In this document: piece after piece, positions 1 through 30,849 of the stretch
How the letters are laid out: every line of letters starts with the position of its first letter
How positions within the stretch are numbered: the stretch's first letter is position 1
Virus genome (UHGV): UHGV-0006354
Reading direction: 5' to 3' (one strand)
Source of the DNA: a virus
Length of the DNA: 30,849 bases
Notes under the pieces: generated by a model
What the model was told of the DNA's origin: nothing
Seen by the model: the letters and a program-made list of their open reading frames with translations, nothing else
The model's database searches: none
Made by a program: the position numbers and the translations under genes

Positions 1-4
1 AGAT

Positions 5-32
5 AAAAAAGGGCCAGCCAATTGGCCAGCCC
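5..32 (-). terminator. Rho-independent terminator on minus strand, about 125 nt downstream of int
   Basis: Minus-strand RNA GGGCUGGCC-AAUU-GGCUGGCCC (9 bp stem with two G-U pairs) followed by UUUUUU (plus 5-10 is the A-run). Confidence 0.5.
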
Positions 33-158
33 TTCTTAACAGGATGTCGCTTAAGCGAAATCTTAGTTAAGACGCTCCTATTAACACCCCACAACAAACA
101 AACACTTACCATACAAAACAATTAGTTAAAGTAATTTTTAATGCAATGAATTGCAGTA

Positions 159-1208
159 TTATGCAACCTCTGCCGCCATATTGTCGCCAACATACAGCGA
201 TAACGGATTAAGGGTTACAGCTTGTTCAAGGTGGTCAGGAGCAAAGTGTGCATACTTCATTGTTTCTCGAATATTGGCATGCCCGAGAATTTTCTGCAGT
301 ACCAGTATATTCCCGCCGTTCATCATAAAATGCGCACCAAAAGTATGACGCAAAACGTGCGTCTTCTGCCCTTCCGTCAATTCAATATTCGTTAGTTTGA
401 GCATCTTCTTAAACTCCTGATAGCAGGGTTTAAACATTCTGCCTTGACGTACGGACAACTCGTCGTACAGCCATTTAGGAATAGGAACTGTGCGATTCTT
501 CTTACCTTTGGTTTTGGTGAACGTCAGTTTATATGGAGAAAGTTGAGGGCGGGTCAATCTCTCCGCTTCCCCCCATCGAGCGCCGGTTGCAAGGCACACC
601 TTAACAATCATGGTGAGGTCTTCTTTGCCGTATTGCTCGCAGGCTCGAAACAGCTCCGGGAGCTGAGACAAAGTTAGCCAGGACATTTCTTTCTCAGCCT
701 CTTTGAATACTCGGATCCCATCAAGTGGATTGGGTAGGCTCCACTCCCCTAACCGGCGGAGCTCATTAAACACTGCTTCTAGGTATTGTTGTTCGCGATT
801 GACGGTTATAGGTTTGGCGATCCATTTCGAGGGGTCTTTATGATAACCGTTGTCTATTTCACCACGTAATCGACGGTCACGATAATGAGCCCAGTCTTTC
901 GCGGTAAGGCGAGATGCAATCGGGTCACCAAGCCCATTACATACGATTTGAAGCTTTGCTAACCTCGACTTACTGGCGACTAACGCTTGACCGTGCAAAT
1001 TGTGCCAAAGCTGAATAATCTCGCTTAAGCGTCGGCGGTCTTCTTTCTTGCCGAGCCACGGCTTATCTTCACTCTCGCTTTTGGTAAATGCTTCAAATGC
1101 CTCGGCCTCACCTTTGGTATTGAATTGCCGACGTATACGCCGCCCTTCTCGACCATTTGGATAGAGTTCACACAACCATTTTCCACTTTTTTGTTTACTT
1201 ACAGTCAT
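159..1208 (-). CDS. int: Tyrosine site-specific integrase, P2/186 Int family
   Basis: 349 aa, ATG at 1206-1208; C-terminal catalytic region HTFGAHFMMNGGNILVLQKILGHANIRETMKYAHF (R..HxxR..Y) closely resembles P2 Int. Confidence 0.9.
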   Translation of the reverse strand: MTVSKQKSGKWLCELYPNGREGRRIRRQFNTKGEAEAFEAFTKSESEDKPWLGKKEDRRRLSEIIQLWHNLHGQALVASKSRLAKLQIVCNGLGDPIASRLTAKDWAHYRDRRLRGEIDNGYHKDPSKWIAKPITVNREQQYLEAVFNELRRLGEWSLPNPLDGIRVFKEAEKEMSWLTLSQLPELFRACEQYGKEDLTMIVKVCLATGARWGEAERLTRPQLSPYKLTFTKTKGKKNRTVPIPKWLYDELSVRQGRMFKPCYQEFKKMLKLTNIELTEGQKTHVLRHTFGAHFMMNGGNILVLQKILGHANIRETMKYAHFAPDHLEQAVTLNPLSLYVGDNMAAEVA

Positions 1209-1232
1209 TGCGATACCGAGGCTAAAAGAAAA

Positions 1233-1571
1233 TTAATTACAAAGGGCTGTAGCGGCATCAATCACCGGTGAAATTGAAATTTTAACGCCGTCATACTCAG
1301 GGTCATCCTTCCATACGTCATCTAAGTTAGACCCCTCCAGCTTTCCTGATTTAACAGCATCTACCGCCATGCCATTCAGAGGATATCTATCATCAGTTTT
1401 GATGTCATACACAAAAGCATAAGCACGGTTAACACATGATACCTTTGCCTTTTCAAAGGTTAGAGGCCACTTGTCACCATATGCAGCGCCGTCTATCTCT
1501 TTAAACTTCTCAGCGGCTATGGCTGAGGAAGAAAGTGCAATGCAGACTATCGCAAATATAAACTTTTTCAT
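1233..1571 (-). CDS. Small secreted/periplasmic protein of unknown function (cargo gene between int and cI)
   Basis: 112 aa; N-terminal signal peptide MKKFIFAIVCIALSSSAIAAE; two Cys (46 and 111); AAGGAG Shine-Dalgarno 7 nt upstream; visibly AT-richer than neighbours. Confidence 0.6.
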   Translation of the reverse strand: MKKFIFAIVCIALSSSAIAAEKFKEIDGAAYGDKWPLTFEKAKVSCVNRAYAFVYDIKTDDRYPLNGMAVDAVKSGKLEGSNLDDVWKDDPEYDGVKISISPVIDAATALCN

Positions 1572-1580
1572 TACTGCTCC

Positions 1581-2426
1581 TTAAACATGCTTTTCCAAAG
1601 TAAAAATAACCGCACCTGATGGTGTGATATCTGAAATATTACATTCAAACTCAGCAGACTTATTTGATAACCTGACCTTTCCGCCTGGCAACCTGATTAC
1701 GTCAAAAACATCGAGTGCGCCATCAATACCAATAAGCCAGCGACCATTTCCTATCTTCGAGTTAGAACTATCAACAAGCCAAGATGTGCTCACACCATCA
1801 ATAAACACTAAATCATCAGTATTTGATGGAACCATAGATATATCAGGAGTCCAGCGTCCGATATCTTTGAGTTCGCCCGCCTCGAGGCGGCACTTTCTAA
1901 TCGTTAAAGCATTTGCCGGTTCACCATCATTACTGTTACGCATCTGGCCTTTTCCGGTTGATAACCATTCTAACGATACGCCAGTATCAAGGGCGCAAGT
2001 GACAACCACGTCACCGGGGAAAAAATCGCGTCTAACCCAAGTGCTTATAGTGCCGGAAGATATACCTAATAAATCTCCAAGCTCTTTTTGCAGAGTAAAA
2101 CCATACGCATCGAGAATCCGACGCAGAACCGCCCTCCCTCCATTTGCCATGATTTCATCATAGAGTTGCTTACCTTTAAGCTTAGTTTTCACCACTTCAA
2201 ATCTTGCATTTGCAAGCTCACCATTAATTAGCCATCGCAGGTCAGCTCCAGTATCAAGAGCACACTCAACGAAAACGTTGCTAGGGATTACGTTTCTAGC
2301 AAGCCAGCTACTCACGTTGTTTGCATGTATGCCAAGCCTTTCGGCTAGTTCCTTTTGCTGCTTAAAGCCGTATGCAGAAAGGACACGTTCCAATGCGGCA
2401 GACGCATTAACATCATTTTTAGACAT
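1581..2426 (-). CDS. cI: CI-type immunity repressor with two tandem 186-CI-like HTH domains
   Basis: Track ORF 1581-2615 trimmed to internal ATG (MSKND) at 2424-2426; internal repeat YGFKQQKELAERLGI..VFVECALDTGADLRWLINGE and YGFTLQKELGDLLGI..VVVTCALDTGVSLEWLSTGKG; no recognisable S24 Ser-Lys autocleavage motif. Confidence 0.7.
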   Translation of the reverse strand: MSKNDVNASAALERVLSAYGFKQQKELAERLGIHANNVSSWLARNVIPSNVFVECALDTGADLRWLINGELANARFEVVKTKLKGKQLYDEIMANGGRAVLRRILDAYGFTLQKELGDLLGISSGTISTWVRRDFFPGDVVVTCALDTGVSLEWLSTGKGQMRNSNDGEPANALTIRKCRLEAGELKDIGRWTPDISMVPSNTDDLVFIDGVSTSWLVDSSNSKIGNGRWLIGIDGALDVFDVIRLPGGKVRLSNKSAEFECNISDITPSGAVIFTLEKHV

Positions 2427-2447
2427 GTGACACCAACAATAATTTTG

Positions 2448-2476
2448 TTTACAACCAAAATTTAGCGATCTATATT
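2448..2476 (+). promoter_or_regulatory. Candidate rightward lytic promoter (pR-like) in the cI/apl switch region
   Basis: -35 TTTACA (2448-2453), 17-nt spacer, -10 TATATT (2471-2476); about 60 nt upstream of the 2540 ATG. Confidence 0.4.
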
Positions 2477-2539
2477 GGTGCTCATCGACCAAGATGCACA
2501 CCACTGCACTACATTTCAAACAACAGGAGATAATGCGAT

Positions 2540-2911
2540 ATGTCAGATGCAAAATCAATCTCGACGAACGACTCGCAAAACTCACAAAATCAAACTGTGA
2601 TGCTAGATCCAACACAGTTTGATGCCATCGTTACCGCCATGCTGCCAGCTCTACAGACAATGATTCGCTCCGCTATGTCAGACACGATGACTGTGAAAGA
2701 CTTCGCCGCTACTCGCGGTGTTAGCGAGCGTCTGGTCTGGCAATGGCTCGATGAGGGAGTCCTTCTCAAAGCTCCGACCAAAGACTTTTCCAACAAAGAG
2801 GAAGCTGCTAAACGAAGCCGAACCCTCGTAAATGTAAAAGCATGGCGCGATAAGCTGACTCAACAAGCGATTGATTGTCGCTACATCGACCAGCGCACCG
2901 CTCTTAACTGA
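2540..2911 (+). CDS. Apl/Cox-like HTH regulator-excisionase, first gene of the lytic operon
   Basis: 123 aa, divergent from cI; HTH-like segment VKDFAATRGVSERLVWQWLDEGVL; an internal start at MLDPTQ (2600) is possible. Confidence 0.55.
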   Translation: MSDAKSISTNDSQNSQNQTVMLDPTQFDAIVTAMLPALQTMIRSAMSDTMTVKDFAATRGVSERLVWQWLDEGVLLKAPTKDFSNKEEAAKRSRTLVNVKAWRDKLTQQAIDCRYIDQRTALN

Positions 2912-2943
2912 ATTTGATTATGCAAGTTAGAGGGAATTTAACC

Positions 2944-3453
2944 ATGTTTGATTTTCAGGTTTCCAAACATCCCCACTATGACGAAGCATGCCGCATTTTC
3001 GCACAGCGTCACAACATGGCGAAGCTGGCCGAGCGTGCAGGTATGAACGTTCAAACGTTACGTAACAAGCTCAACCCGGAACAGCCTCACCAGTTCACGC
3101 CGCCTGAATTGTGGCTGCTGACTGACCTGACCGAAGACTCAACCCTCATTGATGGTTTTTTAGCGCAGATTCACTGCCTACCATGCGTGCCGGTTAATGA
3201 GTTGGCTAAAGACAAATTGCAGTCTTATGTCATGCGCGCAATGCGTGAACTCGGCGAACTGGCGAGCGGCGCGGTATCTGATGAACGTCTGACCACTGCC
3301 CGTAAGCACAACATGATTGAAAGCGTTAACTCCGGCATTCGCATGTTGTCATTGTCGGCTCTGGCGCTGCATGCACGTCTGCAGACTAATCCAGCTATGT
3401 CGAGCGTGGTCGATACCATGAGCGGTATTGGCGCATCGTTTGGTCTGATTTGA
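2944..3453 (+). CDS. cII: CII-like lysogeny-establishment transcriptional activator (186 CII type)
   Basis: 169 aa from ATG 2944 (track ORF begins at TTG 2914); GAGGG Shine-Dalgarno; N-terminus MFDFQVSKHPHYDEACRIFAQRHNMAKLAERAGMNVQTLRNKLNPEQ matches my recollection of 186 CII. Confidence 0.7.
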   Translation: MFDFQVSKHPHYDEACRIFAQRHNMAKLAERAGMNVQTLRNKLNPEQPHQFTPPELWLLTDLTEDSTLIDGFLAQIHCLPCVPVNELAKDKLQSYVMRAMRELGELASGAVSDERLTTARKHNMIESVNSGIRMLSLSALALHARLQTNPAMSSVVDTMSGIGASFGLI

Positions 3454-3460
3454 GGTGCGT

Positions 3461-3661
3461 ATGCTGAAAAGTGAACCGTCATTCGCATCTCTGATCGTTA
3501 AGCAAAGCCCCGGCATGCACTACGGCCACGGCTGGATCGCAGGTAAGGACGGCAAGCGCTGGCACCCGAGCCACTCGCAGGCTGATTTACTGGCTGGCCT
3601 CTCTACTCAAAAGCGGGGGGGATCATGGCTATCGAAGCTGTTTCCGCGACTGTTCCGCTAA
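3461..3661 (+). CDS. Hypothetical early protein
   Basis: 66 aa from ATG 3461 (track start GTG 3455), immediately after the cII stop. Confidence 0.4.
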   Translation: MLKSEPSFASLIVKQSPGMHYGHGWIAGKDGKRWHPSHSQADLLAGLSTQKRGGSWLSKLFPRLFR

Positions 3662-3963
3662 AAGCGGGTGAACGTCTGGCTGGTCTCAATCATGTTGCCG
3701 AATTGCGCGCGAGATATTGGGGCGATAGCTGGAAAGAGGTTGAACGTTTTGTCGATGATATGCGCGATAAACGTGACCCACAATTTGAAGAAAATAATCG
3801 GGCGCTGGCCGCTATTTTCTTTCTGGCAAAAATACCGGCGGCTCGTCATGAACTCGAATTAAGTGAGCTGACTACTGACGAGAAAAAGGCGCTTATTACA
3901 GCGATGAATCATTTTCGTGCAGTAGTGAGCTTATTTCCCAAACGGCTAACCATGCCGAATTAA
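3625..3963 (+). CDS. Hypothetical early protein
   Basis: 112 aa; GGGGG Shine-Dalgarno before ATG; overlaps the previous ORF 3' end in another frame. Confidence 0.5.
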   Translation: MAIEAVSATVPLKAGERLAGLNHVAELRARYWGDSWKEVERFVDDMRDKRDPQFEENNRALAAIFFLAKIPAARHELELSELTTDEKKALITAMNHFRAVVSLFPKRLTMPN

Positions 3964-4030
3964 TCCAAACAGAAATTTAATGGCGTAAACCCGCCGGGCA
4001 TCTTATTGCCCGAAATCAGGAGAGTTAATT

Positions 4031-4258
4031 ATGCGTAATACCGATATCCGTAGTTTTAACACTGATAGCAATGCGCTGGCCGTATTGCTGACCGATGCAA
4101 AAAAAGAAGAGCGTAAAGACCGCGCGCTCGCTGTTTCCATCCGCCTTGAGGCGCTGGCTATCCATATTACCAGAGAGGGTATGAGCGGCACCGAAGCTGC
4201 CGAACTGCTGCGCCGTGAAGCAAACCGCTTTGAGAATGAATCACAGGAGCTGCACTAA
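4031..4258 (+). CDS. Hypothetical early protein
   Basis: 75 aa; AGGAG Shine-Dalgarno; charged helical composition. Confidence 0.55.
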   Translation: MRNTDIRSFNTDSNALAVLLTDAKKEERKDRALAVSIRLEALAIHITREGMSGTEAAELLRREANRFENESQELH

Positions 4259-4479
4259 TGGCCGACGCAATGGATTTAGCACAACTGCGCGAGCAGGAAG
4301 ACCGCGAACGCCACATCAGCAACGCACGCACCCGTATCGCTGCACCTTCCCGTTTTCTTTGCGAGGAATGTGACACACCAATCCCGGAAGCTCGCCGCAT
4401 TGCGATTCCGGGCGTGGCTTTTTGCGTAACCTGCCAGCAAATAGCAGAGCTAAAAAACAAACACTATCGGGGGGTATAA
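4258..4479 (+). CDS. TraR/DksA-family C4 zinc-finger protein
   Basis: 73 aa; CEECDTPIPEARRIAIPGVAFCVTC (CxxC-N17-CxxC); ATG overlaps upstream stop; position immediately before gene A as in P2-like phages. Confidence 0.7.
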   Translation: MADAMDLAQLREQEDRERHISNARTRIAAPSRFLCEECDTPIPEARRIAIPGVAFCVTCQQIAELKNKHYRGV

Positions 4480-4480
4480 A

Positions 4481-6703
4481 TTGGCTGTTCAATTCGCTTA
4501 TCCGTGGAACGTCCCACGGTCGGCAATCTCCAGCCCATACCTTACTTATGAGCAACAGCATCGCCGCGACCGTATGTTCGCGGCTTTGCTGCATGCAAAA
4601 AAGGTGCTTTCTCTCCAGCCCGACTGCGTGCGGTTAGATGTTTATCGCACTGCTGCGGTGCTGGAGCAAAATCAGGGTAGTCAACGAGCCAATGCATTTT
4701 TAATCAACTTCTGCAAAAAGGCATTGCCGCGTCTTGAACTGGTCGCAAAAAAATACGAATGCGCTGGTATCAATAGCAAGGTATCAACCGCTGTTTTTGG
4801 AAGTCATTTTGATACTCAGCAAATGCAATATCTGTCGTCACGCATGGTTAATATGGTCGCCCGATATAACCGTCTCCCGGATATGTCGCGCGCTGATGTT
4901 GACCTGTTGGCCGCTGATATTGCTAATTTCATTCGTGGTGAACTTGCCAACATTAATGACCACGGATTCGGCGAGCTTAAAACGCTGTACACCTGGTATA
5001 TTCGTGCTGGCTTTATTTCCCTCCAATTTAACGTTATCCCACCACATTGGGAGCGGGTTGAAAAAAAATATGTCGGTGCGGATGAAATCGCACCGGCTAT
5101 CGCCAAAATGTTTAACGATGGGTGGTGGCGCGGTCGTTTGCGCCGTGTTGCAGCTACGTGGCGCGAACACCTGCAAATTGCAGTCGGCAACGTCAGTAAG
5201 AAAAAAAACACTTACGCGAGTAAAAACTGCGTGACTGACTGGCGTGAACAAAAGCGCCGCACTCGTGAATTTCTCAAAGGTCTGGATCTCGAAGACGAAG
5301 ACGGCAACCGTATCAGCCTGATTGAAAAATATGATGGCTCAGTTGCTAACCCTGCGATTCGCCGCTGTGAGCTCATGACCCGCATTCGTGGGTTTGAAAA
5401 CATCTGTAATGAGCTCGGTTATGTCGGTGAGTTTTACACTCTAACCGCGCCGTCAAAATATCACGCCACGACTAAAGCCGGTTACCGTAACAGCAAATGG
5501 AGCGGTGCCAGCCCGGCTGACACGCAAAACTATCTAACCGGTATCTGGGCGCGTATCCGTGCCAAACTACATCGGGAAGATGTCCGTATTTTCGGTATTC
5601 GTGTCGCCGAGCCTCATCACGACGGCACTCCACACTGGCACATGCTGATGTTCATGCTGCCGGAAGATGTTGAATATGTTCGCTCCATCGTCCGTAAATA
5701 CGCATGGAAAGAAGACCGCCACGAACTGAAAAGCGATAAATCCAAAAAAGCACGTTTCCACGCCGAGTCCATTGACCCAGAGAAAGGGAGCGCAACCGGC
5801 TATGTTGCTAAATACATTTCAAAAAATATCGACGGTTATGCTCTCGATGGTGAAACCGATGATGAAAGCGGTGAGCTGCTGAAAGAGACAGCCCCCGCCG
5901 TTTCAGCATGGGCTGCGCGCTGGCACATCCGTCAGTTTCAGTTTATCGGTGGTGCGCCGGTGACGGTTTACCGTGAGTTGCGTCGCCTCGCTGATACCGA
6001 AACCGCGCACGGACTGAGCGTTGAGTTTGCCGCCGTCCATGATGCCGCCGACGCTGGTGACTGGGCTGGTTATGTTAATGCTCAGGGTGGGCCGTTTGTC
6101 CGTCGCGATGATTTACAGGTGCGCACACTGTATGAACCGCGTACCGAGCTTAATCAGTACGGTGAGGAAACAGTATGTATTAAGGGAGTCTACGATTCCT
6201 CCATAGGTGCAGGGAGTCCGATTTTAACCCGGCTCACTCAGTGGAAGATTGTTCCGAAGCGTGCTGTTGATTTGGCCGTTGACCTTCAGGACGGCAAAGC
6301 CGTCCCTCGGAGTTCTGTCAATAACTGTACGGGAAGCGAAAGCGATCCACCGATACTGGATTTAACAAAACCACTGAGTCGGCGTGAAAGACGAGAATTG
6401 ACCAACCGACTCAGGAAGCAAAAGCCAGCAGCACGGCGAAAATTCATCCACGGAACGGATGAGCAAAACGCAGCTATAGCTAAAACTATCGACGAGATAC
6501 ATCTGACAACCGGCATTAATATCAGCCGGGGCGAAGCCCTGCACCTGATGGCCGGTGGTAAAAGTTGTTTTGATGGTAAATGGCTACGCGGAACGGCCAA
6601 AGGAGAAATATTTTCCGCAGCACCATCGCATGAGGCTAAAGCTCGGAAAATCCTTAATCGTGTTGCGGCGATGGCTGAAGCATCAAAACCAATACATGAG
6701 TAA
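4481..6703 (+). CDS. A: Rolling-circle replication initiation endonuclease (P2 gpA family)
   Basis: 740 aa; TTG start with N-terminus MAV..AYPWNVPR like P2 A; conserved EPHHDGTPHWHMLMF HUH-type motif and YVAKYISKNIDGY tyrosine motif. Confidence 0.85.
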   Translation: MAVQFAYPWNVPRSAISSPYLTYEQQHRRDRMFAALLHAKKVLSLQPDCVRLDVYRTAAVLEQNQGSQRANAFLINFCKKALPRLELVAKKYECAGINSKVSTAVFGSHFDTQQMQYLSSRMVNMVARYNRLPDMSRADVDLLAADIANFIRGELANINDHGFGELKTLYTWYIRAGFISLQFNVIPPHWERVEKKYVGADEIAPAIAKMFNDGWWRGRLRRVAATWREHLQIAVGNVSKKKNTYASKNCVTDWREQKRRTREFLKGLDLEDEDGNRISLIEKYDGSVANPAIRRCELMTRIRGFENICNELGYVGEFYTLTAPSKYHATTKAGYRNSKWSGASPADTQNYLTGIWARIRAKLHREDVRIFGIRVAEPHHDGTPHWHMLMFMLPEDVEYVRSIVRKYAWKEDRHELKSDKSKKARFHAESIDPEKGSATGYVAKYISKNIDGYALDGETDDESGELLKETAPAVSAWAARWHIRQFQFIGGAPVTVYRELRRLADTETAHGLSVEFAAVHDAADAGDWAGYVNAQGGPFVRRDDLQVRTLYEPRTELNQYGEETVCIKGVYDSSIGAGSPILTRLTQWKIVPKRAVDLAVDLQDGKAVPRSSVNNCTGSESDPPILDLTKPLSRRERRELTNRLRKQKPAARRKFIHGTDEQNAAIAKTIDEIHLTTGINISRGEALHLMAGGKSCFDGKWLRGTAKGEIFSAAPSHEAKARKILNRVAAMAEASKPIHE

Positions 6704-6777
6704 TTCATATCCATATCATGCACATACAGCAATCGCTCTATTCGTTTTTTTTCTTCCCATCTTTTGCCAATACGTGC

Positions 6778-6797
6778 TACTGTATAAATATACAGTA
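6778..6797 (+). promoter_or_regulatory. LexA operator (SOS box) 20 nt upstream of the 6817 ORF
   Basis: TACTGTATAAATATACAGTA; CTGT-N8-ACAG at 6780-6795, near-perfect match to the E. coli LexA consensus. Confidence 0.7.
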
Positions 6798-6816
6798 ACC
6801 CTATGGGAGGGATTTC

Positions 6817-6999
6817 ATGGTTGGCGAACATTTCAGCCGAACGCAGCAAAAGTGGGCTTGTGTGCAATTTATTGCCGAGGTATCTCTGATTGCAAACTGC
6901 AAGCCATCAGACTTAAAGCTCGCGCTCACTCTCATTGCAGACCTAGCAAACAGCGAAAATAACGAAACCGAAGATGATAATTTTTATAAGGCTGATTAG
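6817..6999 (+). CDS. LexA-controlled small protein, candidate Tum-like antirepressor module
   Basis: 60 aa; GGGAGG Shine-Dalgarno; directly downstream of the SOS box; ends at TAG in the same frame as the following DinI-like ORF. Confidence 0.5.
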   Translation: MVGEHFSRTQQKWACVQFIAEVSLIANCKPSDLKLALTLIADLANSENNETEDDNFYKAD

Positions 7000-7002
7000 A
7001 TT

Positions 7003-7236
7003 ATGAGAATCAATATCACGTTGGATAAAGAGCAAAAAATTAGTCAGACAACGTTGGATGCACTTGAGGCTGAGCTGTACCGCAATCTTCAACCTATTTA
7101 CCCAAAGACTGCTATCCGCATTCGTAAGGGCTCAGCTAATGGCGTTGAGCTAAGCGGTTTGAAACTGGACGAAGATAAAAAACGAGTGATGGAAATCATG
7201 CAGCAGGTATGGGAGGACGATAGCTGGCTGCATTAA
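7003..7236 (+). CDS. DinI-family protein
   Basis: 77 aa; MRINITLDKEQKIS...ALEAEL...KKRVMEIMQQVWEDDSWLH follows the E. coli DinI pattern (MRIEV..., ...ISEILQETWESADDW). Confidence 0.7.
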   Translation: MRINITLDKEQKISQTTLDALEAELYRNLQPIYPKTAIRIRKGSANGVELSGLKLDEDKKRVMEIMQQVWEDDSWLH

Positions 7237-7240
7237 CAAA

Positions 7241-7307
7241 CGCCGTCGGTGCTGAATCTTGCTTTCAGTGCTGACGGGGTTGAACCACTGGCTCCGCGAG
7301 ACGTTAG
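7241..7307 (+). repeat. Direct repeat copy A (67 bp, about 82 percent identical to copy B)
   Basis: Starts 5 nt after the DinI-like stop; conserved hairpin CTGAA-N7-TTCAG. Confidence 0.6.
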
Positions 7308-7431
7308 TTCTACCTTTCAAACTTTCTCGATGTTTTATTGGTTACACACCGGTGAATAATGGGACGTTACCTTAGAGGATTTTATAGTGGCGCTTTGACA
7401 GCACTGAATAAAATTCATTGAGGGCGATAAT

Positions 7432-7641
7432 ATGCATCGACTACCGGGCGAAATTCCGCAGCACAAAACTAAAAGCATAAAACTGATGGCTATCGTTCAT
7501 CGCTTGCAGACGATAATGGTCAATGAGAATCTGACGCCAGCAGAATTAGTCGGGTGTGCAGAAGTAGTCAGAGATAACTACGGCAAGCTGGACGATATCA
7601 GCAGACCGACACATTACGCACCGCCACCACATCGACCATAG
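7432..7641 (+). CDS. Hypothetical protein
   Basis: 69 aa; GAGGG Shine-Dalgarno; bracketed by repeat copies A and B. Confidence 0.45.
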   Translation: MHRLPGEIPQHKTKSIKLMAIVHRLQTIMVNENLTPAELVGCAEVVRDNYGKLDDISRPTHYAPPPHRP

Positions 7642-7645
7642 ATAA

Positions 7646-7712
7646 CGCCGCCGGAGCTGAAACTCGCTTTCAGGTCTGGCGGGGTTGAACAACGAGCTAC
7701 GCGAGGCGTTAG
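7646..7712 (+). repeat. Direct repeat copy B (67 bp)
   Basis: Starts 5 nt after the 7432-7641 stop; hairpin CTGAAA-N5-TTTCAG with compensatory change relative to copy A. Confidence 0.6.
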
Positions 7713-7774
7713 CTGGTCATAGCGTCGCAAATGCTTTAGCCGTCTGCTGGTTAAATAATTCGAGGTTTTTGGAC

Positions 7775-7969
7775 ATGCAAAATCCCCTTTCATCGAAAAA
7801 AGACCCGTTTGCCGATTGGGCAAAGAATCTGACTTTAATGGCTTTAAATAACGACCTGAGCTCTCGCGAGGTGGAAAGCTACACCGCAAAAATGGTCGGG
7901 CAGGCCAGTAAAGATGAGCTTTCAGCCGTTATCAAACACCTATTAAATCACATCAGAATGCGCAAATAA
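7775..7969 (+). CDS. Hypothetical protein
   Basis: Track ORF 7685-7969 begins at TTG inside repeat B; internal ATG at 7775 (MQNPLSSKK...) gives 64 aa; start uncertain. Confidence 0.35.
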   Translation: MQNPLSSKKDPFADWAKNLTLMALNNDLSSREVESYTAKMVGQASKDELSAVIKHLLNHIRMRK

Positions 7970-7984
7970 GAGGAGCTATATAAT

Positions 7985-8086
7985 ATGTTATCTCTCGTTT
8001 ATGAAAATCCGTGGACGACGGTTTTTCTGCTGATTGTTGCCAGTTGTTGTCTCAACAGTATTATTGGCGCATTGCGCAACAAGTGA
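7985..8086 (+). CDS. Small hydrophobic peptide (33 aa), single predicted transmembrane helix
   Basis: MLSLVYENPWTTVFLLIVASCCLNSIIGALRNK; AGGAG Shine-Dalgarno 8 nt upstream; below the ORF-track size cut-off; terminator follows. Confidence 0.35.
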   Translation: MLSLVYENPWTTVFLLIVASCCLNSIIGALRNK

Positions 8087-8108
8087 CCTCAATAAATCTG
8101 ATTCAAAT

Positions 8109-8133
8109 CGGCACCAAAAATGCCGGTTTTTTT
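8109..8133 (+). terminator. Rho-independent terminator ending the early/SOS region before cos
   Basis: CGGCA-CCAAAAA-TGCCG hairpin followed by seven T (8127-8133). Confidence 0.6.
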
Positions 8134-8293
8134 ATGCCATTTTTCCGCGAATTTCCCGTTTTTTAGCTATGCATGCAACAGGTGCATGGTTTTGCATGCG
8201 TCAGGCTTGCCCGTTCAGGCCGTACGCCACCAGAGCTGGCGCAGAACCAGAGTGGTCATGCAACTGCATTAAAACCGCCCCATAAAGCGGGCA

Positions 8294-8312
8294 GGCGTGG
8301 CGGGGAAAGCAT
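8294..8312. other. cos cohesive-end site (P2/186 type)
   Basis: GGCGTGGCGGGGAAAGCAT, matching the 19-nt P2/186 cohesive end as I recall it (P2 GGCGAGGCGGGGAAAGCAC); lies between the replication module and portal gene as expected. Confidence 0.6.
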
Positions 8313-8459
8313 TGCGCGCCAGCGGTGGTGCGTAATAATAAAAATTATCGTCTGATCGCGTCGTAATGGCGCGCGCGTGGTTGCTGTCGGCTCGTTGGTG
8401 GTCTGGTGTGGTCGTGCGCGCGTGGCGCGTCTGAGGCGTGATGCTGGGTGTGTATGGAA

Positions 8460-8482
8460 AAGCCGCTTAGAGACAGCGGCTT
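8460..8482 (-). terminator. Hairpin downstream of the minus-strand cargo gene (terminator-like, no U-tract)
   Basis: AAGCCGCT-N7-AGCGGCTT, 8-bp stem. Confidence 0.3.
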
Positions 8483-8533
8483 AACAATAGTGGTGGGATT
8501 TAAACTGCTAATAATGTTTCTACAAACATTAAC

Positions 8534-9517
8534 CTAATTTACATGTATGTAGAGTTCACTGTCACTAGACCAGTCGGGGCACTCTAAAGCAAGCCCAAAC
8601 TGCTTGTATATTTCATCAATGACTAATGTTATCTCAAGATAATCATCAAAACCTGTAATGCGTTGATCATTGAATTTTTCATAAAGATTCTGAAATGCAG
8701 CTCCTAACTCTGATAATTGATTCCTTATTTTTGAGTTGGATAGTGTAAGGGCTAGTTTTGGGTCGTATTCATTAATATTGATGTTTAGAGAATGGACGTA
8801 ACCTATCGCATAAGCATAGGAGTTGATAATTAGCTTGAAGCGTTTTTTTGCTTCAAGATACATTTCATTCAGAGAAATATTGCCTCTTTTATAGTTCAGA
8901 GTGAGATTTTCAATCTCGTCAGACACTTCATTTACAACAGTATCAAGATTCTCTAGAAATAAATCGATAGTCTCTTGAGGGGCTGACCACGAAGACATGT
9001 AATTAGCAAGATATTCAGACCATGCACGAGTGGCTGTGATAAGCAGCGCGTCGCCATACTCGTTGACTGTAAAGTTTTGGGCTAAGCATGTTAGTAAGTT
9101 TTTTTCATGTACGTGCACTAACTCATGGTGAATGCGATGGATGACTGCGCGGTATCCTTCTTCATTTAATTTCAGGAAGCTACCATCATTAAAAAGCTCA
9201 CCAAAAAAATCAATAGATAGCACAAGGGTATATTCTTCACATAGCCCATCGCTGCCAATTTTTGTTACTAATTGCCCGACGGCTGCGCCCTGTTTGCTAT
9301 TGGTAAATGAACTAGGGGATTTGTGTTGGTAAATGGAAGTCACATTTTGAAGAGCTTCACTGAAATTATAGGAGACAACCACGCATTTTAATTTTGAGAT
9401 ATCAAGATTGAGATTTTTTGTTAAGACTCGAATAGCTTCTAGCGTGAAGTTACCGATATTATTTGCTTCTTGCTCAGTAGTGAAACCTTCGAGGGTTATT
9501 TTAAAATCAGTTTCCAA
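8534..9517 (-). CDS. AT-rich cargo gene: HExxH-motif (zinc-metallopeptidase-like) protein of unknown function, inserted between cos and portal gene Q
   Basis: 327 aa, TTG start with GGAG Shine-Dalgarno; HELVH at residues 131-135; no signal peptide or transmembrane segment; plausible sigma70 promoter (TTGAAG-17-TATAGT on minus strand, plus about 9557-9585). Confidence 0.8.
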   Translation of the reverse strand: METDFKITLEGFTTEQEANNIGNFTLEAIRVLTKNLNLDISKLKCVVVSYNFSEALQNVTSIYQHKSPSSFTNSKQGAAVGQLVTKIGSDGLCEEYTLVLSIDFFGELFNDGSFLKLNEEGYRAVIHRIHHELVHVHEKNLLTCLAQNFTVNEYGDALLITATRAWSEYLANYMSSWSAPQETIDLFLENLDTVVNEVSDEIENLTLNYKRGNISLNEMYLEAKKRFKLIINSYAYAIGYVHSLNININEYDPKLALTLSNSKIRNQLSELGAAFQNLYEKFNDQRITGFDDYLEITLVIDEIYKQFGLALECPDWSSDSELYIHVN

Positions 9518-9615
9518 GATATTAATCTCCGCGCCTATTGTTTTGATATCTGATGCACTATAGCTTTCGCCGATTGCATCTTCAATGATGAGCGCAGAGA
9601 TTGAGGCGGCCTAAG

Positions 9616-10662
9616 TTATTCCGGGTTGTCGAGGGTGTACTCTTTGAACCTGATGACCTCCATGCCGAGCCAGTCGTTTACCTCCCTGAACCTGTCCTGC
9701 AGGGGTGACAGCTCGTTACGCACGAATACCTTTGCCACCTTCTCAACGTCGCCGAGTGAGCCGATATTCTCGGGCTTGCCGCCCATGAGCTGGAACGGCA
9801 CGCGGTGCGCGTCCATCAGGTCGGCGGCGCTGGCTTTCTTAATGTTGAAAAAGTCATCCTTTGTGGCGACCTCGCTCAGTGGCACGATTTTGATGCCGTC
9901 CGGTTTTCCGCCGGGGGCGTAGAAAAACAGGTTCTTAAAGTTGCCGAGTCCCTTCGAGTTACGCATCGCCTCGCGCAGCGATTCGACGTCGGTCGCACTT
10001 TGCGCCGGGTCAGTCACATACATGATGTAGCCTGCGTGCGCGCCGTTCTGATAATACTTGCGGCGGAACAGCGTCGCGGATTCATTCAGCCAGGCGGAAT
10101 TAAGCGCGCTGAGATATTCCGGCAGACCGTAAATCTCCTGATTAATGTCGGGCTCCAGCAGGTGAAACACGGTATCAGGCGCGAACTCGTGCGGCTGGGT
10201 GAAGTTTTCCACAAACCAGAAAATCGAATCGTCGACTCCGCGTCGGGTGTATTTGGCTGGCGAGGCCAGCAGTTTGATTAACTGGCCGGTGACGCTGTGG
10301 CGCTGCTCAAGAAAGGCGTTACCGAACACCAGATAATCGAGCGCAAAGCGGCTGAAATCCTGACGGGATAACAACGGGTGCGGAATGTAGGTGCTCGCGA
10401 GCACGTTACGCTTAACATAAATTGGCGAGCTGTGATGCACGGCAGAGCGCAGGCTCTTTGCCAGCCCTGAGAAGCTGACCGGCGGCTCGTACCATTTGCC
10501 GTTACTGATGCACTCGACGTAATCCAGAATGTCGCGCTTATCGAGTACCGGCACCGGCTCGCCGAAGGTGAACGCTGTCGTTTTTGGCGGTGCGCTGGCG
10601 GTCAGTTGTTGTGGTTTGCTGGCCTTTTGTGCGTTGGCTTTACGGGATTTTTGTTTACCCAT
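9616..10662 (-). CDS. Q: Portal protein (P2 gpQ family)
   Basis: 348 aa (P2 Q 344 aa); Lys-rich N-terminus MGKQKSRKANAQKASK; position between cos and terminase. Confidence 0.9.
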   Translation of the reverse strand: MGKQKSRKANAQKASKPQQLTASAPPKTTAFTFGEPVPVLDKRDILDYVECISNGKWYEPPVSFSGLAKSLRSAVHHSSPIYVKRNVLASTYIPHPLLSRQDFSRFALDYLVFGNAFLEQRHSVTGQLIKLLASPAKYTRRGVDDSIFWFVENFTQPHEFAPDTVFHLLEPDINQEIYGLPEYLSALNSAWLNESATLFRRKYYQNGAHAGYIMYVTDPAQSATDVESLREAMRNSKGLGNFKNLFFYAPGGKPDGIKIVPLSEVATKDDFFNIKKASAADLMDAHRVPFQLMGGKPENIGSLGDVEKVAKVFVRNELSPLQDRFREVNDWLGMEVIRFKEYTLDNPE

Positions 10663-10663
10663 T

Positions 10664-12433
10664 TTAGTTGAACTCCAGAATAGATTTAGGCTGCATGCCG
10701 CTACCGGCAGAAAGCGGTTCGTTTAACAGGGCGTGCATGGTCGCCCATGCGATATCGGCGTGGCTGGCTTCCTCGGTGCGGCTGGCCTCATAGGTGGCGC
10801 TGCGCCCGCTGCTGGTCATGGTTTTGCGGATGGACATAAACGACTGCGTGACGTCGGTTGCTCCGGCGTCGTACTCCAGACAGCCACGGCGAATGGTGTC
10901 TTTCGCCTTGAGTACCATTGCGGTTTTCATTTCAGGTGTGTAACGGATGCCGCGTGCCGCCGGGTAAAATGAGCGCACCAGCTGGAACACGCCGAGACCG
11001 AGGCCGGTTGCGTCAATGCCGATGTATTCGACGTTGTATTTCTCGGTCAGCTTGCGGATGCCCTCTGCCTGTGCTGCAAAATCCATGCCCTTCCACTGGT
11101 GGCGCTCCAGCATGCGGAACTTGCCACCAGAGACCACCGGCGGCGCGAGCACGACGCACCCGGCACTGTCGCCGGTGTGTGACGGGTCGTAGCCAATCCA
11201 GACAGGACGAGAGCCGAACGGATGGTCGGCGAACGGGGCAAAGTCCTCCCATTCCTCCATCACATCGACCATGCAGCGCTGCAGCTCCTCGAACGGGAAT
11301 ACCGACGCTTTATCGTCGACAAACTCGCACATAAACAGGTTCTTAAAGTCCTCATCACTGTTTTCGCGTTTGAGCTGGTCGAGGTCGAACAGGGTGCAGC
11401 CACCCGCAAGGGCGTCCTCAATGGTGACAATCTGCCGCCACTGGCCATCGTCGCAGAGCTGGCCACCGGCGAGCGCGCTGTGACTGATGTCGATTTCGAT
11501 GCGGTCGGCAATCCGGCTGCGCCCCTTGTTGAACAGCTCGCCAGACCAGAAGGGGTAAGCGCCGTGCGCCAGCGTGGAAGGTGTCGAAAAATAGGTCGAG
11601 CGCAGGTGCTTTTGCGAGGCCATGCCCGAGGCGACTTTGCGCAGTTTCTGAAAATTCGGGATCCAGAATATTTCATCGACATACAGATCGCCGTTATGGC
11701 TCTGCGCGGTGTTGGAATTGGTACCGAGAAAAATCAGTTTTGCGCCGTTGTTACCGATGACAATCGGGTCGCCAGTCAGGTCAACGTCGACCAGTCGCGC
11801 AAACTGGATGATGTATTCGCGGAACACGTAAGCCTGCGTTTTACTGGCTGATAAAAATATCTGGTTATGGCCGGTTTTGAGTGCGCGCAGCAGTGCCTCG
11901 CGGGAGAAATAGAATGTCGCGCCAATCTGGCGGGATTTGAGAATGTCACGAATACGGTGCTCCAGTCCTGCGCGGTACCACTGCAACTGGTACTCGAAAG
12001 ACTGGTCGAAAAATAATTCCTCTAGTTTATCGATAGCCTCGTCGCTGAAAAAATTCTTTTTCGGCTTTTTGCGCTCCCCTTTGTTGCGGTTGGCGACGTT
12101 GGGGTTAAGGTCGGCTTCGTTGCCGGTCTGGCTGTAGCGGTTGACTCGCGCCAACCGTTCAATCTGCCGTCCGAGTAGGTCAATCTCTTTGAAATCACCC
12201 CCTGTCTTTTGCGGCTTGGCGATGAGCTGAATCAGCCTAGCCTCAAGGCTGCTTTCAACGCGGGAAATCGGCGCGATGCCGTCCCAGCCGTCGCGCTGCT
12301 TCCAGCTCTGCACGGTCGGGCGCTTGACCTGCAGCATTTCGGCAATCTGTGGCACGGAAAAACCCTGCCAGTAAAGCAGCGATGCCTGCCGTCGCGGGTC
12401 ATGCAACAAGGTTGTATCGGTGGAATTGGTCAT
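10664..12433 (-). CDS. P: Terminase large (ATPase) subunit (P2 gpP family)
   Basis: 589 aa (P2 P 590 aa); divergent from O across the 12434-12598 intergenic region. Confidence 0.9.
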   Translation of the reverse strand: MTNSTDTTLLHDPRRQASLLYWQGFSVPQIAEMLQVKRPTVQSWKQRDGWDGIAPISRVESSLEARLIQLIAKPQKTGGDFKEIDLLGRQIERLARVNRYSQTGNEADLNPNVANRNKGERKKPKKNFFSDEAIDKLEELFFDQSFEYQLQWYRAGLEHRIRDILKSRQIGATFYFSREALLRALKTGHNQIFLSASKTQAYVFREYIIQFARLVDVDLTGDPIVIGNNGAKLIFLGTNSNTAQSHNGDLYVDEIFWIPNFQKLRKVASGMASQKHLRSTYFSTPSTLAHGAYPFWSGELFNKGRSRIADRIEIDISHSALAGGQLCDDGQWRQIVTIEDALAGGCTLFDLDQLKRENSDEDFKNLFMCEFVDDKASVFPFEELQRCMVDVMEEWEDFAPFADHPFGSRPVWIGYDPSHTGDSAGCVVLAPPVVSGGKFRMLERHQWKGMDFAAQAEGIRKLTEKYNVEYIGIDATGLGLGVFQLVRSFYPAARGIRYTPEMKTAMVLKAKDTIRRGCLEYDAGATDVTQSFMSIRKTMTSSGRSATYEASRTEEASHADIAWATMHALLNEPLSAGSGMQPKSILEFN

Positions 12434-12598
12434 TGATGCCTCGCCGTAGTGGATTCAGGGCAAGGCTACTTAATGGCCGTCAGTGATTCGCTAAGGTGCT
12501 GTTGTGTGGGCGGTTGTCCAGTCGTCATTGGTGGTCTGGCGTGTCCTGAGTCTGGAAACTGGCGGTGACCAGTAACCTCAACCTCAGGACTCCTGACA

Positions 12599-13453
12599 AT
12601 GGCAAAAAAAGTCTCAAAATTCTTTCGCATCGGCGTCGAGGGTGACACCTGCGACGGCCGCATTATCAGCGGCAACGATATTCAGGAAATGGCCGAATCG
12701 TTTGACCCTCGCGTCTACGGTTGCCGCATTAACCTTGAGCATATTCGCGGTCTCTTTCCTGATGGCGACTTCAAACGCTTAGGCGATGTGGTTGAACTGA
12801 AAGGTGAAATAATTGACGACGATTCTGCGCTTAACGGCAAATGGGCGTTGTTCGCCAGAATCACCCCAACCGACGACCTGATTGCGATGAATAAAAAATT
12901 GCAGAAGGTCTACACCTCAATGGAAATTCAGCCGAATTTTGCCAATACCGGCAAATGCTACCTCGTCGGCCTTGCTGTCACCGATGACCCGGCGAGCCTC
13001 GGCACTGAATACCTCGAATTCTGCCGCAACGCGAAGCACAACCCTCTGCAGCGCTTTAAGGCCAACCCTGAAAACGTCTTTTCCGCTGCCACGCTGGCCG
13101 AACTGGAATTTGAAGACGTTCCCGATACGGTGCTAAACAGCCTGGCAGATAAGGTGAAAGCCATTTTCAGCCGTAAGCAGGTCAGCGACGATGCGCGCCT
13201 GAATGATGTGCATGAAGCGGTGACCACCGTCAGCGAGCATGTGCAGACCAACCTCACTGCGCAGGATAAGCGTCTTTCCGCTATGGAAGCCGCGCTTACC
13301 ACCTTTAAACAGGAACTGACCGGCAAGATTGAAGAAACCAGCCAGGCATTTTCCGCCCTGAAAGCCACCCTCGACAAAACCGAAAGTTTCAGCCAGCCGC
13401 GACGCACGAAAGCCAGCGGCGGTGGTGGCGATGAGCTGCTGACCGACTGCTGA
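12599..13453 (+). CDS. O: Capsid scaffolding protein (P2 gpO family)
   Basis: 284 aa, same length as P2 O; MAKKVSKFFRIGVEGDTCDGR N-terminus. Confidence 0.9.
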   Translation: MAKKVSKFFRIGVEGDTCDGRIISGNDIQEMAESFDPRVYGCRINLEHIRGLFPDGDFKRLGDVVELKGEIIDDDSALNGKWALFARITPTDDLIAMNKKLQKVYTSMEIQPNFANTGKCYLVGLAVTDDPASLGTEYLEFCRNAKHNPLQRFKANPENVFSAATLAELEFEDVPDTVLNSLADKVKAIFSRKQVSDDARLNDVHEAVTTVSEHVQTNLTAQDKRLSAMEAALTTFKQELTGKIEETSQAFSALKATLDKTESFSQPRRTKASGGGGDELLTDC

Positions 13454-13529
13454 TAAACCGCAGACCAGAAACCGGGCGGTAACTCCGCCCGATGCAGTGA
13501 CTAACCGATAAATTCAAACAGGAAATACT

Positions 13530-14597
13530 ATGCGCCCGGAAACCCGTTTTAAGTTCAATGCCTATCTGACCCGCGTCGCTGAGCTGAACGGCATCAGCAC
13601 TGATGACGTCAGTAAAAAATTCACCGTCGAGCCGTCCGTCACGCAAACGCTGATGAACAAAGTGCAGGAGTCATCCGCGTTTCTGCAGACGATTAACATT
13701 CTGCCGGTCGCAGAAATGAAGGGTGAGAAAATCGGCGTCGGTGTGACCGGTACTATCGCCAGCACGACCGACACCTCGGGCGATGATGAGCGTAAGACCG
13801 CAGACTTCACCGCGCTTGAGTCCAACAAGTACGAGTGCGACCAGATTAACTTTGACTTCCATCTGAAATATAAAACCCTCGACCTGTGGGCGCGTTTTCA
13901 GGACTTTCAGCGCCGCATCCGTGACGCCATTGTTAAGCGTCAGGCGCTCGATTTCATCATGGCCGGTTTTAACGGTACCACCCGCGCCGCCACCTCTGAC
14001 CGCACCAAAAATCCGATGCTGCAGGATGTAGCCATCGGCTGGCTGCAGAAATACCGCAACGAAGCCCCGACGCGTGTGATGAGCAATATCACCGATGCTG
14101 ACGGTAAGGTCGTTTCGGCAGTGATTCGCGTCGGTAAAAACGGCGACTATGAGAACCTCGACGCGCTGGTGATGGATGCTACCAACAACCTGATTGACGA
14201 GGTTTATCAGGATGACCCGAAACTCGTTGCCATCGTTGGCCGTAAGCTGCTGGCCGACAAATATTTCCCACTGGTGAACAAGCCGCAAGAAAACAGCGAA
14301 GCGCTCGCGGCAGATATCATCATCAGCCAGAAGCGAATCGGCAACCTGCCTGCTGTGCGTGTGCCGTACTTCCCGGCGAATGCCGTGTTAGTGACAACGC
14401 TGGAAAACCTCTCTATCTATTTCATGGATGAGAGCCACCGCCGCAGCATTGATGAAAACCCGAAAAAAGACCGCGTGGAAAACTACGAGTCAATGAATAT
14501 CGACTATGTGGTCGAGGCGTATGCCGCCGGGTGTCTGCTGGAAAACATCACCCTGGGCGATTTCACCGCACCTGCAGCACCGGAAAGCGGAGAGTAA
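13530..14597 (+). CDS. N: Major capsid protein (P2 gpN family)
   Basis: 355 aa (P2 N 357 aa); synteny O-N-M. Confidence 0.9.
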   Translation: MRPETRFKFNAYLTRVAELNGISTDDVSKKFTVEPSVTQTLMNKVQESSAFLQTINILPVAEMKGEKIGVGVTGTIASTTDTSGDDERKTADFTALESNKYECDQINFDFHLKYKTLDLWARFQDFQRRIRDAIVKRQALDFIMAGFNGTTRAATSDRTKNPMLQDVAIGWLQKYRNEAPTRVMSNITDADGKVVSAVIRVGKNGDYENLDALVMDATNNLIDEVYQDDPKLVAIVGRKLLADKYFPLVNKPQENSEALAADIIISQKRIGNLPAVRVPYFPANAVLVTTLENLSIYFMDESHRRSIDENPKKDRVENYESMNIDYVVEAYAAGCLLENITLGDFTAPAAPESGE

Positions 14598-14601
14598 GCC
14601 C

Positions 14602-15351
14602 ATGACGAGCCCCGCACAGCGTCACATGATGCGGGTCTCGGCCTCTCAAGCCGCGCAGCGGGAACAAGCCCCGCTGCGCCATGCAACCGCCTACGAGCAG
14701 ATGCTGGTAAAGCTGGCCGATGACCGCCGCACGTTGAAAACCATCCGTTCAAACGAACTGAAAGCCGCGAAAAAGCGTGAGCTGCTGCCGTTCTATGCGC
14801 CGTGGGTCGCCGGTGTGCTGGCTGATGGCCGTGGTGCGCAGGATGACATTCTGATGACAGTCATGCTGTGGCGTCTCGATGCCGGTGATATCGCTGGCGC
14901 GCTGGAAATTGCGCCATACGCGCTGAAGCACGGCCTCACCTCTGACTATCGCCGCACGACACCTTACATGCTGGTTGAGGAGGTGGCGCTTGCCGCGCTG
15001 CGCCTGCGCGATGCCGGTGAGCCTGTCGACCTCGCATTACTGCTGACCACCCTTAGCCTGACCGACGGCGCTGACGTTCCCGATATGGTGCGCGCTCGAC
15101 TGCATAAGGTGACCGGTCTAACCCTGCGCGATGCCGGTCAGAGCGCCGAAGCACGGGCACAGTTTCAGCGCGCGATGCAGCTCGACCGCAATGCCGGTGT
15201 GCGCAAAGAGATTGAGCGACTGGAGCGGGCATTGAAGCCTAAGCCCGATGCCGCGCCCCGTAAAACGACTAAACCGCGCACGCGCAAACCTGCCACCAAA
15301 CCGGCGGCAAAGCGCGGGCGTCCACCAAAGGCGGTAAAAACCGCCGGTTAA
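14602..15351 (+). CDS. M: Terminase endonuclease/small subunit (P2 gpM family)
   Basis: 249 aa from ATG 14602 (track ORF 14506 is an upstream extension overlapping N); basic Pro/Lys-rich C-terminus. Confidence 0.85.
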   Translation: MTSPAQRHMMRVSASQAAQREQAPLRHATAYEQMLVKLADDRRTLKTIRSNELKAAKKRELLPFYAPWVAGVLADGRGAQDDILMTVMLWRLDAGDIAGALEIAPYALKHGLTSDYRRTTPYMLVEEVALAALRLRDAGEPVDLALLLTTLSLTDGADVPDMVRARLHKVTGLTLRDAGQSAEARAQFQRAMQLDRNAGVRKEIERLERALKPKPDAAPRKTTKPRTRKPATKPAAKRGRPPKAVKTAG

Positions 15352-15444
15352 CTGAACGCTCCCCGAGCCGGGCGGCACGCCGGTCAAAGCGGGTTTTGAC
15401 CCTGACGGCGACCGGCGTCCACCGCCCAACCTAATGAGGTTGTC

Positions 15445-15954
15445 ATGACGACAGTAATACTGAATCAGCCCGACGAACCGCAGGACGTACCGGGCGTGGT
15501 GATTCCCGCACCGGAGACGGGCGACGCAGTGATTAAAAACACGTTCTTTTTCCCTGATGTGGATCCGAAGCGGGTGCGCGAGCTGATGCGCCTTGAGCAG
15601 ACGGTTTCCGATGCGCGCCTGCGCAACGCCATCAAGACCGGCATGGCGGAAACCAATGCGGAGCTTTACGACTACCGGCTGCGCCAGATTGCCGCAGGGT
15701 TTAAGACACTGGCCGACGTGCCTGACGCCGAGGAAATCGACGGCGAGAATGTGCGCGTTTTCCACTACCTCAGCGCCGTGACGGCGATGGCGACCGCCAC
15801 CCTGTATGAGCGTTATCGCGGGGTTGAGGCCACCGGCAAGGGTGACAAAAAAGCCGACAGCGTCGAAACCACCATTGATGACCTGTGGCGGGATATGCGC
15901 TGGTCGGTCTCGCGCCTGCAGGATAAGCCGCGCTGTATCGTGGGTCAGCTCTGA
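15445..15954 (+). CDS. L: Head completion/stabilisation protein (P2 gpL family)
   Basis: 169 aa, identical length to P2 L. Confidence 0.85.
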   Translation: MTTVILNQPDEPQDVPGVVIPAPETGDAVIKNTFFFPDVDPKRVRELMRLEQTVSDARLRNAIKTGMAETNAELYDYRLRQIAAGFKTLADVPDAEEIDGENVRVFHYLSAVTAMATATLYERYRGVEATGKGDKKADSVETTIDDLWRDMRWSVSRLQDKPRCIVGQL

Positions 15955-16157
15955 TGAAAGTCTACGCGATGCAGGGCGACACCATCGACGCGCTTTGCGC
16001 CCGGTATTACGGGCGCACTGAGGGCGTGGTCGAGGCGGTGCTGCAGGCTAATCCCGGTCTGTCTGAGCTGGGCGTCATTCTGCCGCATGGCACGGCAATT
16101 GACCTGCCCGACGTGGCATCGTCACCCGTAACAGAAACTATCAACCTTTGGGAGTAA
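15954..16157 (+). CDS. X: Tail protein X (LysM-like)
   Basis: 67 aa, identical length to P2 X; MKVYAMQGDTIDALCARYYG. Confidence 0.8.
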   Translation: MKVYAMQGDTIDALCARYYGRTEGVVEAVLQANPGLSELGVILPHGTAIDLPDVASSPVTETINLWE

Positions 16158-16160
16158 ACC

Positions 16161-16457
16161 ATGACAGAAGGGGAAAAAGGCGTCCTGTCACTGTTTGTGA
16201 TTGGCGTGATGATTGTTGTCGGAAAAGTGCTGGCGGGTGGTGAGCCCATTACCCCGCGCCTGTTTATCGGCCGCATGCTGCTCGGCGGTTTTGTTTCAAT
16301 GGTCGCCGGTGTTGTTCTGGTGCAGTTTCCAGATATGTCACTGCCTGCCGTTTGTGGGATTGGATCCATGCTCGGCATTGCAGGTTATCAGGTGGTGGAA
16401 ATCGCCATTCAGCGCCGCTTTAAGTCACAAAAGGGGGATAGCGATGCCGGTCATTAA
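16161..16457 (+). CDS. Y: Holin (P2 gpY type)
   Basis: 98 aa with three hydrophobic segments and a charged C-terminal tail. Confidence 0.8.
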   Translation: MTEGEKGVLSLFVIGVMIVVGKVLAGGEPITPRLFIGRMLLGGFVSMVAGVVLVQFPDMSLPAVCGIGSMLGIAGYQVVEIAIQRRFKSQKGDSDAGH

Positions 16458-16941
16458 TACTCACCAGAATATCGCCGCGTTTCTGGACATGCTGGCCTAT
16501 TCCGAAGGGACGGCGACGCATCCGCTGACGAAAAATCGTGGTTACGACGTCATTGTCACTGGCATTGATGGCAAGCCGGAAATTTTCACCGACTACACCG
16601 ACCACCCTTTCGCACATGGCAGACCAGCGAAAGTGTTTAATCGACGCGGCGAAAAATCCACGGCATCAGGGCGTTACCAGCAGCTTTATCTCTACTGGCC
16701 GCACTATCAGAAACAGCTCGCATTGCCTGATTTCAGCCCGTTGTCGCAGGACAAACTTGCGATTCAGTTAATCCGGGAGCGCGGTGCCATTGAGGATATT
16801 AAAGCGGGGCGTATTGAGCGAGCAATTTCACGTTGCCGCAATATATGGGCGTCGCTGCCGGGTGCAGGTTACGGCCAGCGTGAGCACAGCCTCGACAAAC
16901 TGGTCACTGTGTGGCGCACGGCTGGCGGGGTGATGGCATGA
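16444..16941 (+). CDS. K: Endolysin (P2 gpK lysozyme family)
   Basis: 165 aa from internal ATG 16444 of track ORF 16213-16941; MPVINTHQNIAAFLDMLAYSEGT; overlaps holin 3' end. Confidence 0.85.
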   Translation: MPVINTHQNIAAFLDMLAYSEGTATHPLTKNRGYDVIVTGIDGKPEIFTDYTDHPFAHGRPAKVFNRRGEKSTASGRYQQLYLYWPHYQKQLALPDFSPLSQDKLAIQLIRERGAIEDIKAGRIERAISRCRNIWASLPGAGYGQREHSLDKLVTVWRTAGGVMA

Positions 16942-17351
16942 AAATCCTGATAACGCTGCTGGTGCTGGCCGTGCTCGGGCTGCTGTGGTTGCGCCATGAG
17001 AACGGCAATTTATCCCGCTCCTTTGAGACGGCAAACCGCGTCGCAAGCGAACAAAAGACGACGATTGGCATGCTGAAAAATCAGCTCAGTGTTGCCGGTC
17101 AGCTTGCCCGACGTAATGAATCCGCGCAGGTGGAACTGCGCGAACAGCTCGCAAAGGCCAGCGCAGAGGCCAGCCGCCGTGAGCAGACGATAACGAGGTT
17201 ACTTAATGAAAATGAAGCCTTTCGCCGCTGGTATAACGCTGCTTTGCCTGATGTTGTGCGTCGGCTGCACACCCGCACCGCCTGCGCCAGTGCCGGTGAT
17301 TGTGGTCAGCGGATGCCCGAGGGTGAGCCTTTGTCCGATGCCGGGAAGTGA
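16938..17351 (+). CDS. lysB: Rz-like inner-membrane spanin (LysB)
   Basis: 137 aa from ATG 16938; N-terminal TM MKILITLLVLAVLGLLWL then coiled-coil region. Confidence 0.7.
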   Translation: MKILITLLVLAVLGLLWLRHENGNLSRSFETANRVASEQKTTIGMLKNQLSVAGQLARRNESAQVELREQLAKASAEASRREQTITRLLNENEAFRRWYNAALPDVVRRLHTRTACASAGDCGQRMPEGEPLSDAGK

Positions 17352-17496
17352 CCCGAAAACCAATGGTGACCTGAGCGCAGATATCCGCCGTCTTGAGGGC
17401 GCGCTGACCGCCTGCGCGCTGCAGGTTAAAACCGTCAAACACTGTCAGGATGAACTCGATGCAGAAGCACAAAAGCCTGCGCAAAGCGCTGATTAA
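17206..17496 (+). CDS. lysC: Rz1-like outer-membrane lipoprotein spanin (LysC), embedded in lysB in another frame and running into R
   Basis: 96 aa; signal/lipobox-like LLCLMLCVGC followed by Pro-rich TPAPPAPVPV. Confidence 0.55.
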   Translation: MKMKPFAAGITLLCLMLCVGCTPAPPAPVPVIVVSGCPRVSLCPMPGSDPKTNGDLSADIRRLEGALTACALQVKTVKHCQDELDAEAQKPAQSAD

Positions 17497-17926
17497 CGCC
17501 GTGCCGCAGCTCCGAAATAATCCCGATATGCTGCGCCTTTTTGCCGACAACGGCCATACCGATTCCCGACTGGCGAGCTCGCTGTCGTTTGAAAAGGTGT
17601 ACGTGCTTAACGTGGTGGTGACCGACTTCACCGGTGACCTTGATTTGATATTCGTGCCGGTGCAGGCGTGGCTGCGTGAACATCAGCCGGACATTATGAC
17701 CACCGACGACGGGCGGGAAAAAGGATTCACCTGGATTATTGATATCAATAACGACGATTCGCTCGATATCAGTATCAGCCTGAGGCTCACCGAGCGCACG
17801 CTCGTCAAAGAGGTCGACGGCGCGCTGCACGTCAGCTATGCCCCTGAGCAGCCACTGCCTGAGCCGGTGACGCGCCCGGTCGAGCTGTACGTTAACGGCG
17901 AACTGGTGAGTAAGTGGGATGAGTGA
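17459..17926 (+). CDS. R: Tail completion protein R
   Basis: MQKHKSLRKAL... aligns with P2 R start; alternative ATG at 17450. Confidence 0.8.
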   Translation: MQKHKSLRKALINAVPQLRNNPDMLRLFADNGHTDSRLASSLSFEKVYVLNVVVTDFTGDLDLIFVPVQAWLREHQPDIMTTDDGREKGFTWIIDINNDDSLDISISLRLTERTLVKEVDGALHVSYAPEQPLPEPVTRPVELYVNGELVSKWDE

Positions 17927-18374
17927 ATTAACCGCGCTGCAGGAACGCCTTGCCGGTCTGATTGCCAGCCTGTCACCAGCGGCACGTCGGCAAATGGCGG
18001 TTGAGGTTGCGAAAAAGCTGCGTACCAGTCAGCAACAGCGTATCAAGCGCCAGCAGGCACCCGACGGCACCCCGTATGCGGCACGAAAGCGCCAGCCGGT
18101 GCGGAGCAAGAAAGGTCGGATTAAACGTGAAATGTTCACCAAACTGCGCACCAGTCGCTTTATGAAAGCCAAAGGCAGCGACAGTGCGGCGGTGGTGGAG
18201 TTTACCGGCAAGGTGCAGCGCATGGCGCGGGTGCATCAGTACGGCCTAAAAGACCGGCCAAACCGCAACAGCCGGGATGTGCAGTACGAGGCGCGACCGT
18301 TGCTCGGATACTCTTCATCAGACTTACAAAAAGTTGAGAGTTTAATTATGGATGCTTTATGTCAACGCCATTGA
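17919..18374 (+). CDS. S: Tail completion / virion morphogenesis protein S
   Basis: 151 aa (P2 S 150 aa); synteny R-S. Confidence 0.8.
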   Translation: MSELTALQERLAGLIASLSPAARRQMAVEVAKKLRTSQQQRIKRQQAPDGTPYAARKRQPVRSKKGRIKREMFTKLRTSRFMKAKGSDSAAVVEFTGKVQRMARVHQYGLKDRPNRNSRDVQYEARPLLGYSSSDLQKVESLIMDALCQRH

Positions 18375-18382
18375 CTTTGGAT

Positions 18383-18411
18383 TCGCTGAGAATTATTATA
18401 TAACTCAGCGA
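18383..18411. promoter_or_regulatory. Inverted repeat (8-bp stem, AT-rich 13-nt loop) in the convergent S / cargo-gene intergenic region
   Basis: TCGCTGAG-AATTATTATATAA-CTCAGCGA; no flanking T-tract on either strand. Confidence 0.3.
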
Positions 18412-18447
18412 TAGAGGTGGACTGGTGTCTAGGTGGGCGTGCCCACT

Positions 18448-18475
18448 GAGTTGGGTTCGATTCCCTAACCTCGTA
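18448..18475 (+). other. tRNA 3'-end-like fragment (T-arm plus partial acceptor), not a complete tRNA
   Basis: GGGTTCGATTCCC T-loop motif at 18453-18465, followed by ACCTCGT without CCA; no matching 5' acceptor, D or anticodon arm upstream; overlaps the cargo gene stop. Confidence 0.3.
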
Positions 18476-19301
18476 TTATTCCTCTCGATATTTTTATTGC
18501 TGGGTTTTCCTTTCTTATTTCATTTTTAATTTGCTCATCACAAATTAAATAATCTATGTTTTTTGCTTTAACAAGTTCTTTAACGTTAATGTTAATTGAA
18601 TTTAATAGATTTGCATTCCGCATGTTAGCCCCTTCATAAGTAACGGATTTAAAATCACATCCTTTTAATATGCAGCTTTTCATTTCGCTATCTGTAAAAT
18701 ACCCCCCTTCAAAACTGCAGTTTTCGAAAGTGACATTTTGAAAACATGTATTAAATGCCTTAATATTTCTTAGCTTGCAGTTTTTGAATTTAACACTCTT
18801 AACTCTATTGCCTGTAATATTTAGAGCTTGAATTGTGCAATTATCGAAAGAACAATCTCTAATGTATGATTCGCTCATATTCAAGCCGGTTAAGTCAGCG
18901 TCTTTAAAGTGTAAATATTTGATAGTGGACATTTTATCAAGTTCAATCCTTGGAACTTGAATGTTATATATTCCTTTAGCATTTAACTGACGTATGATTT
19001 TTATCTTCATAATATTCAGTTCTGCAGAAGAATGCTTTGCCAGATTTTCAAGATCTTCAATTAGTTCGTGAATAGCATCTTTATTTTGCCTTTTATTTTC
19101 AAAATAGTAAAGAATCACACCCAAAACAAGAAAGTCTAAAATTGAAGAATTTGCATTAACAAGAAAATTCTCCATGAATTTTGAGTTGTAGTTATCATTA
19201 TAAACAGACAACCCTACTATAAGCCCGGAGTATAAAAAAAAGATACCTATAATATATTTCATATTGCTTATTGTACGCCTAAAAGATGAAGTTCTTTTCA
19301 T
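18465..19301 (-). CDS. AT-rich cargo gene: membrane-anchored pentapeptide-repeat protein, inserted between S and V
   Basis: 279 aa from ATG 19299-19301 (track ORF extends to GTG 19346); basic N-terminus then two hydrophobic helices (KYIIGIFFLYSGLIVGLSVY, ILDFLVLGVILYYF); C-terminal repeats of the form ..NC..F.. (DNCTI, KNCKL, ENCSF, KGCDF). Confidence 0.75.
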   Translation of the reverse strand: MKRTSSFRRTISNMKYIIGIFFLYSGLIVGLSVYNDNYNSKFMENFLVNANSSILDFLVLGVILYYFENKRQNKDAIHELIEDLENLAKHSSAELNIMKIKIIRQLNAKGIYNIQVPRIELDKMSTIKYLHFKDADLTGLNMSESYIRDCSFDNCTIQALNITGNRVKSVKFKNCKLRNIKAFNTCFQNVTFENCSFEGGYFTDSEMKSCILKGCDFKSVTYEGANMRNANLLNSININVKELVKAKNIDYLICDEQIKNEIRKENPAIKISRGIIRG

Positions 19302-19438
19302 TACTACCTGCCATATGTTTTGTGTGATTTTCGAATGAGTCAACACTCAAATGATACATGAATGCACACCGAATTGTGTAGAAGAGCATACAGCTGAATC
19401 GTTTTGCTCTTGGCTTTAACAATCGGCATTCTTTGTTC

Positions 19439-20074
19439 ATGAACACATTAAACACCATTCAAGAGTTAGCACGTGCCATTCGCAACCTCATCCGCTCAGG
19501 CGTGGTGACTGAGGTCGATACTGTGCAGGGGCTGTGCCGCGTACAAAGCGGCGGGATCCAGACTACATGGCTGAACTGGCTGACCACCCGCGCCGGTCGT
19601 TCGCGGACGTGGTGGGCTCCCTCGGTCGGTGAGCAGGTTCTGCTGCTGGCAATCGGTGGCGAGCTTGATACCGCTTTCGTGCTGCCGGGTATTTTCTCCG
19701 ACGATAACCCCGCCCCGTCTGCCTCGGCGGATGCGTGGCATGTGGCTTTCCCTGATGGTGCGGTCATTGAGTACGAGCCCGAAACCGGCGCGCTGACGGT
19801 CAGCGGCATAAAAACGGCCGACGTGACGGCATCGGAGTCCATCACCGCAACCGTACCGCTGGTACTGGTGAAAGCCTCGACCAGTATCACCCTCGACACC
19901 CCGGAGGTGATTTGCACCAATAAGCTAACGACGGCGACGCTTGAGGTGCAGAAAGGCGGCAAGATGAGCGGCAATATCGAACATACCGGCGGGTCACTGT
20001 CGTCTAATGGCAAGGTACTCCACACCCATAAACACCCGGGCGACAGCGGCGGGCAAACGGGGGCACCGTTATGA
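19439..20074 (+). CDS. V: Baseplate spike / assembly protein V
   Basis: MNTLNTIQELARAIRNL... and RSRTWWAPSVGEQVL match P2 V; track start 19433 is a TTG two codons upstream. Confidence 0.85.
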   Translation: MNTLNTIQELARAIRNLIRSGVVTEVDTVQGLCRVQSGGIQTTWLNWLTTRAGRSRTWWAPSVGEQVLLLAIGGELDTAFVLPGIFSDDNPAPSASADAWHVAFPDGAVIEYEPETGALTVSGIKTADVTASESITATVPLVLVKASTSITLDTPEVICTNKLTTATLEVQKGGKMSGNIEHTGGSLSSNGKVLHTHKHPGDSGGQTGAPL

Positions 20075-20418
20075 CGGCGCGCTATCAGGGGATGAACCGA
20101 AATACCGGCCTTGGCATCAGCGATACCGAGCATATCAGCCAGAGCATGCGCGATATTCTGCTGACGCCGGTCGGCTCGCGGGTGATGCGTCGTGAATATG
20201 GCTCGCTTCTGTCGGCGCTGATTGATATGCCGCAAAACCCGGCGCTCAGGCTGCAAATTATGGTGGCGTGCTATTCGGCTATCCAGAAGTGGGAACCGCG
20301 CATCAGGCTTACATCCATCAGCTTTGAGGCCGGCGACGCTGGCGAGATGTATGTCGATATTACCGGGATGCGTACCGATACCGGTGCGTCAGTTTCAACC
20401 ACTGTTTCACTGAGTTAA
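20071..20418 (+). CDS. W: Baseplate wedge protein W (gp25-like)
   Basis: 115 aa, identical length to P2 W. Confidence 0.85.
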   Translation: MTARYQGMNRNTGLGISDTEHISQSMRDILLTPVGSRVMRREYGSLLSALIDMPQNPALRLQIMVACYSAIQKWEPRIRLTSISFEAGDAGEMYVDITGMRTDTGASVSTTVSLS

Positions 20419-20424
20419 ATAACT

Positions 20425-21333
20425 ATGGCAACCGTTGACCTGAGTCAGTTACCCGTTCCCGATGTGGTTGAGGAACTGGACTATGAAACCATCCTTGCGG
20501 AACGCAAAGCGACGCTGATATCGCTCTATCCAGAAGACAAGCAGGAGGCCATTGCCCGGACGCTCACACTTGAGTCAGAGCCGGTTGTTAAGCTGCTGCA
20601 GGAAAACGCCTACCGTGAAGTTATCTGGCGTCAGCGGGTGAACGAAGCCGCGCAGGCGGTGACGCTGGCCTACTCCGCCGGTAACGACCTCGACGTCGTA
20701 GCCGGGAACAATAATACCGAACGCCTGACCATCACCCCGGCGGATGATACCACCATCCCGCCGACACCTGCCGTTATGGAATCTGATACCGACCTGCGAC
20801 TGCGCACGCAACAGGCGTTTGAGGGATTGAGCGTGGCGGGTCCGGTCGGTGCATATGAGTATCACGGCCGCAGCGCCGACGGGCGGGTCGCTGACGTTTC
20901 GGTCGCCAGCCCGTCGCCAGCCTGCGTGACGATTACCGTGCTATCGCGTGAGGGGGACGGCACTGCCAGCCCTGAGCTACTGGCGATTGTTGATAAAGCG
21001 CTGAACGCCGAAGATGTGCGCCCGGTAGCTGACCGGGTGACCGTCCAGTCAGCCGAGATTGTGCCGTACCAGATTGACGCGACGATCTATGTTTACCCCG
21101 GCCCCGAATCTGAACCCATCAGGCAGGCGTCAGAGCAGAAGCTGCAGAGCTACATCAGCGCGCAGCACCGCCTCGGGCGTGATATCCGTCTGTCAGCCAT
21201 TTATGCGGCGCTGCATGTTGAGGGGGTGCAGCGTGTCGAGCTGACATCACCGCAGGCCGACATAGTGCTGAGTAAGTCGCAGGCGTCGAACTGTACCGAG
21301 TACCAGATAACTATCGGGGGCTCGGATGAATGA
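20425..21333 (+). CDS. J: Baseplate assembly protein J
   Basis: 302 aa, identical length to P2 J. Confidence 0.85.
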   Translation: MATVDLSQLPVPDVVEELDYETILAERKATLISLYPEDKQEAIARTLTLESEPVVKLLQENAYREVIWRQRVNEAAQAVTLAYSAGNDLDVVAGNNNTERLTITPADDTTIPPTPAVMESDTDLRLRTQQAFEGLSVAGPVGAYEYHGRSADGRVADVSVASPSPACVTITVLSREGDGTASPELLAIVDKALNAEDVRPVADRVTVQSAEIVPYQIDATIYVYPGPESEPIRQASEQKLQSYISAQHRLGRDIRLSAIYAALHVEGVQRVELTSPQADIVLSKSQASNCTEYQITIGGSDE

Positions 21334-21934
21334 CCGGCTATTACCCGTTGGCTCGTCGCCGCTGGAGGTCGCCGCCGCCGCTGCGTTCTCTGAGATTCAG
21401 CGCGTGCCGGTACCGCTGCGCACCCTGTGGAACTGGCGCACCTGCCCGGTAAAGCTGCTGCCGTATCTGGCGTGGGCGCTGTCGGTCGACAGGTGGGATG
21501 AGAAATGGCCGGAGGCGACAAAGCGCAGCGTCTGCGCGTCCTCGTTTTTCGTCCATCAGCACAAAGGCACCATCAGCGCATTGCGTCGGGTCGTCGAGCC
21601 GCTCGGCTTTCTGATTGAGGTGCGCGAGTGGTGGCAACTCGACGAGGAGCCAGGCACATTCCGCCTCGTTGTTGGCGTCCTCGACAGCGGCATCACTGAC
21701 GAAATGTATCAGGAGCTTGAGCGCCTGATTGAAGACGCCAAACCGGCAAGTCGCCACCTGACCGGGCTGGCTATCAGTCTGAGCTCGACCGGCGAACTGT
21801 ATGTCGGCGCGGGATGCTATCACGGCGACGCGCTGACTGTTTACCCCTACACCCCCGAGGAGATTGTCGTCGGCGGTGAATATTACCCGGCCTCGGCCAT
21901 CCATTTGATTGATAATCTGAGAGTGAACGCATGA
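21326..21934 (+). CDS. I: Baseplate protein I
   Basis: 202 aa; synteny J-I-H. Confidence 0.8.
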   Translation: MNDRLLPVGSSPLEVAAAAAFSEIQRVPVPLRTLWNWRTCPVKLLPYLAWALSVDRWDEKWPEATKRSVCASSFFVHQHKGTISALRRVVEPLGFLIEVREWWQLDEEPGTFRLVVGVLDSGITDEMYQELERLIEDAKPASRHLTGLAISLSSTGELYVGAGCYHGDALTVYPYTPEEIVVGGEYYPASAIHLIDNLRVNA

Positions 21935-23007
21935 CCGCAAAATATTTTGCCATTCTGACCAATCAGGGCGCGGCGCGGCTGGCGAACGCGGCGGCACTCG
22001 GTACCAAACTCAACCTGACGCAGATGGCCGTCGGTGATGCGAATGGTACGTTGCCGAACCCTGACCCGGCGCAGACGAAGCTCATTAACCAGAAACGCAT
22101 CGCGCCGCTGAACCTGCTGACCGTTGACCCGGCCAATACCAGTCAGATTATCGCGGAACAGATTATTCCCGAGAATGAAGGTGGTTTCTGGATCCGCGAG
22201 ATTGGTCTCTATGACGATGATGGTATTCTGATTGCCGTGGCGAACTGTCCGGAGACCTACAAGCCACAACTGCAGGAGGGAAGCGGTCGCACGCAGACCA
22301 TTCGCATGATTCTGATTGTGTCGAGCACATCGGCAATCACCCTGAAAATCGACCCGGCAGTCGTGCTGGCAACGCGCCAGTATGTCGACGACAAGATTAT
22401 CGAGGTGAAAGGATATGCTGATGACCTGATGAAAAAACATGTTGAGGCCGCCAATCCACACAAGCAGTACCCGTTAATCGCTAATGCTCTGAAAGAAATG
22501 GTTGACGCGGGACTGGCCGGCGACGTTCTTAAAAACCTTGGTTTGGGAGAAACGATAAATAAAGCCTCCGGAGCTATGCAGAAATCGGCTAATGGAGCTG
22601 ATATTTCTGATGTATCAGCCTTCCGAAATGCGCTCCAGTTAGGGACCGCCGCAACACGAGATGTTGGAGCAGATAATGCCTCGAAGTTACTGGATTTAGA
22701 CAGCTTCAGGTCAATGATGTCAGGGAATGGCTACATCTACATTCCATGCATTGCGACGACAGGAAACCCGGTGAAACTTATGTTGCAGTGGGGAACGGTG
22801 GCAACACAAAAGGGAGCTGATGCTGGATATGCCTTACCATTTGCTTTTCCCTATGCAGGCTTATTTGCGACCGGAAACCGTGGAACATCTGGCTACAATG
22901 CCGCGATGAATGTGCGTATTGCCAGCAGAACGCATATCAGTATTCAGAACTGGTCGCCATCCGGAGAGGGCACCGAAGATTGTTGTTTTATCGCGCTGGG
23001 GTATTAA
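21931..23007 (+). CDS. H: Tail fibre protein (P2 H-like constant N-terminal part with a short exchanged C-terminal receptor-binding part)
   Basis: 358 aa; N-terminal about 160 aa resemble P2 H; from about 22440 the sequence is AT-richer; C-terminus ends ...CCFIALGY. Confidence 0.8.
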   Translation: MTAKYFAILTNQGAARLANAAALGTKLNLTQMAVGDANGTLPNPDPAQTKLINQKRIAPLNLLTVDPANTSQIIAEQIIPENEGGFWIREIGLYDDDGILIAVANCPETYKPQLQEGSGRTQTIRMILIVSSTSAITLKIDPAVVLATRQYVDDKIIEVKGYADDLMKKHVEAANPHKQYPLIANALKEMVDAGLAGDVLKNLGLGETINKASGAMQKSANGADISDVSAFRNALQLGTAATRDVGADNASKLLDLDSFRSMMSGNGYIYIPCIATTGNPVKLMLQWGTVATQKGADAGYALPFAFPYAGLFATGNRGTSGYNAAMNVRIASRTHISIQNWSPSGEGTEDCCFIALGY

Positions 23008-23009
23008 GA

Positions 23010-23420
23010 ATGAATAAATTTTATAAAGGCTCTTTCTATCCGAAAGCACTAAAAGAGGTATATATCAGCGCCGATTCATGGCCTGAAAATGGCGTTGATG
23101 TTGATGATGAAACAATGGCAATTTACACAGGCGTAGCGCCACAAGGCAAAACGCAGGGGGCTGATAAAAATGGTAATCCTGCGTGGATTGATATCCCGCC
23201 ACTCTCCGCTGAACAACAGATTATTCAGGCTGAACAGAAAAGAACGGTATTGCGTTCTATGGCTGATAAGGAAATAGCCTGGAGACAGGATGCTTTTGAT
23301 GCGGAAATCGCGACGGCAGAAGAAACCGCCGCGTTATCTGAATGGAAAAAATACCGGGTCCTGCTGATGCGCGTTGATACAGCAAAACCCGTATGGCCTG
23401 TCAATCCGCAGGATATTTAA
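23010..23420 (+). CDS. G: Tail fibre assembly chaperone (Tfa / P2 G-like)
   Basis: 136 aa from ATG 23010; C-terminal motif LSEWKKYRVLLMRVDTAKPVWPVNPQ typical of Tfa proteins. Confidence 0.7.
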   Translation: MNKFYKGSFYPKALKEVYISADSWPENGVDVDDETMAIYTGVAPQGKTQGADKNGNPAWIDIPPLSAEQQIIQAEQKRTVLRSMADKEIAWRQDAFDAEIATAEETAALSEWKKYRVLLMRVDTAKPVWPVNPQDI

Positions 23421-23634
23421 CGGGGGCGTTGTAGGTGGTGACATATTCAAGCAGTTCTGTTGGATATGTCACCGTTGCTGCATCTCGCTCTACGTTAAAT
23501 GTATCCGCTCCCCAGATAACACACTCCCTCAAAAATGCCTCCACCTCTGGCGAGACTTCAACCGCATCATCAGGTCGCTCTTGTTCAGAAACATAAAAAC
23601 CAACGGTCGTTGGGCTGAAATAGATATTCTCCAT
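23401..23634 (-). CDS. Inverted alternative tail-fibre assembly-like ORF (short, part of an invertible-cassette remnant)
   Basis: 77 aa, tail-to-tail with Tfa and overlapping it by 20 nt; directly follows the alternative fibre segment on the minus strand. Confidence 0.4.
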   Translation of the reverse strand: MENIYFSPTTVGFYVSEQERPDDAVEVSPEVEAFLRECVIWGADTFNVERDAATVTYPTELLEYVTTYNAPVKYPAD

Positions 23635-23636
23635 AT

Positions 23637-24068
23637 TTAGTATCCTATTGCTTCAAAATGCAGTGTCGGTGTTTCGCCGAGATTGGGTGTCGTATACGCC
23701 ACAGTGAATCGCGTTCTTGATACGTCAGTGCCAGAATCAGTATCGCGATGCGTTGCCAGTGATTTTCCGGCCATTGATGCCTGGGTCGAAAAGCTGTAAC
23801 TCGCTAATGTTGCCAGCGTTGCTATTTGTGCATTTGGGAATTGTCTGGGGAAATTAACCCTGTAGTAATGGGTGTAGTACGTCACCCCACCAAGCACCTG
23901 CGCGTTGAAGTTACCAACTGGTGTCAGTGTCACAGTGCCAGCCTGTCGAATCATACCATTTGGGAGAATATCCCAGGCAGTTTGTCCGTTTCGCGACATA
24001 CCAAATGCGGACATGTCCGGGAGTTGATTATTACCGGTTCCGACATCCCGTTTTGCCGCTTCTCCCAA
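23637..24068 (-). CDS. Inverted alternative tail-fibre C-terminal segment (promoterless cassette, no ATG)
   Basis: N-terminus LGEAAKRDVGTGNNQLPDMSAF parallels H residues 237-256 LGTAATRDVGADNASKLLDLDSF; C-terminus ...LHFEAIGY parallels H ...CFIALGY; an in-frame stop lies just upstream. Confidence 0.55.
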   Translation of the reverse strand: MGEAAKRDVGTGNNQLPDMSAFGMSRNGQTAWDILPNGMIRQAGTVTLTPVGNFNAQVLGGVTYYTHYYRVNFPRQFPNAQIATLATLASYSFSTQASMAGKSLATHRDTDSGTDVSRTRFTVAYTTPNLGETPTLHFEAIGY

Positions 24069-24139
24069 TTGAACCTTTTAGAAAATGCAGATATTCCGTT
24101 CAGCTGGCATGTTCCCGACTTTTTACCGGGTTATTTCTC

Positions 24140-24386
24140 ATGTTTATCGGTTATGTACGTGTATCAACAAATGACCAGAACACCGCATTACAGCGAAATG
24201 AACTGGAGTGCGCAGGATGTGAGCTGATTTTCGAAGATAAAATCAGCGGCAAAACATCAATCAGACTGGCCGGGGCTAAAGAGGTTACTCAGAACCTTGT
24301 CAGAGGGCGATACGCTTGTGGTCTGGAAACTGGATCGCCTCGGGTATCTCAACGCTATACAAACAATTTCCCGCATCCGTTGCTGA
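24140..24386 (+). pseudogene. Serine DNA invertase (Gin/Hin/Cin/Pin family) remnant: frameshifted and 3'-truncated
   Basis: MFIGYVRVSTNDQNTALQRNELECAGCELIFEDKISG matches the Gin N-terminus; about 24260 the homology shifts frame (DWPGLKRLLRTLSEGDTLVVWKLDRLG) and stops at 24384-24386; C-terminal DNA-binding half absent. Confidence 0.7.
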
Positions 24387-24484
24387 TGTCTCAATGTGTC
24401 AGACATCGCCCAACACTGACAAATAGCCCCTCAACAGACCAGCCAGGACAATAACACTTGCCCACTAACCACGGAGTTAACCGG

Positions 24485-25663
24485 ATGAGTGATTTTCACC
24501 ACGGCGTGCAGGTGCTTGAGATTAACGACGGCACCCGCGTCATTTCCACTGTTGCAACCGCAATTGTCGGCATGGTCTGCACGGCCAGCGATGCGGATGC
24601 CGAGACATTCCCCCTCAACGAACCGGTATTGATTACCAATGTGCAGAGCGCCATTGCAAAAGCCGGTAAAAAAGGCACGTTGTCTGCCTCCCTGCAGGCT
24701 ATCGCCGACCAGTCAAAACCCGTCACAGTTGTCGTGCGTGTTGCCGAAGGTACCGGAGAAGACGCCGAAGCGCAGACCATTTCCAATATCATCGGCGGCA
24801 CGGATGAGAACGGTAAATATACCGGCATCAAGGCGCTGTTGACTGCCGAAGCAGTCACCGGCGTTAAGCCGCGCATTCTCGGCGTGCCGGGTCTCGATAC
24901 CAAAGAGGTCGCAGTCGCACTTGCTTCGGTCTGTATCAGCCTGCGCGCGTTTGGTTATGTCAGCGCATGGGGTTGTAAAACCATTTCCGAGGCGATGGCC
25001 TATCGCGAGAATTTCAGTCAGCGCGAGCTGATGGTCATCTGGCCTGACTTCCTCGCATGGGACACCACCACTAACGCCACCGCAACAGCCTACGCCACCG
25101 CTCGCGCGCTCGGTCTGCGCGCCTACATCGACCAGACTGTCGGCTGGCATAAAACCCTGTCTAACGTCGGTGTGCAGGGTGTCACCGGCATCAGTGCCTC
25201 AGTGTTTTGGGATTTGCAGGCATCCGGCACCGATGCTGACCTGCTCAACGAGGCCGGGGTCACGACGCTGGTGCGCAAGGATGGTTTCCGCTTTTGGGGT
25301 AACCGCACCTGCTCTGATGACCCGCTTTTCCTGTTTGAGAACTACACCCGCACCGCGCAGGTGCTGGCCGACACGATGGCCGAGGCGCACATGTGGGCGG
25401 TCGACAAACCCATCACCGCATCGCTTATCCGTGACATTGTCGACGGTATTAACGCCAAATTCCGCGAGCTGAAATCAAATGGCTACATCGTGGACGGTGA
25501 ATGCTGGTTCGACGAGGAATCGAACGATAAGGAAACCCTCAAGGCCGGGAAACTGTATATCGACTACGACTATACGCCGGTTCCACCACTGGAAAGCCTG
25601 ACCCTGCGCCAGCGTATCACCGATAAATATCTGGTGAATCTGGCCGAATCGGTCAACAGCTAA
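24485..25663 (+). CDS. FI: Contractile tail sheath protein (P2 FI)
   Basis: 392 aa from ATG 24485 (track begins at TTG 24458); MSDFHHGVQVLEINDGTRVISTVATAIVGMVCTASDADAETFPL nearly identical to P2 FI. Confidence 0.9.
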   Translation: MSDFHHGVQVLEINDGTRVISTVATAIVGMVCTASDADAETFPLNEPVLITNVQSAIAKAGKKGTLSASLQAIADQSKPVTVVVRVAEGTGEDAEAQTISNIIGGTDENGKYTGIKALLTAEAVTGVKPRILGVPGLDTKEVAVALASVCISLRAFGYVSAWGCKTISEAMAYRENFSQRELMVIWPDFLAWDTTTNATATAYATARALGLRAYIDQTVGWHKTLSNVGVQGVTGISASVFWDLQASGTDADLLNEAGVTTLVRKDGFRFWGNRTCSDDPLFLFENYTRTAQVLADTMAEAHMWAVDKPITASLIRDIVDGINAKFRELKSNGYIVDGECWFDEESNDKETLKAGKLYIDYDYTPVPPLESLTLRQRITDKYLVNLAESVNS

Positions 25664-25678
25664 GGAGCCTGAAATAAC

Positions 25679-26197
25679 ATGGCACTACCCCGCAAACTCA
25701 AATATCTGAACATGTTCAACGACGGTCTGAGCTACATGGGCGTTGTTGAATCCGTGACACTGCCGAAGCTGACCCGCAAGCTCGAAAACTATCGCGGCGG
25801 CGGTATGAATGGTGCGGCGGCGATTGACCTCGGTCTCGACGATGATGCGTTAACCGTCGAGTGGTCTGTCGGTGGCCTGCCTGATGTGGCGCTGTGGGCG
25901 CAGTACGCCGCGCCGGGTGCTGACGCTGTGCCGCTGCGTTTTGCTGGATCCTACCAGCGCGACGACACCGGCGAAATCATCGCGGTCGAGGTGGTCATGC
26001 GTGGCCGTCATAAAGAAATCGACGGCGGCGAAAATAAGCAGGGTGAAAACACCTCGACCAAACTGTCGACCGTTTGCACCTATTACCGCCTGACGATTGA
26101 TGGTAGCGACGTCATCGAAATCGACACCGTCAACATGGTCGAGAAGGTGAACGGCGTCGACCGTCTGGAACAGCACCGCCGCGCAATCGGGCTGTAA
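25679..26197 (+). CDS. FII: Tail tube protein (P2 FII)
   Basis: 172 aa, identical length to P2 FII. Confidence 0.9.
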   Translation: MALPRKLKYLNMFNDGLSYMGVVESVTLPKLTRKLENYRGGGMNGAAAIDLGLDDDALTVEWSVGGLPDVALWAQYAAPGADAVPLRFAGSYQRDDTGEIIAVEVVMRGRHKEIDGGENKQGENTSTKLSTVCTYYRLTIDGSDVIEIDTVNMVEKVNGVDRLEQHRRAIGL

Positions 26198-26258
26198 TTC
26201 CCTGACCGGTCAGCATGGCTGGCAGGTTATTAATCCCCTTTCAGAGCAGAGAAAAAAT

Positions 26259-26595
26259 CATGGCTAAAGCACCACGTAAAACCGCTGAATTTGTTGATAC
26301 GGCTGGCAATGAAATTGACACCGTAAACCCGAACGTCGTGACCCTCGACAAGCCGATTAAGCGCGCCGGTCAGACGATTGATAAAGTCACCCTGATTGAG
26401 CCGAACGCCGGTACCCTGCGCGGTGTCAGTCTGGCGGCGGTGGCGCAGTCTGAGGTCGATGCGCTGATTAAAGTCCTGCCCCGCATGACCTATCCCGCGC
26501 TCACCACGCAGGAACTGACCGCGATGAACCTGCCCGATATGCTGTCGCTGGCCGCTAAGGTGATTGGTTTTTTGTCACCGGCTTCGGCGGAGTAG
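26259..26595 (+). CDS. E: Tail assembly chaperone E (zero-frame product)
   Basis: 112 aa from ATG 26259; followed by the slippery site. Confidence 0.8.
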
Positions 26596-26747
26596 ACTTC
26601 CCGCCCGACCTGTCGACCGATGACCTGATGGCGGATATCGCGGTGATATTCCACTGGCCGCTATCAGAGCTCGATTCCCTGAGCCTGACCGAGCTCATCA
26701 CATGGCGCGAAAAGGCGCTGCAGCGTAGCGGACACCACAATGAGTAA
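26259..26747 (+). CDS. E': E+E' frameshift fusion product (tail assembly chaperone)
   Basis: Zero frame to 26573, then -1 frame to 26747; overlaps the T start at 26740. Confidence 0.65.
26568..26574 (+). other. Programmed -1 ribosomal frameshift slippery heptamer T_TTT_TTG for E/E'
   Basis: TTTTTTG near the 3' end of E; the -1 frame stays open to TAA at 26745-26747 and encodes ...DLMADIAVIFHWPLSELDSLSLTELITWREKALQRSGHHNE, matching my recollection of P2 E'. Confidence 0.75.
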
Positions 26748-29184
26748 TAACCTGAGACTTGAGGTTTTGCTGAAAGCGGTCGACCAGGCGACCCGACCGC
26801 TTAAATCCATCCAAACCGCGAGTAAAACCCTGTCGGGCGATATTCGCGACACACAAAAAGGGCTACGTGACCTGAACGGGCAGGCCGCGAAAATCGACGG
26901 CTTTCGCAAAACCAGCGCTCAACTGGCCGTAACCGGCCAGTCGCTGGAGAAGGCAAAGCGCGAGGCTGAAGCGCTTGCCACGCAATTCAAAAATACTGAG
27001 CGCCCGACGCGAGCGCAGGCACAGGTGCTCGAATCCGCAAAACGTGCCGCCGAGGGGCTGCAGGTTAAATACAACAGCCTCACCGAGTCGGTTAAACGCC
27101 AGCAACGCGAGCTGGGTGCTGCCGGTATCAATACCCGCAATCTGGCAAACGATGAGCGGGGGCTTAAAACACGCATCAGCGAGACGACGGCGCAGCTCAA
27201 CCGGCAGCGTGAAGCATTGGCGAAGGTCAGCGCACAGCAGGCGCACCTAAACCGAGTGAAAGAGCGATATAAATCGGGTAAGGAGCTTGCCGGTAACATG
27301 GCCGCTGCAGGTGCTGCCGGGGTCGGTATTGCGACAGCGGGAACGATGGCCGGGGTTAAATTGCTGATGCCCGGTTATGACTTTGCGCAAAAAAACTCCG
27401 AGCTGCAGGCCGTGCTTGGGGTCAATAAGCAGTCTCCAGAAATGCAGGCTCTACGCAAACAGGCGCGTCAGCTCGGCGATAACTCAGCGGCCTCAGCAGA
27501 TGATGCCGCCGCCGCGCAGATTATCGTAGCCAAATCTGGCGCAGATAAAGACGGCATAGTGGCGCAAACACCGGCCATTCTGAATATGTCGCTGGCAAAT
27601 AAAAAAACTATGGAGGAAAACGCCGCTTTGCTTATTGGCACCAAATCGGCATTCGGGCTCGCAGATGACAAGGCATCGCATATAGCAGATGTCATATCGA
27701 TGGCGATAAATAAAACACAGGCATCATTTGAGGGATTAAACGACTCACTTACATATGTTGGTCCAGTTGCCAAAGATGCCGGTGTCAGCCTAGAAGAAAC
27801 CGCCGCGATGCTGGGTGCGTTACACGATGCAAAAATCATAGGTTCGATGGCAGGAACCGGTAGCCGAGCTGTTTTAAGTCGACTGCAGGCTCCAACTGGC
27901 AAAGCCTATGATGCCATTAAAGAGCTTGGCGTTAAGACGATGGATAAAAAAGGCAATACACGGCCAATCTTTACCATCCTGAAAGAAATACAAGCCAGCT
28001 TTAAGCGCAACAACCTCGGTACAGGTCAAAAAGCCGAGTATATGAAAACGATATTCGGCGAGGAAGCCAGTTCCGCTGCAAGTGTGTTAATGGCCGCAGC
28101 GGCCAGTGGAAAACTGGATGAACTGACCAAGATAATTAAGGATTCTGACGGTAAAACCGAGGAATTGGTTAAGGTCATGCAGGATAACTTAGGTGGCGAC
28201 TTCAAAGAGTTTCAATCCGCTTATGAGGCCGTCGGTACCGACCTCTACGACCAGCAAGATAGCTCATTGCGTCAGCTAACTCAGACAGCAACACGGTATG
28301 TGCTAAAGCTTGATGACTGGATCAAAGACAACAAGGAGTTAGCGGAAACTATCGGCATCATCGCCGGTGGTGCGCTGGCGCTGATTGGTATCATCGGCGG
28401 CATTGGTCTCGTTGCGTGGCCGGTTGTCATGGGGATTAATGCCATTATCGCCGCTGCTGGCGTGCTGGGTACGGTCTTTACTGTCGTCGGTAGTGCCATT
28501 GCGACAGCGCTCGGTGCGATTACCTGGCCGATAGTGGCCGTCGGTGCGGCGATTGTGGCGGGGGCGCTACTCATCCGTAAATATTGGGAGCCCATCAGCG
28601 CATTTTTCTCGGGAGTGATTGAGGGCATCATGAGTGCCTTTGCCCCAGTCGGGGAAATGTTCGCTCCACTGGCTCCCATTTTTGATGGTCTCGGCGAGAA
28701 ACTGCGCGGCGTCTGGCAGTGGTTTAAAGACCTGATAGCACCGGTTAAGGCCACGCAGGAAACGCTTGATAGCTGCAAAAGTGTCGGCGTCATATTTGGT
28801 CAGGCACTGGCCTCTGCCTTGATGGCTCCGCTCAATGTTTTTAACAAGCTGCGCAGCGGTGTCGACTGGCTTCTCGAAAAGCTCGGCATCATCAACAAAG
28901 AGTCGGACAGCCTCGACCAGACCGCCGCCAAAACCAATGCCGCCACACAGGGTAATTCCTACATCCCGGCAACCAGCACATATGGCGGCTATCAGGCTTA
29001 TCAGCCAGTTACCGCACCGGCGGGGCGCTCTTACATTGACCAGAGCAAAAGCGAATACAACATCAATCTGCCGGGAGGTGTTGCGCCGGGGCATCAGCTT
29101 GACAGACAACTACGCGACACGCTCGAACAGATTGAGCGCGATAAACGCGCCCGCCAGCGTGCCAACATGACCCACGACTATTGA
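26740..29184 (+). CDS. T: Tail tape-measure protein (P2 gpT family)
   Basis: 814 aa; long coiled-coil N-terminal half, hydrophobic Gly/Ala-rich central segment; synteny E-T-U-D. Confidence 0.9.
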   Translation: MSNNLRLEVLLKAVDQATRPLKSIQTASKTLSGDIRDTQKGLRDLNGQAAKIDGFRKTSAQLAVTGQSLEKAKREAEALATQFKNTERPTRAQAQVLESAKRAAEGLQVKYNSLTESVKRQQRELGAAGINTRNLANDERGLKTRISETTAQLNRQREALAKVSAQQAHLNRVKERYKSGKELAGNMAAAGAAGVGIATAGTMAGVKLLMPGYDFAQKNSELQAVLGVNKQSPEMQALRKQARQLGDNSAASADDAAAAQIIVAKSGADKDGIVAQTPAILNMSLANKKTMEENAALLIGTKSAFGLADDKASHIADVISMAINKTQASFEGLNDSLTYVGPVAKDAGVSLEETAAMLGALHDAKIIGSMAGTGSRAVLSRLQAPTGKAYDAIKELGVKTMDKKGNTRPIFTILKEIQASFKRNNLGTGQKAEYMKTIFGEEASSAASVLMAAAASGKLDELTKIIKDSDGKTEELVKVMQDNLGGDFKEFQSAYEAVGTDLYDQQDSSLRQLTQTATRYVLKLDDWIKDNKELAETIGIIAGGALALIGIIGGIGLVAWPVVMGINAIIAAAGVLGTVFTVVGSAIATALGAITWPIVAVGAAIVAGALLIRKYWEPISAFFSGVIEGIMSAFAPVGEMFAPLAPIFDGLGEKLRGVWQWFKDLIAPVKATQETLDSCKSVGVIFGQALASALMAPLNVFNKLRSGVDWLLEKLGIINKESDSLDQTAAKTNAATQGNSYIPATSTYGGYQAYQPVTAPAGRSYIDQSKSEYNINLPGGVAPGHQLDRQLRDTLEQIERDKRARQRANMTHDY

Positions 29185-29197
29185 GGGGGATTAAACG

Positions 29198-29683
29198 ATG
29201 ATGCTTGCTCTCGGAATGTTTGTGTTTGAACTTCGCACCCTGCCTTACCAGTCGATGCAGCATTCGAAAGATTATCGCTGGGTGTCCAATGACCGGGTGG
29301 GTAAACCACCTGCCTATCAGTTTCTTGGCGAGGGGGAAACCTCTATACAGCTTGCTGGTACGCTATACCCCGCTATTACTGGCGGTTGGATCTCACTTAA
29401 GGCTGTAGAGGTGATGGCCAATGAAGGCAGAGCGTGGCCGTTGATAGAGGGAACCGGAAATATCCTCGGGATGTATATCGTCGATAAAGTATCGACTACA
29501 CGCACCGAGTTTTTCAGTGATGGTGCGGCCAGAAAGATTGATTTCACGCTTTCGCTAAAACGGGTTGATGAATCGCTGACAGAGATGTTTGGTGACCTGA
29601 ATAAACAGGCCAGTGAGCTTCTCGGCTCTGCCGGTAATTTGACAGATAAACTGCAGGGTATGCCCGGAGGTTTCACTGCATGA
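29198..29683 (+). CDS. U: Tail protein U
   Basis: 161 aa; MMLALGMFVFELRTLPYQ resembles the P2 U N-terminus. Confidence 0.85.
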   Translation: MMLALGMFVFELRTLPYQSMQHSKDYRWVSNDRVGKPPAYQFLGEGETSIQLAGTLYPAITGGWISLKAVEVMANEGRAWPLIEGTGNILGMYIVDKVSTTRTEFFSDGAARKIDFTLSLKRVDESLTEMFGDLNKQASELLGSAGNLTDKLQGMPGGFTA

Positions 29684-30849
29684 TAACGGGGATGACAATT
29701 GACGCCGGTGCCAGCCTTGCACCGGCTTTTATGCTGACGCTGAACAGTCAGGACATTACCAGCAACTTCAGCGACCGGCTGATTTCTCTCACCATGACGG
29801 ACAATAGGGGCTTTGAAGCTGACCAGCTCGACATTGAGCTCGATGACACCGATGGGAAAGTCGAGTTACCCCTGCGCGGGGCAGTGCTGACGTTGTGGCT
29901 TGGCTGGCAGGGTTCGGCGCTGCTGAATAAGGGGGATTTTACGGTCGATGAGATTGAGCACCGGGGGGCTCCTGATACCCTGACCATCCGGGCGCGCAGC
30001 GCGGACTTTCGCGGCACGCTAAATTCCAGGCGTGAAGAGTCATGGCACGACACTACCATCGGCGAACTGGTCAGTACCATCGCAAAGCGCAACAAACTGA
30101 CGGCCAGCATTGCGGAATCGCTGAAAAAAATCCCGGTACCGCATATCGACCAGTCGCAGGAATCCGACGCGGTATTTTTGAGTCGACTGGCTGACCGCAA
30201 CGGGGCAACGGTATCGGTGAAGGCAGGGAAACTGTTGTTTCTGAAAGCCGGTAGTGCGATGACGGCCAGCGGCAAACCCGTCCCGCAAATGACGCTGACC
30301 CGCAGTGATGGTGACCGTCATCAGTTTGCCATTGCCGACCGTGGGGCTTATACCGGCGTCACTGCTAAATGGTTGCACACCAAAGACCCGAAGCCACAAA
30401 AGCAGAAAGTAACGCTGAAACGCAAGCCAAAAGAGAAGCACCTGCGCGCACTGGAACACCCAAAAGCAAAGCCGGTCAGCAAAAAGACAAAGGTCAAAAA
30501 AGAACAGGAAGCACGTGAGGGTGAGTACATGGCCGGTGAAGCCGATAACGTGCTGGCGCTGACGACGGTCTACGCCTCAAAGGCACAGGCGATGCGCGCC
30601 GCTCAGGCTAAGTGGGATAAACTGCAGCGAGGCGTTGCGGAGTTTTCAATCACACTGGCGCTAGGGCGAGCGGATTTATTTCCTGAGACGCCTGTACGCG
30701 TGTCAGGCTTTAAGCGCGTCATAGACGAGCAGGCATGGTTAATCAGCAAGGTGACCCACAACCTCAATAATAACGGTTTCACGACGGGCTTAGAGCTTGA
30801 GGTTAAACTCTCCGATGTGGAGTACAGCTCAGAAGAAAATGAGGAGTGA
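29680..30849 (+). CDS. D: Tail protein D
   Basis: 389 aa (P2 D 387 aa); stop codon is the last triplet of the window. Confidence 0.85.
   Translation: MITGMTIDAGASLAPAFMLTLNSQDITSNFSDRLISLTMTDNRGFEADQLDIELDDTDGKVELPLRGAVLTLWLGWQGSALLNKGDFTVDEIEHRGAPDTLTIRARSADFRGTLNSRREESWHDTTIGELVSTIAKRNKLTASIAESLKKIPVPHIDQSQESDAVFLSRLADRNGATVSVKAGKLLFLKAGSAMTASGKPVPQMTLTRSDGDRHQFAIADRGAYTGVTAKWLHTKDPKPQKQKVTLKRKPKEKHLRALEHPKAKPVSKKTKVKKEQEAREGEYMAGEADNVLALTTVYASKAQAMRAAQAKWDKLQRGVAEFSITLALGRADLFPETPVRVSGFKRVIDEQAWLISKVTHNLNNNGFTTGLELEVKLSDVEYSSEENEE

What the first reader, a model, noticed from the sequence alone, without database searches (positions are those of the whole stretch)
1233..1571. Secreted small protein cargo gene wedged between int and the repressor
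P2/186-type prophages normally have the repressor and int adjacent on the lysogenic transcript. Here a 112-aa ORF with a classical signal peptide, its own strong Shine-Dalgarno, two cysteines and lower G+C sits between them on the same strand. It would be co-transcribed with cI and int in the lysogen, which suggests a lysogenic-conversion or envelope-modifying function.
Basis: partly seen in the sequence, partly recalled or inferred. Interest (0 to 1): 0.55.

Follow-up and report, generated by a model that had tools for sequence, protein, structure and literature searches.

The report
Prophage periplasmic YebY-like cargo gene
A real, conserved small gene between the repressor and integrase genes of a P2/186-type E. 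coli prophage encodes an exported YebY/DUF2511-fold protein; the gene and its position are already catalogued, but its function has never been tested.

Summary
The ORF at 1233-1571 (minus strand, 112 aa) is real. It has a Sec-type signal peptide (predicted cleavage AIA|AEK) and a strong Shine-Dalgarno that overlaps the cI stop codon. It is under purifying selection (mature part dN/dS about 0.2).

It belongs to Pfam DUF2511/YebY (67.8 bits, cut-off 21). Its predicted fold matches the E. coli YebY crystal structure, and the family's Trp and Cys pair are conserved. It is the homologue of Salmonella phage PSP3 gp28 (phrog_2950).

The order int-DUF2511-cI is standard in PSP3-type Eganvirus phages and was already noted in the 2021 YebY paper. 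The exact protein is in public databases on 919 contigs.

Among 73 related loci, the cI-int junction behaves as a cargo slot:
- 46 carry DUF2511.
- 12 distant relatives have cI and int abutting, as in phage 186.
- 3 have an empty gap.
- 5 carry other cargo, including unrelated exported proteins.
- 7 could not be scored.

DUF2511 alleles reassort independently of cI alleles.

Function is untested. My best guess, by analogy with the periplasmic exclusion protein Glo in the same slot of phage K139, is a periplasmic protective or superinfection-exclusion factor. The main rival is YebY-like damping of copper import.

Interest is modest.

The parts
1233..1571 (-). CDS of the 112-aa DUF2511/YebY-family precursor, homologue of PSP3 gp28 (phrog_2950)
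   Evidence: ORF. Pfam PF10709 at 67.8 bits. phrog_2950 matched full length, E = 1.8e-55. PDB YebY 7n0j, E = 3.8e-8. Fold match TM 0.84. 66-84% aa identity to the phage copies.
1515..1571 (-). Predicted Sec signal peptide (codons 1-19, cleavage AIA|AEK). Not a lipoprotein, because there is no lipobox.
   Evidence: Rule-based analysis of the window protein and 60 homologues. AF2 pLDDT is about 52 for residues 1-20. YebY was shown to be periplasmic in PMC8689200.
1577..1582 (-). Shine-Dalgarno AAGGAG, 5 nt before the ATG, overlapping the cI stop codon (1581-1583). Translational coupling to cI is likely.
   Evidence: Sequence. The 8-9 nt spacer from cI stop to ATG is conserved in 117 related loci.
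1581..2426 (-). cI immunity repressor, PSP3 type: 281 aa, two tandem Phage_CI_repr HTH domains plus Phage_CI_C
   Evidence: Pfam. The RefSeq annotation of a near-identical prophage gives the same 846-nt CDS.
159..1208 (-). Tyrosine integrase, last gene of the lysogenic operon
   Evidence: Pfam Int_N plus Phage_integrase. phrog_1.
2530..2558 (-). Candidate lysogenic promoter pL (TTGATT-17-CATTAT), convergent with pR. Inferred.
   Evidence: Read. It matches 8/12, below the scanner threshold. Its -10 and -35 sit at the same offsets from the cox/apl ATG (4 nt before, 13 nt inside) as the annotated pL of phage 186.
2448..2476 (+). Candidate early lytic promoter pR (TTTACA-17-TATATT)
   Evidence: Best promoter-like site in the scan, 10/12. 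Positioned as in phage 186.
2944..2971 (.). Sequence identical to the CII-binding part of the phage 186 establishment promoter pE, which fires leftward into the lysogenic operon
   Evidence: Alignment with 186 and the 186 annotation.
2540..2911 (+). cox/apl-position gene (phrog_3554; weak match to Cox-like excisionase)
   Evidence: Annotated as Cox in phage Midge.
2944..3453 (+). cII, 95% DNA identity to phage 186 cII
1..77 (.). Host DNA between yfiB and rplS. The prophage end (attL) lies at about position 77.
   Evidence: All 5426 E. coli genomes match only positions 1-77. yfiB and dgcN flank the prophage in strain TW10598.

Best explanation
Shown, or nearly so. The ORF is a genuine accessory ('moron') gene of a PSP3-type P2/186-family prophage that sits between yfiB and rplS in E. 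coli. It encodes a roughly 10-kDa acidic protein (pI about 4.6). That protein is exported by a cleavable Sec signal peptide and adopts the disulfide-stabilised alpha/beta fold of DUF2511 (YebY, MlbQ).

Inferred from anatomy. The gene is the middle gene of the lysogenic operon pL/pE -> cI -> DUF2511 -> int and is translationally coupled to cI. It would therefore be made whenever repressor is made, that is, during establishment and maintenance of lysogeny.

Inferred by analogy. In the periplasm it acts as a small soluble binding protein that protects the lysogen at the envelope. The most likely form is superinfection exclusion, interfering with an incoming phage after adsorption. Less specifically, it could neutralise another periplasm-acting agent.

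The identity and anatomy part I hold at about 0.95. The exclusion or protection mechanism I hold at about 0.35. The confidence given is for the whole statement.
For: Identity:
- Pfam DUF2511, phrog_2950 and the YebY sequence match.
- The AF2 model has mean pLDDT 79, with most of the core near 90. It matches 7n0j YebY (TMt 0.84) and MlbQ 2mvo.
- The family-invariant residues W35, C46, Y63 and C111 are present.

Export:
- Signal-peptide architecture is conserved in the 57 homologues where the cleavage landmark could be located, despite sequence turnover.
- YebY is experimentally periplasmic with a Cys48-Cys113 disulfide (PMC8689200).

Functional gene: dN/dS is 0.06-0.25.

Operon:
- There are no promoter or terminator sites in the 9-nt and 24-nt gaps.
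- The pL geometry equals that of phage 186.
- The pE CII site is identical to that of 186.

Cargo slot:
- Counts across 73 loci are 46 DUF2511, 12 abutting, 3 empty and 5 other cargo.
- The other cargo includes three unrelated small exported proteins, membrane proteins, and an HNH nuclease that matches PADLOC models.
- DUF2511 alleles reassort independently of cI.

Precedent for the mechanism:
- In the Peduoviridae phage K139 the operon PL-cI-orf2-glo-int carries Glo, annotated 'periplasmic protein; involved in phage exclusion', in the same slot (PMC3952083).
- K139 orf2 has a 35%-identical homologue (E = 1e-52) directly after cI in an enterobacterial PSP3-type locus. The slot therefore exchanges cargo across genera.
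- In S. thermophilus phage TP-J34 the gene ltp lies between int and the repressor-type gene. It encodes an exported lipoprotein, made in the lysogen, that blocks DNA injection.
- The region between the tail genes or int and CI or gpA is a described minor accessory and defence hotspot of P2-like phages.
Against: - No experiment on any phage DUF2511 protein was found.
- There is no PADLOC match.
- There is no sequence or profile similarity to Glo.
- No BFVD viral structure matches at E <= 0.001.
- A crude per-site test found no positively selected sites, and overall selection is purifying. That is not the classic signature of an arms-race exclusion factor.
- The two studied family members act on copper import (YebY) and on a lantibiotic (MlbQ), not on phages.
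- Transcription from pL is inferred, not measured.
Confidence: 0.4

Rival explanations
1. YebY-like lysogenic conversion of copper handling. The phage protein mimics chromosomal YebY and damps copper import through the host CopD/CopC pair YebZ/YobA. This would change periplasmic and cytoplasmic copper and, through MarR, copper-dependent antibiotic tolerance of the lysogen.
For: It is a true DUF2511 family member with the YebY fold and the Cys pair. Co-expression of YebY with YebZ lowers copper accumulation, and the AZY operon is needed for mar activation (PMC11923076). All named hosts of these prophages are Enterobacterales, where AZY operons are common.
Against: - It is only about 30% identical to E. 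coli YebY.
- The phage clade is a separate old lineage. Its nearest non-phage relatives are at 39% identity, so it is not a recent capture of host yebY.
- There is no yobA or yebZ next to it.
- The host already has its own yebY.
- Single yebY deletion gave no reporter phenotype, and AZY does not affect copper tolerance.
- Other occupants of the same slot look like exclusion or defence cargo, not metal genes.
Confidence: 0.2
2. MlbQ-like immunity. The periplasmic protein binds and sequesters an antimicrobial peptide or bacteriocin that acts at the inner membrane or lipid II, making lysogens more resistant to a competitor's toxin.
For: The fold matches MlbQ (2mvo and 6qfp). MlbQ confers resistance to the lantibiotic NAI-107, proposed to be by direct binding (PMC8689200; PMC4828448). 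The mature protein is acidic, which would suit binding of cationic peptides.
Against: - There is no lipoprotein anchor.
- There is no ABC transporter or bacteriocin genes nearby.
- Lantibiotics are mostly kept out by the Gram-negative outer membrane. This point rests on my own knowledge, not on a tool result.
- Identity to MlbQ is only about 21%.
Confidence: 0.12
3. A phage-cycle function rather than host conversion. For example, the protein could tune int expression or lysogeny establishment, or act in lysis or envelope remodelling during induction.
For: Linkage to cI is tight and conserved, with an 8-9 nt spacer. The gene lies on the same transcript as int (inferred).
Against: Relatives with the same repressor and integrase families lack it or carry unrelated genes there. 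Phages 186 and P2 do without it. An exported protein is unlikely to regulate a cytoplasmic integrase.
Confidence: 0.08
4. Not a functional gene: a chance ORF or a decaying remnant.
For: One related contig has the gene interrupted after about 22 codons, by what looks like an IS end (L105).
Against: There are 60 unique intact variants of 112-113 aa. dN/dS is about 0.2. The SD, signal peptide, Trp and Cys pair are conserved. The exact protein occurs on 919 contigs.
Confidence: 0.02

Closest known systems
Salmonella phage PSP3 gp28/orf28 and its homologues in phages SW9, SI22, SEN1, RCIP0057, Midge and vB_EcoM-613R3 (phrog_2950)
   Same: Same family (63-84% aa identity), same length, same signal peptide architecture, and the same position int-x-cI on the same strand.
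   Different: The window copy is a different allele. Its first 28 or so residues resemble another allele group (P0018, P0019, P0021), while the rest is SW9-like, so it looks mosaic. None of these homologues has a tested function.
E. coli YebY (AZY operon, PDB 7n0j), Pfam DUF2511
   Same: The fold, the conserved Trp, the Cys pair that forms the disulfide, the YPLN motif, a Sec signal peptide and periplasmic location.
   Different: About 30% identity. There is no yobA/yebZ operon context. It is prophage-borne and repressor-linked. Copper-related activity was not tested.
MlbQ, the lantibiotic NAI-107 self-resistance lipoprotein of Microbispora (PDB 2mvo)
   Same: DUF2511 fold with the disulfide in the same place. 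An extracytoplasmic small binding protein.
   Different: MlbQ is lipid-anchored through a long linker and sits in a lantibiotic/ABC-transporter cluster of a Gram-positive. The window protein is soluble and sits in a prophage.
Glo of Vibrio phage K139 (Peduoviridae)
   Same: A small protein annotated as periplasmic, encoded between cI and int on the PL lysogenic operon of a P2-family phage, and involved in phage exclusion. This is the closest analogue for how the window gene may work.
   Different: There is no detectable sequence or profile similarity. K139 has an extra BRCT gene between cI and glo.
Ltp of S. thermophilus phage TP-J34 (Sie genes within lysogeny modules)
   Same: An exported protein encoded next to int inside the lysogeny module and expressed in the prophage state.
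   Different: It is a lipoprotein of a Gram-positive siphovirus with an unrelated sequence. Its mechanism (blocking DNA injection via the tape measure protein) is known for Ltp only.

Membership tests
Pfam PF10709 DUF2511 / YebY family | Profile HMM match above the curated gathering score | tested here: met
   67.8 bits against a cut-off of 21, residues 29-111 on profile positions 5-87 of 87. 490 family representatives at E <= 1e-3.
Pfam PF10709 DUF2511 / YebY family | Two strictly conserved cysteines (YebY Cys48 and Cys113) and the conserved Trp (YebY Trp37) | tested here: met
   C46, C111 and W35 are invariant in the family alignment and align with those of YebY. Disulfide formation itself is not testable here.
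Pfam PF10709 DUF2511 / YebY family | Alpha/beta fold: a four-stranded antiparallel sheet packed by helices | tested here: met
   The AF2 model (pLDDT 79) matches 7n0j at TMt 0.84 and rmsd 2.8 Å over 92 columns. It also matches MlbQ. The structure is predicted, not solved.
Pfam PF10709 DUF2511 / YebY family | Extracytoplasmic location through a signal peptide | tested here: met
   The (-3,-1) rule, n-region charge and h-region are conserved in the 57 homologues that could be scored. Actual localisation is not testable here.
AZY-operon YebY orthologues (copper import module) | Encoded with yobA (CopC) and yebZ (CopD) | tested here: not met
   The neighbours are cI and int. It should not be filed as an AZY YebY orthologue.
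AZY-operon YebY orthologues (copper import module) | Modulates YebZ-dependent copper uptake; low-affinity Cu binding when reduced | not testable with these tools
   Requires uptake and binding assays as in PMC8689200 and PMC11923076.
PSP3 gp28 group (phrog_2950) | Full-length profile match, and synteny int - gene - PSP3-type cI on one strand | tested here: met
   phrog_2950 at E = 1.8e-55 over 1-112 of 112. Synteny holds in 7 phage records and in all 123 fetched IMG/VR and genome loci that contain the gene (the two scans overlap and are not deduplicated); none has DUF2511 without cI.
Prophage superinfection-exclusion proteins of lysogeny modules (K139 Glo, TP-J34 Ltp) | Exported protein encoded between repressor and integrase on the lysogenic transcript | tested here: met
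   Position and signal peptide are shown. The transcript is inferred.
Prophage superinfection-exclusion proteins of lysogeny modules (K139 Glo, TP-J34 Ltp) | Homology to a known Sie protein | tested here: not met
   No BLASTP or hhalign similarity to Glo. No PADLOC model matches.
Prophage superinfection-exclusion proteins of lysogeny modules (K139 Glo, TP-J34 Ltp) | Reduces infection by other phages without blocking adsorption | not testable with these tools
   Needs plating, adsorption and DNA-entry assays.
MlbQ-type lantibiotic immunity lipoproteins | Lipoprotein anchor and a lantibiotic/ABC-transporter gene neighbourhood | tested here: not met
   No lipobox in the window protein (1 match among 60 homologues). 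The neighbourhood is a prophage switch region.

The most novel reading that the evidence does not exclude
The phage DUF2511 protein is a soluble periplasmic superinfection-exclusion or entry-blocking factor. It would be one of several interchangeable exported cargos of a cI-int 'lysogenic operon slot' shared across Peduoviridae (the K139 Glo slot). If so, this would give the DUF2511/YebY fold its first clear phenotype in Gram-negative bacteria and would suggest that chromosomal YebY and MlbQ work by the same kind of periplasmic sequestration. A second non-excluded reading is that prophages use it to rewire host copper import and mar-dependent antibiotic tolerance.
Probability: 0.3. Interest if true: 0.55.

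Novelty: already known. Interest (0 to 1): 0.3.

Why it matters
The protein would be made in every lysogen of a prophage type found in E. coli, Salmonella, Klebsiella, Enterobacter, Citrobacter and Pantoea. It belongs to a family, DUF2511, whose molecular role is still unclear even for E. coli YebY.

The gene is small and soluble, it is dispensable for the phage (relatives lack it), and it sits in a simple operon. It is therefore an easy handle for finding what the DUF2511 fold binds. If it excludes phages or changes copper or antibiotic responses, it would be a modest but clean case of lysogenic conversion.

As it stands, it is an annotated gene of unknown function in a known position.

Tried and rejected
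- NCBIfam gave no match for the ORF.
- PADLOC gave no match.
- The BFVD viral structure library gave nothing at E <= 0.001.
- Rfam on 1-3500 gave only a sub-threshold chance hit.
- No convincing internal promoter or terminator lies between cI, the ORF and int.
- Glo of K139 is not a homologue by BLASTP or hhalign. The 134-aa exported cargo of L106 is not related to Glo either.
- From seven phages I first thought cI and DUF2511 diverge together as one immunity cassette. The larger sample rejected this. There are 25 pairs with cI at 97% or more but DUF2511 below 75%, and 9 pairs the other way round.
- A tree-based count of synonymous and nonsynonymous changes found no site with an excess of replacements. 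I therefore dropped the idea of an arms-race signature.
- 'Lower G+C marks foreign origin' was rejected, because the gene has the same G+C as cI.
- A tblastn search of sequenced phages, even at E <= 5, finds DUF2511 only in PSP3-type phages.
- A literature search for the RefSeq accession found nothing.
- The two proteomics papers that mention DUF2511 do not establish expression of the phage copy. One detected peptide closely resembles the chromosomal YebY sequence; the other protein could not be assigned to either copy.
- The original Glo paper (Nesper et al. 1999) could not be read. Glo's role is therefore cited from the GenBank annotation and from a secondary paper.

Full report
**Observation**

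The window holds an ATG-initiated ORF at 1233..1571 on the minus strand (112 aa). It lies between the integrase gene (159..1208, minus) and a CI-type repressor gene (1581..2426, minus).
- The ORF follows the cI stop codon by 9 nt. An AAGGAG Shine-Dalgarno (1577-1582) overlaps that stop codon.
- It precedes the int ATG by 24 nt.
- The N-terminus MKKFIFAIVCIALSSSAIA|AEK has a +2 n-region, a strongly hydrophobic core, and Ala at positions -3 and -1.

- The precursor has three cysteines. Cys10 is in the signal peptide, so the mature protein has two.
- G+C (0.422) is below int (0.471) and the window mean (0.521), but equals cI (0.437).

In phage 186, cI and int abut. In P2, C and int are separated by 115 nt with no gene between them.

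**What it is**

The protein matches Pfam DUF2511 (PF10709) at 67.8 bits against a cut-off of 21. It matches phrog_2950 over its full length and the crystallised E. coli YebY, 7n0j, at E = 3.8e-8.

An AlphaFold2 model built on 22 homologues has mean pLDDT 79, with most of the core near 90. It superposes on YebY with a TM-score of 0.84 (normalised by target) and also matches the lantibiotic-resistance protein MlbQ.

The family-invariant residues W35, C46, Y63 and C111 are all present. In YebY the two corresponding cysteines form a disulfide, and the protein is periplasmic (PMC8689200).

An exhaustive HMMER search finds 490 family representatives. Only one lies at E <= 1e-30, and the next-best relative is 39% identical. 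The phage proteins are therefore a distinct, old clade and not a recent copy of host yebY.

**Whose gene it is**

The window is a PSP3-type Eganvirus (P2/186 family) prophage.
- It lies between yfiB and rplS. Window positions 1-77 are host DNA found in all 5426 complete E. coli genomes.
- About 67 of those genomes carry at least 80% of this switch region. 17 carry this exact allele of the gene.
- The ORF is the homologue of PSP3 orf28/gp28 (66% identity) and of genes in SW9 and SI22 (84%), RCIP0057, SEN1, Midge and 613R3. All of these sit in the order int-gene-cI.
- The identical protein is seen on 919 contigs and is named 'DUF2511 domain-containing' or 'YebY family protein'.

The entity and its position are therefore already known.

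**Is it a working gene?**

Among 76 non-redundant loci there are 60 unique proteins of 112-113 aa.
- Pairwise dN/dS of the mature part against seven phages is 0.06-0.25. Tree-based counting gives 0.22 for the mature part and 0.41 for the signal peptide.
- The signal peptide diverges to about 30% identity. It still keeps its charge, its hydrophobic core and small residues at -3 and -1 in the 57 variants where the cleavage landmark could be located.
- No site shows an excess of replacements.

**Is it cargo?**

I fetched 73 IMG/VR loci with the repressor as query and 80 with the DUF2511 protein as query. I then scored what lies between cI and int.

| State of the cI-int junction (73 repressor-fetched loci) | Loci |
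|---|---|
| DUF2511 | 46 |
| cI and int abutting (6-12 nt; cI 40-45% identical to the window's) | 12 |
| Empty gap of about 80 nt | 3 |
| Other cargo | 5 |
| Not scorable | 7 |

Every locus with the DUF2511 gene has this repressor type upstream.

The other cargo includes:
- two unrelated families of small proteins with signal peptides (L106 and L125, 134-137 aa; L140, 141 aa plus 64 aa);
- membrane proteins with a weakly EACC1-like partner (L138, L139).

Two of the loci where no int lay within reach also carry genes directly after cI:
- L141 has a BRCT-like gene followed by an HNH nuclease that matches PADLOC models;
- L144 has genes with no family match.

DUF2511 alleles and cI alleles reassort. 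There are 25 locus pairs with cI at 97% or more but DUF2511 below 75%, and 9 pairs the reverse. The window's own copy looks mosaic. So the cI-int junction is a cargo slot, and DUF2511 is its commonest occupant in this lineage. This falls within the minor accessory and defence hotspots already reported for P2-like phages.

**Expression (inferred)**

- No promoter-like or terminator-like site falls in the two short intergenic gaps.
- A TTGATT-17-CATTAT element at 2530-2558 (minus strand) sits at exactly the same offsets from the cox/apl start codon as the annotated pL of phage 186. It faces a strong pR-like site at 2448-2476.
- The first 28 nt of cII, which form the CII-binding part of 186 pE, are identical.

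The gene should therefore be transcribed with cI and int from both pL and pE. The 8-9 nt spacing, conserved in 117 loci, suggests translational coupling to cI.

**How it most likely works**

Nothing is known experimentally about the phage protein. Three leads exist.

(a) Positional precedent. In the Peduoviridae phage K139 the lysogenic operon is PL-cI-orf2-glo-int. Glo is annotated as a periplasmic protein involved in phage exclusion. K139 orf2 has a 35%-identical homologue (E = 1e-52) right after cI in an enterobacterial PSP3-type locus. TP-J34 carries the exported exclusion lipoprotein Ltp next to int in its lysogeny module.

(b) YebY lowers YebZ-dependent copper uptake.

(c) MlbQ confers resistance to a lantibiotic, proposed to be by binding it.

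I rank a periplasmic protective or exclusion role first (about 0.35). Copper modulation comes second (0.2), peptide immunity third (0.12), a phage-cycle role fourth (0.08) and a non-gene last (0.02).

Against the first choice:
- there is no homology to Glo;
- there is no PADLOC hit;
- selection is purifying, with no diversifying signal.

**Verdict**

The gene is already annotated and its context already published. What remains open is function, which is cheap to test. Novelty: already known. Interest: 0.3.

Noticed in passing
window 1581-2426 (-): The repressor is the long PSP3 type: 281 aa, with two tandem Phage_CI_repr HTH domains before the CI C-terminal domain, whereas the 186 cI gene is 579 nt. 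The mechanical ORF list extends it to 2615 from a GTG, across pR/pL and into cox. The ATG at 2426 agrees with RefSeq annotation.
   Followed up: partly
L106:4859-5263, L125:4822-5235, L140:4841-5266 and 5295-5489: In some PSP3-type relatives the cI-int slot holds other small proteins with signal peptides and no Pfam or PADLOC match. Exported proteins therefore recur in this slot.
   Followed up: partly
L141:4871-5752 and 5841-7055; L163 (K139):2194-3099: An enterobacterial locus carries, directly after cI, a BRCT-like protein that is 35% identical (E = 1e-52) to orf2 of Vibrio phage K139. It is followed by an HNH nuclease that matches PADLOC HNH models. The slot's cargo is shared between distant Peduoviridae.
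   Followed up: partly
L138:4914-6365 and 6568-6903; L139:4977-5615 and 5831-6166: Another slot variant: a 483-aa or 212-aa membrane protein plus a conserved 111-aa protein with a weak EACC1 (Effector Associated Constant Component 1) match at 18 bits, below the cut-off.
   Followed up: no
L105:4860-4966: The DUF2511 gene is interrupted after about 22 codons by GGGCTTTGTTGAATAAATCG..., which from memory looks like an IS903-type end, at the end of the contig.
   Followed up: no
window 1487-1571 versus the rest of the ORF: The window allele looks mosaic. The signal peptide and first mature residues resemble alleles P0018, P0019 and P0021. Residues 21-112 are 95% identical to phage SW9, whose signal peptide is only 35% identical.
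   Followed up: partly
L123, L124: These two loci have cI 57-58% identical to the window's and carry a DUF2511 copy that is only about 35% identical. A few loci in the census have an extra 440-610 nt between cI and DUF2511 or between DUF2511 and int; I did not work out which loci these are.
   Followed up: no
window 1-77: This is host DNA shared by all 5426 complete E. coli genomes. In non-lysogens it runs into the 3' end of rplS. The prophage is inserted between yfiB and rplS, not at a tRNA gene as phage 186 is.
   Followed up: partly
window 7003-7236 (+): A 77-aa DinI-like protein (Pfam DinI, E = 7e-24) is encoded downstream of the replication gene. From memory, it could be a Tum-like SOS antirepressor as in phage 186.
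   Followed up: no
window 8534-9517 (-): A 327-aa ORF lies in the classical gpA-portal hotspot (the old/tin position). It has no Pfam or PADLOC match and is a possible uncharacterised defence cargo.
   Followed up: partly
P0033 (161 aa): This DUF2511 domain is fused to an N-terminal zinc-ribbon plus a transmembrane segment. The N-terminal part matches other PHROGs (14275, 38187, 10292), so the domain also occurs membrane-anchored.
   Followed up: partly

Follow-up and report, generated by a model that had tools for sequence, protein, structure and literature searches.

Two tandem helix-turn-helix (HTH) domains of the coliphage 186 CI type, followed by a single C-terminal domain (CTD), are encoded by the cI gene of UHGV-0006354, the 30,849-nucleotide viral DNA analysed here (the window). 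It is probable, on comparison of related loci, that these heads split the job that is done alone by the single head of 186 CI, with the outer domain (D1) acting at the lytic promoter pR and the inner domain (D2) at palindromes flanking it, and that the gene originated by fusion. We infer which domain binds which site from co-variation and from analogy with single-domain relatives; the oligomerisation, the DNA looping and the target of the antirepressor TumA are likewise proposed rather than observed. New here are the invariance of the D2 helix-turn-helix, the co-variation of D1 types with pR DNA, the occurrence of a D2-type palindrome in the pR spacer of single-domain relatives and at positions resembling the 186 sites FL, FR and pB, and the placement of the FL-like site within linker codons, as far from D2 as the ancestral operator was.

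The cI gene lies on the minus strand at 1581–2426 (ATG at 2426, stop codon at 1581–1583), and its product, a PSP3-type immunity repressor of 281 amino acids (aa), has the order D1, linker, D2, linker, CTD. D1 (aa 8–75 by HMM envelope; 2202–2405, minus strand; recognition helix IHANNVSSWLARNVI) is joined to D2 (aa 88–163; 1938–2165, minus strand; helix ISSGTISTWVRRDFF) by a linker (aa 71–87; 2166–2216, minus strand) in which AF2 predicts residues 72–82 to be disordered. A second linker (aa 164–175; 1902–1937, minus strand; AF2 pLDDT below 50 for residues 164–172) leads to a 186-CI-type beta domain, the CTD (aa 176–281; 1584–1901, minus strand; PF16452), which is presumed to mediate oligomerisation.

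Pfam places Phage_CI_repr (PF07022) on two stretches of CI (160 bits summed, cut-off 22) and Phage_CI_C (PF16452) on one (aa 176–269; 69 bits vs. a cut-off of 27). With a custom HMM built from both CI repeats and the 186 N-terminal domain (NTD), the envelopes are 8–75 for D1 (125 bits) and 97–163 for D2 (124 bits), scores that are partly circular because both repeats served as seeds. BLASTP of aa 1–85 against aa 86–281 aligns 10–70 with 99–159 at 51% identity (E 3e-22), and CALDTG..L.WL..G closes each of the two repeats. The initial annotation, which had read an immunity repressor with two tandem 186-CI-type HTH domains, both ending in CALDTG...WL..G, and then a C-terminal domain, is borne out: CI is the immunity repressor of a 186/PSP3-like prophage and has two such domains, with a last domain of ~105 aa; it had also entertained the case that only one repeat would score as an HTH, and both do. 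Because the 186 CI structure 2FJR matches CI at aa 100–274 only (E 4e-21), the extra HTH unit is the N-terminal one. The CTD model superposes on the 186 CI CTD (2FKD) with a TM score of 0.88 and an rmsd of 1.9 Å. Self-cleaving repressors of the lambda CI/LexA type have an S24 catalytic C-terminal domain, whereas Pfam returned no match to Peptidase_S24 in CI; the likeness of LexA to the CI model is a distant fold resemblance only (Foldseek, E ~1e-5).

The start position is shared by 45 of 45 aligned CI relatives, an SD-like GGTG/TTGGTG element 5' of the first ATG is kept across D1 types, and no internal Met is conserved among these 45 relatives; the first-ATG start is therefore sound, and the concern raised earlier that the true start might lie downstream of the first repeat has fallen away. 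It is extremely improbable that the two-domain protein is an annotation artefact, that is, an ordinary single-domain CI with its true start 3' of the first repeat or with D1 as a decaying remnant. As such a reading would expect, the linker contains what was once the start region, and residue 93 is a Met. But Met93 is Leu in many relatives, the ancestral ATG has been lost in the lineage of the window, the SD-like GGTG stands before the first ATG, with pR upstream of D1 and not of D2, and each of the 49 two-domain loci found in Enterobacterales has an intact D1 under purifying selection.

CI is a member of the PSP3-type family, a 186-type Peduoviridae prophage repressor, and is not unique. The D1–D2–CTD order and the invariant D2 helix ISSGTISTWVRRDFFPGDVVV, both PSP3-type features, are present in it, and the same architecture is found in the CIs of PSP3 (AAN08403, 286 aa), SEN1, SW9, SI22, Midge and RCIP0057 at 67–92% full-length identity (91.5% for SW9/SI22; 73% over aa 9–281 for PSP3). 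Hundreds of enterobacterial prophages also have two domains; PSP3-type CI is common in Klebsiella, Enterobacter, Salmonella and Escherichia coli, with one cluster alone on 737 contigs, and the rarity of a duplicated domain implied by the initial annotation is contradicted. PSP3-type phages share with the window both TumA and a 79-bp block of the switch region, but D1 recognition helices and pR-proximal DNA are of one kind in the window and SW9, and of others in PSP3 and in Midge. PsP3 CI has been described as having "a longer C-terminal domain" (Nilsson et al., 2011; PMC3448106). Our literature search, mostly outside subscription journals, found no paper noting tandem domains in CI, and no functional studies of the CIs of PSP3, SEN1, SW9, SI22, Midge or RCIP0057.

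The two domains have distinct patterns of conservation. Across the alignment of 45 two-domain CI relatives (58–92% identity; many of the loci share descent, and counts are not independent), the helix-turn-helix of D2 (columns 122–141) is invariant, and the recognition helix of D1 falls into at least five types. D1 copies form their own long-branched clade and D2 copies group with single-domain NTDs; by this tree topology, D2 is orthologous to the single NTD of 186-type CIs. The median dN/dS of D1 is 0.145 and that of D2 is 0.067 (dS saturated), and the D1–D2 and D2–CTD linkers give 0.49 and 0.79, respectively. Judged by these ratios, both D1 and D2 are under purifying selection. This bears on the reading, unlikely in our view, that there is one working head, either D2 binding all sites with D1 as an accessory (for affinity, as a decoy or for a regulatory contact), or D1 binding all sites with D2 as a spacer or a dock for TumA and the palindromes bound by another factor or left as relics. 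D2, the CTD and TumA are conserved together, as would suit a single head, but D1 is under purifying selection even within one type (window vs. SW9, dN 0.021 and dS 1.07) and co-varies with pR DNA, and the recognition helix of D2 is the very one that certain single-domain CIs have to use for DNA binding.

Those single-domain CIs (192–196 aa; Rahnella, Ewingella and Franconibacter; loci L055–L075) have a sole HTH with the D2 helix SSGTIS...FPGDVVV and no D1. In 18 of the 21, AACTTGCAnnTGCAAGTT lies in the pR spacer (TTGACA-17-TAGATT), and the palindrome is the pR operator itself; FL- and FR-like copies are mostly absent, unlike in the two-domain loci. In the window the palindrome has two matches, both flanking pR (expected, 0.11; two or more matches in 0 of 100 shuffles). 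The FL-like palindrome (ATCTTGCATTTGCAAGCT; 2201–2218; two mismatches to AACTTGCANNTGCAAGTT) is inside cI, across codons E70–F76. The FR-like palindrome (AACTTG-CATAAT-CAAATT on the cI-sense strand; 2911–2928) is in the gap from the stop of the apl-like gene to the ATG of cII, overlaps a CATAAT that resembles a -10 and reads toward cI (pE-like), and has the geometry of the annotated 186 FR, which begins at the stop of apl, some 15 bp ahead of cII. Outside the window, PSP3, Midge and SW9 have a pB-like palindrome with one or two mismatches, placed ~45 bp upstream of their pag/ogr gene. These positions correspond to the annotated 186 CI sites FL, FR and pB.

Most two-domain loci have the palindrome at ~+208 to +226 and at ~-500, where the mean best mismatch is 4.0 and 4.5, respectively, against a background of 6.9; at pR of the same loci it is not above background (6.1 vs. 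6.9 mismatches). Within the linker, 26 of the 45 loci keep it better than coding alone would need (p ≤ 0.05; 3.9 vs. 6.0 mismatches). The intragenic palindrome descends from an operator of the ancestral gene and may in part be a relic, and the Lonsdalea two-domain loci (L041–L045) lack the palindrome, both of which would fit a single working head; against this, the palindrome also occurs at the FR-like and pB-like places, which are not relics, and the linker copy exceeds what coding requires. At pR, three of the single-domain loci with the SSGTIS helix (L071, L074 and L075) carry another palindrome; a single helix is thus able to read two site classes, as happens in 186, and this weakens a strict reading of one domain for one site. 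The single HTH domain of 186 CI is itself said, in work of Shearwin and colleagues from 2002, to recognise two kinds of operator. If the D2 sites, the pB-like one among them, are common to the whole family, partial cross-repression between heteroimmune phages would be expected, which is awkward for D1 as the sole determinant of immunity.

The switch region is arranged as in 186: the lysogenic strand carries cI with int downstream of it, pR and pL converge, and the lytic strand carries the apl/cox-like gene and then cII. The predicted lytic promoter pR (2448–2476, plus strand; TTTACA - 17 nt - TATATT; 10/12 in a consensus scan) reads into the apl/cox-like gene; it has the place and orientation of the annotated 186 pR, and both hexamers are conserved in relatives. 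A putative weak lysogenic promoter, pL (2530–2558, minus strand; TTGATT - 17 nt - CATTAT), was read from the sequence and is convergent with pR; its 8/12 consensus matches fall below the scan threshold, but it lies inside a 100%-conserved block, and the arrangement of the two promoters is as annotated in 186. This block of 79 bp (2482–2560; alignment columns 81–159) is 100% identical in the window, SW9, PSP3 and Midge. The variable DNA segment extends from the pR -10 through D1, and the block forms the right-hand boundary of the immunity module. The apl/cox-like gene (2540–2911, plus strand; 123 aa; phrog_3554) is the first of the pR operon; its product has a weak match to the Cox-like excisionase phrog_575 and no Pfam match. 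It is followed by cII (Phage_CP76; 2944–3453, plus strand; PF06892, E 1.3e-46); we take 2944 as the position of its start ATG, cII being 510 nt long in PSP3 and 186. An AT-rich ORF of 327 aa returned nothing from PADLOC or Pfam scans.

The candidate D1-type operator is an inverted repeat, AATTTTG-N8-CAAAATT (2441–2462), that straddles the pR -35. It is the sole such site in the window, and a single chance site arises in 25 of 100 shuffles; it is kept in loci that share the D1 helix type of the window (SW9, L008 and L031) and differs in other D1 types, and we provisionally assign it to D1. The pR-proximal repeats vary with D1 helix type, being AAATCGCAAATGCGATT with the Kosakonia-type D1 and AATTTTG..CAAAATT with that of the window. 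Half-site spacing also differs by type (spacers of 2, 4 or 8 bp, or direct repeats 21 bp apart), and there is therefore no clean D1 consensus for the window: listing of 12-mer direct and inverted repeats in the switch region gave type-specific repeats only, and operators could not be defined from pR-region 9-mers recurring with one mismatch per locus, the output being noisy. Two further candidates were rejected. The "outer inverted repeat" CACCAA...TTGGTG around pR contains TTGGTG, which is the SD-like element before the ATG in many D1 types, and the inverted repeat at 2589–2623 was discarded as a CI site because SW9 and PSP3 have not kept the left arm.

The initial annotation had taken the covalent duplication to imply a single-chain dimer or an altered operator geometry. 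In the former case, D1 and D2 of one chain would occupy the two halves of an operator or adjacent grooves, and a dimer would reach four grooves. The linker, at ~25 residues with a flexible stretch, is physically long enough for this, several D1 types have pR repeats about 21 bp apart, and isolated D2-like half-sites (TTTTGCAT and GTGTGCAT, cI-sense) occur in the conserved block at roughly 2553–2560 and 2493–2500. However, the D2-type site is not above background at pR, and D2-type and some D1-type sites are self-complementary with the same geometry (AAATCGCAAATGCGATT vs. AACTTGCAAATGCAAGTT), implying pairing of like with like domains from two subunits. In addition, D1 and D2 evolve at very different rates, and AF2 predicts no interface between them: their packing is not fixed in the AlphaFold monomer model (residues 72–82 have pLDDT below 50), although at its pTM of 0.40 inter-domain geometry is uninformative. 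With different recognition helices, a palindrome of its own for each domain and no fixed packing, the single-chain dimer is not upheld, and we consider it quite improbable. The claim of altered geometry holds loosely, in that the operators seem to be shared out between the domains, and in no stronger sense. Two HTH units linked on one chain are also known from the single-chain 434 repressor, POU and paired domains, and MarA/AraC; in these, both units sit on adjacent grooves of one site, whereas separate sites are indicated here.

According to the favoured division of labour, a complete 186-type CI (D2 plus an oligomerising CTD) would have a paralogous D1 fused to its N-terminus via a flexible linker. 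D1 would bind the type-specific pR operators (~2441–2462) and so confer immunity specificity, and D2, as a pair from two subunits, would bind AACTTGCAnnTGCAAGTT at the FL-like site, at the FR-like site over the pE-like -10, and at the pB-like site. Seven dimers of 186 CI make up a 14-mer wheel, which wraps DNA and forms loops in it. A 186-like multimeric CTD could give the protein here the same ability to join pR and the flanking sites by a loop. PF07022 (HTH) and PF16452 (CTD) are common to 186 CI (2FJR, 2FKD) and to CI here, as are the gene order int–cI, the convergent pR and pL, the apl-like gene and cII; palindromes at positions like those of FL, FR and pB, which are predicted sites, together with TumA, parallel the CI sites and LexA-controlled Tum of 186. 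The wheel, DNA looping and the roles of FL and FR are set out in the 186 CI model (PMC3675496). There are also clear differences. As the initial annotation had it, 186 CI has one HTH per subunit (192 aa), whereas CI here (281 aa) has two with different helices; the FL-like site lies between two HTH domains, unlike in 186; and the operator sequence is AACTTGCAnnTGCAAGTT rather than ATTCAC-N5-GTGAAT.

A fusion origin is suggested by a DNA alignment that matches the D1–D2 linker to the pR operator and 5'UTR of single-domain loci. The distance from operator to AYG codon is 101.5 nt in 17 of 18 single-domain loci and is the modal value in two-domain loci too, and MQLDELEGG, the N-terminus of single-domain D2-type CIs, corresponds to aa 88–96 here. 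A second module of promoter/operator and NTD may have been placed in frame upstream of a single-domain cI, by which the old pR operator and 5'UTR would have become the inter-domain linker, with the old operator persisting as the intragenic FL-like site. A simple unequal crossover between FL and OR would be expected to leave a second FL-like site in the D2–CTD linker, and no palindrome was found there (best match 6.7 mismatches, equal to background).

SOS induction would proceed via a LexA-controlled Tum-type antirepressor and not by self-cleavage. A perfect LexA box (CTGTATAAATATACAG; 6780–6795, plus strand) is the only match in the window; one chance match arises in 30 of 100 shuffles, and the box is credible because of its position immediately upstream of tumA. 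The tumA-like antirepressor gene (6817–6999, plus strand; 60 aa) is 98–100% identical to PSP3 TumA, a reported antirepressor (PMC3121763), and TumA was found only in the 10 phage records carrying PSP3-type CI. A dinI homologue (7003–7236, plus strand; Pfam DinI, E 7e-24) corresponds to the second half of the split tum gene. TumA, which is invariant like D2–CTD, plausibly docks on D2–CTD.

A more elaborate version, to which we give slightly less than an even chance, holds that D1, the fast-evolving head, makes up with the pR operators a small immunity cassette that can be swapped, that D2 serves the family-wide sites and is the target of the antirepressor, that the linker is an exonised operator that is still bound, and that duplication has occurred repeatedly. 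If true, new immunity types could arise via a swap of only ~300 bp (pR operators and D1), with the CTD, antirepressor and flanking sites constant, and promoter/operator DNA would have become a protein linker yet still function as an operator. The PSP3-type repressors would then be a natural experiment, in which the dual specificity of an HTH is resolved by duplication and subfunctionalisation, within a switch (that of 186 CI) that is one of the best-studied alternatives to lambda. If only D1 counts for immunity, whole-protein identity would mislead predictions of cross-immunity, which matters for prophage annotation.

Tandem domains are found in other CIs as well. The CI of Klebsiella phage 4LV2017 (313 aa) and the proteins P0138, P0180 and P0194 also have two Phage_CI_repr domains before a C-terminal oligomerisation/cleavage domain, and the protein P0250 has two before a Peptidase_S24 C-terminal domain, unlike CI here. 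D1 and D2 of 4LV2017 can still be aligned as DNA, and the alignment takes in ~10 nt ahead of an ancestral internal ATG that has been retained; the two copies belong to a different clade. By these sequence relationships, the tandem duplication in 4LV2017-type and other tandem CIs is independent, and has taken place in at least one other CI lineage.

The immunity repressor gene cI (1581–2426, minus strand; an ORF of 846 nt with its ATG at 2426) encodes a protein of 281 aa (CI), assigned in PHROGs to phrog_4 (transcriptional repressor). Pfam matches Phage_CI_repr (PF07022) in two stretches of CI (160 bits vs. a cut-off of 22), as the initial annotation had expected, and Phage_CI_C (PF16452) across aa 176–269 (69 bits). 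Self-comparison aligns aa 10–70 with aa 99–159 (51% identity, E 3e-22), and a small HMM seeded with both repeats and the N-terminal HTH domain (NTD) of 186 CI places the repeat envelopes at 8–75 and 97–163. By Pfam, repeat alignment, and HMM, the earlier description of two tandem 186-CI-type domains followed by a C-terminal domain (CTD) is right throughout: both domains score as HTH, with two Phage_CI_repr stretches and two HMM envelopes, and the true start does not lie downstream of the first repeat. The 186 CI structure 2FJR (189 residues) covers only aa 100–274 of CI in alignment; thus, the inner repeat (D2) and the CTD make up a canonical 186-type CI, to which the outer repeat (D1) is an addition. 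An AlphaFold2 model, built from an alignment of 45 relatives, folds into three modules (D1 helices 8–68, D2 helices 86–157, and a beta domain at 176–278) joined by low-confidence linkers (72–82 and 164–172), with no defined inter-domain packing (pTM 0.40); the modeled beta domain superposes on the 186 CI CTD (2FKD) with TM 0.88 and rmsd 1.9 Å.

CI is 91.5% identical to the repressors of Salmonella phages SW9 and SI22, 73% to that of PSP3, and 67% to those of Midge and RCIP0057, all full length; 186 CI gives only a piecewise match (33%). Among 5.8 billion proteins searched there were 1005 matches, the best 120 of which are all 267–289 aa long (118 of the 120 being at least 275 aa) and come from Klebsiella, Enterobacter, Salmonella, E. 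coli, Cronobacter, Kosakonia, and Brenneria; one CI cluster was found on 737 contigs. Within a 50%-identity library, about 10 representatives of 285–294 aa match CI residues 7–280, and proteins of ~190 aa match only 95–280; the two-domain architecture is thus common and already deposited. It is scarcely credible that the two-domain CI is an annotation artefact. A genome scan identified 49 two-domain loci in many Enterobacterales genera, as well as 21 single-domain CIs of 192–196 aa (Rahnella, Ewingella, Franconibacter, and Citrobacter), whose sole HTH has the D2 helix SSGTIS and whose N-terminus (MQLDELEGG) corresponds to aa 88–96 of the window CI. The window cI belongs to the PSP3-type CI family, which represents a two-headed variant of the 186-type repressor. 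The PSP3 sequence dates from long ago, and the variant has long been in databases; as far as could be found, it has not been characterized, and no description of the architecture was found in the literature searched, including that on Phage_CI_repr and PF07022. Nilsson et al. (2011; PMC3448106) credit PsP3 CI with “a longer C-terminal domain”. The initial annotation was correct that the two domains are real, but the repressor is not unique.

Aligned across 45 two-domain relatives (58–92% identity), the D2 HTH with its surroundings (L..GISSGTISTWVRRDFFPGDVVV.C) shows little or no variation, whereas at least five types of D1 recognition helix occur (IHANNVSSWLARNVI in the window, IAKHSVSGWVQRDAI in PSP3, VPSNSVSTWVQRNSF in Midge, plus others). 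When 95 domains are placed in a neighbour-joining tree, the PSP3-type clade has its D1 copies in a long-branched group of their own and its D2 copies in a tight cluster with single-domain CI NTDs. Median dN/dS ratios, which are rough because synonymous sites are saturated in many pairs, are 0.145 for D1, 0.067 for D2, and 0.20 for the CTD, with relaxed values in the D1–D2 (0.49) and D2–CTD (0.79) linkers; by these ratios, D1 and D2 are both under purifying selection. Within one helix type (window vs. SW9), D1 has dN 0.021 and dS 1.07.

The DNA that diverges among the window, PSP3, and Midge begins at the −10 of the lytic promoter pR, takes in its −35 and the start of cI, and stops at the end of D1; it adjoins a 79-bp block (2482–2560) that is 100% identical in the window, SW9, PSP3, and Midge. 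In the window, pR is predicted at 2448–2476 (plus strand; TTTACA-17-TATATT), convergent with a weak putative lysogenic promoter (pL), and is followed by an apl/cox-like gene (2540–2911, plus strand) and then cII. The 79-bp block, whose flanks differ by 20–60%, spans the pR −10 to the first apl-like codons (non-coding and start-of-gene DNA) and takes in the putative pL, the SD and ATG of the apl-like gene, and the overlap region of the convergent transcripts; its conservation could reflect binding sites or an RNA element, or else mark a recombination junction. Direct repeats CAAAATCAATCT and CAAAATCAAACT (2550–2561 and 2585–2596, spaced 35 bp; TTGATTTTG on the other strand in relatives), one copy of which overlaps the putative pL −35, and an inverted repeat ATCAAACTGTGATG/CAACACAGTTTGAT (2589–2623) fall in the codons of an SQNSQNQ repeat at the start of the apl-like ORF, and are possible binding sites of the Apl/Cox-like protein.

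A palindrome, AACTTGCAnnTGCAAGTT, fills the pR spacer (TTGACA-17-TAGATT, strand opposite cI) in 18 of 21 single-domain loci, 56 nt upstream of the cI ATG, although such locus counts are not independent because the loci are related by descent. Two-domain loci have two conserved palindrome places, at +208 to +226 within cI and at about −500, the apl-like/cII junction (mean best mismatch 4.0 and 4.5, respectively, vs. 6.9 in random 170-bp windows); in the same loci, the pR region (6.1 mismatches) and the D2–CTD linker (6.7) are at background. The window holds exactly two matches at ≤3 mismatches, at 2201–2218 (ATCTTGCATTTGCAAGCT) and 2911–2928, compared with 0.11 expected, and no shuffle out of 100 gave as many. 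In PSP3, Midge, and SW9, the palindrome also occurs with 1–2 mismatches ~45 bp ahead of pag/ogr, the late activator gene; the end of the window (30849) coincides with the stop codon of tail gene D, so pag/ogr and its promoter (pB region) lie outside it. These places are those of the CI sites annotated in the 186 record: FL (in cI, past the NTD), FR (from the last apl base to ~15 bp before cII), and pB. On the cI-sense strand, the FR-like site reads AACTTG-CATAAT-CAAATT in the window (AACTTG-CATAAT-CAAGTT in the best-conserved relatives) and thus overlaps a −10-like hexamer facing cI, which fits the note in the 186 record that FR probably represses pE. Lonsdalea two-domain loci lack the D2-type palindrome; two of them (L041, L042) have a LexA-box-like palindrome, ACTGTATTTATATACAGT, ~382 bp upstream of cI, ahead of the switch region. 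Three single-domain loci with the SSGTIS helix (L071, Franconibacter; L074, Citrobacter; L075, a contig labelled Chryseobacterium) have another palindrome at pR (ACCTC..GAGGT or ACCTTA..TAAGGT), and L071 also has a AACTTGCATAATCAAGCT site at −370; this pattern recalls the two 186 operator types.

The FL-like palindrome occupies codons E70–F76, directly after D1. When the linker DNA of the window, PSP3, and Midge is aligned with the upstream region of single-domain loci, palindrome falls on palindrome and the ancestral ATG falls at about K86/Q87 of CI. Measured from the palindrome centre, the conserved AYG codon of the D2-type domain lies 101.5 nt away in 17 of 18 single-domain loci, a spacing that is also modal in two-domain loci (16 of 37), most others being off by multiples of 3 nt. 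This retained distance indicates that the D1–D2 linker is the former pR operator and 5′UTR, now translated, with homology outside the palindrome being positional rather than demonstrable, since identity there is low. In synonymous-codon shuffles of 45 loci, the palindrome is stricter than the encoded amino acids require (p ≤ 0.05 in 26; mean mismatches 3.9 observed vs. 6.0 shuffled), and the DNA motif persists under a varying peptide (ELANAR, NLNLQD, and others). In the cI of Klebsiella phage 4LV2017 (L004, locus 2417–3358), D1 and D2 can be aligned as DNA over ~215 nt, including ~10 nt ahead of an internal ATG that has been retained (HMEFTRGG, the ancestral start), and both domains sit in another clade of the neighbour-joining tree; by these comparisons, this tandem is an independent, younger duplication. 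The annotated start of the 4LV2017 gene probably lies 18 codons upstream of the true one, which is likely MVMQNRGG. Other tandems among distant matches include a third lineage with two Phage_CI_repr units and Phage_CI_C (P0180, P0194), two Phage_CI_repr units with Peptidase_S24 (P0250), and seven HTH_3 units each in P0224 (525 aa) and P0252 (1170 aa).

Unlike the palindrome, the DNA over pR varies with D1 type: AAATCGCAAATGCGATT accompanies the Kosakonia-type helix, AATTTTG-N8-CAAAATT (2441–2462) the window-type D1 (common to SW9, L008, and L031), and TTTTATTTAACTGTAAATAAAA a further type, and Midge-type and L033-type loci have direct repeats spaced 21 bp. The simplest reading of these patterns, and one we favor with some reserve, is a division of labour in which D1 pairs would bind type-specific pR operators and D2 pairs the family-wide palindrome, the sites being assigned to heads from sequence. 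Candidate D1 operators are not cleanly defined, and half-site spacing varies between D1 types. We regard it as unlikely that only one head is a real DNA binder. The single-chain dimer that the initial annotation drew from the tandem domains is unsupported, and such a pseudo-dimer, with heads evolving as differently as D1 and D2, appears quite improbable. The single 186 HTH reportedly binds two distinct recognition sequences, a dual task that may have been split after duplication in the two-headed CI. [quoted passage not shown] D1 heads on pR would switch off the lytic operon and relieve interference on pL, and D2 heads would sit on the flanking palindromes, loop these to pR, and repress pE-like and pB-like promoters. 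With D2 sites in common, “heteroimmune” relatives would be expected to cross-repress in part. For 186-switch specialists, the D1/D2 split, a small immunity cassette of pR and D1, and an operator fossil in the linker would be unexpected.

The window is a PSP3/186-like prophage (Peduoviridae, Eganvirus-like). Downstream of gene A (4481–6703), a perfect LexA box (CTGTATAAATATACAG, 6780–6795) precedes a tumA-like ORF of 60 aa and, as a separate gene, a dinI homologue; this module (6780–7236) is a split version of the 186 tum gene, as described for PSP3 and Fels-2. The TumA homologue is 98–100% identical in exactly the ten phage records with PSP3-type CI, and PSP3 TumA is reportedly the antirepressor (PMC3121763). 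DNA damage would lead to LexA cleavage and release of TumA, which would inactivate CI, plausibly via the invariant D2/CTD. Between int (159–1208, minus strand) and cI, a DUF2511 gene (1233–1571, minus strand) encodes a YebY-like secreted protein or lipoprotein; PSP3, SW9, and Midge also have this gene and 186 lacks it, and it is probably a moron carried on the lysogenic transcript. An AT-rich ORF (8534–9517, minus strand; 327 aa) has 35–40% GC vs. ~50% nearby and lies on the opposite strand; its only match is to phrog_11743 (unknown function), with none in Pfam or PADLOC, and it looks like cargo, possibly defence, at a variable locus downstream of gene A.

Follow-up and report, generated by a model that had tools for sequence, protein, structure and literature searches.

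The tum locus lies on the plus strand of the virus genome UHGV-0006354, of which the whole stretch of 30,849 nucleotides that was analysed is referred to as the window. It consists of a LexA operator and two small genes, tumA and tumB, which encode proteins of 60 and 77 amino acids, respectively, the second of these being a member of the DinI family (Table 1). The tumA reading frame closes with a TAG codon (6997-6999), which is followed by a single ATT codon (7000-7002) and by the ATG of tumB (7003) in the same frame, giving the continuous translation ...FYKAD*IMRINITLDK... and a total of 60+1+1+77 = 139 codons. A preliminary description made from the letters of this DNA had reported the 60-aa ORF, the succession of TAG, ATT and ATG in frame with a 77-aa DinI ORF, and a combined length of about 139 codons; each of these elements was recovered in the present analysis.

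Table 1. Position and description of the tum locus features and of the surrounding prophage genes in the window
Feature	Position	Strand	Description
Integrase gene	159-1208	minus	
DUF2511 gene			Located between the integrase gene and cI
cI repressor gene	1581-2426	minus	Pfam PF07022 (twice) and PF16452
Cox/Apl-like gene, cII, B, orf80, TraR-like gene			In this order, between cI and replicase gene A
Replicase gene A	4481-6703		Next in order is the tum locus
Putative -35 hexamer TTCCCA	6754-6759	plus	Occupies the same alignment columns as the -35 annotated for 186 p95 (TTCACA)
Putative -10 hexamer TACTGT	6778-6783	plus	First 6 nt of the LexA box; position of the 186 p95 -10
LexA operator (SOS box) TACTGTATAAATATACAGTA	6778-6797	plus	Differs from the 20-nt consensus at one position
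Ribosome-binding site of tumA, GGGAGGG	6806-6812	plus	Read from the sequence; conserved in relatives
tumA	6817-6999	plus	Candidate antirepressor module of 60 aa, predicted two-helix hairpin; 98.3% identity to PSP3 TumA
Cistron junction TAG-ATT-ATG	6997-7005	plus	Stop codon of tumA, a single codon and the start codon of tumB in one frame
tumB	7003-7236	plus	DinI-family protein of 77 aa; Pfam PF06183, E 7e-24
Stable hairpin	7239-7281	plus	Directly 3' of tumB; -29.1 kcal/mol, z = -3.65 versus shuffles
Portal gene Q, terminase gene P, late genes			Beyond the tum locus

The prophage, its repressor and the tum promoter region

Judged by its genes, the window is a P2/186-like prophage of the PSP3/186 type (Eganvirus). 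The order int, cI, cII, B, A, tum and then cos and Q is common to the window, 186 and PSP3, and the tum locus follows replicase gene A, the CI protein of this P2/186-like genome being without an S24 domain. The nearest relative at the level of the whole genome is the E. coli phage vB_EcoM-613R3, with which 89% of the first 25 kb can be aligned at 97% identity. The TumA proteins of this phage and the window are 100% identical, whereas their CI proteins share only 73% identity. In the record of vB_EcoM-613R3, the two tum ORFs are labelled ‘UV induction of prophage’ and ‘DNA-damage-inducible protein I’. Midge, SI22/SW9, SEN1 and PSP3 show 87-91% identity to the window, again over the first 25 kb.

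The cI product of the window has 281 residues and comprises two tandem CI-type helix-turn-helix (HTH) domains and a 186-type CI C-terminal domain. No S24 peptidase (autocleavage) domain was found in this protein by the Pfam search, which agrees with the earlier remark that the repressor lacks an obvious autocleavage motif. PSP3 and vB_EcoM-613R3 annotate a CI of 286 aa at the cI position.

Upstream sequence was sufficient for a comparison of CI in 64 TumA loci. A CI with two HTH domains is encoded in 56 of these loci and a CI with one HTH domain in 8, and the one-HTH proteins align to the second HTH (HTH2) and the C-terminal domain of the two-HTH proteins. 50 distinct two-HTH CI proteins are 42-100% identical to the CI of the window, while the linked TumA proteins are at least 78% identical throughout. 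In these 50 proteins, column conservation amounts to 0.93 for HTH2 (residues 97-160), 0.69 for HTH1, 0.78 for the C-terminal domain and 0.50-0.63 for the linkers.

The LexA operator upstream of tumA, TACTGTATAAATATACAGTA, is the sole match to the LexA consensus at up to 3 mismatches in the whole window of 30.8 kb, and such matches were found in 0 of 100 dinucleotide-preserving shuffles of the window. The pattern CTGT-N8-ACAG likewise occurs once in the window, at this very box. A LexA box is present at the same position upstream of tumA in 28 of 28 species-level genomes, in all of which the spacing between box and gene is 17-23 nt, and in 79 of 80 viral contigs (the best 80 loci). In the window, the ATG of tumA at 6817 is reached 19 nt past the box. 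The preliminary description was thus right about a near-consensus LexA box upstream of the 60-aa ORF, and only the spacing of 20 nt that it gave has to be changed to 19 nt.

In alignment, the box coincides with the annotated LexA site of 186, which overlaps the -10 of promoter p95. Promoter DNA is collinear in the window, PSP3 and 186 p95 (TTCTTC[C/A]CA.CTTTTGCCAATACGTGC-TACTGTAT...), and the putative -35 and -10 hexamers of the window were placed because of this collinear alignment, that is, by homology to p95. A generic sigma-70 promoter scan called no promoter at the tum locus. Taken by analogy with 186, LexA would be expected to bind at 6778-6797.

[quoted passage not shown]

TumA of the window can be aligned with PSP3 TumA over all 60 residues. 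The TumA family comprises 208 clusters at 90% identity, which are distributed across the Enterobacteriaceae. In 120 listed clusters, the length of the protein is 59-61 aa, the exceptions being proteins whose start was miscalled so far upstream that the LexA box is translated, a pair of short fragments, and four proteins that are slightly extended at the C-terminus; the tumA ORF has the same length of 59-61 aa in 27 of 28 species-level genomes. The core of the protein is nearly invariant (ACVQFIAEVSL.ANCKP.DLKLAL.LIADLA), and the median dN/dS of 0.10 (124 pairs) indicates that TumA is under strong purifying selection. An AlphaFold2 model with a pLDDT of 73 places helices at residues 8-25 and 30-53. 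No Pfam model matches TumA, and a profile search of the PDB returned chance matches only, i.e. no solved homologue. In PHROGs, the TumA family corresponds to phrog_1993, which is listed as being of ‘unknown function’.

TumB matches the Pfam DinI model PF06183 with 84.4 bits (cutoff 24.2) over profile positions 2-63 of 63. It can also be aligned from end to end with the DinI protein of E. coli (PDB 1GHH; E 5e-9, residues 1-75), with which it shares an acidic C-terminal helix and a conserved tryptophan (...QQVWEDDSW in TumB against ...QETWESADDW in DinI). In contrast to the host protein, TumB is encoded by a phage and co-transcribed with a candidate antirepressor gene. Compared with residues 71-145 of 186 Tum, TumB shows 47% identity, and the tumB ATG aligns exactly with the internal GTG start of the truncated Tum product of 186. 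The tumB ATG is conserved and is preceded, 11 nt upstream, by a weak ribosome-binding site, UAAGG. By analogy with DinI, TumB presumably modulates RecA filaments or the SOS response. The stable hairpin that follows tumB occupies the position of the partial terminator t95a of 186 but lacks a U-tract, and a scan for intrinsic terminators after tumB called none, this hairpin included.

The 60-aa ORF had been described as Tum-like, and alignments with 186 Tum and the corresponding protein of Fels-2 bear this out at the level of profiles. BLASTP produced no pairwise alignment of TumA with 186 Tum, and 186 was not matched when 50,697 phage records were searched with TumA by tblastn. We attribute this to the two-hit seeding of BLAST, which acts here on a short and diverged match. 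Comparison by hhalign of two family alignments, one of 101 TumA-type sequences (A1) and one of 45 stand-alone 186-type N-terminal sequences (A2), gave an E-value of 9.2e-6 with a moderate probability of 82.9%, TumA residues 16-48 being placed on Tum residues 14-46 with 33% identity over these 33 residues only. Moreover, the Smith-Waterman score of TumA with 186 Tum was 60, as compared to 21.3 +/- 4.1 in shuffles, and 0 of 5000 shuffles reached a score of 60. TumA, STM2728 of Fels-2 and the 186 Tum N-terminus fall into one shared register, in which a Cys and an Ala are invariant among the aligned sequences, and they have the motif aliphatic-A-L-x-aliphatic-aliphatic-[AS]-[ED] in common. As judged from these comparisons, TumA is homologous to the N-terminus of 186 Tum, at the profile level only. 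A lack of homology to Tum N-terminal domains, which the preliminary description had named as grounds for giving up its reading, is thus not what the comparisons show.

The two modules are combined differently across the superfamily. Among 75 viral contigs of the 186-type clade (from the best 80 loci per scan), 54 carry a fused gene of 146 aa and the other 21 carry a stand-alone N-terminal module of 63-71 aa without a DinI gene. A first set of 80 186-type loci was almost entirely fused, with GTG at the internal start in about 73 of 79. A joint profile of the two subfamilies, run against 1.84 billion sequences that each represent a cluster at 50% identity, recovered 68 proteins; their median length is 65 aa, and 52 of them do not exceed 80 aa. 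A DinI domain is present in only 3 of these 68 representatives, all three of which belong to the 186-type clade. It should be noted that the architecture census covers the best 80 loci per scan and consists of counts rather than a tree. Because the stand-alone form of about 60 aa is common, whereas the fused form is restricted to one clade, fusion is favoured as the origin of 186 tum, as the preliminary description had considered. This suggests that the fused 186 Tum is a rare and derived state.

The junction between the two cistrons

Neither the stop codon of tumA, nor the reading frame relation of the two genes, nor the presence of a DinI gene is constant among the relatives of the window. 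In the 28 species-level genomes, tumA ends with TAG in 17 cases, with TAA in 7 and with TGA in 4. Only 7 of these 28 genomes have a DinI gene after tumA; in 5 of the 7 the gap is 3 nt and the genes are in frame, one of these junctions being TAA-GCG-ATG (genome L016). DinI genes that are out of frame follow at a gap of 2 nt in genome L024, 13 nt in genome L028 and 10 nt in Fels-2. The best 80 viral contigs include 46 with TAG, 3 nt and ATG, 1 with a gap of 94 nt and 0 with a fused gene. TAG is the stop codon in almost every locus that has both TumA and TumB, but in view of the close kinship of these loci this lends little weight to either side.

No DinI gene was found within 900 nt of tumA in 21 of 28 species-level genomes and in 33 of the best 80 viral contigs. 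This is not an artefact of the 900-nt search, a possibility that we rejected when tblastn with an E-value cutoff of 10 on downstream flanks of 1.5 kb revealed no further DinI. In the 21 genomes concerned, unrelated cargo or lysis genes are located downstream of tumA. Some of the DinI-less loci have kept the remnant ‘TAG GTT ATG TAA’, which indicates that tumB was lost there. The end of tumA itself is found at the same codon in relatives down to about 60% identity. Together with the dN/dS values, this conservation led us to reject the idea that the TAG is a recent pseudogenising mutation.

Since stop codon, frame and DinI presence all vary among relatives, we consider the locus to be a natural two-cistron operon rather than an amber-interrupted gene. 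On this reading the TAG is a fixed and ordinary stop codon, tumB is a second cistron that is not always present and that starts independently, and readthrough is not needed. This is the naturally split tum that had been named as one of the options in the preliminary description, and it is in line with the tumA and tumB genes of PSP3, at 98% identity, and with TumA being stand-alone throughout its family. Another of these options, namely that the TAG arose by nonsense mutation in a formerly fused gene, the function of which would require a full-length protein of 139 aa made by readthrough or with a suppressor tRNA, has become extremely unlikely. It is true that the two ORFs share a frame at a distance of one codon, that together they come close to the 146 aa of a Tum protein which is functional in its fused form in 186, and that TAG is what nearly all TumA+TumB loci have. 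However, not a single TumA-DinI fusion occurs in the 120 listed TumA clusters, and those superfamily representatives that do contain DinI are confined to the 186-type clade. Furthermore, TAG is replaced by TAA in L016, the common frame is lost in L024, L028 and Fels-2, and tumA stands alone in most species. The fixed end of a tumA gene under selection, at a dN/dS of about 0.1, and the conserved ATG of tumB also oppose an interrupted gene. As for the suppressor, the window contains no tRNA gene and hence no phage-borne suppressor tRNA.

A weaker form of this idea would retain the two-gene unit and add low-level readthrough of the UAG-A context, yielding a minor regulatory TumA-X-Ile-TumB fusion that resembles full-length 186 Tum. 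The in-frame layout with a 3-nt gap is indeed kept in most TumA+TumB loci, including that of the divergent L016 (77% TumA identity), and an identical junction is found ahead of two DinI alleles that differ strongly from each other. Nevertheless, the conservation of the junction is explained by the shared ancestry of closely related loci, L016 has TAA, the tightest stop codon, and two lineages (L024 and L028) as well as Fels-2 are out of frame. A trace of readthrough product may be made, but there is nothing that selects for it. An Rfam scan of the window was empty, with neither a known recoding RNA nor a known regulatory RNA, and the only nearby hairpin is situated after tumB. We found neither the conserved leaky stop with an in-frame downstream ORF nor the downstream part without its own start, or the fused close relatives, that mark programmed readthrough. 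A dual output of this kind is thus improbable, if somewhat less so than an interrupted gene.

A proposed induction circuit and its relation to known systems

The tum locus of the window is very probably the SOS-induction operon of a PSP3/186-type prophage, in the naturally split tumA-tumB form. The core of the preliminary description, i.e. an SOS-controlled module of a Tum-like and a DinI-like protein under LexA, is thereby upheld on the grounds of the 98% identity with PSP3 and the collinearity with 186 p95. In a lysogen, host LexA would occupy 6778-6797, where it would overlap the -10 if the homology with p95 holds, and the operon would be silent. Upon DNA damage, RecA would become active, LexA would cleave itself and the operon would be transcribed. 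TumA would then bind the presumably non-cleavable 186-type CI and block its binding to DNA, which would derepress the lytic promoter. The tumB gene would be translated from its own ATG, 3 nt past the tumA stop, by means of the weak UAAGG, by termination-reinitiation coupling, or by both, the in-frame TAG acting as a genuine and fixed stop that is neither a lesion nor a recoding signal. Finally, TumB presumably tunes RecA filaments, and hence the SOS signal, much as the internally initiated truncated Tum of 186 may do.

A role for TumA as antirepressor, with the cI product as its presumed target, is suggested by analogy with 186. It is conceivable that TumA has some other SOS-induced role, or that it serves as an upstream ORF for the translation of tumB, and that the prophage is induced by another route. 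Such a reading could draw on the PHROGs entry, on the lack of a solved homologue, on a pairwise likeness to 186 Tum that escapes detection, and on the fact that the function of PSP3 TumA goes back to a personal communication. On the other hand, TumA is homologous at the profile level to that half of 186 Tum which binds CI, in register with STM2728, and has an identical genomic position and a LexA-controlled promoter. A mere leader ORF is contradicted by the absence of tumB from most genomes with tumA and by the strong purifying selection on the protein sequence, and tumA is always found beside a gene for a 186-type CI without an autocleavage domain. We therefore regard a function of TumA other than that of an antirepressor as very unlikely.

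The tumA-tumB arrangement as such is already known from the annotation of PSP3 and from published discussion. In the GenBank record of Salmonella phage PSP3 (AY135486), tumA is described as ‘similar to 5' end 186 tum; UV induction of prophage’ and tumB as ‘similar to dinI and 3' end of 186 tum’. Like the window, PSP3 has two genes with a base-identical TAG-ATT-ATG junction, a LexA box and a position after replicase gene A; the DNA of the locus is 94% identical, TumA is 98.3% identical and CI measures about 281-286 aa in both phages, so that the differences between PSP3 and the window are merely allelic. That tum is split by a stop codon in Fels-2 and PSP3 was stated by Lemire et al. (2011; PMC3121763), where Bunny et al. 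(2002) are cited as the primary source of this statement. The same article cites Christie, by personal communication, for the statement that the antirepressor of PSP3 is encoded by the upstream gene, and likens 186 Tum to a fusion of an antirepressor with DinI. A literature search for ‘TumA’ together with ‘TumB’ returned no match.

[quoted passage not shown] The 186 record annotates the -35 and -10 of p95, the LexA site over the -10, a 146-aa Tum and nested shorter products. One of the latter is a GTG-initiated ‘truncated Tum’ of 76 aa that ‘modulates SOS induction’, with a strong AAGGAGG ahead of the GTG. Since this internal start is aligned to the tumB ATG and has such a strong ribosome-binding site, 186 also makes the DinI part separately. 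Accordingly, 186 and the window have in common a LexA-repressed promoter, N-terminal modules that are homologous at the profile level, and DinI modules with 47% identity. They differ in that the modules reside in one polypeptide in 186 and in two cistrons in the window, that the N-terminal modules have about 33% identity over 33 residues only, and that 186 CI has one HTH whereas the CI of the window has two.

In Fels-2 of Salmonella LT2, as in the window, a split-tum locus is placed after gene A, with the 62-aa STM2728 encoded behind LexA-like boxes and followed by a separate DinI gene, STM2726.1. STM2728 nonetheless represents a third N-terminal subfamily, and the Fels-2 junction differs from that of the window in having a TGA, a 10-nt gap, a ribosome-binding site of its own (GAGG) and genes that are out of frame. 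[quoted passage not shown] (2011), resemble the window in combining a LexA-controlled operon for a small antirepressor and a DinI homologue with a non-cleavable repressor. In these phages, however, the dinI homologue comes first, followed by the antirepressor gene gfoA or gftA and then by irsA, and they are lambdoid whereas the prophage of the window is P2-like.

The prophage is very likely SOS-inducible via an antirepressor and not via self-cleavage of its repressor, which may be of use for annotation and for forecasting the response of this prophage to DNA-damaging antibiotics. In the superfamily, the common form is a separate small protein, a candidate antirepressor of about 60 aa whose gene follows a LexA box, and the fused 186 Tum of the textbooks is the exception. 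What our analysis adds is modest, namely a comparative census and a profile-level test of homology, and a new mechanism is not implied. As a rather doubtful speculation, to which the unusual conservation of HTH2 gives rise, the near-invariant hairpin core of TumA might dock on a conserved surface of the two-HTH CI such as HTH2, making TumA a broad-specificity antirepressor. If so, P2-like prophages that differ in immunity type could be cross-induced by one TumA allele, and operator specificity would reside in the extra first HTH. The DinI cistron would then be an optional add-on with a history of gains, losses and, within the 186 clade, fusion.

Lastly, the module was searched for in 5426 complete E. 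coli genomes, 81 of which match it. At least 80% of the module is held by 37 of these genomes, in which its location is always chromosomal. In the E. coli matches listed, the module appears as two separate genes, which carry the labels ‘hypothetical protein’ and ‘DinI family protein’.

Junction DNA and neighbourhoods of tumA

The DNA at the junction of tumA and tumB (window positions 6990-7020; GATTAGATTATGAGAATCAATATCAC) is common to different prophages, yet it is followed by two very different DinI alleles, one with about 98% and the other with 41-50% identity to the TumB protein of the window. This was seen when the window junction was set against that of the tumA-bearing loci L190, L192, L194, L205, L221, L222 and L232 of related prophages. 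The presence of two such unlike alleles behind one junction sequence indicates that recombination breakpoints lie within the dinI cistron, very close to its 5' end. At two other tumA loci, L229 and L234, only 'TAG GTT ATG' is left and an early stop follows, which is a sign of tumB deletion.

The unit of LexA box and tumA was furthermore observed in Pluralibacter, Enterobacteriaceae bacterium 89 and Kosakonia genomes (loci L013, L015, L017 and L018), where it is located directly 5' of genes for a LysM-like tail X protein, a holin and an endolysin, and not before a dinI gene. The module is therefore found in a different genomic neighbourhood.

The hairpin that follows tumB in the window occupies a position equivalent to that of t95a, a partial terminator of phage 186. 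Lacking a U-tract, it does not qualify as an intrinsic terminator of the canonical kind.

Features of the window
Feature	Position	Strand	Description
cI repressor	1581-2426	-	281 aa; PF07022 twice (tandem CI-type HTH) and 186-type C-terminal domain (Pfam)
First lytic-strand ORF	2540-2911	+	123 aa as called; phrog_3554
Hairpin	7239-7281	+	14 bp; -29.1 kcal/mol, z = -3.65; begins 3 nt past the tumB stop
ORF 3' of hairpin	7432-7641		phrog_11386
Second ORF 3' of hairpin	7685-7969		phrog_2454
327-aa ORF	8534-9517	-	between tum operon and portal gene Q
293-aa ORF	18465-19346	-	antisense insertion; flanked by genes S (tail completion) and V (baseplate)

The cI repressor and the first lytic-strand ORF

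The CI proteins of phages PSP3 and 613R3 share the two-HTH architecture of the window repressor. The CI of 186 comprises 192 aa, compared with 281 aa in the window. Among 50 distinct two-HTH CIs encoded next to tumA genes, column conservation reached 0.93 in the second HTH domain, far above the 0.69 of the first and the 0.78 of the C-terminal domain. In alignments, one-HTH CIs match the second HTH and C-terminal domains. On the basis of these sequences, the second HTH domain may be the surface on which the antirepressor docks, and the first may carry immunity specificity.

The first lytic-strand ORF showed no more than a weak match to a Cox-like excisionase/repressor (phrog_575, E 8e-5). Apl of 186, with about 87 aa, is shorter than this ORF.

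The 327-aa and 293-aa ORFs

The site between the tum operon and Q holds differing cargo genes in related phages, 613R3 having three other ORFs there. The 327-aa ORF, which had no match in Pfam or PADLOC, could be a moron or defence gene. The 293-aa ORF encodes pentapeptide repeats (PF13599, E 2e-16) with a weak SLATT-like match at the N-terminus (PADLOC RTasSLATT, E 6e-5), and its counterpart in 613R3 is annotated as 'YjcF'.

Follow-up and report, generated by a model that had tools for sequence, protein, structure and literature searches.

The two direct repeats that bracket a small ORF downstream of the SOS genes in viral genome UHGV-0006354 (the window hereafter, i.e. the whole stretch of 30,849 nucleotides that we analysed) are copies of a family of structured elements, named E here. 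The members fold on the mRNA-sense strand as a hairpin close behind a stop codon, lie on a LexA-controlled transcript that is annotated in phage 186, and coincide with the breakpoints of mosaic homology among related phages. E forms the left edge of the gpA-to-portal cargo and defence hotspot of P2/186-family phages. We tentatively propose, at slightly less than even confidence, that E is a cis-acting RNA stabiliser or processing element that ends the backbone cistrons and that it also acts as a recombination joint. E is apparently undescribed as far as the accessible literature shows, and is a candidate for a new Rfam family.

A direct-repeat search of the window gave one family with two copies, E1 at 7239..7307 and E2 at 7644..7712, both on the + strand (69 nt, 83% identical, spacing 405). 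The earlier note had placed these repeats at 7241-7307 and 7646-7712 with about 82% identity, which is confirmed apart from a true extent reaching 2 nt further 5'. The match is far above chance: our covariance model of the family scores E1 at 90.8 bits (E value 4e-27) and E2 at 96.3 bits (6e-29), so the possibility that their identity is mere background did not hold. The E value by nhmmer is ~1e-20, and nothing else on the + strand of the 30.8-kb window scores above 12 bits with the filters off. Each copy does follow a stop codon as noted before, with the element proper (AAC...) beginning 2 nt and not 5 nt after it, E1 behind the dinI stop (7234-7236) and E2 behind the gp37 stop (7639-7641). 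E1, the internal copy, consists of a hairpin at 7239-7281 (AAC...GUU, 18 positions per arm, 7-nt loop) and a tail at 7282-7307, while E2, the terminal copy at the cargo border, has its hairpin at 7644-7686 (19 positions per arm, loop CUCGC) and a canonical tail at 7687-7712. The tail of E1 is partly degenerate, GAACCACTGGCTCCGCGAGACGTTAG vs. GAACAACGAGC-NNN-GCGAGGCGTTAG in the family. The palindromes CTGAA-N7-TTCAG and CTGAAA-N5-TTTCAG described earlier are present as mere tips of the 18- and 19-position stems; the note had missed that the hairpin is 17-19 bp and not 5-6 bp long, and that a sequence-invariant 3' tail belongs to the element. Its compensatory stem change was misplaced, as the A->T of copy 1 merely opens a pair in the short hairpin. 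A genuine compensatory change between E1 and E2 lies lower in the stem (GUCGG...CUGAC vs. GCCGG...CUGGC, U-A to C-G).

The window represents a 186/PSP3-like P2-family phage, in which a single LexA-controlled operon has the order LexA box, tumA, dinI, E1, gp37, E2, two small ORFs, terminator and cos (all features below are on the + strand, with no strand assigned to cos). The LexA box TACTGTATAAATATACAGTA at 6778..6797, read from the sequence, overlaps a p95-type SOS promoter in the same layout and position as the annotated p95/LexA site of 186, and this promoter would transcribe both E copies. The first cistron of the SOS operon is a TumA-like ORF of 60 aa (6817..6999; PSP3 tumA, phrog_1993), followed by a DinI/TumB ORF of 77 aa (7003..7236; Pfam PF06183, E value 7e-24) that forms the unit 'dinI + E1'; the repeats had been correctly described as downstream of the SOS module. 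The 124-nt spacer between E1 and gp37 (7308..7431) is conserved wherever a locus has two copies (downstream cluster 1, 21 loci), and neither a promoter nor a terminator is predicted in it. The gp37-like ORF of 69 aa (7432..7641; PHROG profile phrog_11386, no assigned function) makes up the unit 'gp37 + E2'. The variable segment begins with the first gene past the border, which encodes 64 aa (7775..7969; PHROG profile phrog_2454, no assigned function), and homology with FSL SP-004 begins at 7718. A longer ORF in the list, 7685-7969 with a TTG start inside E2, was discarded as an in-frame extension of this gene, the profile being covered at 1-64 of 64 from the ATG at 7775. The last cistron ahead of the terminator is a hydrophobic 33-aa ORF from the ORF list (7985..8086) with no family match in Pfam or PHROG. 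The operon ends at an intrinsic terminator found by the terminator scan (8105..8137, 9-bp stem plus T-run), the counterpart of t95b in 186; in alignments it matches the terminator regions of 186 and Erwinia phage EtG. The 19-mer GGCGTGGCGGGGAAAGCAT at 8294..8312, compared with the end of the 186 record, is the cos cohesive-end sequence, and the right end of linear 186 aligns to 8293. Both copies are thus located downstream of the LexA-boxed promoter and upstream of the first terminator that is predicted, and no promoter or terminator separates them; the next terminator is 393 nt past E2 and about 800 nt past E1. In 186 the element follows the orf97 stop and precedes t95b, the annotated terminator of p95, by 23 nt. 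We also considered a LexA box within the hairpin itself (CTG-N11-CAG) and rejected it by inspection, with the spacing wrong and the centre G+C-rich.

The hairpin is under selection as a structure. It opens with AAC and closes with GUU in 190 of 194 copies, and these bases, located at the stem base beside a small conserved mismatch, are the only invariant ones in a stem that otherwise covaries. In a first set of 74 distinct copies, 94% of the central stem is paired and six pairs have both partners altered. In a second set of 78 distinct copies, gathered via the tail, both partners are altered in 14 of 18 pairs, and one pair shows all six pair types; 93% of the cells are paired vs. at most 52% after sliding the partners. 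The covariance analysis asked for in the earlier note thus finds strong covariation, with 204 compensatory cells in this set vs. 60 +/- 9 in shuffles. The stem occurs in 117 sequence variants across the family, nearly all of which fold as hairpins, and RNAalifold independently yields the hairpin closed by AAC...GUU. The + (mRNA-sense, coding) strand is the folding strand, as indicated by 167 G.U vs. 23 A.C cells in the stem. The covariance model scores E2 and E1 at 96 and 91 bits on the + strand vs. 23 and 16 bits on the - strand. The RNA folding energies are -31.5 kcal/mol for E1 and -39.8 kcal/mol for E2, with z-scores of -3.2 and -5.5 on the + strand vs. -1.0 and -3.3 on the - strand. The G.U asymmetry fixes the strand and not the molecule, because + strand ssDNA would give an equal pattern, and we infer that the folded molecule is RNA. 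The covariation supports a functional single-strand structure far more strongly than the earlier note could see.

Two more elaborate folds were tried. The three-way junction (AACGCC with 3' GGCGTT, plus a GGGG/CCCC hairpin) has a third helix that is 77% paired with zero double changes, position-4 G->C variants break it and repair the extended hairpin, and RNAalifold prefers the extended hairpin; the junction may still form as an alternative conformer. The lower-stem AACGCC can pair with GGGGUU or with 3' GGCGUU, being 94% paired either way, and no covariation separates these two alternatives. A loop-tail pseudoknot (CUYGC with GCGAG) is 94% pairable, yet its changes are almost only wobble-type singles, giving it no real support.

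The hairpin is followed by the invariant tail GAACAACGAG-N3-5-GCGAGGCGUUAG, which is at least 90% conserved at most positions in a copy set not chosen by the tail. It is unchanged in Cartapus, though the stem sequence there is almost wholly different, and sequence conservation ends directly after GTTAG. E is 87% identical where the adjoining gp37-like coding DNA is 72% identical, and it keeps ~85% nucleotide identity in phages that share just 38% of the amino acids in gpA, so it is much better conserved than this neighbouring replication gene. A coding role or read-through peptide was rejected: the frame from the upstream stop is the sole open one through canonical copies, but diverged copies carry stops, and the stem changes are compensatory and not synonymous.

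We found ~200 copies of E in viral contigs, so the repeat is far from being absent in related genomes, a case that the earlier note had allowed for. At least 67 phage records carry it, including 186, PSP3, Wphi, SopEPhi and Cartapus, and 67 of the 383 phage records with a gpA homologue match it by BLAST. The SopEPhi copy is located at about 9245-9315 of AY319521, directly behind the dinI-like orf11. E occurs in 526 of 5426 complete E. coli genomes with a median of one and a maximum of three places per genome, and all inspected E. coli places are inside P2-like prophages. P2 itself, ESSI-2, SEN5, HP2, one Vibrio phage and one Aeromonas phage, all Peduoviridae, do not have E, so the element is dispensable. 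A degenerate 16-base pattern scan of genome contigs gave mostly chance matches in unrelated phyla, with real loci only in Citrobacter and Rosenbergiella (99 and 67 bits). There was no Rfam 15 match in the whole window at gathering thresholds, and for 6700-8500 at E<=10 just meaningless matches of the miRNA/snoRNA type far below threshold. E is unannotated in all four records that we inspected (186, PSP3, Wphi and SopEPhi), and a full-text literature search with the element's sequence returned unrelated primers only. The earlier note had missed that E is widespread as a family and marks where the hypervariable locus of P2-family phages begins on its left side.

The position behind a stop codon is a property of the family, as 114 of 181 copies have the stop ending exactly 2 nt ahead of the stem and 138 have it 1-4 nt ahead. 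Where the stop abuts, E is always co-oriented with the upstream gene, and seven unrelated protein families precede it. DinI is the commonest gene upstream (88 of 181 copies), and a gp37-like gene precedes 59 of 122 copies. The next ORF is co-oriented and 25-170 nt off in ~18 of the 23 downstream contexts, hence E is intercistronic. FSL SP-004 and the loci L087, L109 and L030 have no co-oriented ORF abutting E, and transcription of E is therefore unproven in these four. A locus has at most two copies. There are 21 loci with the arrangement E-gp37-E, and L249 has E, two cargo ORFs and then a degenerate E'. In 19 of the 21 two-copy loci the terminal copy matches the profile better than the internal one does, and the hairpin is deleted in the internal copies of PHB48, L078 and L086.

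E is most likely the joint where modules are exchanged. A BLAST search of the window against ~125 related loci gave 173 HSPs, of which 11 end at 7307-7309 and 48 at 7712-7721, and HSP starts cluster at 7430-7432 (24 HSPs). The flanks of E fall into 8 upstream and 23 downstream clusters with shared combinations, i.e. given downstream modules sit behind different upstream genes and vice versa. Identical 69-mers occur in at least three upstream and at least two downstream contexts with unrelated genes and cargo. Lambdoid phages reportedly have 'boundary sequences' or linkers between modules, described by Clark et al. in 2001 under the modular theory. Like these proposed crossover points, E is a short conserved stretch with alternative non-homologous modules on both sides and breakpoints at its edges; it differs in being longer, in having a structure under selection on one strand, and in being confined to a single place, the gpA-portal hotspot of Peduoviridae. 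The cargo normally has E as its left border alone, and the terminator/cos/portal region forms the right one.

We looked for relatives with one copy and without the intervening ORF, as had been suggested, and found Klebsiella phage RCIP0057 (tumA-dinI-E-terminator) and 186 (tum-orf97-E-t95b). These relatives and the breakpoints strongly support the boundary role in the proposal that the repeats are linkers which brought in the gene at 7432-7641. Its other half does not stand as worded, since 'gp37+E' is a conserved unit in P2-type phages and the picture is more than that of one gene slotted in between linkers; this unit had also been missed. In the window, each copy would close a unit at its 3' side, and the two units, dinI+E1 and gp37+E2, would have been joined into a tandem. 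As selection keeps E near-identical beside unrelated genes, the left side of the hotspot has no good homology other than E. Cargo modules and 'gene+E' units would be reassorted with E as the crossover point through ordinary homologous recombination, and we infer crossovers of the RecA/Red type rather than site-specific ones. Homologous and site-specific exchange alike would be expected to leave sharp breakpoints at the borders of a conserved patch.

As an RNA stabiliser or processing element, E would fold on the rightward SOS (p95) or early (Pe/pR) mRNA as a 17-19 bp hairpin right after the last backbone stop, capping backbone cistrons such as dinI, the gp37-like gene, orf97 and others. Its job would be the definition and processing of mRNA 3' ends: trimming by 3'->5' exonucleases or endonucleolytic cleavage within or beside E would leave the upstream cistrons ending in a stable hairpin, and the expression of backbone genes would become uncoupled from the downstream cargo, its terminators or convergent genes. 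A plain stabiliser needs neither the invariant AAC/GUU base nor a 26-nt tail, which argues that a sequence-specific factor is involved. The tail could be the recognition site of this processing or binding factor, with an RNase E-type single-strand cut, RNase III acting on the stem and an RNA-binding protein as options; an RNase E cut would fall in GUUGAACAAC. Attenuators and processing sites had been named among the possible roles before. A functional single-strand structure is supported, which may be a stabiliser, an RNase site or an attenuator. With no U-tract behind the hairpin, it is unlikely to be an intrinsic attenuator or terminator of the classical kind. The terminator scan gave sites at 8105-8137 and elsewhere and none at E, where the hairpin is followed by GAACAACGAG; it also gave no minus-strand intrinsic terminator at E that could serve convergent cargo.

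Several known systems resemble E in this respect. REP/BIME repeats, e.g. the malE-malF REP, are like E extragenic, transcribed hairpins behind a stop codon inside operons without a U-tract. The action proposed for both is to block 3' exonucleases and so to cause differential expression of upstream and downstream cistrons, and REP/BIME repeats also serve as recombination substrates, as we propose for E. They differ in having hundreds of dispersed copies in the host vs. 1-3 places per genome in P2-like prophages; E shows no REP sequence similarity and no GTAG/RAYT association, and has the additional invariant 26-nt tail. The phage RNase III sites (R0.3-R1.3 of T7, sib of lambda) are likewise related intercistronic hairpins in polycistronic mRNA with stems of nearly two helical turns, as E offers with its 17-19 bp in a p95-type operon. 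Processing by RNase III would end the upstream message in a hairpin that protects its 3' side (T7) or would trigger decay (sib). The T7 sites have an internal loop vs. the near-perfect stems with G.U pairs of E, and they have no counterpart of the tail. The context of E recalls DinR, in which the 3' part of a LexA-controlled dinI message is released by an RNase E cut as a stable RNA in Klebsiella (PMC10907235). DinR comes from chromosomal dinI, which rules it out as a derivative of E, includes a terminator and pairs with ftsZ via a Klebsiella-specific stretch (PMC10907235), whereas E follows many different genes, usually without an adjacent terminator, and has no target found in the phage. The tum transcript is the most abundant one of the 186-like prophage BTP5, and that transcriptome paper gives no detail on the E region (PMC7067206).

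An alternative hypothesis, which we consider unlikely, could be that E controls transcription, as a factor-dependent attenuator, pause site or terminator or as a put/nut/rrn-type antiterminator that gates read-through into the cargo. E lies exactly between backbone cistrons and cargo, it combines a strong hairpin with a conserved single-stranded segment, the alternative pairing of AACGCC in the lower stem is as in switches, and a ribosome terminating at the stop 2 nt upstream would open the stem base. The tail UUGAACAA is also like the 3' half of boxA (UUUAACAA). Compared with the full boxA consensus GCUCUUUAACAA, however, the tail GGUUGAACAACGAG resembles it only in the UU-AACAA half, the 5' half (GCUC) being absent, and there is no match to an Rfam antiterminator or attenuator; U-tract, scan hit and covariation telling the lower-stem alternatives apart are all missing. 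E does not end the operon either, as the terminator of 186 comes only 23 nt later and two more cistrons follow E2 in the window. We regard it as improbable that E is a trans-acting sRNA or the body of one, 3'UTR-derived and DinR-like, with the invariant tail as a seed on host or phage mRNAs in the SOS response. A single-stranded invariant tail beside a covarying hairpin is the pattern of seed plus scaffold, and in contexts of the 186/RCIP0057 type an intrinsic terminator 21-23 nt past E would yield a ~120-nt 3' RNA from a LexA-controlled mRNA. Against this, the next terminator is hundreds of nucleotides off in most contexts, those of E1 and E2 included (393 nt for E2), so that neither copy ends at an intrinsic terminator with a U-tail as DinR does, and the search of the phage for a complementary (cis-antisense) target of the tail gave matches at chance level only.

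E could also act at the DNA level, as an attC-like structure-specific recombination site in which a + strand ssDNA hairpin is used by a site-specific enzyme to move 'gene+E' cassettes at the hotspot border. Like an integron attC (59-be), E follows an ORF directly on its 3' side ('gene + site') at the borders of exchangeable genes, measures 60-70 nt as an imperfect palindrome with a covarying stem, and has conservation that stops after GTTAG; its sole invariant stem bases, AAC...GTT, may recall the AAC/GTT triplets of the attC R''/R' boxes. The units dinI+E, gp37+E and orf97+E and the tandems E-gp37-E (21 loci) and E-two cargo ORFs-E' (L249) fit this picture, and a 2004 paper by Nilsson et al. 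is said to invoke site-specific recombination for the gpA-portal locus in its title. We nevertheless give it a low probability. E has no IntI, attI or Pc, there is no integrase in the gpA..portal region of the inspected P2-like loci and no recombinase consistently linked, and arrays of the attC type, in which each cassette ORF has its own site, were not found: E never exceeds two copies in a row, cargo normally lacks it on the right, and the only far-end site is the degenerate one in L249. AAC...GUU (190 of 194 copies) forms the outermost pairs and not the inner end of a 7-bp R box, such R boxes are absent, L boxes are not assignable, extrahelical bases and R/L geometry are not reproduced, and the conserved tail is outside the hairpin. 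E folds on the coding (top) strand, and attC acts via the bottom strand. Furthermore, E does not resemble the gpA nick site, and 69 bp at 85-100% identity suffices for RecA/Red recombination. The specific form of a phage-borne cassette system, in which the folded + strand would react with a crossover at the AAC/GTT stem base and without an integron integrase, is less probable still. We give very little credence to E as a single-strand initiation signal, i.e. a lagging-strand origin or a site of primosome or helicase loading on the strand displaced in gpA rolling-circle replication. An orientation-specific hairpin with flanking conserved sequence is the architecture of sso/ssi sites, and E is such a hairpin of ~70 nt in fixed orientation to gene A, 0.5-1.5 kb from the ori, which lies within gene A at about 6305-6350 in the window. 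P2 and many other gpA-encoding relatives nevertheless have no E, a BLAST match being limited to the 67 of 383 records given above, the close juxtaposition to stop codons and the duplication flanking gp37 are left unexplained, and replication of P2/186 proceeds leftward from ori and would displace the other strand. A gpA (HUH) pseudo-origin was rejected, as E shows no match beyond 5-8-mers to the nick region CTCGGAGTYCTGTCAATAACTGT at about 6305-6350. Equally doubtful is a functionless E, a relic linker or a MITE-like remnant, selfish or hitch-hiking, whose copies would stay alike only through frequent recombination. Its dispensability in P2 and others and the decay of internal copies (the degenerate tail of E1, the hairpin losses and the poorer fit in 19 of 21 cases) could be read in this way. 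The hundreds of compensatory double substitutions over 117 stem variants require selection on the structure, however, and E keeps to a single locus in a single phage family (1-3 places per genome), which is not a MITE-like dispersal, without target-site duplications.

The gpA-to-portal locus of P2-like prophages is among the best-studied anti-phage defence hotspots (Rousset 2022, PMC9122126; NAR 2026, PMC13586616). These studies define the locus by flanking protein genes and report that recombination swaps its cargo very fast, naming no sequence where the swapping happens (PMC9122126, PMC13586616). E is a precise, conserved and structure-bearing landmark at the left edge of this hotspot, even in the model phages 186, PSP3, Wphi and SopEPhi, and its covariance model provides a marker of one-base resolution for delimiting the cargo of prophage hotspots. 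We consider it a well-supported, testable motif and not a new principle. If the cassette reading were true, P2-family phages would acquire defence and SOS-module genes in an integron-like manner without an integron integrase. If instead the stabiliser and joint reading that we prefer is true, it would explain how the expression of the backbone genes (Tum, DinI and early genes) stays independent of the cargo plugged in behind them, and where the exchange of cargo across genera is anchored.

Two copies of a 69-nt structured repeat, which we call E, are present in the window at 7239-7307 (E1) and 7644-7712 (E2), with 83% identity in a repeat search, and the direct repeats that an earlier note had read from the sequence are thus real. 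E1 scores 90.8 bits and E2 96.3 bits under a covariance model of the E family, and no score above ~12 bits was obtained on the + strand in the rest of the window with the filters off. The short hairpins seen by the same note are present, but they are mere tips of stems of 18 and 19 positions, which begin with AAC and finish with GUU. RNA folding of the + strand gives -31.5 kcal/mol (z -3.2) for E1 and -39.8 kcal/mol (z -5.5) for E2; the complementary strand folds much more poorly.

The stem of E is kept as a shape and its tail as a sequence, as indicated by the covarying stem and the conserved tail. The central 13 stem pairs are 94% paired across 74 distinct copies, with six pairs changed on both sides. 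A second set of copies was gathered through the tail and is hence unbiased for the stem; its 117 different stem sequences fold with few exceptions. In its 78 distinct rows aligned to the model, where the model-fitted alignment favours structure, 14 of the 18 stem pairs show changes on both sides, compensatory cells number 204 versus 60 +/- 9 in column shuffles, paired cells reach 93% but at most 52% if the 3' partners are shifted by 1-3 columns, and one stem pair shows all six standard pair types. The same helix is recovered by a MAFFT-based alignment and RNAalifold. Cartapus has an almost wholly different stem sequence that is still paired at 16 of 19 positions, and its tail is unchanged. The stem cells comprise 167 G.U versus 23 A.C, showing that the gene-sense strand folds. 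Of 194 copies, 190 have AAC at the stem start; no variation is seen in the three closing AAC/GUU pairs. The tail 3' of the hairpin reads GAACAACGAG-N3-5-GCGAGGCGUUAG, with most positions at least 90% conserved in the first data set, whose selection did not involve the tail. The 5' AACGCC has two possible partners, GGGGUU in an extended hairpin or the terminal GGCGUU in a three-way junction. Pair counts are alike for the two and do not separate them; we favour the extended hairpin, which is preferred by RNAalifold and agrees better with the G->C variants. Pairing of loop and tail into a pseudoknot is feasible but has no support from covariation.

The phage in the window is of the P2 family, 186/PSP3 type, and its nearest relatives are the Salmonella phages SI22, SW9, SEN1 and PSP3 and Escherichia phage vB_EcoM-613R3, the last with a gpA 99.7% identical to the replication nickase encoded here (740 aa, 4481-6703). 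The rolling-circle origin/nick region of gpA (CTCGGAGTTCTGTCAATAACTGT...) lies inside gene A at 6305-6350 (+), ~0.9 kb 5' of E1, and is identical to 186 over 45 nt. The operon 3' of gpA has a layout like that of the SOS operon of 186, with a LexA box (TACTGTATAAATATACAGTA, 6778-6797), a TumA-like ORF (6817-6999), DinI/TumB (7003-7236; PF06183, E-value 7e-24), E1, a 124-nt spacer (7308-7431, +), a 69-aa ORF equal to PSP3 gp37 (7432-7641; phrog_11386, function unknown), E2, a 64-aa ORF (7775-7969; phrog_2454), a 33-aa ORF (7985-8086, +) and an intrinsic terminator (8105-8137). The cos cut is at ~8293/8294, as placed by alignment to the terminus of the linear 186 record, and the portal gene (9616-10662) is on the strand opposite to gpA. 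Since consensus scans predict no promoter or terminator from the LexA-boxed promoter to 8105, E1 and E2 should be on a single SOS-induced transcript, which also agrees with the 186 annotation.

Several other features of this region were recorded. The spacer between E1 and gp37 is kept in all two-copy loci; a perfect TTGACA is located in it at ~7396-7401, with no -10 at the right spacing. A 94-aa ORF at 7685-7969 (+) with a TTG start inside E2 was rejected as an artefact extension of the phrog_2454 gene, because the in-frame ATG at 7775 already gives full coverage of the PHROG profile. The 33-aa ORF, last cistron of the LexA-controlled operon and directly 5' of the terminator, is very hydrophobic (MLSLVYENPWTTVFLLIVASCCLNSIIGALRNK) and has no Pfam or PHROG match; we take it to be a candidate likeness of small SOS-induced membrane toxins of the TisB/DinQ type. 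Its start is overlapped by a promoter-like site that runs the other way, from 8007 to 7980 on the opposite strand. The 327-aa ORF between cos and the portal gene (8534-9517, -; phrog_11743, function unknown) is a candidate cargo or defence gene, since it lies in the hypervariable gpA-to-portal hotspot on the far side of cos.

Across the family E is co-oriented with its upstream gene, and the distance from the end of the stop codon to the first A of the stem is exactly 2 nt in 114 of 181 copies and 1-4 nt in 138. These upstream genes fall into seven unrelated families, i.e. DinI (88), gp37-like (52), Orf97 (27) and four minor ones. The flanks form 23 unrelated clusters downstream versus 8 upstream. 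Of the 23, ~18 have a co-oriented ORF next, with its start at a distance of 25-170 nt, and four have a convergent gene ending 2-3 nt past E; a terminator within 21-23 nt 3' of E is found only in the 186/RCIP0057-type context. The P2-type gene order is gpA - orf91 - gp37-like - E - cargo (the variable genes), so that the well-known hypervariable (defence) hotspot at old/tin has E as its left border marker. None of the papers describing this hotspot (PMC9122126, PMC13586616, bioRxiv 10.1101/2024.10.15.618418) mentions a repeat or hairpin there. P2 itself has no E, and its tin and old come straight after orf91.

Mosaic joints were surveyed using 173 local alignments between 6400-8500 of the window and ~125 related loci. 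Alignments end at the 3' end of E1 (7307-7309) in 11 of the 173 and at that of E2 (7712-7721) in 48, and alignment starts cluster at 7430-7432 (the gp37 ATG; 24 HSPs) and 7718 (8 HSPs). Different upstream genes can precede the same downstream module, and vice versa; a single identical 69-mer is found behind dinI, orf97 and gp37 with at least two different sequences downstream. Judged by sequence identity, E is more conserved than its surroundings: 87% versus 72% for the adjacent gp37-like coding DNA, and ~85% for Peduovirus- versus Eganvirus-type phages, against 38% for their gpA proteins.

The first data set has 21 two-copy loci, and in each the pair flanks gp37 at a spacing of ~390-425 nt. 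One-copy relatives without gp37, which the earlier note had proposed to look for, were found in RCIP0057 and 186. In a prophage of E. coli STEC2017-197 (NZ_CP075663.1), a canonical copy (2947-3015) and a degenerate one with a decayed tail (4629-4712; 51 bits) lie on either side of two co-oriented cargo ORFs, of which one is Orf97-sized, so genes other than gp37 can also be enclosed by two copies. There is a tendency for internal copies to decay. The tail of E1 is degenerate, the internal copy fits the family profile worse than the terminal one in 19 of 21 pairs, and a deletion has removed most of the hairpin, but not the element ends, from three internal copies located 5' of gp37 (phage PHB48, 1985-2041; loci L078, 675-731, and L086, 6124-6180). 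One viral contig (IMGVR_UViG_3300011853_000021) carries an inverted pair 2.3 kb apart, at 3852-3936 (-) and 6231-6315 (+) with 64 and 76 bits, which may reflect rearrangement or chimeric assembly.

BLAST with one E copy matched 67 phage records, including 186, PSP3, Wphi, P2-EC58 and peduoviruses of Yersinia, Klebsiella, Erwinia and Salmonella, and a Cartapus-type subfamily adds 36 records, SopEPhi among them. Two pattern scans gave ~200 copies in viral contigs. E is present in 526 of 5426 complete E. coli genomes (median one place, maximum three), and all inspected places are P2-like prophages with E between gpA and the portal gene. It is absent from Cronobacter phage ESSI-2, Salmonella SEN5, Haemophilus HP2, a Vibrio and an Aeromonas peduovirus. 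Many "complete" E. coli RefSeq chromosomes start exactly at gpA of a P2-like prophage, e.g. NZ_CP075663.1 at position 1, which is why E is at record position 2624-2691 or 2947-3015 in many genomes; start-setting software has probably been misled by the phage "replication" gene, treating it as the one at which chromosomes are set to start.

Both the + strand hairpin and the specific tail that follow the last backbone cistron at its 3' end are clearly kept by selection, and the E-bearing transcripts are driven by LexA-controlled or early promoters. A cis-acting RNA element is the most economical explanation. We tentatively propose, at somewhat short of even chances, that E is a cis-acting RNA 3'-end or processing element and also a left-hand homology patch. 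E would set or shield the 3' terminus of the preceding message, or supply a processing site, with the invariant tail as the recognition site of the factor involved, and Tum/DinI/early gene expression would become independent of the variable downstream cargo. As E is near-identical across otherwise diverged phages, it may double as the left-hand patch in cargo exchange, with the conserved terminator/cos region as the right-hand one; 69 bp at 85-100% identity exceeds the shortest homology that RecA- or Red-type recombination can use. E1 and E2 would then be the ends of two tandem gene-plus-element units, dinI+E1 and gp37+E2, and as direct repeats could also permit loss of gp37 through recombination.

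Other readings were weighed against this one. E could instead gate transcription, which we regard as unlikely. An attC-like structure-specific recombination site would resemble E in the gene-plus-site unit, the invariant AAC/GTT (in E the outermost stem pairs), the variable stem and the end of conservation at GTTAG; however, there is no integrase and there are no arrays of E, the fold forms on the wrong strand, and the hairpin does not include the conserved tail, and we give this reading little credence. A trans-acting 3' sRNA of the DinR kind seems just as doubtful. The probability is very low that E is a single-strand replication signal, and equally so that it has no function, the latter being hard to square with the compensatory changes in the stem.

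E has no match in Rfam and is unannotated in all four inspected phage records, including the heavily annotated 186 record, where it occupies 30344-30413, past the orf97 stop and ahead of terminator t95b. We found it undescribed in Rfam, the inspected GenBank annotations and the searchable literature, including a full-text sequence search, though an earlier description may exist. E represents no new principle and joins the familiar class of structured intergenic phage/operon motifs and module linkers. With covariation of such quality and a position at a defence hotspot, it merits experimental study.

Follow-up and report, generated by a model that had tools for sequence, protein, structure and literature searches.

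186-like prophages are a classic model for SOS-dependent antirepression. Single-pass small proteins that modulate larger membrane proteins form another well-described class, to which MgrB, AcrZ, MgtS and PmrR belong. The SOS operon of phage 186 is described as consisting of tum and orf97 (Brumby 1996; Shearwin 1998; both as cited in PMC5322425). According to its annotation, the product of the latter gene, Orf97, blocks infection by 186 if it is expressed from a plasmid. Moreover, the cos-proximal interval between gpA and gpQ of P2-like phages is a hotspot for accessory and anti-phage cargo, which includes old, tin, retrons and other genes (Rousset et al. 2022, PMC9122126).

The locus described here lies in such an interval. 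The window, by which we mean the whole stretch of 30,849 nt that was analysed (UHGV virus genome UHGV-0006354), is a phage-186-like (Eganvirus, Peduoviridae) prophage, and a prophage of E. coli PKF8 is 99.5% identical to it. Inside its gpA-gpQ interval, which spans cos, sits a reading frame of 33 codons, hereafter called orf33 (Table 1). The surrounding region is matched by the Salmonella phages SW9, SI22, FSLSP004 and SEN1, by the Escherichia phage Midge and by phage 186. Swappable cassettes that occur together with orf33 include reverse transcriptase genes and the 327-aa gene at 8534-9517. Judging from the sequence and its relatives, we consider it likely that orf33 is a real and translated membrane-peptide gene of the p95 operon.

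Table 1 Features of the window around orf33 and of the genes used for comparison
Feature	Position	Strand	Remarks
Replication gene A (gpA)	4481-6703		GPA, PF05840
p95-type promoter	6764-6797	+	-35 TTGCCA at 6764-6769; perfect LexA box TACTGTATAAATATACAGTA at 6778-6797
orf60, first cistron of the SOS operon	6817-6999	+	phrog_1993
DinI-family/Tum C-terminal-like protein, 77 aa	7003-7236	+	PF06183 (7e-24), phrog_189
Hairpin element, copy 1	7236-7300	+	No U tract; cassette boundary; -27.1 kcal/mol, z -4.5
orf69, cargo gene between the two hairpin elements	7432-7641	+	phrog_11386
Hairpin element, copy 2	7642-7706	+	-28.7 kcal/mol, z -5.7
Retained 5' end (19 codons) of a 143-aa gene	7718-7776	-	Gene intact in other relatives
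orf64, 64-aa soluble three-helix protein (predicted)	7775-7969	+	phrog_2454; usual upstream neighbour of orf33
Shine-Dalgarno sequence of orf33	7970-7975	+	GAGGAG, immediately 3' of the orf64 stop codon
orf33, 33-aa single-pass membrane microprotein (predicted)	7985-8086	+	ATG to TGA; MLSLVYENPWTTVFLLIVASCCLNSIIGALRNK
Intrinsic terminator, homologue of 186 t95b (p95 transcript terminator)	8105-8137	+	
cos cohesive end, 19 nt	8294-8312		GGCGTGGCGGGGAAAGCAT; located from the termini of the 186 and PSP3 records
Portal	9616-10662	-	PF04860
Large terminase	10664-12433	-	
Holin	16161-16457		PF04550 (6e-42)

Genetic context of orf33

The promoter upstream of orf60 contains a LexA box without a single mismatch to the consensus, of which none are expected in shuffled sequences, and the stretch comprising the -35 region and the LexA box is almost the same as the p95/LexA site annotated in 186. 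The homologue of orf60 in SEN1 carries the note "UV induction of bacteriophage". The two copies of the hairpin element are direct repeats, and in phage 186 this element is found ahead of t95b. Two U-less hairpins (-27 and -29 kcal/mol) lie between p95 and orf33, and by analogy with the partial terminator t95a of 186 they may attenuate transcription coming from p95. A consensus scan of positions 6650-8105 detected no strong terminator on the plus strand downstream of the promoter, the only candidate being a weak terminator-like hairpin with three G-C pairs inside orf33 (7995-8018). This hairpin was rejected because a frequent ACG to ACA change in relatives breaks its closing pair without compensation. 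Likewise, no strong plus-strand terminator was found by the consensus scan between promoter and terminator of SEN1. Given the homology with the SOS operon of 186, a LexA-repressed p95-type transcript most likely ends with orf33 as its last cistron, and the gene would be under SOS control.

The upstream neighbour orf64 has 54 homologues, all of them from Enterobacterales and all annotated as hypothetical. AlphaFold (AF2) models the protein with three helices (pLDDT 74), and a fold search of this three-helix bundle against the PDB gave no match at E <= 0.001; orf64 thus provides no functional hint for orf33. The minus-strand 143-aa gene, whose ATG overlaps that of orf64 as CATG, has left its 5' end as a nearly invariant remnant in the 57 nt upstream of orf64. 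In some relatives, the divergent minus-strand 143-aa gene abuts orf64, and the assignment of orf64 and orf33 to p95 is less certain there.

Downstream, the initial annotation had placed a canonical intrinsic terminator 23 nt behind the reading frame, and this description holds: the GC core CGGCA/TGCCG begins 22-23 nt past the orf33 stop codon, the hairpin occupies positions 8105-8129 and a T7 tail extends to approximately 8137. The folding energy of the hairpin is -10.1 kcal/mol with a z-score of -1.8, which is modest alone. Among 39 relatives, its six stem pairs change to G-U wobbles only, whereas the loop varies freely. The hairpin aligns with, and is the positional homologue of, the annotated t95b of 186. 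It follows that the terminator is not orf33's "own", as had been proposed, but belongs to the operon and is common to phages that do not carry orf33. Indeed, the terminator and the cos-proximal DNA, from about window position 8106-8118 onwards, also occur in 186, PSP3, Yersinia and Erwinia phages and some Klebsiella phages, which have no orf33 homologue. The orf33 region is therefore not needed for packaging. The linear record of 186 ends exactly at the cos site, and that of PSP3 starts there; cos lies 207 nt past the orf33 stop codon and about 160 nt past the terminator, so that "just before cos" is a fair description of the position of orf33.

The reading frame and its predicted product

The start codon of orf33 lies 15 nt past the stop codon of orf64. 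Its GAGGAG motif, 9 nt upstream of the ATG, can form a duplex of -8.3 kcal/mol with the 3' end of the 16S rRNA, which ranks in the top 2% among the 1040 ATGs in the window. The good Shine-Dalgarno sequence claimed at the outset is thus borne out. All relatives have a Shine-Dalgarno sequence as well; there it reads AAGGA and is of moderate strength (-5.4 kcal/mol), and in most of them the spacing is long (11 nt).

Residues 12-30 of the peptide have a mean Kyte-Doolittle hydropathy of 2.2, and AlphaFold (AF2) predicts a short helix (residues 3-7), a break at N8/P9 and a second helix from residue 9 to residue 31 (pLDDT 85). These models agree with the earlier description of a single-helix hydrophobic membrane peptide, and we regard the predicted product as a membrane peptide with one helix. 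The helix is flanked by a charge of -1 on the N-terminal side and of +1 to +2 on the C-terminal side; by the positive-inside rule, the peptide probably adopts an N-out/C-in topology.

The description of orf33 as unannotated was only partly accurate. PGAP indeed omits the gene, for instance in the E. coli PKF8 prophage. However, orf33 is an annotated CDS in the Klebsiella phage ST147-VIM1phi7.1 (QBQ71544.1), and the peptide has already been deposited many times as a "hypothetical" or "uncharacterised" protein, on thousands of contigs from Salmonella, E. coli and Klebsiella. The sequence is thus public, and it is mentioned in no publication found by our literature search. A literature search for ribosome profiling of P2-like prophages found nothing either; translation of orf33 in vivo is what the signals in the DNA and the pattern of selection described below suggest.

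Evidence that orf33 is a conserved coding gene

Relatives of the locus were gathered in four ways, namely by DNA similarity, by using orf64 as an anchor, by a DNA pattern for the 5' end of the reading frame and by exact look-up of orf64 proteins. The DNA similarity search covered phage and E. coli collections, and the region was present in 76 of 5426 complete E. coli genomes. The orf64 anchor, which is unbiased as to the small reading frame, was used in IMG/VR, and the exact look-ups concerned divergent orf64 proteins from Edwardsiella, Kluyvera, Lelliottia, Enterobacter and metagenomes. An orf64-anchored scan of a one-genome-per-species collection yielded just two loci because it contains only one genome per species; the diversity was supplied by IMG/VR, the E. 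coli genomes and the exact look-ups.

Conservation of the frame in relatives, which the initial annotation had put forward as a check on its proposal, was found in 39 of 46 unique sequences: these keep the ATG, exactly 33 codons and the position of the stop codon, and encode 24 distinct peptides. The stop codon itself swaps between TGA and TAA. Furthermore, 1-base indels are common in the spacer behind the Shine-Dalgarno sequence, in the spacer behind the stop codon and in the T tract, whereas none occurs in the intact copies of orf33. When substitutions were counted along a minimum spanning tree of the haplotypes, about 45 of the 89 changes were synonymous in the orf33 frame, compared with an expectation of 22.5% (p = 7e-9). 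Thereby, orf33 shows a dN/dS of 0.28-0.29, which matches that of the neighbouring orf64 (0.29), whereas the other five frames range from 0.59 to 1.35. Amino acid exchanges within the helix are conservative (V/I, L/M, I/V, A/T, S/T), and the residues M1, L2, L4, Y6, E7, N8, W10, T11, T12, F14, L15, C22, L23, S25, I27 and L30 are invariant. In a column-permutation test, 31 of 5000 permutations kept every sequence intact; this test does not serve as main evidence because the decayed copies had been excluded beforehand, which makes it circular. Based on the sequence comparisons, orf33 is a real, conserved coding gene.

Part of this conservation acts at the nucleotide level and is not explained by the peptide, since codons 1-8 are frozen at synonymous sites: only one synonymous change was observed there, whereas the rate in codons 9-33 would predict about 11 (p = 2e-4). 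A constraint beyond the peptide thus acts on the first 24 nt of orf33. A consensus fold of the 39 relatives contained no covarying structure that could account for it, and the fold of the orf33 region as a single sequence has a z-score of -1.4.

Distribution among relatives

In spite of the purifying selection, at least seven inactivations of orf33 have arisen independently among the relatives, which indicates that the gene is dispensable and that selection for it is not universal. The lesions comprise frameshifts in a T5 run (loci L011/L084 and L023/L050), loss of the start codon accompanied by decay (L020, L026 and L039/L041/L096/L097), a deletion of the start in Kluyvera (L090/L091) and a W10 stop mutation (L092/L093). 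Moreover, phage 186 itself does not possess orf33.

The gene is also retained in places where its usual neighbour is not. In SEN1 and two further loci, orf64 has been precisely deleted and the hairpin element is fused straight to the Shine-Dalgarno sequence of an intact orf33. Likewise, orf33 is intact in six loci in which orf64 has decayed to fragments. The persistence of orf33 without orf64 argues that it is selected in its own right and is no mere appendage of orf64. Furthermore, its position by the terminator is fixed across at least four upstream architectures. Taken from these comparisons, orf33 is an accessory ("moron") gene of 186-like (Eganvirus) prophages.

Alternative explanations

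A reading frame this short may stay open by chance in a single sequence, and the stretch could instead be kept as a nucleic-acid element, either a 3'-end-derived small RNA or a DNA site for packaging. Either processing or an internal promoter (TTGCCA-16-TATTAT, 8037-8064) would give rise to the small RNA, whose 3' end would lie at the terminator. Small RNAs derived from 3' ends usually bind Hfq through a hairpin followed by a U tract, and the terminator of the operon resembles such a module. Both the plus-strand match to a promoter (10 of 12 positions) and the synonymous freeze in codons 1-8 also speak for this explanation. However, the purifying selection is specific for the orf33 frame and the amino acid replacements are conservative, while the exchange of TGA for TAA and the avoidance of indels set the reading frame apart from its flanks. 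Moreover, about half of the relatives have TGTTAT as the -10 region of the internal promoter and thus lack the key A2, and the terminator is the only structure that covaries. An Rfam search over 6600-8700 at E <= 1 returned only two chance-level matches elsewhere in that range. Regarding packaging, the terminator and cos are also present in 186-like phages that lack the orf33 region and package normally. We therefore regard it as unlikely that the reading frame is incidental, and the coding-gene interpretation is preferred.

A second possibility accepts the peptide as real and regards it as a type I toxin, which had been among the first suggestions for this locus. The product would depolarise the membrane and its translation would be checked by an antisense or overlapping small RNA; like TisB or DinQ, it could serve post-segregational killing, abortive infection or a dormancy linked to the SOS response. 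The small size of the hydrophobic peptide (33 aa, i.e. below 60 aa), its single helix with a basic end and its location downstream of a LexA-controlled promoter, like tisB and dinQ, agree with such a role. Moreover, the repeated independent inactivation would fit a costly product, and the synonymous freeze in codons 1-8 could mark a site of RNA-RNA interaction. However, the peptide matches no profile of Hok, Ldr, TisB, Ibs or other toxins in Pfam and NCBIfam and has no distant relatives. The search for an antisense small RNA recommended by the initial annotation detected no Rfam family of antitoxin RNAs and, by a consensus scan that a weak promoter could escape, no minus-strand promoter-like site between orf33 and cos. 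A minus-strand promoter-like site at 8007->7980 was rejected as not conserved, its -10 region being lost in most relatives (TATTGA). Antisense transcripts coming from the late operon would be stopped by minus-strand terminator-like hairpins at 8294->8275 and 8477->8462. Furthermore, orf33 is operonic and has an exposed Shine-Dalgarno sequence, which does not fit a stand-alone unit with a long and structured 5' UTR. Across the 39 relatives, no conserved long-range fold and no fold sequestering the Shine-Dalgarno sequence was supported by covariation; a hok-like mRNA architecture was rejected as well, the consensus fold showing no covarying helix beyond the terminator. As neither an antisense RNA signal nor a conserved mRNA fold is seen, the toxin suggestion is unsupported, and we think that a type I system is improbable here.

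A role in the timing of lysis, as a holin, an antiholin or a pinholin-like factor, is very unlikely. One transmembrane helix with a charged C-terminal end would suit a holin, which had also been considered from the outset. However, the canonical lysis cassette of the prophage is located 8 kb away (16161-17496) and comprises, besides the holin, an endolysin-like ORF and LysB/LysC (PF23793). Moreover, orf33 matches no holin profile in Pfam or the PHROGs, it is dispensable and absent from 186, and, to our knowledge, its 33 aa are well below the size of known holins.

Finally, it is extremely improbable that the real gene is the minus-strand ORF of 89-90 aa that PGAP and some phage records annotate across the orf33 DNA in several RefSeq and GenBank entries (e.g. 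WP_001177885.1 in O157:H7, CPTMidge_047 and the "aI protein" in SW9): although periodicity alone cannot choose the strand, as one antisense frame has its wobble positions in common with orf33 and inherits some of the periodicity, the minus strand is broken into ORFs of at most 34 aa in the window and its closest relatives, the starts (MTTLDPRQ.. or MQLHEHSG..) and the ends (..RIFINER or ..VVHGFS) of the long ORFs fall into frames that vary between relatives because of 1-nt indels, the ORF would traverse the terminator hairpin and its T tract, and dN/dS in the minus frames is 0.59-1.1. These ORFs were accordingly rejected as spurious.

Possible function and relevance

Searches of Pfam, NCBIfam, the PHROGs and PADLOC with orf33 matched no family of known function. 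Apart from noise, there was no match to Pfam or NCBIfam at E <= 1, and the only PHROG match was phrog_26968 (unknown function; E = 0.039). PADLOC likewise reported no defence match for orf33, orf64, orf69, orf60 or the neighbouring 327-aa gene. A phmmer search against 1.84 billion representatives retrieved the family itself, one frameshifted variant of 58 aa and one repetitive false positive. The idea that orf33 is a fragment of a bigger gene was rejected, as phmmer found neither distant relatives nor a larger parent gene. Thus, no homologue of known function was found in these collections.

For the real, translated membrane-peptide gene that we favour, the following course of events can be envisaged. 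DNA damage would remove LexA, or p95 would fire at a basal level, and the p95 transcript would extend to orf33. There, the peptide would be translated from its own Shine-Dalgarno sequence shortly behind orf64, possibly coupled to the translation of the latter. The 33-residue product would insert into the inner membrane with one helix (residues ~11-30), leaving a short acidic N-terminus with the invariant YENPW motif outside and a basic C-terminus (R31) in the cytoplasm. The likeness to the MgrB/AcrZ/MgtS/PmrR class suggests that the peptide most likely works within the membrane via helix-helix contact. The invariant Cys22 and Ser25, the near-invariant residues S20/N24/G28 with their four-residue spacing, and the YENPW motif are candidates for the contact surfaces, while the partner may be a membrane protein of the host or the phage, or another copy of the peptide. 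The peptide would thereby have the effect of a modulator or an exclusion-type factor, which, by analogy, is more likely than an autonomous toxin of a toxin-antitoxin system. Indeed, the annotation of 186 Orf97 provides a precedent for an exclusion-type accessory gene at this position. Our confidence in any specific activity is much lower than that in the gene itself, and the mode of action is best read as a proposal.

A more far-reaching version, to which we attach only a small probability, would have orf33 encode a LexA-controlled prophage membrane microprotein that acts without an RNA antitoxin and alters the inner membrane during the SOS response or early induction. It might block the entry of superinfecting P2/186-like DNA or transiently depolarise the membrane like TisB and DinQ, and the frozen first 24 nt would be a second regulatory site acting at the RNA level. 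If this were true, orf33 would encode the smallest known phage exclusion/SOS effector protein, and one that is widespread in lysogens of Salmonella, E. coli and Klebsiella.

If the peptide is made in the SOS response, the induction programme of 186-like prophages would gain a component that acts on the membrane, and the peptide would be a candidate for phage exclusion or effects on host physiology in clinically important lysogens. Moreover, PGAP-type pipelines omit orf33, often calling a spurious antisense ORF instead, and the locus offers a clean test case for small-gene annotation, combining frame-specific dN/dS, a stop codon swap, avoidance of indels and independence from the neighbouring gene. 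The practical consequence is modest for now: orf33 should be annotated and the antisense ORFs should be dropped.

Comparison with known systems

The closest described system is the SOS operon of phage 186 with the order p95, tum, t95a, orf97 and t95b. Its promoter with the LexA box and its terminator are, by sequence homology, the same as those of the window, and both orf97 and orf33 occupy the position of the last cistron before t95b and cos. However, Orf97 (243 aa) has no sequence similarity to the 33-aa membrane peptide, and the antirepressor region is split into orf60 and the DinI-like protein in the window.

The cargo of the P2-like hotspot resembles orf33 in that it occupies the same gpA-gpQ interval, varies in its presence among relatives and co-occurs with swappable cassettes. 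In contrast to such cargo, orf33 is not swapped together with the cassettes; it remains fixed by the terminator and matches no PADLOC defence model. TisB (29 aa) and DinQ (27 aa) share with orf33 the size, a single hydrophobic helix and a location downstream of a LexA-regulated promoter. However, there is no sequence relationship, orf33 is phage-borne and operonic and does not stand alone, and the antisense RNA partner and the regulatory 5' UTR of these toxins are not detectable for orf33.

The members of the MgrB, AcrZ, MgtS and PmrR class are not homologous to orf33, which is moreover phage-encoded and probably SOS-controlled. They resemble it in being at most 50 aa long and in having one helix, conserved polar or small residues within that helix and a short extramembrane motif. 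Thus, orf33 represents no new kind of system and belongs to the phage-encoded small membrane proteins.

The orf64-orf33 module and its surroundings

The DNA upstream of orf64 and orf33, which encodes a predicted 33-aa single-helix membrane peptide, differs between relatives. In O157:H7, QEC11-421, the Klebsiella phage ST147-VIM1phi7.1 and Enterobacter relatives, the segment comprising orf60, the DinI-family gene and orf69 is replaced by a reverse-transcriptase gene located upstream of a 143-aa gene, orf64 and orf33 (see the table). Thus, the module formed by orf64, orf33 and the terminator is fixed, while the adjacent cargo is swapped. The first eight codons of orf33 (7985-8008) are almost invariant, also at their synonymous sites, where one change is seen versus about 11 expected. 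This indicates that an extra constraint acts here at the nucleotide level.

A minus-strand gene for a hypothetical protein of 143-145 aa is present next to orf64 in many relatives. The ATG codons of the two divergent genes overlap in the sequence CATG, and the promoter of each gene lies inside the other. Only the first 19 codons of the minus-strand gene are left in the window. This remnant is nearly invariant among the relatives, although the gene is truncated in the window.

Both window copies of a hairpin element (-27 to -29 kcal/mol), which lacks a U tract, flank orf69. In phage 186, the element is located ahead of t95b, the terminator of the p95 transcript, and in SEN1-type phages the Shine-Dalgarno sequence of orf33 is joined directly to it. 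The element resembles a recombination junction, or a conserved boundary between cassettes, in the cargo region of the SOS operon. Alternatively, it may be a partial attenuator or an mRNA-processing site.

Features in the vicinity of orf33 and in the relatives (L, locus of a relative)
Feature	Coordinates	Strand	Remark
Hairpin element, ~60 nt	7236-7300; 7642-7706		direct repeat; contains GCTGAANCTYGCTTTCAGNNCTGRCGGGGTTGAACAACGAGCTNCGCGAGGCGTTAGC
Hairpin element, relatives	L003 (phage 186) 2420-2470; L045 (SEN1); L087; L088
Minus-strand 143-145-aa gene, remnant	7718-7776	-
Minus-strand 143-145-aa gene, relatives	L002 1128-1559; L006 600-1037; L007 609-1040
Reverse-transcriptase gene	L005 1-466; L006 1-475; L046 1-721; L096 505-1455		retron or DRT-like
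56-90-aa ORFs, relatives	over 8000-8270	-	RefSeq; cross terminator; 'aI protein' in SW9
60-aa ORF	8173-8355	+	RefSeq (PKF8 WP_256994829.1); crosses cos cleavage site
327-aa gene	8534-9517	-	phrog_11743; between cos and portal gene

The annotated 60-aa ORF and the 56-90-aa ORFs appear to be false gene predictions within DNA near cos that is non-coding. The 327-aa gene, without a match in Pfam, NCBIfam or PADLOC, lies in the P2-like cos-proximal defence hotspot, at which other relatives carry different genes or none. It is a candidate for an uncharacterised cargo or defence gene.

Comparison with phage 186

The antirepressor region of the window (6817-7236) is split between two genes, namely orf60 (phrog_1993) and the gene for a DinI-family protein of 77 aa, whereas Tum of phage 186 is a single protein of 146 aa. 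The C-terminal part of Tum falls into phrog_189 (profile positions 71-148), as does the DinI-family protein.

Follow-up and report, generated by a model that had tools for sequence, protein, structure and literature searches.

Phage P2 packages monomeric circles. The packaging signals of P2 and P4 share a 55-bp cos core (Ziermann & Calendar 1990, as cited in PMC3931495, PMC5694545 and PMC9594776), and the literature describes P4 as using the P2 terminase together with this core cos signal. A requirement that extends beyond the 55-bp core fits the results obtained with cosmids, in which transduction reached 0.035 with longer cos flanks versus 1.7e-5 with the short signal, a difference of about 2000-fold (PMC9594776). 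In the genome of phage 186 (NC_001317), nt 1-19 are annotated as 'cos; cohesive end', and these are followed by the terminator tW and by the portal gene on the minus strand. The cos-proximal position between gpA and gpQ was reported to be a hotspot of variable and often defensive genes in P2-like phages (Rousset et al. 2022, PMC9122126), and the same variable-gene hotspot was described by Dodd & Egan 1996 and Nakayama 1999, as cited in PMC5694545. In phage lambda, cosB contains the TerS sites R3, R2 and R1 and the IHF site I1.

Here we compared these systems with the cos region of the viral genome UHGV-0006354. The window is the whole stretch of DNA that was analysed, 30,849 nt in length; all coordinates refer to it, and negative and positive offsets are counted from the top-strand nick. 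With a probability of about 85%, comparative analysis supports the joint reading that the site is the working cos of a 186-like (Eganvirus) prophage, in which the TGCAT copies are likely recognition sites and a G+T-skewed tract is accessory.

The cos region is located in a 186-like prophage with P2-type terminase genes

The whole window represents a 186-like prophage that is 87-97% identical to Eganvirus phages and prophages. The closest database record, vB_EcoM-613R3, was deposited as a phage genome and is 97% identical. Full-length ORFs with strong family matches were found for the integrase, replication protein A, portal, TerL, scaffold, capsid and TerS (Table 1). The domain matches of TerL included PF06056, PF03237 and PF17289, and the real start codon of TerS is probably located downstream of 14506, which would place the gene at about 14600-15351. 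The gpP-like TerL, with its Terminase_5 N-terminus, and the gpM-like TerS represent the cognate terminase genes of a P2-type system. As in 186, the cos region has replication gene A on one side and the portal-terminase operon, which runs leftward, on the other. Across 5,426 complete E. coli genomes, the cos region was present in 331, and the arrangement of cos, accessory gene and portal was recovered with a query coverage of at least 80% in 26, the best match, from E. coli PKF8, being 99.5% identical over 8100-9620.

Table 1 Coordinates of the features of the cos region and of the neighbouring genes.
Feature	Position	Strand	Basis or description
Replication gpA	4481-6703	+	
Intrinsic terminator of the rightward accessory operon (DinI/Tum-like genes)	8105-8137	+	9-bp stem and T run
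Three direct TGCAT repeats, candidate cosB-like terminase recognition sites	8170-8197	+	Positional conservation
Inverted TGCAT copy (ATGCA on the plus strand)	8258-8262	-	At -36, beside the proximal repeat
55-bp conserved cos core, TGCATTAAAACCGCCCC..AAGCGGGCA followed by the 19-mer and TGCGCGC	8265-8319	+	Common to P2, 186 and P4
cosN, 19-nt cohesive end GGCGTGGCGGGGAAAGCAT	8294-8312	+	Identity to the annotated 186 cos
AT-rich block AATAATAAAAATTATC	8333-8348 (+39..+54)		Compositionally conserved, left-arm side
G+T-skewed tract, non-coding	8351-8455	+	6 A in 105 nt, 73% G+T
Intrinsic terminator, homologue of 186 tW	8458-8487	-	Aligns with the annotated 186 tW (nt 164-187); terminator-like hit; inverted repeat
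327-aa ORF with HELVH at residue 131 (HExxH gene)	8534-9517	-	Translation and motif
Portal protein gene (186 W / P2 Q homologue)	9616-10662	-	PF04860; colinear with 186
Terminase large subunit (P2 gpP homologue), N-terminal helix-turn-helix	10664-12433	-	Terminase_6N, Terminase_6C, Terminase_5, HTH_23
Terminase small subunit (P2 gpM homologue)	14506-15351	+	PF05944 Phage_term_smal, E = 4e-41, ORF residues 67-193

The terminator of the rightward accessory operon aligns with the right end of 186, where t95b is annotated, and we read it as the probable counterpart of t95b and as the boundary of the cos region on the right-arm side. On the left-arm side, the tW homologue is predicted to stop transcripts of the HExxH insertion as well as those of the portal operon. 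Beside cos, the right arm (6817-8088, plus strand) contains a DinI/Tum-like gene (7003-7236, PF06183), along with several small ORFs matching phrog_1993, phrog_11386 and phrog_2454, which have no assigned function. The placement of these genes parallels that of the SOS-controlled tum operon of 186.

The cohesive end is the 186 variant of the P2/186 type

The 19-mer at 8294-8312, which the original prediction had recognized as the P2/186 cohesive end, is identical to nt 1-19 of 186. It was the sole match to this sequence in the window even when up to three mismatches were allowed, and none of 100 shuffled sequences contained a match. Comparison with the published cos sequences showed that the motif is conserved with both P2 and 186: the P2 cohesive end is identical to the window at 17 of the 19 positions, and in the overhangs of P2 and P4, unlike in that of the window, position 5 is A and position 19 is C. 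The window sequence has the form GGCG(A/T)GGCGGGGAAAGCA(C/T) of a P2/186-type cohesive end, which is 19 nt long and G+C-rich. The PSP3 record describes its own cos as 'identical to 186 cos', and the deposited genomes of SEN1, EtG and PSP3 have their termini at the position equivalent to the window cos, with the SEN1 and EtG matches ending at the last base of each record, corresponding to window 8293. By homology, the top strand would be nicked 5' of 8294 and the bottom strand after 8312, leaving 5' overhangs.

When the right-end and left-end sequences of 186 were joined, the junction was colinear with window 8100-8487 (~390 bp), from the right-arm terminator to tW. This close alignment ran through the t95b counterpart, the TGCAT repeats, the core, the AT block, the G+T tract and tW, with minor substitutions in the spacer and in the G+T tract. 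The gene order was the same on both sides of cos, but the right-arm accessory genes were different. The earlier claim that the site fixes the packaging origin was supported. Comparison at the sequence level confirms the site as a P2/186-type (Peduoviridae) cos, specifically the 186 variant; the cos finding is correct, and its biology is already known.

The published 55-bp core appears to map onto exactly 8265-8319, and the core architecture of the P2 and P4 cos is like that of the window, with TGCAT at about -124, -111, -101 and -29. Inside the core, the proximal TGCAT occupies 8265-8269, and the nicks are flanked near-symmetrically by GCGGGCA and TGCGCGC. In an ungapped alignment of 109 unique loci, the columns from -36 to +26 were conserved at or above 70-90%, in agreement with the published core.

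Direct TGCAT repeats are conserved in position on the right-arm side of the nick

A pattern scan of IMG/VR for the 19-mer returned 120 loci, all of which were anchored on the top-strand nick, and the 109 unique sequences among them were aligned without gaps. TGCAT peaked at -124, -111, -101 and -29 in these 109 loci, and the copies in the window are located at exactly these modal positions, three of them distal (8170-8174, 8183-8187 and 8193-8197) and the fourth, at 8265, inside the 55-bp core. The triple TGCAT pattern was unique in the window and occurred in none of 100 shuffles. At least two GCAT copies were found between -140 and -90 in 108 of the 109 loci, compared with almost none in six control intervals, and successive copies were 10 or 13 bp apart. 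Of 105 distinct upstream sequences, 100 had a GCAT at -100, 87 at -110, 57 at -123 and 104 at -28, with a tolerance of 2 nt in each case, and the -124 copy was present in only about half of the loci. The inverted copy beside the proximal repeat was also frequent, with ATGCA at -36 in 66 and TGCA at -35 in 88 of the 109 unique loci.

The surroundings of the repeats were far less constant. The spacer from -95 to -40 was 37% identical between pairs of loci versus 84% for the core, the DNA upstream of about -126 was unrelated between loci, and the TGCAT repeats were kept regardless of the upstream gene and its orientation. All four GCAT positions were present in each of the 18 P4-like satellites, and the repeat geometry held in about 105 distinct P2/186/P4-type loci and in the Ralstonia phage RSA1. 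The distal TGCAT array, which the window possesses, was derived as a mark of this cos type in the present analysis and not from the literature; a search of the open-access literature returned no paper linking TGCAT with cos. Since their position is conserved across phages and satellites, the TGCAT repeats appear to be better candidates for recognition elements than the G+T tract.

This segment had originally been described as an inverted repeat at 8171-8198 with a 12-nt spacer. An inverted repeat does exist here, but its arms are GCATGCAA (8171-8178) and TTGCATGC (8192-8199), and the spacer is 13 nt. According to our own arithmetic, chance could produce an 8-bp inverted repeat with so short a spacer in 31 kb, and the significance of this one comes only from its conservation. 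The palindrome is an apparent one, because the self-complementary TGCA lies within the direct TGCAT repeats (two of the three), and the inverted symmetry is missing where the copies read TGCATT or TGCATC.

Distal and proximal repeats change together between lineages

Repeats near cos were also found in other phages. RSA1 has GCAT at -128, -109, -99 and -28, while phiCTX and Smp131 carry (C/T)GCAG repeats distally and GTGCAGAAAAAG proximally, and HP1 has a different repeat, CACGGAAA. In the record of phiCTX, repeats and an IHF site are annotated close to cos. Another scan, for which the core pattern was built from RSA1 and Smp131, returned 50 loci. In 36 of these, with overhangs ending in AGACGAG or AGACGAT, GCAG was located at -111, -101, -37 and -28 and no GCAT recurred in position; 13 of the 50 had GCAT at -123, -110, -100 and -28, and two loci (L146 and L167) were mixed, with proximal GCAG and distal GCAT. 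GCAT was found in the enterobacterial and Ralstonia P2-like phages and GCAG in the Xanthomonadales/phiCTX-type lineage, at equal distances from the nick (-111, -101 and -28). Such a joint change of the distal and proximal motifs is as would be expected if a single DNA-binding specificity acted at a number of fixed sites. When the helix-turn-helix of TerL was compared between the GCAT and GCAG lineages, for which few GCAT-type relatives with TerL were available, no clear specificity switch was seen, and the recognition helix was nearly invariant.

The G+T-skewed tract is conserved in composition where the portal gene adjoins cos

On the left-arm side of the nick, the original prediction had described a span at 8340-8455 as almost devoid of A and rich in GTGG/GCGCG repeats. 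The skew is genuine: this 116-nt span has 70% G+T, a value that places it within the top 63 when all 30,733 windows of equal length are ranked. The poverty in A does not extend to 8340-8348, which is A-rich because it is the tail of the conserved AT block. GTGG was not enriched, as estimated from base composition, and among the repeats only GCGCGCGTGG stands out, with exactly two copies that start at 8371 and 8416, 45 bp apart; the first copy is not conserved in 186. Repeats within the tract did not keep their positions between loci.

Two blocks of the tract, TCTGATCGCGTCG (8351-8363) and GGCGCGTCTGAGGCG (8424-8438), were conserved among Escherichia, Salmonella and Klebsiella helper phages. 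The first corresponds to the helper-phage block TCTGAGCGCGTCG at +58..+70, and the terminator was also common to the helper phages. The composition of the tract was conserved where the portal homologue was directly adjacent (about +200), with a fraction of A near 0.12 in the segment from +45 to +165; of 88 phage loci, 76 had A at or below 0.2. In P2, a G+T-rich tract is likewise located ahead of the tQ terminator.

We found no minus-strand ORF of at least 20 aa overlapping 8280-8500, and the plus strand contained short ORFs only. Small hypothetical minus-strand CDSs are annotated across the tract in SEN1 (45-176) and in vB_EcoM-613R3 (4105-4290); these calls are probably spurious, given that the minus strand is T-poor and has few stop codons. 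Folding of the tract as RNA gave z-scores of -1.1 and +0.1 for the two strands, with no structure signal, and an Rfam scan of 7600-9000 returned none at the gathering score, the sub-threshold hits RcsR1, mir-214 and mir-998 being chance hits. The minus-strand transcript of the tract would be C-rich (44% C versus 21% G) and weakly structured, and it is a matter of speculation that such a C-rich read-through transcript serves as a Rho-dependent back-up terminator behind tW. A Chi-like reading of the tract was rejected, as GTTGGTGG matches at 7 of 8 positions only and, by reasoning, has the wrong orientation for RecBCD entering at the left end.

Sharp junctions outline the cos module

The AT block, which the original prediction had not described, was conserved in composition in phages and satellites alike, with a mean A+T of 0.92 at +40..+49 in 112 unique loci, and it is possibly a bend or melting element of cos. 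Foreign DNA meets the cos module at two sharp junctions, one at about -126 and the other at about +26 to +75. The presence of sharp junctions on both sides suggests that hotspots for accessory genes flank cos on both sides. The recombination end-points also appear to outline the functional packaging signal, which would span ~175 bp (window 8170-8348).

Other elements of the flanks were less widespread. A 15-nt inverted repeat around cosN (8228-8242 and 8316-8330) is 87% complementary and shows a compensatory A/G and T/C difference from 186. It was rejected as a feature of the family, as the arms matched at 6.2 of 15 positions versus 6.5 in partner-shuffled controls (107 loci), and it is probably specific to the lineage of the window. 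A CAG-NN-CTGG palindrome near -62 is semi-conserved and, by eye, more widespread than the 15-nt repeat. On the minus strand, 8275-8294 (CCGCCCC-ATAAA-GCGGGC and then AAAA, as read on the plus strand) scores as an intrinsic-terminator-like hairpin with a T run, located at the nick. This is the most conserved part of the core, and by eye its short inverted repeat is retained in 186, RSA1 and Smp131 although the bases differ.

A model for packaging at the 186-type cos

The literature and homology suggest that, after induction and replication, TerL and TerS would make two nicks 19 bp apart, at 8294 on the top strand and at 8312 on the bottom strand, so that the virion DNA ends would be 5'-protruding GGCGTGGCGGGGAAAGCAT. 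The left arm would then start with the G+T tract, followed by tW, the HExxH accessory gene and the portal gene. The comparative data point to a functional cos module from about 8170 to about 8348 (-124 to +54), which would be composed of three TGCAT copies (-124, -111 and -101), a spacer of about 70 bp that is fixed in length but not conserved, the 55-bp core with the -29 TGCAT, and the AT block at about +40 to +50. The TGCAT copies would likely be terminase recognition sites, as an analogue of cosB, and the protein that reads them may be TerS or else TerL, through its N-terminal helix-turn-helix. Their fixed spacing, with 72 bp between the -101 and -29 copies, suggests wrapping or looping of the DNA. 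The G+T tract would be a helper-phage-specific spacer between cos and the terminator of the portal operon and would not be required for recognition. The sites are located on the right-arm side, and by analogy with lambda, in which cosB is on the arm that enters first, the right end may be packaged first; the papers citing Chattoraj & Inman 1974 gave no P2-specific detail on packaging direction.

The TGCAT pattern resembles both the R sites of the lambda cosB and the models in which TerS wraps DNA (PMC4856287). The two cos regions are also alike in having a partly two-fold symmetric nicking site, an asymmetric array of short repeats and an AT-rich or bent element nearby. This likeness is an analogy in outline only, and the window cos is not a member of the lambda family. 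The overhang is 12 nt in lambda and 19 nt in the window, the TGCAT repeats are unrelated in sequence to those of lambda, and one copy adjoins cosN while three are located about 70 bp away. In the window, the repeats and the genes for the portal and TerL are on opposite arms, whereas the lambda R sites are on the terminase-gene arm. A lambda-type cosB, in which TerS motifs flank an IHF site on the terminase-gene arm, was not found in the window, and no IHF consensus with up to one mismatch occurred within 8100-8500.

The G+T tract at 8340-8455, with its GTGG/GCGCG repeats, could instead be the TerS-binding cosB on the left-arm side, as in lambda. The tract adjoins cosN, its composition is conserved wherever the portal is adjacent, the two blocks are shared by helper phages of three genera, GCGCGCGTGG occurs twice, and cosmids with longer cos flanks were transduced better. 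But P4 uses the P2 terminase and has no such tract, its left-arm DNA being unrelated past +26. Of the 18 P4-like satellites, 14 lack the tract too. It is also missing from at least seven P2-like loci (L019, L029, L035, L061, L079, L092 and L122), which are prophage loci not known as viable phages and in which unrelated DNA starts at +26 and no G+T tract is located anywhere before the portal gene. These absences indicate that the tract is not needed for recognition, and its repeated words are neither conserved in 186 nor kept in position. The claim that these repeats are recognition elements for the terminase small subunit was therefore not sustained; the comparative evidence makes a recognition role for the tract unlikely, and we consider a left-arm cosB of this kind to be quite improbable. 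The two conserved helper blocks mean that the tract may still add to packaging efficiency.

A different role could also be proposed for the TGCAT/GCATGC words, namely that they are transcription signals, either a terminator hairpin for the rightward accessory operon or promoter and operator elements for the variable neighbours. On the plus strand, CATGCA-ACAGG-TGCATG followed by GTTTTG (8172-8188) is terminator-like; downstream of psu in P4, the first two copies pair as an 8-bp hairpin with TTT after it; and the old-tin transcripts of P2 start about 150 nt from the nick, with a promoter that overlaps the repeats. Such a role is very improbable in our judgement, as the hairpin is impossible in the many loci with TGCATT or TGCATC, where direct repetition and position are what is conserved, and the repeats persist whatever the upstream gene or its orientation. 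A proper terminator is already present 40 bp upstream (8105-8137), and transcription signals would give no reason for the joint switch from GCAT to GCAG at the distal sites and at -28. That the cos is a relic, in a defective prophage whose site is never cut, is unlikely. Nothing positive favours a relic; the window is a prophage known from sequence alone, and the arrangement of cos, accessory gene and portal was recovered at 80% coverage or more in only the 26 E. coli genomes mentioned above. The intact core does not differ from the functional 186 cos, the seven genes from the integrase to TerS are full length, and the nearest record was deposited as a phage genome, all of which argue against a relic.

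Tentatively, and at odds well short of even, the packaging signal of the P2 family may be a bipartite module of ~175 bp, in which TGCAT, three times distally and once at -29, sets the specificity, its last base switches jointly, and P4-type satellites copy only that module. If this is true and was absent from the 1990 deletion study, it would define the long-unmapped cosB of P2-like phages, and it would open a direct route to re-targeting P2/P4 transducing particles. The comparative map, in which the TGCAT array, the core and the AT block are conserved and the G+T tract is dispensable, offers a concrete hypothesis for DNA recognition by the P2-type terminase. It would also be practical for minimal P2/P4/186 cosmids and for cos knock-outs in the production of transducing particles.

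The HExxH gene is predicted to be the first gene of the left arm

The location of cos fixes the physical ends of the packaged genome for annotation, and it puts the HExxH gene first in the left arm, in the known cos-proximal hotspot. The ORF is included in ~1.1 kb of AT-rich DNA (about 29-45% G+C in 100-nt windows) between the stop codon of the portal gene and tW. Homology to 186 stops just past the tW homologue, and the low-G+C segment is an insertion relative to 186. Because the window is colinear with the cos-tW-portal order of 186, the ORF would be the first gene of the packaged left arm, which agrees with the earlier placement of this gene at the extreme left end of the packaged genome.

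As in the P2 cos-proximal hotspot, the HExxH ORF is located between replication gene A and the portal gene and adjoins cos. It differs from the defence genes of that hotspot in having no match to a known defence family. Searches against Pfam, PADLOC and NCBIfam returned no match and no homology to known defence families, and the only family match was phrog_11743, which has no assigned function. Its placement in the published hotspot makes the ORF a candidate for an uncharacterised defence or exclusion gene. A promoter-like site for the region of the HExxH ORF was observed at 9585-9557 on the minus strand.

What the first reader, a model, noticed from the sequence alone, without database searches (positions are those of the whole stretch)
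18465..19346. Membrane-anchored pentapeptide-repeat protein inserted antisense between tail genes S and V
A low-GC ORF on the opposite strand interrupts the otherwise contiguous late tail cluster at the S/V junction, which I recall is the position of P2 orf30. It has a basic N-terminus, two predicted transmembrane helices and a C-terminal run of pentapeptide-like repeats with Cys or Phe at the centre. Soluble pentapeptide-repeat proteins such as Qnr and MfpA are DNA mimics; a membrane-tethered version in a prophage is a plausible superinfection-exclusion or DNA-entry-blocking factor, which I have not seen described.
Basis: partly seen in the sequence, partly recalled or inferred. Interest (0 to 1): 0.8.

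Follow-up and report, generated by a model that had tools for sequence, protein, structure and literature searches.

The report
Membrane-anchored pentapeptide-repeat prophage cargo gene
A real, horizontally acquired gene sits in a known variable slot of a P2/186-like prophage and encodes an inner-membrane protein with a cytoplasmic pentapeptide-repeat beta-helix; it is probably a phage-exclusion factor, but its function has not been shown.

Summary
A low-GC (0.30) antisense ORF lies between tail genes S and V of a 186-like prophage, in the slot where P2 has the unrelated orf30. The likely product is 278 aa starting at ATG 19301. It has a basic N-terminus, a 2-TM hairpin, a conserved helical linker and a confidently predicted quadrilateral beta-helix.

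It is under strong purifying selection (dN/dS about 0.05-0.14). It belongs to a large uncharacterised family with this fixed architecture: 736 cluster representatives, with no Pfam, PDB or PADLOC match for the membrane module.

Two lines of evidence point in different directions:
- **For a phage-related role.** The window's subfamily is almost always on prophages or mobile elements, mostly at this S/V slot, which also carries defence-type cassettes (PD-T4-7-like, AAA+TIR, PIN).
- **Against an inherent defence role.** The sister clade is a syntenic core gene in Cytophagales.

The DNA-mimic idea is weakened because the repeat domain is basic. A membrane pentapeptide anti-phage effector already exists (HalA of Hailong), but this protein fails every HalA membership test.

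Best guess: a lysogen-expressed exclusion or abortive-infection membrane protein. Function is unproven. Interest is moderate.

The parts
18465..19301 (-). Coding sequence of the membrane-anchored pentapeptide-repeat protein (278 aa from ATG 19301; stop TAG 18465-18467). The maximal ORF extends to GTG 19346 (293 aa).
   Evidence: ORF list. GenBank and the cluster representative use the 278-aa form. dN/dS is 0.05-0.14 between alleles. PHROG 12514 matches full length at 3.5e-142.
19197..19259 (-). TM helix 1 (residues 30-50 in 293-aa numbering), preceded by a basic N-terminal segment (net +4)
   Evidence: Kyte-Doolittle window up to 1.93 and charge count. Helical in both AF2 models.
19101..19169 (-). 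TM helix 2 (residues 60-82). It carries a polar stripe N64/S68/D71. The acidic residue is present in all 142 family members scored.
   Evidence: Invariant columns in A1. Motif statistics: D/E 142 of 142, E/N at -7, G at +5 in 128 of 142.
18957..19100 (-). Conserved cytoplasmic helical linker (residues 83-130). With TM2 it is the most conserved part of the protein.
   Evidence: Alignment A1 and A3. pLDDT 88-94. dN 0.03-0.08.
18537..18956 (-). Pentapeptide-repeat right-handed quadrilateral beta-helix (residues 131-270), predicted to be cytoplasmic and basic
18468..18536 (-). C-terminal cap and helix (residues 271-293). The last codons (..R-G-stop) lie inside the tRNA-like element.
   Evidence: AF2 helix 271-280. 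Alignment of 3' flanks.
18410..18472 (+). Conserved tRNA-like element of about 65 nt that travels with the gene in every context. It contains a T-arm-like GGGTTCGATTCCC motif.
   Evidence: Conserved across E. coli, Klebsiella, Salmonella, Citrobacter and IMG/VR contexts. Consensus three-arm fold with 3 compensatory pairs. Not called by ARAGORN or Rfam, and there is no E. coli tRNA match.
19351..19380 (-). Putative sigma-70-type promoter of the gene (TACACA, 18 nt, TATCAT). Its -35 overlaps one half-site of the pV activator site.
   Evidence: Consensus scan, whose hit count is no higher than in shuffles. A -10-like hexamer sits at the same spacing in divergent alleles. This is inferred, not shown.
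19375..19392 (+). TGT-N12-ACA late-activator (Ogr/B-type) binding site of the pV promoter. It marks the right edge of the insert.
   Evidence: Sequence read directly. The position matches the annotated P2 pV activator site.
18375..19374 (.). The low-GC insert of about 1.0 kb (GC 0.32). It is absent from close relatives, which have a 68-86 nt S-V gap.
   Evidence: Relatives cover 72% of the query in two pieces. Gap survey of 80 loci. GC figures.

Best explanation
The ORF is a genuine accessory ('moron') gene in the orf30 variable slot between the O and V late operons of a 186/P2-like prophage.

**Product.** An inner-membrane protein. It has a basic cytoplasmic N-terminus and a 2-TM hairpin with an invariant intramembrane Asp and a polar stripe. 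A conserved cytoplasmic helical linker follows, then a cytoplasmic, basic pentapeptide-repeat beta-helix.

**Family.** It belongs to a large, uncharacterised family with a fixed architecture. Its own subfamily lives on prophages and mobile elements.

**Inferred function.** It is transcribed from its own promoter in the lysogen and acts against competing phages at the inner membrane. The beta-helix would serve as a cytoplasmic ligand-binding sensor for a polyanion such as nucleic acid, or for a phage protein. The oligomerised TM hairpins would be the effector, conducting ions or perturbing the membrane, which aborts or excludes the infection.

The anatomy, family membership and mobile-element association are shown. 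Expression in the lysogen, anti-phage activity and the channel mechanism are inferred.
For: **Real gene**
- Intact ORFs persist from 32% to 99% identity, with dN/dS 0.05-0.14 in all regions.

**Anatomy**
- TM segments and positive-inside charge.
- AF2 pLDDT is 82 for the whole protein and above 90 for the beta-helix.
- Eight Cys residues in the repeat domain fit a cytoplasmic location.

**Family**
- A profile of the N-terminal module finds 736 representatives. All 30 diverse family members scanned against Pfam carry pentapeptide repeats, and the listed hits are mostly 250-340 aa.
- An acidic residue in TM2 is present in 142 of 142 members.

**Association with mobile elements**
- 13 of 14 alleles examined lie in prophages or next to an integrase.
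- Ten of these are at the S/V slot, including alleles at only 35-37% identity.
- One is at a different P2-like cargo site next to ogr, and one is in a non-P2 prophage.

**The slot is a hotspot**
- 23 of 80 P2-like loci carry unrelated low-GC cassettes there.
- These include a PD-T4-7-like protein, AAA+TIR (PDC-S59) and PIN_12.
- The orf30 locus is already described as a horizontally acquired variable region (PMC3091744).

**Precedent and analogy**
- HalA combines pentapeptide repeats with a channel domain and depolarises the membrane in defence.
- From established knowledge, the characterised non-essential genes of P2 (old, tin, Z/fun) are all phage-exclusion genes.

**Promoter**
- A -10-like hexamer is conserved at the same spacing across alleles.
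Against: - There is no experimental or transcript evidence.
- No PADLOC defence model is matched convincingly.
- The sister clade is a syntenic core gene in Cytophagales (ksgA-mgtE-...-PRP-greA-HIT), so the architecture has a cellular role elsewhere.
- There is no sign of diversifying selection.
- No partner gene exists that could supply a gating ligand as HalB does for HalA.
- The basic charge of the repeat domain may partly reflect the Lys-rich codon bias of a 30% GC gene.
- Promoter-like hits are no more frequent than in shuffled sequence.
Confidence: 0.4

Rival explanations
1. Host-physiology moron. The protein carries out the family's ancestral cellular role, for example a cation-conducting or transport-regulating membrane function, and benefits the lysogen without acting on phages.
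For: The sister clade is a core gene with conserved synteny beside mgtE in 51 of 57 Cytophagales loci. Selection is strongly purifying with no diversifying signal. The conserved E/N...H/N...D intramembrane motif suggests ion binding. There is no match to known defence models.
Against: The window's subfamily is found almost only on prophages and mobile elements, and repeatedly in cargo slots that hold defence-type genes. It is rare in E. coli, at 14 of 5426 complete genomes. The synteny with mgtE comes from one clade and may be phylogenetic inertia.
Confidence: 0.25
2. Classical superinfection exclusion. The membrane-tethered beta-helix blocks entry or establishment of incoming phage DNA at the cytoplasmic face of the inner membrane, without killing the cell.
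For: It is an inner-membrane location in a prophage cargo gene. A basic beta-helix could bind incoming DNA or ejected proteins. From established knowledge, known exclusion proteins such as T4 Imm, P22 SieA and HK97 gp15 are small inner-membrane proteins.
Against: The periplasmic loop is only about 7 residues, so any block must act from the cytoplasmic side. The intramembrane acidic and polar motif and the linker are the most conserved parts, which points to an activity within the membrane and not a passive plug. There are core-genome relatives in phage-unrelated contexts.
Confidence: 0.2
3. Qnr/MfpA/AlbG-like DNA mimic that protects gyrase or topoisomerase from toxins or quinolones, tethered to the membrane.
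For: The best structural matches include MfpA, Qnr and AlbG. There are weak NCBIfam hits to MfpA and Qnr at about 1e-6.
Confidence: 0.05
4. A phage structural, assembly or lysis function (for example a holin-like 2-TM protein), or a non-coding artefact ORF.
For: It lies close to the lysis and tail genes. The 2-TM N-in/C-in topology resembles class II holins.
Against: It is absent from 57 of 80 close P2-like relatives, which are viable phages. It is antisense to the late operons and has foreign GC. At 278 aa with a large folded domain it is unlike a holin. Purifying selection excludes an artefact. Homologs occur in non-phage core genomes.
Confidence: 0.03

Closest known systems
HalA, the effector of the Hailong anti-phage system (PDB 9nyi; NCBIfam NF051894)
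   Different: The domain order is reversed: HalA has repeats first and then a channel described as IRK-type, whereas here the 2-TM module comes first. The membrane module shows no similarity to 9nyi. The NCBIfam score is 46.9 against a cut-off of 250. There is no HalB nucleotidyltransferase neighbour. Generic pentapeptide proteins match the beta-helix better than HalA does.
Soluble pentapeptide-repeat DNA mimics (MfpA, Qnr, AlbG/McbG)
   Different: This protein is membrane-anchored and has a basic, not anionic, repeat domain. It scores far below the family cut-offs. There is no evidence of the C-terminal dimer interface.
P2 Orf30 and the 'orf30' variable locus of P2-like phages
   Same: Identical slot and antisense orientation, between the S terminator and the pV activator site. 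The locus is known as one of three horizontally acquired variable regions (PMC3091744). The function of Orf30 is also unknown.
   Different: There is no sequence relationship (BLASTP E 0.39) and Orf30 has no pentapeptide repeats.
SLATT 2-TM effector domains (for example DRT-associated SLATT)
   Same: An N-terminal 2-TM hairpin followed by a cytoplasmic helical region. There is a weak PADLOC hit for the window protein (6.4e-5).
   Different: Only 1 of 27 diverse family members hits the model, and there is no Pfam SLATT hit. It is not coupled to a nucleotide-signal-generating enzyme.
The 2TM-linker-pentapeptide family itself (PHROG 12514; 'EAHG' clade in Cytophagales)
   Same: Same architecture, with a shared TM2 motif ([E/N]-A-[H/N]-[G/S]-x-x-x-D...G) and a shared linker.
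   Different: The Cytophagales clade is a syntenic chromosomal core gene with an acidic to neutral repeat domain. The window's N...N subfamily is borne on mobile elements and is basic.

Membership tests
Pentapeptide-repeat proteins (Pfam PF00805 / PF13599 / PF13576) | Tandem five-residue repeats that score above the Pfam gathering cut-offs | tested here: met
   PF13599 scores 60.3 bits (cut-off 38), PF00805 38.5 (cut-off 20.2) and PF13576 35.7 (cut-off 27).
Pentapeptide-repeat proteins (Pfam PF00805 / PF13599 / PF13576) | Right-handed quadrilateral beta-helix fold | tested here: met
Qnr / MfpA-type DNA mimics | Sequence membership (NCBIfam equivalog cut-offs) | tested here: not met
   MfpA scores 28.1 bits against 360, and Qnr 27.3 against 240.
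Qnr / MfpA-type DNA mimics | Anionic, DNA-like surface charge | tested here: not met
   The repeat domain has net charge +6 and pI 8.9, and subfamily members range from pI 8.2 to 9.4. These are sequence-level charges, not a surface map. Codon bias may contribute.
Qnr / MfpA-type DNA mimics | Binding or protection of DNA gyrase | not testable with these tools
   Needs biochemistry or MIC assays.
Hailong HalA | NCBIfam NF051894 equivalog score | tested here: not met
   46.9 bits against a cut-off of 250. Only profile positions 28-153 of 338 match, which is the repeat region.
Hailong HalA | Homologous channel or membrane domain and the same domain order | tested here: not met
   The N-terminal module, as a sequence or as a profile, finds nothing in PDB including 9nyi. 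The repeats are N-terminal in HalA and C-terminal here. HalA is described as pentapeptide plus IRK domain.
Hailong HalA | Adjacent HalB nucleotidyltransferase partner | tested here: not met
   The neighbours are tail genes S and V. No conserved partner appears in any of 14 contexts.
SLATT 2-TM effectors | Profile match that holds across family members | tested here: not met
   The PADLOC RTasSLATT model is hit by 3 of 11 close members and 1 of 27 diverse members. No Pfam SLATT model is hit.
P2 Orf30 | Sequence homology to P2 Orf30 | tested here: not met
   BLASTP E 0.39, and Orf30 has no Pfam domain. Only the position is shared.
2TM-linker-pentapeptide family (PHROG 12514 and relatives) | N-terminal 2-TM hairpin with a conserved acidic TM2 residue, a helical linker and C-terminal pentapeptide repeats | tested here: met
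   PHROG 12514 matches full length at 3.5e-142. The module profile finds 736 hits. 30 of 30 diverse members have pentapeptide repeats. The motif statistics agree.
Known anti-phage defence systems (PADLOC-DB v2) | Significant match to any defence-protein model | tested here: not met
   Only the weak SLATT hits appear. PADLOC v2 predates Hailong.
Prophage moron / lysogenic-conversion gene | Foreign composition, dispensable for the phage, located between transcription units, with its own promoter | tested here: inconclusive
   Composition, dispensability and the inter-operon location are met. The gene's own promoter is only inferred from a conserved -10-like hexamer. Expression was not tested.

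The most novel reading that the evidence does not exclude
The protein is a self-contained, single-polypeptide sensor-effector. A basic cytoplasmic pentapeptide-repeat beta-helix binds a phage-derived polyanion or protein and gates a previously undescribed 2-TM ion-conducting module built around an invariant intramembrane Asp. In function it would parallel the DNA-gated HalA channel, but it is built from an unrelated membrane domain and needs no partner enzyme. Its core-genome relatives in Cytophagales would then define a new class of pentapeptide-gated cation channels.
Probability: 0.15. Interest if true: 0.8.

Novelty: new variant of a known kind. Interest (0 to 1): 0.45.

Why it matters
If the gene is anti-phage, it would add a single-gene membrane defence with a new membrane module. 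It would also draw attention to the S/V (orf30) junction of P2-like phages as a defence-type cargo hotspot alongside the better-studied ones.

Independently of defence, the work defines a large family with a fixed architecture (2-TM, linker, pentapeptide repeats) whose membrane module matched no Pfam, PDB or PADLOC model in the searches run here. The family carries an invariant intramembrane acidic residue. That gives a concrete and testable handle on what membrane-tethered pentapeptide-repeat proteins do.

Tried and rejected
- **SLATT homology.** The first PADLOC hit (6.4e-5) did not hold up. It matched 3 of 11 close and 1 of 27 diverse members, with no Pfam SLATT hit.
- **HalA membership.** Rejected on score, domain order, membrane module and the missing partner.
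- **Homology to P2 Orf30.** Rejected.
- **Diversifying selection on the repeat domain.** Not found. dN/dS is 0.05-0.14, and dS is saturated in many comparisons, so regional values are rough.
- **The tRNA-like 3' element as a real tRNA.** There was no ARAGORN call, no Rfam hit at E up to 1 and no E. coli tRNA match.
- **Broad genome scan.** A scan with the very diverse alignment A4 failed for lack of conserved stretches. It was redone with the EAHG-clade alignment.
- **The Hailong primary paper (PMC12360457).** It is not held, so the HalA architecture was taken from PDB and NCBIfam matches and a preprint's description.
- **Literature.** Searches found no experimental study of this gene family.

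Full report
**What is there.**

The window is a 186-like member of the P2 family (Peduoviridae). It is 99.8% identical across the tested region to Escherichia phage vB_EcoM-613R3. The ORF at 18465..19346 on the minus strand is real.

Its GC content is 0.30, against about 0.58-0.60 in the flanking tail genes and 0.52 for the window. It lies between the tail-completion gene S (17919..18374) and the spike gene V (19433..20074).

Close relatives such as Escherichia phage Midge, many Yersinia phages, Erwinia phage EtG and phage 186 lack about 1 kb here.

P2 orf30 occupies the same slot on the same antisense strand, between the O-operon terminator and the pV activator site. However, Orf30 is unrelated in sequence (E 0.39, no Pfam domain).

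The gene therefore sits in an inter-operon gap and does not interrupt an operon. The TGT-N12-ACA activator site of pV is intact at 19375..19392.

The likely start is ATG 19301, giving 278 aa. GenBank and the cluster representative use this start.

**The protein.**

Residue numbers below use the 293-aa maximal ORF.

- **Membrane part.** Hydropathy gives two TM segments, at residues 30-50 and 60-82. The N-terminus is basic (+4), the loop between the TM segments is about 7 residues, and basic residues follow TM2. This gives an N-in, C-in topology.
- **Repeat domain.** Pfam pentapeptide models are matched above their cut-offs. An AlphaFold2 model has mean pLDDT 82.4. It shows a long helical hairpin, a further helix, and a beta-helix over residues about 130-270 with pLDDT above 90.
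- **Location of the repeat domain.** It carries eight Cys residues, which fits a cytoplasmic location.

**It is a functional gene.**

Intact homologs range from 99% down to about 32% identity. Between the window allele and two Klebsiella-type alleles, dN/dS is 0.05-0.09 overall and below 0.25 in every region.

TM2 and the linker are the most conserved parts. The N-terminus, TM1 and the C-terminal cap are the least conserved.

Synonymous divergence is about 1.2-2.1, which is saturated. For the flanking S and V genes of the same phage pair it is 0.48 and 0.60. The alleles are therefore older than the backbones they sit in. That points to allele exchange by recombination at this slot.

**Family.**

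PHROG 12514, of unknown function, matches over the full length. A profile of only the N-terminal module (TM hairpin plus linker) was searched against 1.84 billion representatives. It found 736 proteins at E up to 0.001 and 85 at E up to 1e-10.

The listed hits are mostly 250-340 aa, and those inspected have the same architecture. All 30 diverse members scanned carry pentapeptide repeats, and none has a Pfam family on the N-terminal module.

TM2 carries a family-wide motif:
- an acidic residue in 142 of 142 members (136 Asp, 6 Glu);
- Glu or Asn seven residues upstream, on the same helical face;
- His or Asn five residues upstream;
- Gly five residues downstream, in 128 of 142 members.

Two subfamilies emerge: 'E...H' with 81 members and 'N...N' with 39. 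The window protein is of the N...N type (N64, N66, D71).

**Context of the two subfamilies.**

I examined fourteen N...N alleles:
- Ten sit at the S/V junction of P2-like prophages. Hosts include E. coli, Klebsiella, Salmonella Java, Enterobacter cloacae and E. hormaechei, plus IMG/VR contigs. Two of these alleles are only 35-37% identical to the window protein.
- One is in a P2-like prophage but next to ogr, at the prophage end.
- One is at the end of a non-P2 prophage, beside umuDC.
- One abuts an integrase at an island edge.
- One, in Paenibacillus, is chromosomal and next to an RHS toxin.

No partner gene is conserved, so this is a single-gene module. It is rare in E. coli, present in 14 of 5426 complete genomes.

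The E...H clade is different. It is concentrated in Cytophagales, with 235 loci among 100,044 species genomes. In 57 long loci it shows conserved housekeeping synteny: pdxA, ksgA, mgtE, sometimes a 2-hydroxyacid dehydrogenase, then the gene, greA and a HIT gene.

So the architecture is not intrinsically anti-phage. The phage copies come from a lineage that mobile elements have captured.

**The slot.**

I surveyed the 80 viral contigs whose V gene is closest to the window's. The S-V gap is 68-86 nt in 57 of them. In the other 23 it holds a low-GC insert (GC 0.32-0.41) of 0.8-1.7 kb.

Only 3 of the 23 inserts carry this gene. The rest carry at least eleven unrelated cassettes, mostly antisense:
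- P2 Orf30-like proteins;
- an HNH-like protein;
- a HIT plus TM-protein pair;
- a UPF0489 protein;
- a multi-TM protein;
- a PIN_12 protein;
- a PD-T4-7-like protein (PADLOC 4.8e-9);
- an AAA+TIR protein (PDC-S59, 1.5e-19).

The literature already lists the orf30 locus among the three horizontally acquired variable regions of P2-like phages (PMC3091744). From established knowledge, the characterised non-essential P2 genes (old, tin, Z/fun) are all phage-exclusion genes. This is guilt by location. It supports an anti-phage or competition role but does not prove one.

**Comparison with known systems.**

A preprint describes HalA as pentapeptide repeats plus an IRK potassium-channel domain, partnered with a nucleotidyltransferase. 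Here the domain order is reversed. The membrane module matches nothing in PDB, either as a sequence or as a profile. There is also no partner gene. The protein is therefore not a HalA family member. HalA does, however, provide a precedent for a membrane effector that uses a pentapeptide domain.

*SLATT.* The weak PADLOC SLATT hit did not hold across the family, matching 1 of 27 diverse members.

*DNA mimicry.* The idea is weakened. Qnr and MfpA models score about 27-28 bits against cut-offs of 240-360. The repeat domain of the phage subfamily is basic, pI 8.2-9.4, whereas those mimics are anionic according to the literature. One caveat is that Lys-rich composition in a 30% GC gene may contribute to the charge.

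**Expression.**

A sigma-70-like promoter is predicted at 19351..19380 on the minus strand (TACACA, 18 nt, TATCAT). Promoter-like hits in this region are no more frequent than in shuffled sequence.

Across divergent alleles, a -10-like hexamer (TATCAT, TATGAT, TATAAT or TGTAAT) keeps the same 18-nt spacing from the TACACA. That TACACA overlaps one half-site of the pV activator site.

This fits a promoter of the gene's own, divergent from pV and possibly coupled to late-activator binding. It is inference only.

**Most likely mechanism.**

Shown:
- it is an accessory gene under purifying selection;
- it has a membrane hairpin with an invariant intramembrane acidic residue and a polar stripe;
- it has a conserved cytoplasmic linker and a cytoplasmic beta-helix;
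- its subfamily is mobile-element-borne and sits in a hotspot with defence-type cargo.

Inferred: the lysogen expresses it. The beta-helix binds a cytoplasmic ligand. The oligomerised hairpins conduct ions or disturb the membrane, so that a superinfecting phage is aborted or excluded.

I put about 0.4 on an anti-phage membrane role and roughly 0.15-0.2 on the specific gated-channel version. The rivals are:
- a host-physiology role inherited from the core-genome relatives (0.25);
- a non-lethal block to DNA entry (0.2);
- a Qnr-like gyrase protector (0.05);
- a structural or lysis role, or an artefact (0.03).

**Verdict.**

The gene is already annotated as a pentapeptide repeat-containing protein, the slot is a known variable region, and a membrane pentapeptide defence effector (HalA) has been published.

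What is new here:
- a large fixed-architecture family whose membrane module has no match in the Pfam, PDB or PADLOC searches run;
- its deep association with the P2 S/V slot;
- the defence-type content of that slot.

Interest is moderate.

Noticed in passing
window 18410-18472 (+), overlapping the gene's stop codon; also L001, L005, L008, L019, L020: A conserved tRNA-like element of about 65 nt, containing GGGTTCGATTCCC, accompanies the gene in every context, including a non-P2 prophage. RNAalifold gives a closed three-arm fold with 3 compensatory pairs. ARAGORN and Rfam find no tRNA, and blastn finds no E. coli tRNA gene match. It could be a remnant of a tRNA-3'-end att site from a donor island. 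It could also be a functional RNA or an insulator for O-operon read-through.
   Followed up: partly
L019 about 4785-4830 (IMG/VR contig IMGVR_UViG_2627853930_000003): The start of the tRNA-like element (CGAGGTTAGGGAAT) is present as three tandem copies in this allele.
   Followed up: no
S-V junction in L033/L036, L034, L041, L042, L043, L047/L076, L056/L057, L083/L096/L097, L084, L092: The S/V (orf30) junction of P2-like viral contigs carries at least eleven other unrelated low-GC cassettes. They include a PD-T4-7-like protein, an AAA+TIR protein (PDC-S59), a PIN_12 protein, a HIT plus TM-protein pair, an HNH-like protein and several proteins with no match. Several are candidates for untested defence genes.
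   Followed up: partly
window 8534-9517 (-): A second low-GC (about 0.39-0.44) cargo ORF of 327 aa lies between the replication gene (4481-6703) and the portal gene (9616-10662). This is the classical P2 TO-region hotspot next to cos. It has no PADLOC match, and its function is unknown.
   Followed up: partly
L104-L182 (Cytophagales genome loci): The 'EAHG' clade of the same architecture is a core gene with conserved synteny: pdxA, ksgA, mgtE, an optional 2-hydroxyacid dehydrogenase, the gene, greA and a HIT gene. The Mg2+ transporter gene mgtE lies upstream on the same strand in 51 of 57 loci. This hints at an ion-related cellular role, but it may be clade-specific synteny.
   Followed up: partly
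P0005, P0007, P0008, P0017, P0026 (homologs of 324-339 aa): Some homologs carry an extra N-terminal extension of about 60 residues before the conserved basic segment and TM1. Its role is unknown.
   Followed up: no
window 18465-19301 compared with 17919-18374 and 19433-20074, against L001: Synonymous divergence of the cargo gene (about 2) is several-fold higher than that of the flanking S and V genes (about 0.5-0.6) in the same phage pair. This indicates that old alleles are exchanged into younger backbones at this slot.
   Followed up: yes
L183 (Enterobacter cloacae CP009756, 2708541-2723560): Here the gene is kept at the S/V slot of a degraded P2-like prophage. That prophage has lost its tail-fibre, sheath and tube genes and has a truncated J. 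This is consistent with selection on the cargo gene independent of phage viability.
   Followed up: no

Follow-up and report, generated by a model that had tools for sequence, protein, structure and literature searches.

Can an invertible tail-fibre cassette go on switching once the invertase gene beside it has been destroyed? This question is raised by a locus in the UHGV virus genome UHGV-0006354, which was analysed as a stretch of 30,849 nucleotides (hereafter the window, to which all positions refer). There, H and a tail-fibre assembly gene on the plus strand are followed by an inverted 77-aa ORF, an ATG-less fibre tip, a dead Gin-type invertase, and then FI. A first interpretation, made from the letters of the DNA and hereafter called the sequence-only reading, described this set as a decayed host-range cassette that was apparently locked in one orientation and lacked crossover sites. 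The analysis reported here leads to a different view. The locus is probably a Din-family invertible host-range cassette in a P2-like prophage that has lost its own invertase, has kept all of its cis-acting parts, and is flipped in trans.

The fibre cassette at the fun(Z) position

The window corresponds to a near-complete P2-like (Peduoviridae) prophage of Escherichia coli, extending from the integrase (159-1208) through to gene D. A metagenome scaffold is 100% identical to window positions 17931-27000, and the exact H protein is on record in many E. coli assemblies. The tail genes run V, W, J, I, H (21931-23007), Tfa (23010-23420), the cassette region, FI (24485-25663), FII, E, and T. As judged from the ORF layout, the Pfam domains of the neighbouring genes, and homology to pJ/pF, this matches the order of the P2-like tail cluster, V-W-J-I-H-G-(variable locus)-pF-FI-FII-E-T-U-D. 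In P2, fun(Z) lies between G and the pF promoter; the cassette occupies the equivalent gap between G and FI in the window.

The constant N-terminal part of H (Hc; 21931-22539, plus strand) matches the Pfam domain Phage_tail_fib over residues 1-150 (E 1e-62) and ends at the core of the left crossover site. The variable C-terminal tip that is now expressed in frame with it (HvA, or tip A; 22540-23007, plus strand) carries a Gp53-like_C domain over residues 283-358 and is 99-100% identical to the cassettes of two invertible loci with intact invertases, L002 and L003. Immediately downstream lies a gene for a 136-aa Tfa/G-like tail-fibre assembly protein (23010-23420, plus strand; Caudo_TAP, E 2e-30; PHROG 188, E 2e-41) that is cognate to HvA. 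With the cassette in this orientation (orientation A), the late V-to-G transcript would read Hc together with tip A and then the chaperone Tfa.

The second set faces the other way. Its fibre tip (HvB, or tip B; 23637-24071, minus strand, with a 143-codon ORF at 23637-24068) was suspected from the outset to be an inverted, ATG-less alternative C-terminus, and a Gp53-like_C match (E 3.9e-7) together with matches to PHROG tail-fibre families confirms it. The sequence-only reading had allowed that the inverted segment might prove to have no homology to fibre tips; instead, the same domain is present in both tips. The 77-aa ORF (23401-23634, minus strand) takes the position of an alternative chaperone, comparable to that of Mu U', so that each of the two alternative C-termini has a downstream gene of its own, Tfa in the first set and the 77-aa ORF in the second. 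That an inverted ORF lies here is correct, and the likeness to Tfa that was claimed for it holds in part: only in the first 31 residues is there a match, to the N-terminal portion of PHROG 188 (tail fiber assembly protein; E 9e-5), a Pfam search with the 77-aa ORF gave no match, and BLASTP of the ORF against Tfa gave no significant match (E 0.18). The label "Tfa-like" is accordingly only partly supported, by the N-terminal match to PHROG 188. Because they face the wrong way and have neither start codon nor promoter, tip B and the 77-aa ORF would be silent. Both are undamaged and show identity or near-identity to copies adjoining intact invertases; the 77-aa ORF, for example, is identical in L002 and L003 (WP_001340317.1 in those loci). 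Damage is confined to the invertase gene, contrary to the general decay of the cassette that had been proposed, and the silent ORFs are as they are beside intact invertases.

As in Mu G/Gin (and also P1 C/Cin and e14 P/PinE), a 26-bp site joins a constant fibre N-terminus to either of two alternative C-termini. Further points of likeness to Mu are that each C-terminus has its own assembly gene, that the two sets lie tail to tail, and that the invertase gene is found just beyond the right site. The assignment of a Mu G / P1 C architecture to the P2 fun(Z) position was therefore sound, being borne out by Pfam, PHROG, and the placement from G to FI. The locus differs from those of Mu, P1, and e14 in several ways: an internal deletion and a frameshift have made its invertase a pseudogene, its tips belong to the gp53-like type, one of its "chaperones" is only 77 aa long, and the inner half of its right site has TTG, not ACC, beside the core. 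Its backbone, moreover, is P2-like, unlike those of Mu and P1. The order H-Tfa-(inverted set)-invertase-FI is shared with P2-like invertible loci that have an intact invertase, namely L002, L003, those of EPEC E2348/69, and that of Fels-2 with its invertase Fin; L002 and L003 carry the very cassette of the window at 95-99% identity. Phase variation of the fibre locus has been shown by sequencing in the P2-like prophages of EPEC E2348/69 (Goldberg et al., 2014; PMC4272514). All of these loci have a working invertase of 188-197 aa, whereas the lineage of the window lacks codons 68-170 of the gene and would have to take its enzyme from outside.

The invertase pseudogene and the elements it retains

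The Gin/Pin-type serine invertase pseudogene (24140-24426, plus strand) yields Pfam Resolvase matches in two frames. Residues 1-67 are encoded by its 5' part (24140-24344); they contain the catalytic-serine motif GYVRVSTNDQ and, once the frameshift is repaired, align with residues 1-67 of Mu Gin (PDB 4m6f) at E 3e-29. The frameshift had been placed near 24260, and it is found there as a tandem duplication of the 4 bp ATCA at 24256-24263. Relative to the 197-aa invertase of L002, approximately 103 codons (residues 68-170) are missing through an internal deletion with its junction at about 24343-24345. Beyond the junction the 3' end of the gene is retained in a third frame (24343-24426) as GISTLYKQFPASVADVSMCQTSPNTDK followed by a stop, beginning GISTLYKQFPAS and closing ...TDK-stop at 24426; for comparison, the C-terminal end of the L002 invertase reads ...GLSTLYKKFPSS...RDK-stop. 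The description of this gene as the N-terminal third of a Gin/Hin-type invertase with a premature stop was thus right in that the gene is dead, and wrong in that the gene has lost an internal segment and kept its 3' end. From the structure of Gin/Hin, we presume that the oligomerisation helix and the greater part of the DNA-binding domain are among the missing residues. No intact invertase reading frame adjoins the cassette here; homology to the family is clear and the gene is a pseudogene, so that the resident invertase is certainly non-functional and cannot supply the enzyme.

The remnant was aligned among six loci: the window, phage vB_EcoM-613R3, VG888, strain 222, TW10598, and EC1. All six share one and the same deletion junction, GATCGCCTCGGG/TATCTCAACGC. 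The ATCA duplication is carried by the window, vB_EcoM-613R3, VG888, and strain 222; TW10598 (locus L007) does not have it and is in frame through ...SGKTSDWPGLKRLLRTLSEGDTLVVWKLDRLG, and EC1 (locus L008), also free of the duplication, has a 1-nt deletion of its own. A junction common to the six loci, with frameshifts that vary from locus to locus, shows that the deletion is the older lesion and that the gene, by then already dead, was hit later and independently by the frameshifts. In the lineage of the window, the resident invertase would accordingly have been inactivated by the loss of about 103 codons and have acquired the ATCA duplication afterwards. The remnant was found in 35 of 5426 complete E. 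coli genomes; an exact-match scan of contigs for the deletion junction, with one genome per species, returned no matches.

It should be asked whether the lesions are real, as an error of assembly or sequencing could disguise an intact invertase, or could create apparent inversions by misassembly across inverted repeats. Such an artefact is extremely improbable. Five complete E. coli genomes and the metagenome scaffold have a remnant 100% identical to this one, which shows that the lesions are not sequencing errors, and the deletion junction and the ATCA duplication recur unchanged in a phage record, the metagenome scaffold, and many complete genomes that are independent of one another. Inverted repeats of 26 bp are, moreover, too short to confuse assemblers. 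Identical remnants carry the RefSeq label "recombinase family protein, frameshifted".

The retained ends of the gene appear to hold regulatory elements. The 5' 200 bp are 70% identical to Mu gin, and a 21-nt block, GTATCAACAAATGACCAGAA, as well as GCAGGATGTGA, is identical to the 5' end of Mu gin. Inversion by Din-family enzymes requires an enhancer in cis and depends on Fis and on negative supercoiling. Within the 5' stub lies a putative recombinational enhancer (24161-24224), proposed from similarity to Mu gin only, in which two Fis-type G-N13-C elements are spaced about 48-49 bp apart and start 89 bp from the centre of the right site (approximately 90-100 bp). [quoted passage not shown] Fis may act on this candidate enhancer within the 5' stub. 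At the other end, the late promoter of the FI operon (24393-24461, plus strand; activator site at about 24393-24412 and promoter at about 24424-24461) was recognised by homology to phage 186, the region being 92% identical to the annotated B-protein binding site and promoter pJ of that phage; its P2 counterpart in the same place is pF. This promoter overlaps the retained 3' end of the invertase gene, and FI starts at 24485. The 3' end has probably been kept because it carries the FI late promoter.

A dead invertase might mean that the cassette is frozen in its present orientation and that the inverted half is a decaying relic. We consider this unlikely. Its premise, an invertase that is certainly non-functional, is correct, and orientation A is far commoner than orientation B in public assemblies (76 index blocks versus 4 contigs), an excess that may reflect rare flipping or the clonal sampling behind these counts. 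A decaying relic is at odds, however, with silent ORFs that show no damage and match copies next to live invertases exactly, and also with the state of the crossover sites and the orientations found in related prophages.

Two 26-bp crossover sites

The sequence-only reading had found no convincing 26-bp crossover site at either junction. Both are present. The left Din-type site (22526-22551; full sequence TTCTTAAAAACCTTGGTTTGGGAGAA) lies about 90 bp upstream of the interval 22620-22640 in which it had been sought. It falls inside H, where it encodes VLKNLGLGE (H residues ~200-207), and has the structure TTCTTAAAAACC-TT-GGTTTGGGAGAA. The right Din-type site (24060-24085; full sequence TTCTCCCAATTGAACCTTTTAGAAAA) lies just upstream of the invertase gene and has the structure TTCTCCCAATTG-AA-CCTTTTAGAAAA. 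A symmetric pattern derived from hixL, TTNTNNNAAANNNNNNTTTNNNANAA, searched with at most one mismatch allowed, matched the 30.8-kb window only twice, at these two sites, against a chance expectation of 0.15; the match of the left site was free of mismatches. A repeat search also pairs 22532-22559 with 24052-24079 as an inverted repeat (I1). The central dinucleotide is the same in both sites, TT on the left and AA on the right when read on the plus strand, that is, the same core when inverted. Both sites resemble gixL and gixR as taken from the Mu genome (gixL is TTATCCAAAACCTCGGTTTACAGGAA), with which they share the core architecture ...AAACC-NN-GGTTT.... That both sites are intact is a further point against a frozen cassette.

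The left junction is therefore at H residues ~200-207, and not at residues 237-256, to which the N-terminus of the inverted segment had been said to be homologous. That homology is weak (pairwise E 0.17). The interval 22620-22640 was rejected as the left junction, as it contains no site and the likeness between LGTAATRDVG and LGEAAKRDVG is that of a recurrent fibre motif. The TTG next to the core of the right site was considered as a possible sign of decay, and this too was rejected: the same TTG inner half adjoins the intact invertases of L002-L004, and both junction forms are common.

Comparison with other elements places the boundaries of the cassette at the sites as well. More than 800 E. 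coli records are homologous to the cassette from window position 22535 onward. When the window is compared with two P2-like prophages and one P1-like plasmid, three relatives whose invertases are intact, near-identity extends from the left core to the right core; outside the cores, the left flank is unrelated and the right flank is approximately 80% identical to those of the same three relatives. The outer half of the right site, CCTTTTAGAAAA, is constant across all loci that bear the remnant, and the inner half moves with the cassette. A related arrangement is found in the fibre gene K of phage 186 (GenBank U32222), where a 26-bp Din-type site at the boundary between constant and variable parts is annotated as a relic, "Mu-like inversion crossover site". 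Phage 186 differs in having a single relic site and neither an inverted second set nor an invertase remnant, whereas the window keeps the cassette and both sites.

Core-to-core inversion among prophages with the dead gene

Inversion of the cassette would fuse Hc to tip B as Hc...DVLKNL-QLGEAAKRDVG...IGY, giving a predicted fibre protein (H') of 347 aa. An E. coli protein, P0001, is 99% identical to this prediction at 100% coverage. The flipped junction of the cassette type of the window was likewise predicted, by exchange at the central dinucleotide, and then searched; full-length copies of it, 98-99% identical, are present in 86 E. coli records, compared with 49 that have the unflipped junction. 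Beside an intact invertase, this type of cassette is thus active.

The most direct comparison is with the E. coli locus L018, which has the backbone of the window itself, including a pentapeptide moron, and in which the cassette is flipped. The remnant in L018 (GCA_025420935.1) shows no mismatch across 24072-24500, the flanks of the cassette are identical but for 1 SNP, and the 77-aa ORF lies directly 3' of H'. Between these flanks, 22540-24071 is present as its reverse complement, with 6 SNPs. The sites of L018 are TTCTTAAAAACC-TT-CAATTGGGAGAA and TTCTCCCAAACC-AA-CCTTTTAGAAAA, the inner half of its left site being the reverse complement of the inner half of the right site in the window. A prophage with the identical dead invertase is thus found flipped, which contradicts, for the lineage, the claim that the cassette is locked in one orientation.

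The same holds for two cassette types beyond that of the window, each found in both orientations among near-identical prophages with the dead invertase. The prophages of EC1 and KE40 have J, I, FI, FII, and T protein accessions in common, and their cassettes are 100% identical over 1.9 kb and inverted exactly between the cores. Within the dead-invertase lineage, the cassette of the strain 222 (L006) type, at 99.9-100% identity, is unflipped in three genomes (222, 103, and 5283) and flipped in five (2779, 98210, 98192, 98224, and FDAARGOS_1280). L018 and these two further types speak against a cassette that stopped turning when its invertase died.

What kind of recombination produced these inversions can be read from the exchange point. 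Between-genome comparison, of the window with L018 and of EC1 with KE40, places strand exchange at the 2-bp core, with both orientations seen. At the exchange point of the window and L018, only the 2-bp core is common, and because the bases that flank it differ between the partner sites, the exchange is pinned to the core and had no homology for RecA to use. Homologous recombination was therefore rejected as the cause of the inversion. Exchange pinned to the core is the signature of a serine invertase.

Alternatively, recombination at or close to the sites could have brought in whole cassettes of either orientation from other phages, with no inversion in place. In favour of this, at least four unrelated cassettes adjoin the same dead invertase, with their boundaries at the site cores, and the cassette of L018, with its 6 SNPs against 1 in the flanks, could have arrived already flipped rather than have been inverted in place. 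As an account of the inversions in general, however, import is very unlikely. It does not readily explain cassettes that are 100% identical over 1.9 kb in EC1 and KE40, or 99.9-100% identical in the eight genomes with the L006-type cassette, which come from related clinical isolates. Moreover, it would itself need recombination at the 2-bp core, which is to say, a Din invertase acting in trans.

Given that prophages with the dead invertase occur in both orientations, inversion is probably carried out by a Din-family invertase supplied in trans. Such an enzyme would cut the left and right sites at the central TT/AA, rotate the half-sites, and religate them, which would fuse Hc to tip B. It would presumably come from another element in the cell, such as e14 with PinE, or a P1-, Mu-, or P2-like prophage. 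Action of Din invertases in trans is established, for example for Fin of the P2-like Fels-2 on hix (Kutsukake, 2006, as cited in PMC4272514). By a rough blastn count, a near-full-length homologue of a Din invertase is found in about half of complete E. coli genomes.

The locus is evidently a known kind of switch with a modest twist, in that the deletion in its invertase is fixed and yet the switch still turns; it is not a new system. While adding no new mechanism, the locus clearly illustrates in nature how Din invertases act in trans and how crossover sites serve for the exchange of cassettes. For genome annotation, it means that host range should not be taken as frozen just because the recombinase next to a fibre cassette is frameshifted, since the cis-acting sites can stay functional, and it is relevant to how structural variation between otherwise clonal E. 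coli genomes is read. A broader picture can be offered tentatively, as a possibility that falls somewhat short of being probable: the lineage may be permanently without an invertase of its own while retaining both crossover sites and the 5' stub with its putative enhancer, with switching conditional on the Din invertases of other elements, and its sites may double as points through which P2-like, P1-like, lambdoid, and Mu-like elements trade whole fibre-tip cassettes. The fibre that is made may then depend on co-resident prophages or plasmids, which is relevant to the prediction of host range for induced P2-like phages or tailocin-like particles.

Two reading frames of low GC content

The P2-like backbone contains two minus-strand reading frames of low GC content. 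The first, of 327 aa (8534-9517; GC 35-40%), is flanked by the replication gene A and the portal gene Q, at the site of the P2 old/tin variable hotspot, and its product matched no entry in either Pfam or PADLOC. The second, of 293 aa (18465-19346), is located within an island of 30-33% GC, with the tail genes S and V on either side, and occupies the position of P2 orf30. The N-terminal region of its product has a weak PADLOC match to RTasSLATT (E 6e-5), and pentapeptide repeats lie after this region (Pfam PF13599, E 2e-16). This protein may be the product of a moron, or it may be a defence or abortive-infection effector.

The 3' end of the invertase remnant

Positions 24393-24461 are homologous to the region of phage 186 that carries the B-activator binding site and the late promoter pJ of the sheath operon. 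What is left of the 3' end of the inactivated invertase gene (24140-24426) overlaps this region, and the overlap may be the reason why the internal deletion ends where it does.

Crossover sites and a possible exchange of fibre tips

In fibre gene K of phage 186, the GenBank record (U32222) marks 26 bp (670-695; TTGTCCAGAATATCGGTTTAAAACCC) as a 'Mu-like inversion crossover site', yet this phage is without an invertible segment. A sister prophage in E. coli TW10598 (CP035846, about 1500-1560) is defective: everything from O through the constant part of H has been lost, and the start of the terminase gene P is joined about 20 nt from the cassette. The breakpoint, between TTCTCCCAAAGC and CGTCATTCAAGG, coincides with the left crossover site's core, and the fusion may have arisen by aberrant recombination at that site. 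A relative in a Logan contig (ERR10766175, contig 18, 5047-5528) encodes a fibre 97% identical to the flipped-type H', together with a 77-aa reading frame; neither the remaining half of the cassette nor a remnant of an invertase is present. Directly downstream come a right-site-like sequence (AACCTTTTGAATAA), a T-run hairpin, and the promoter of FI.

When window positions 22535-24073 were compared with a P1-like plasmid (CP010173) and with lambdoid-type matches, a single fibre-tip cassette (95-97% identical) was found joined to very different constant fibre parts, namely three length variants of the P2-like H, a fibre of >1000 aa that is P1-like, and 'prophage tail fiber N-terminal domain' proteins. 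The limits of homology among these fibres coincide with the cores of the crossover sites, which suggests that these sites serve as points of module exchange.
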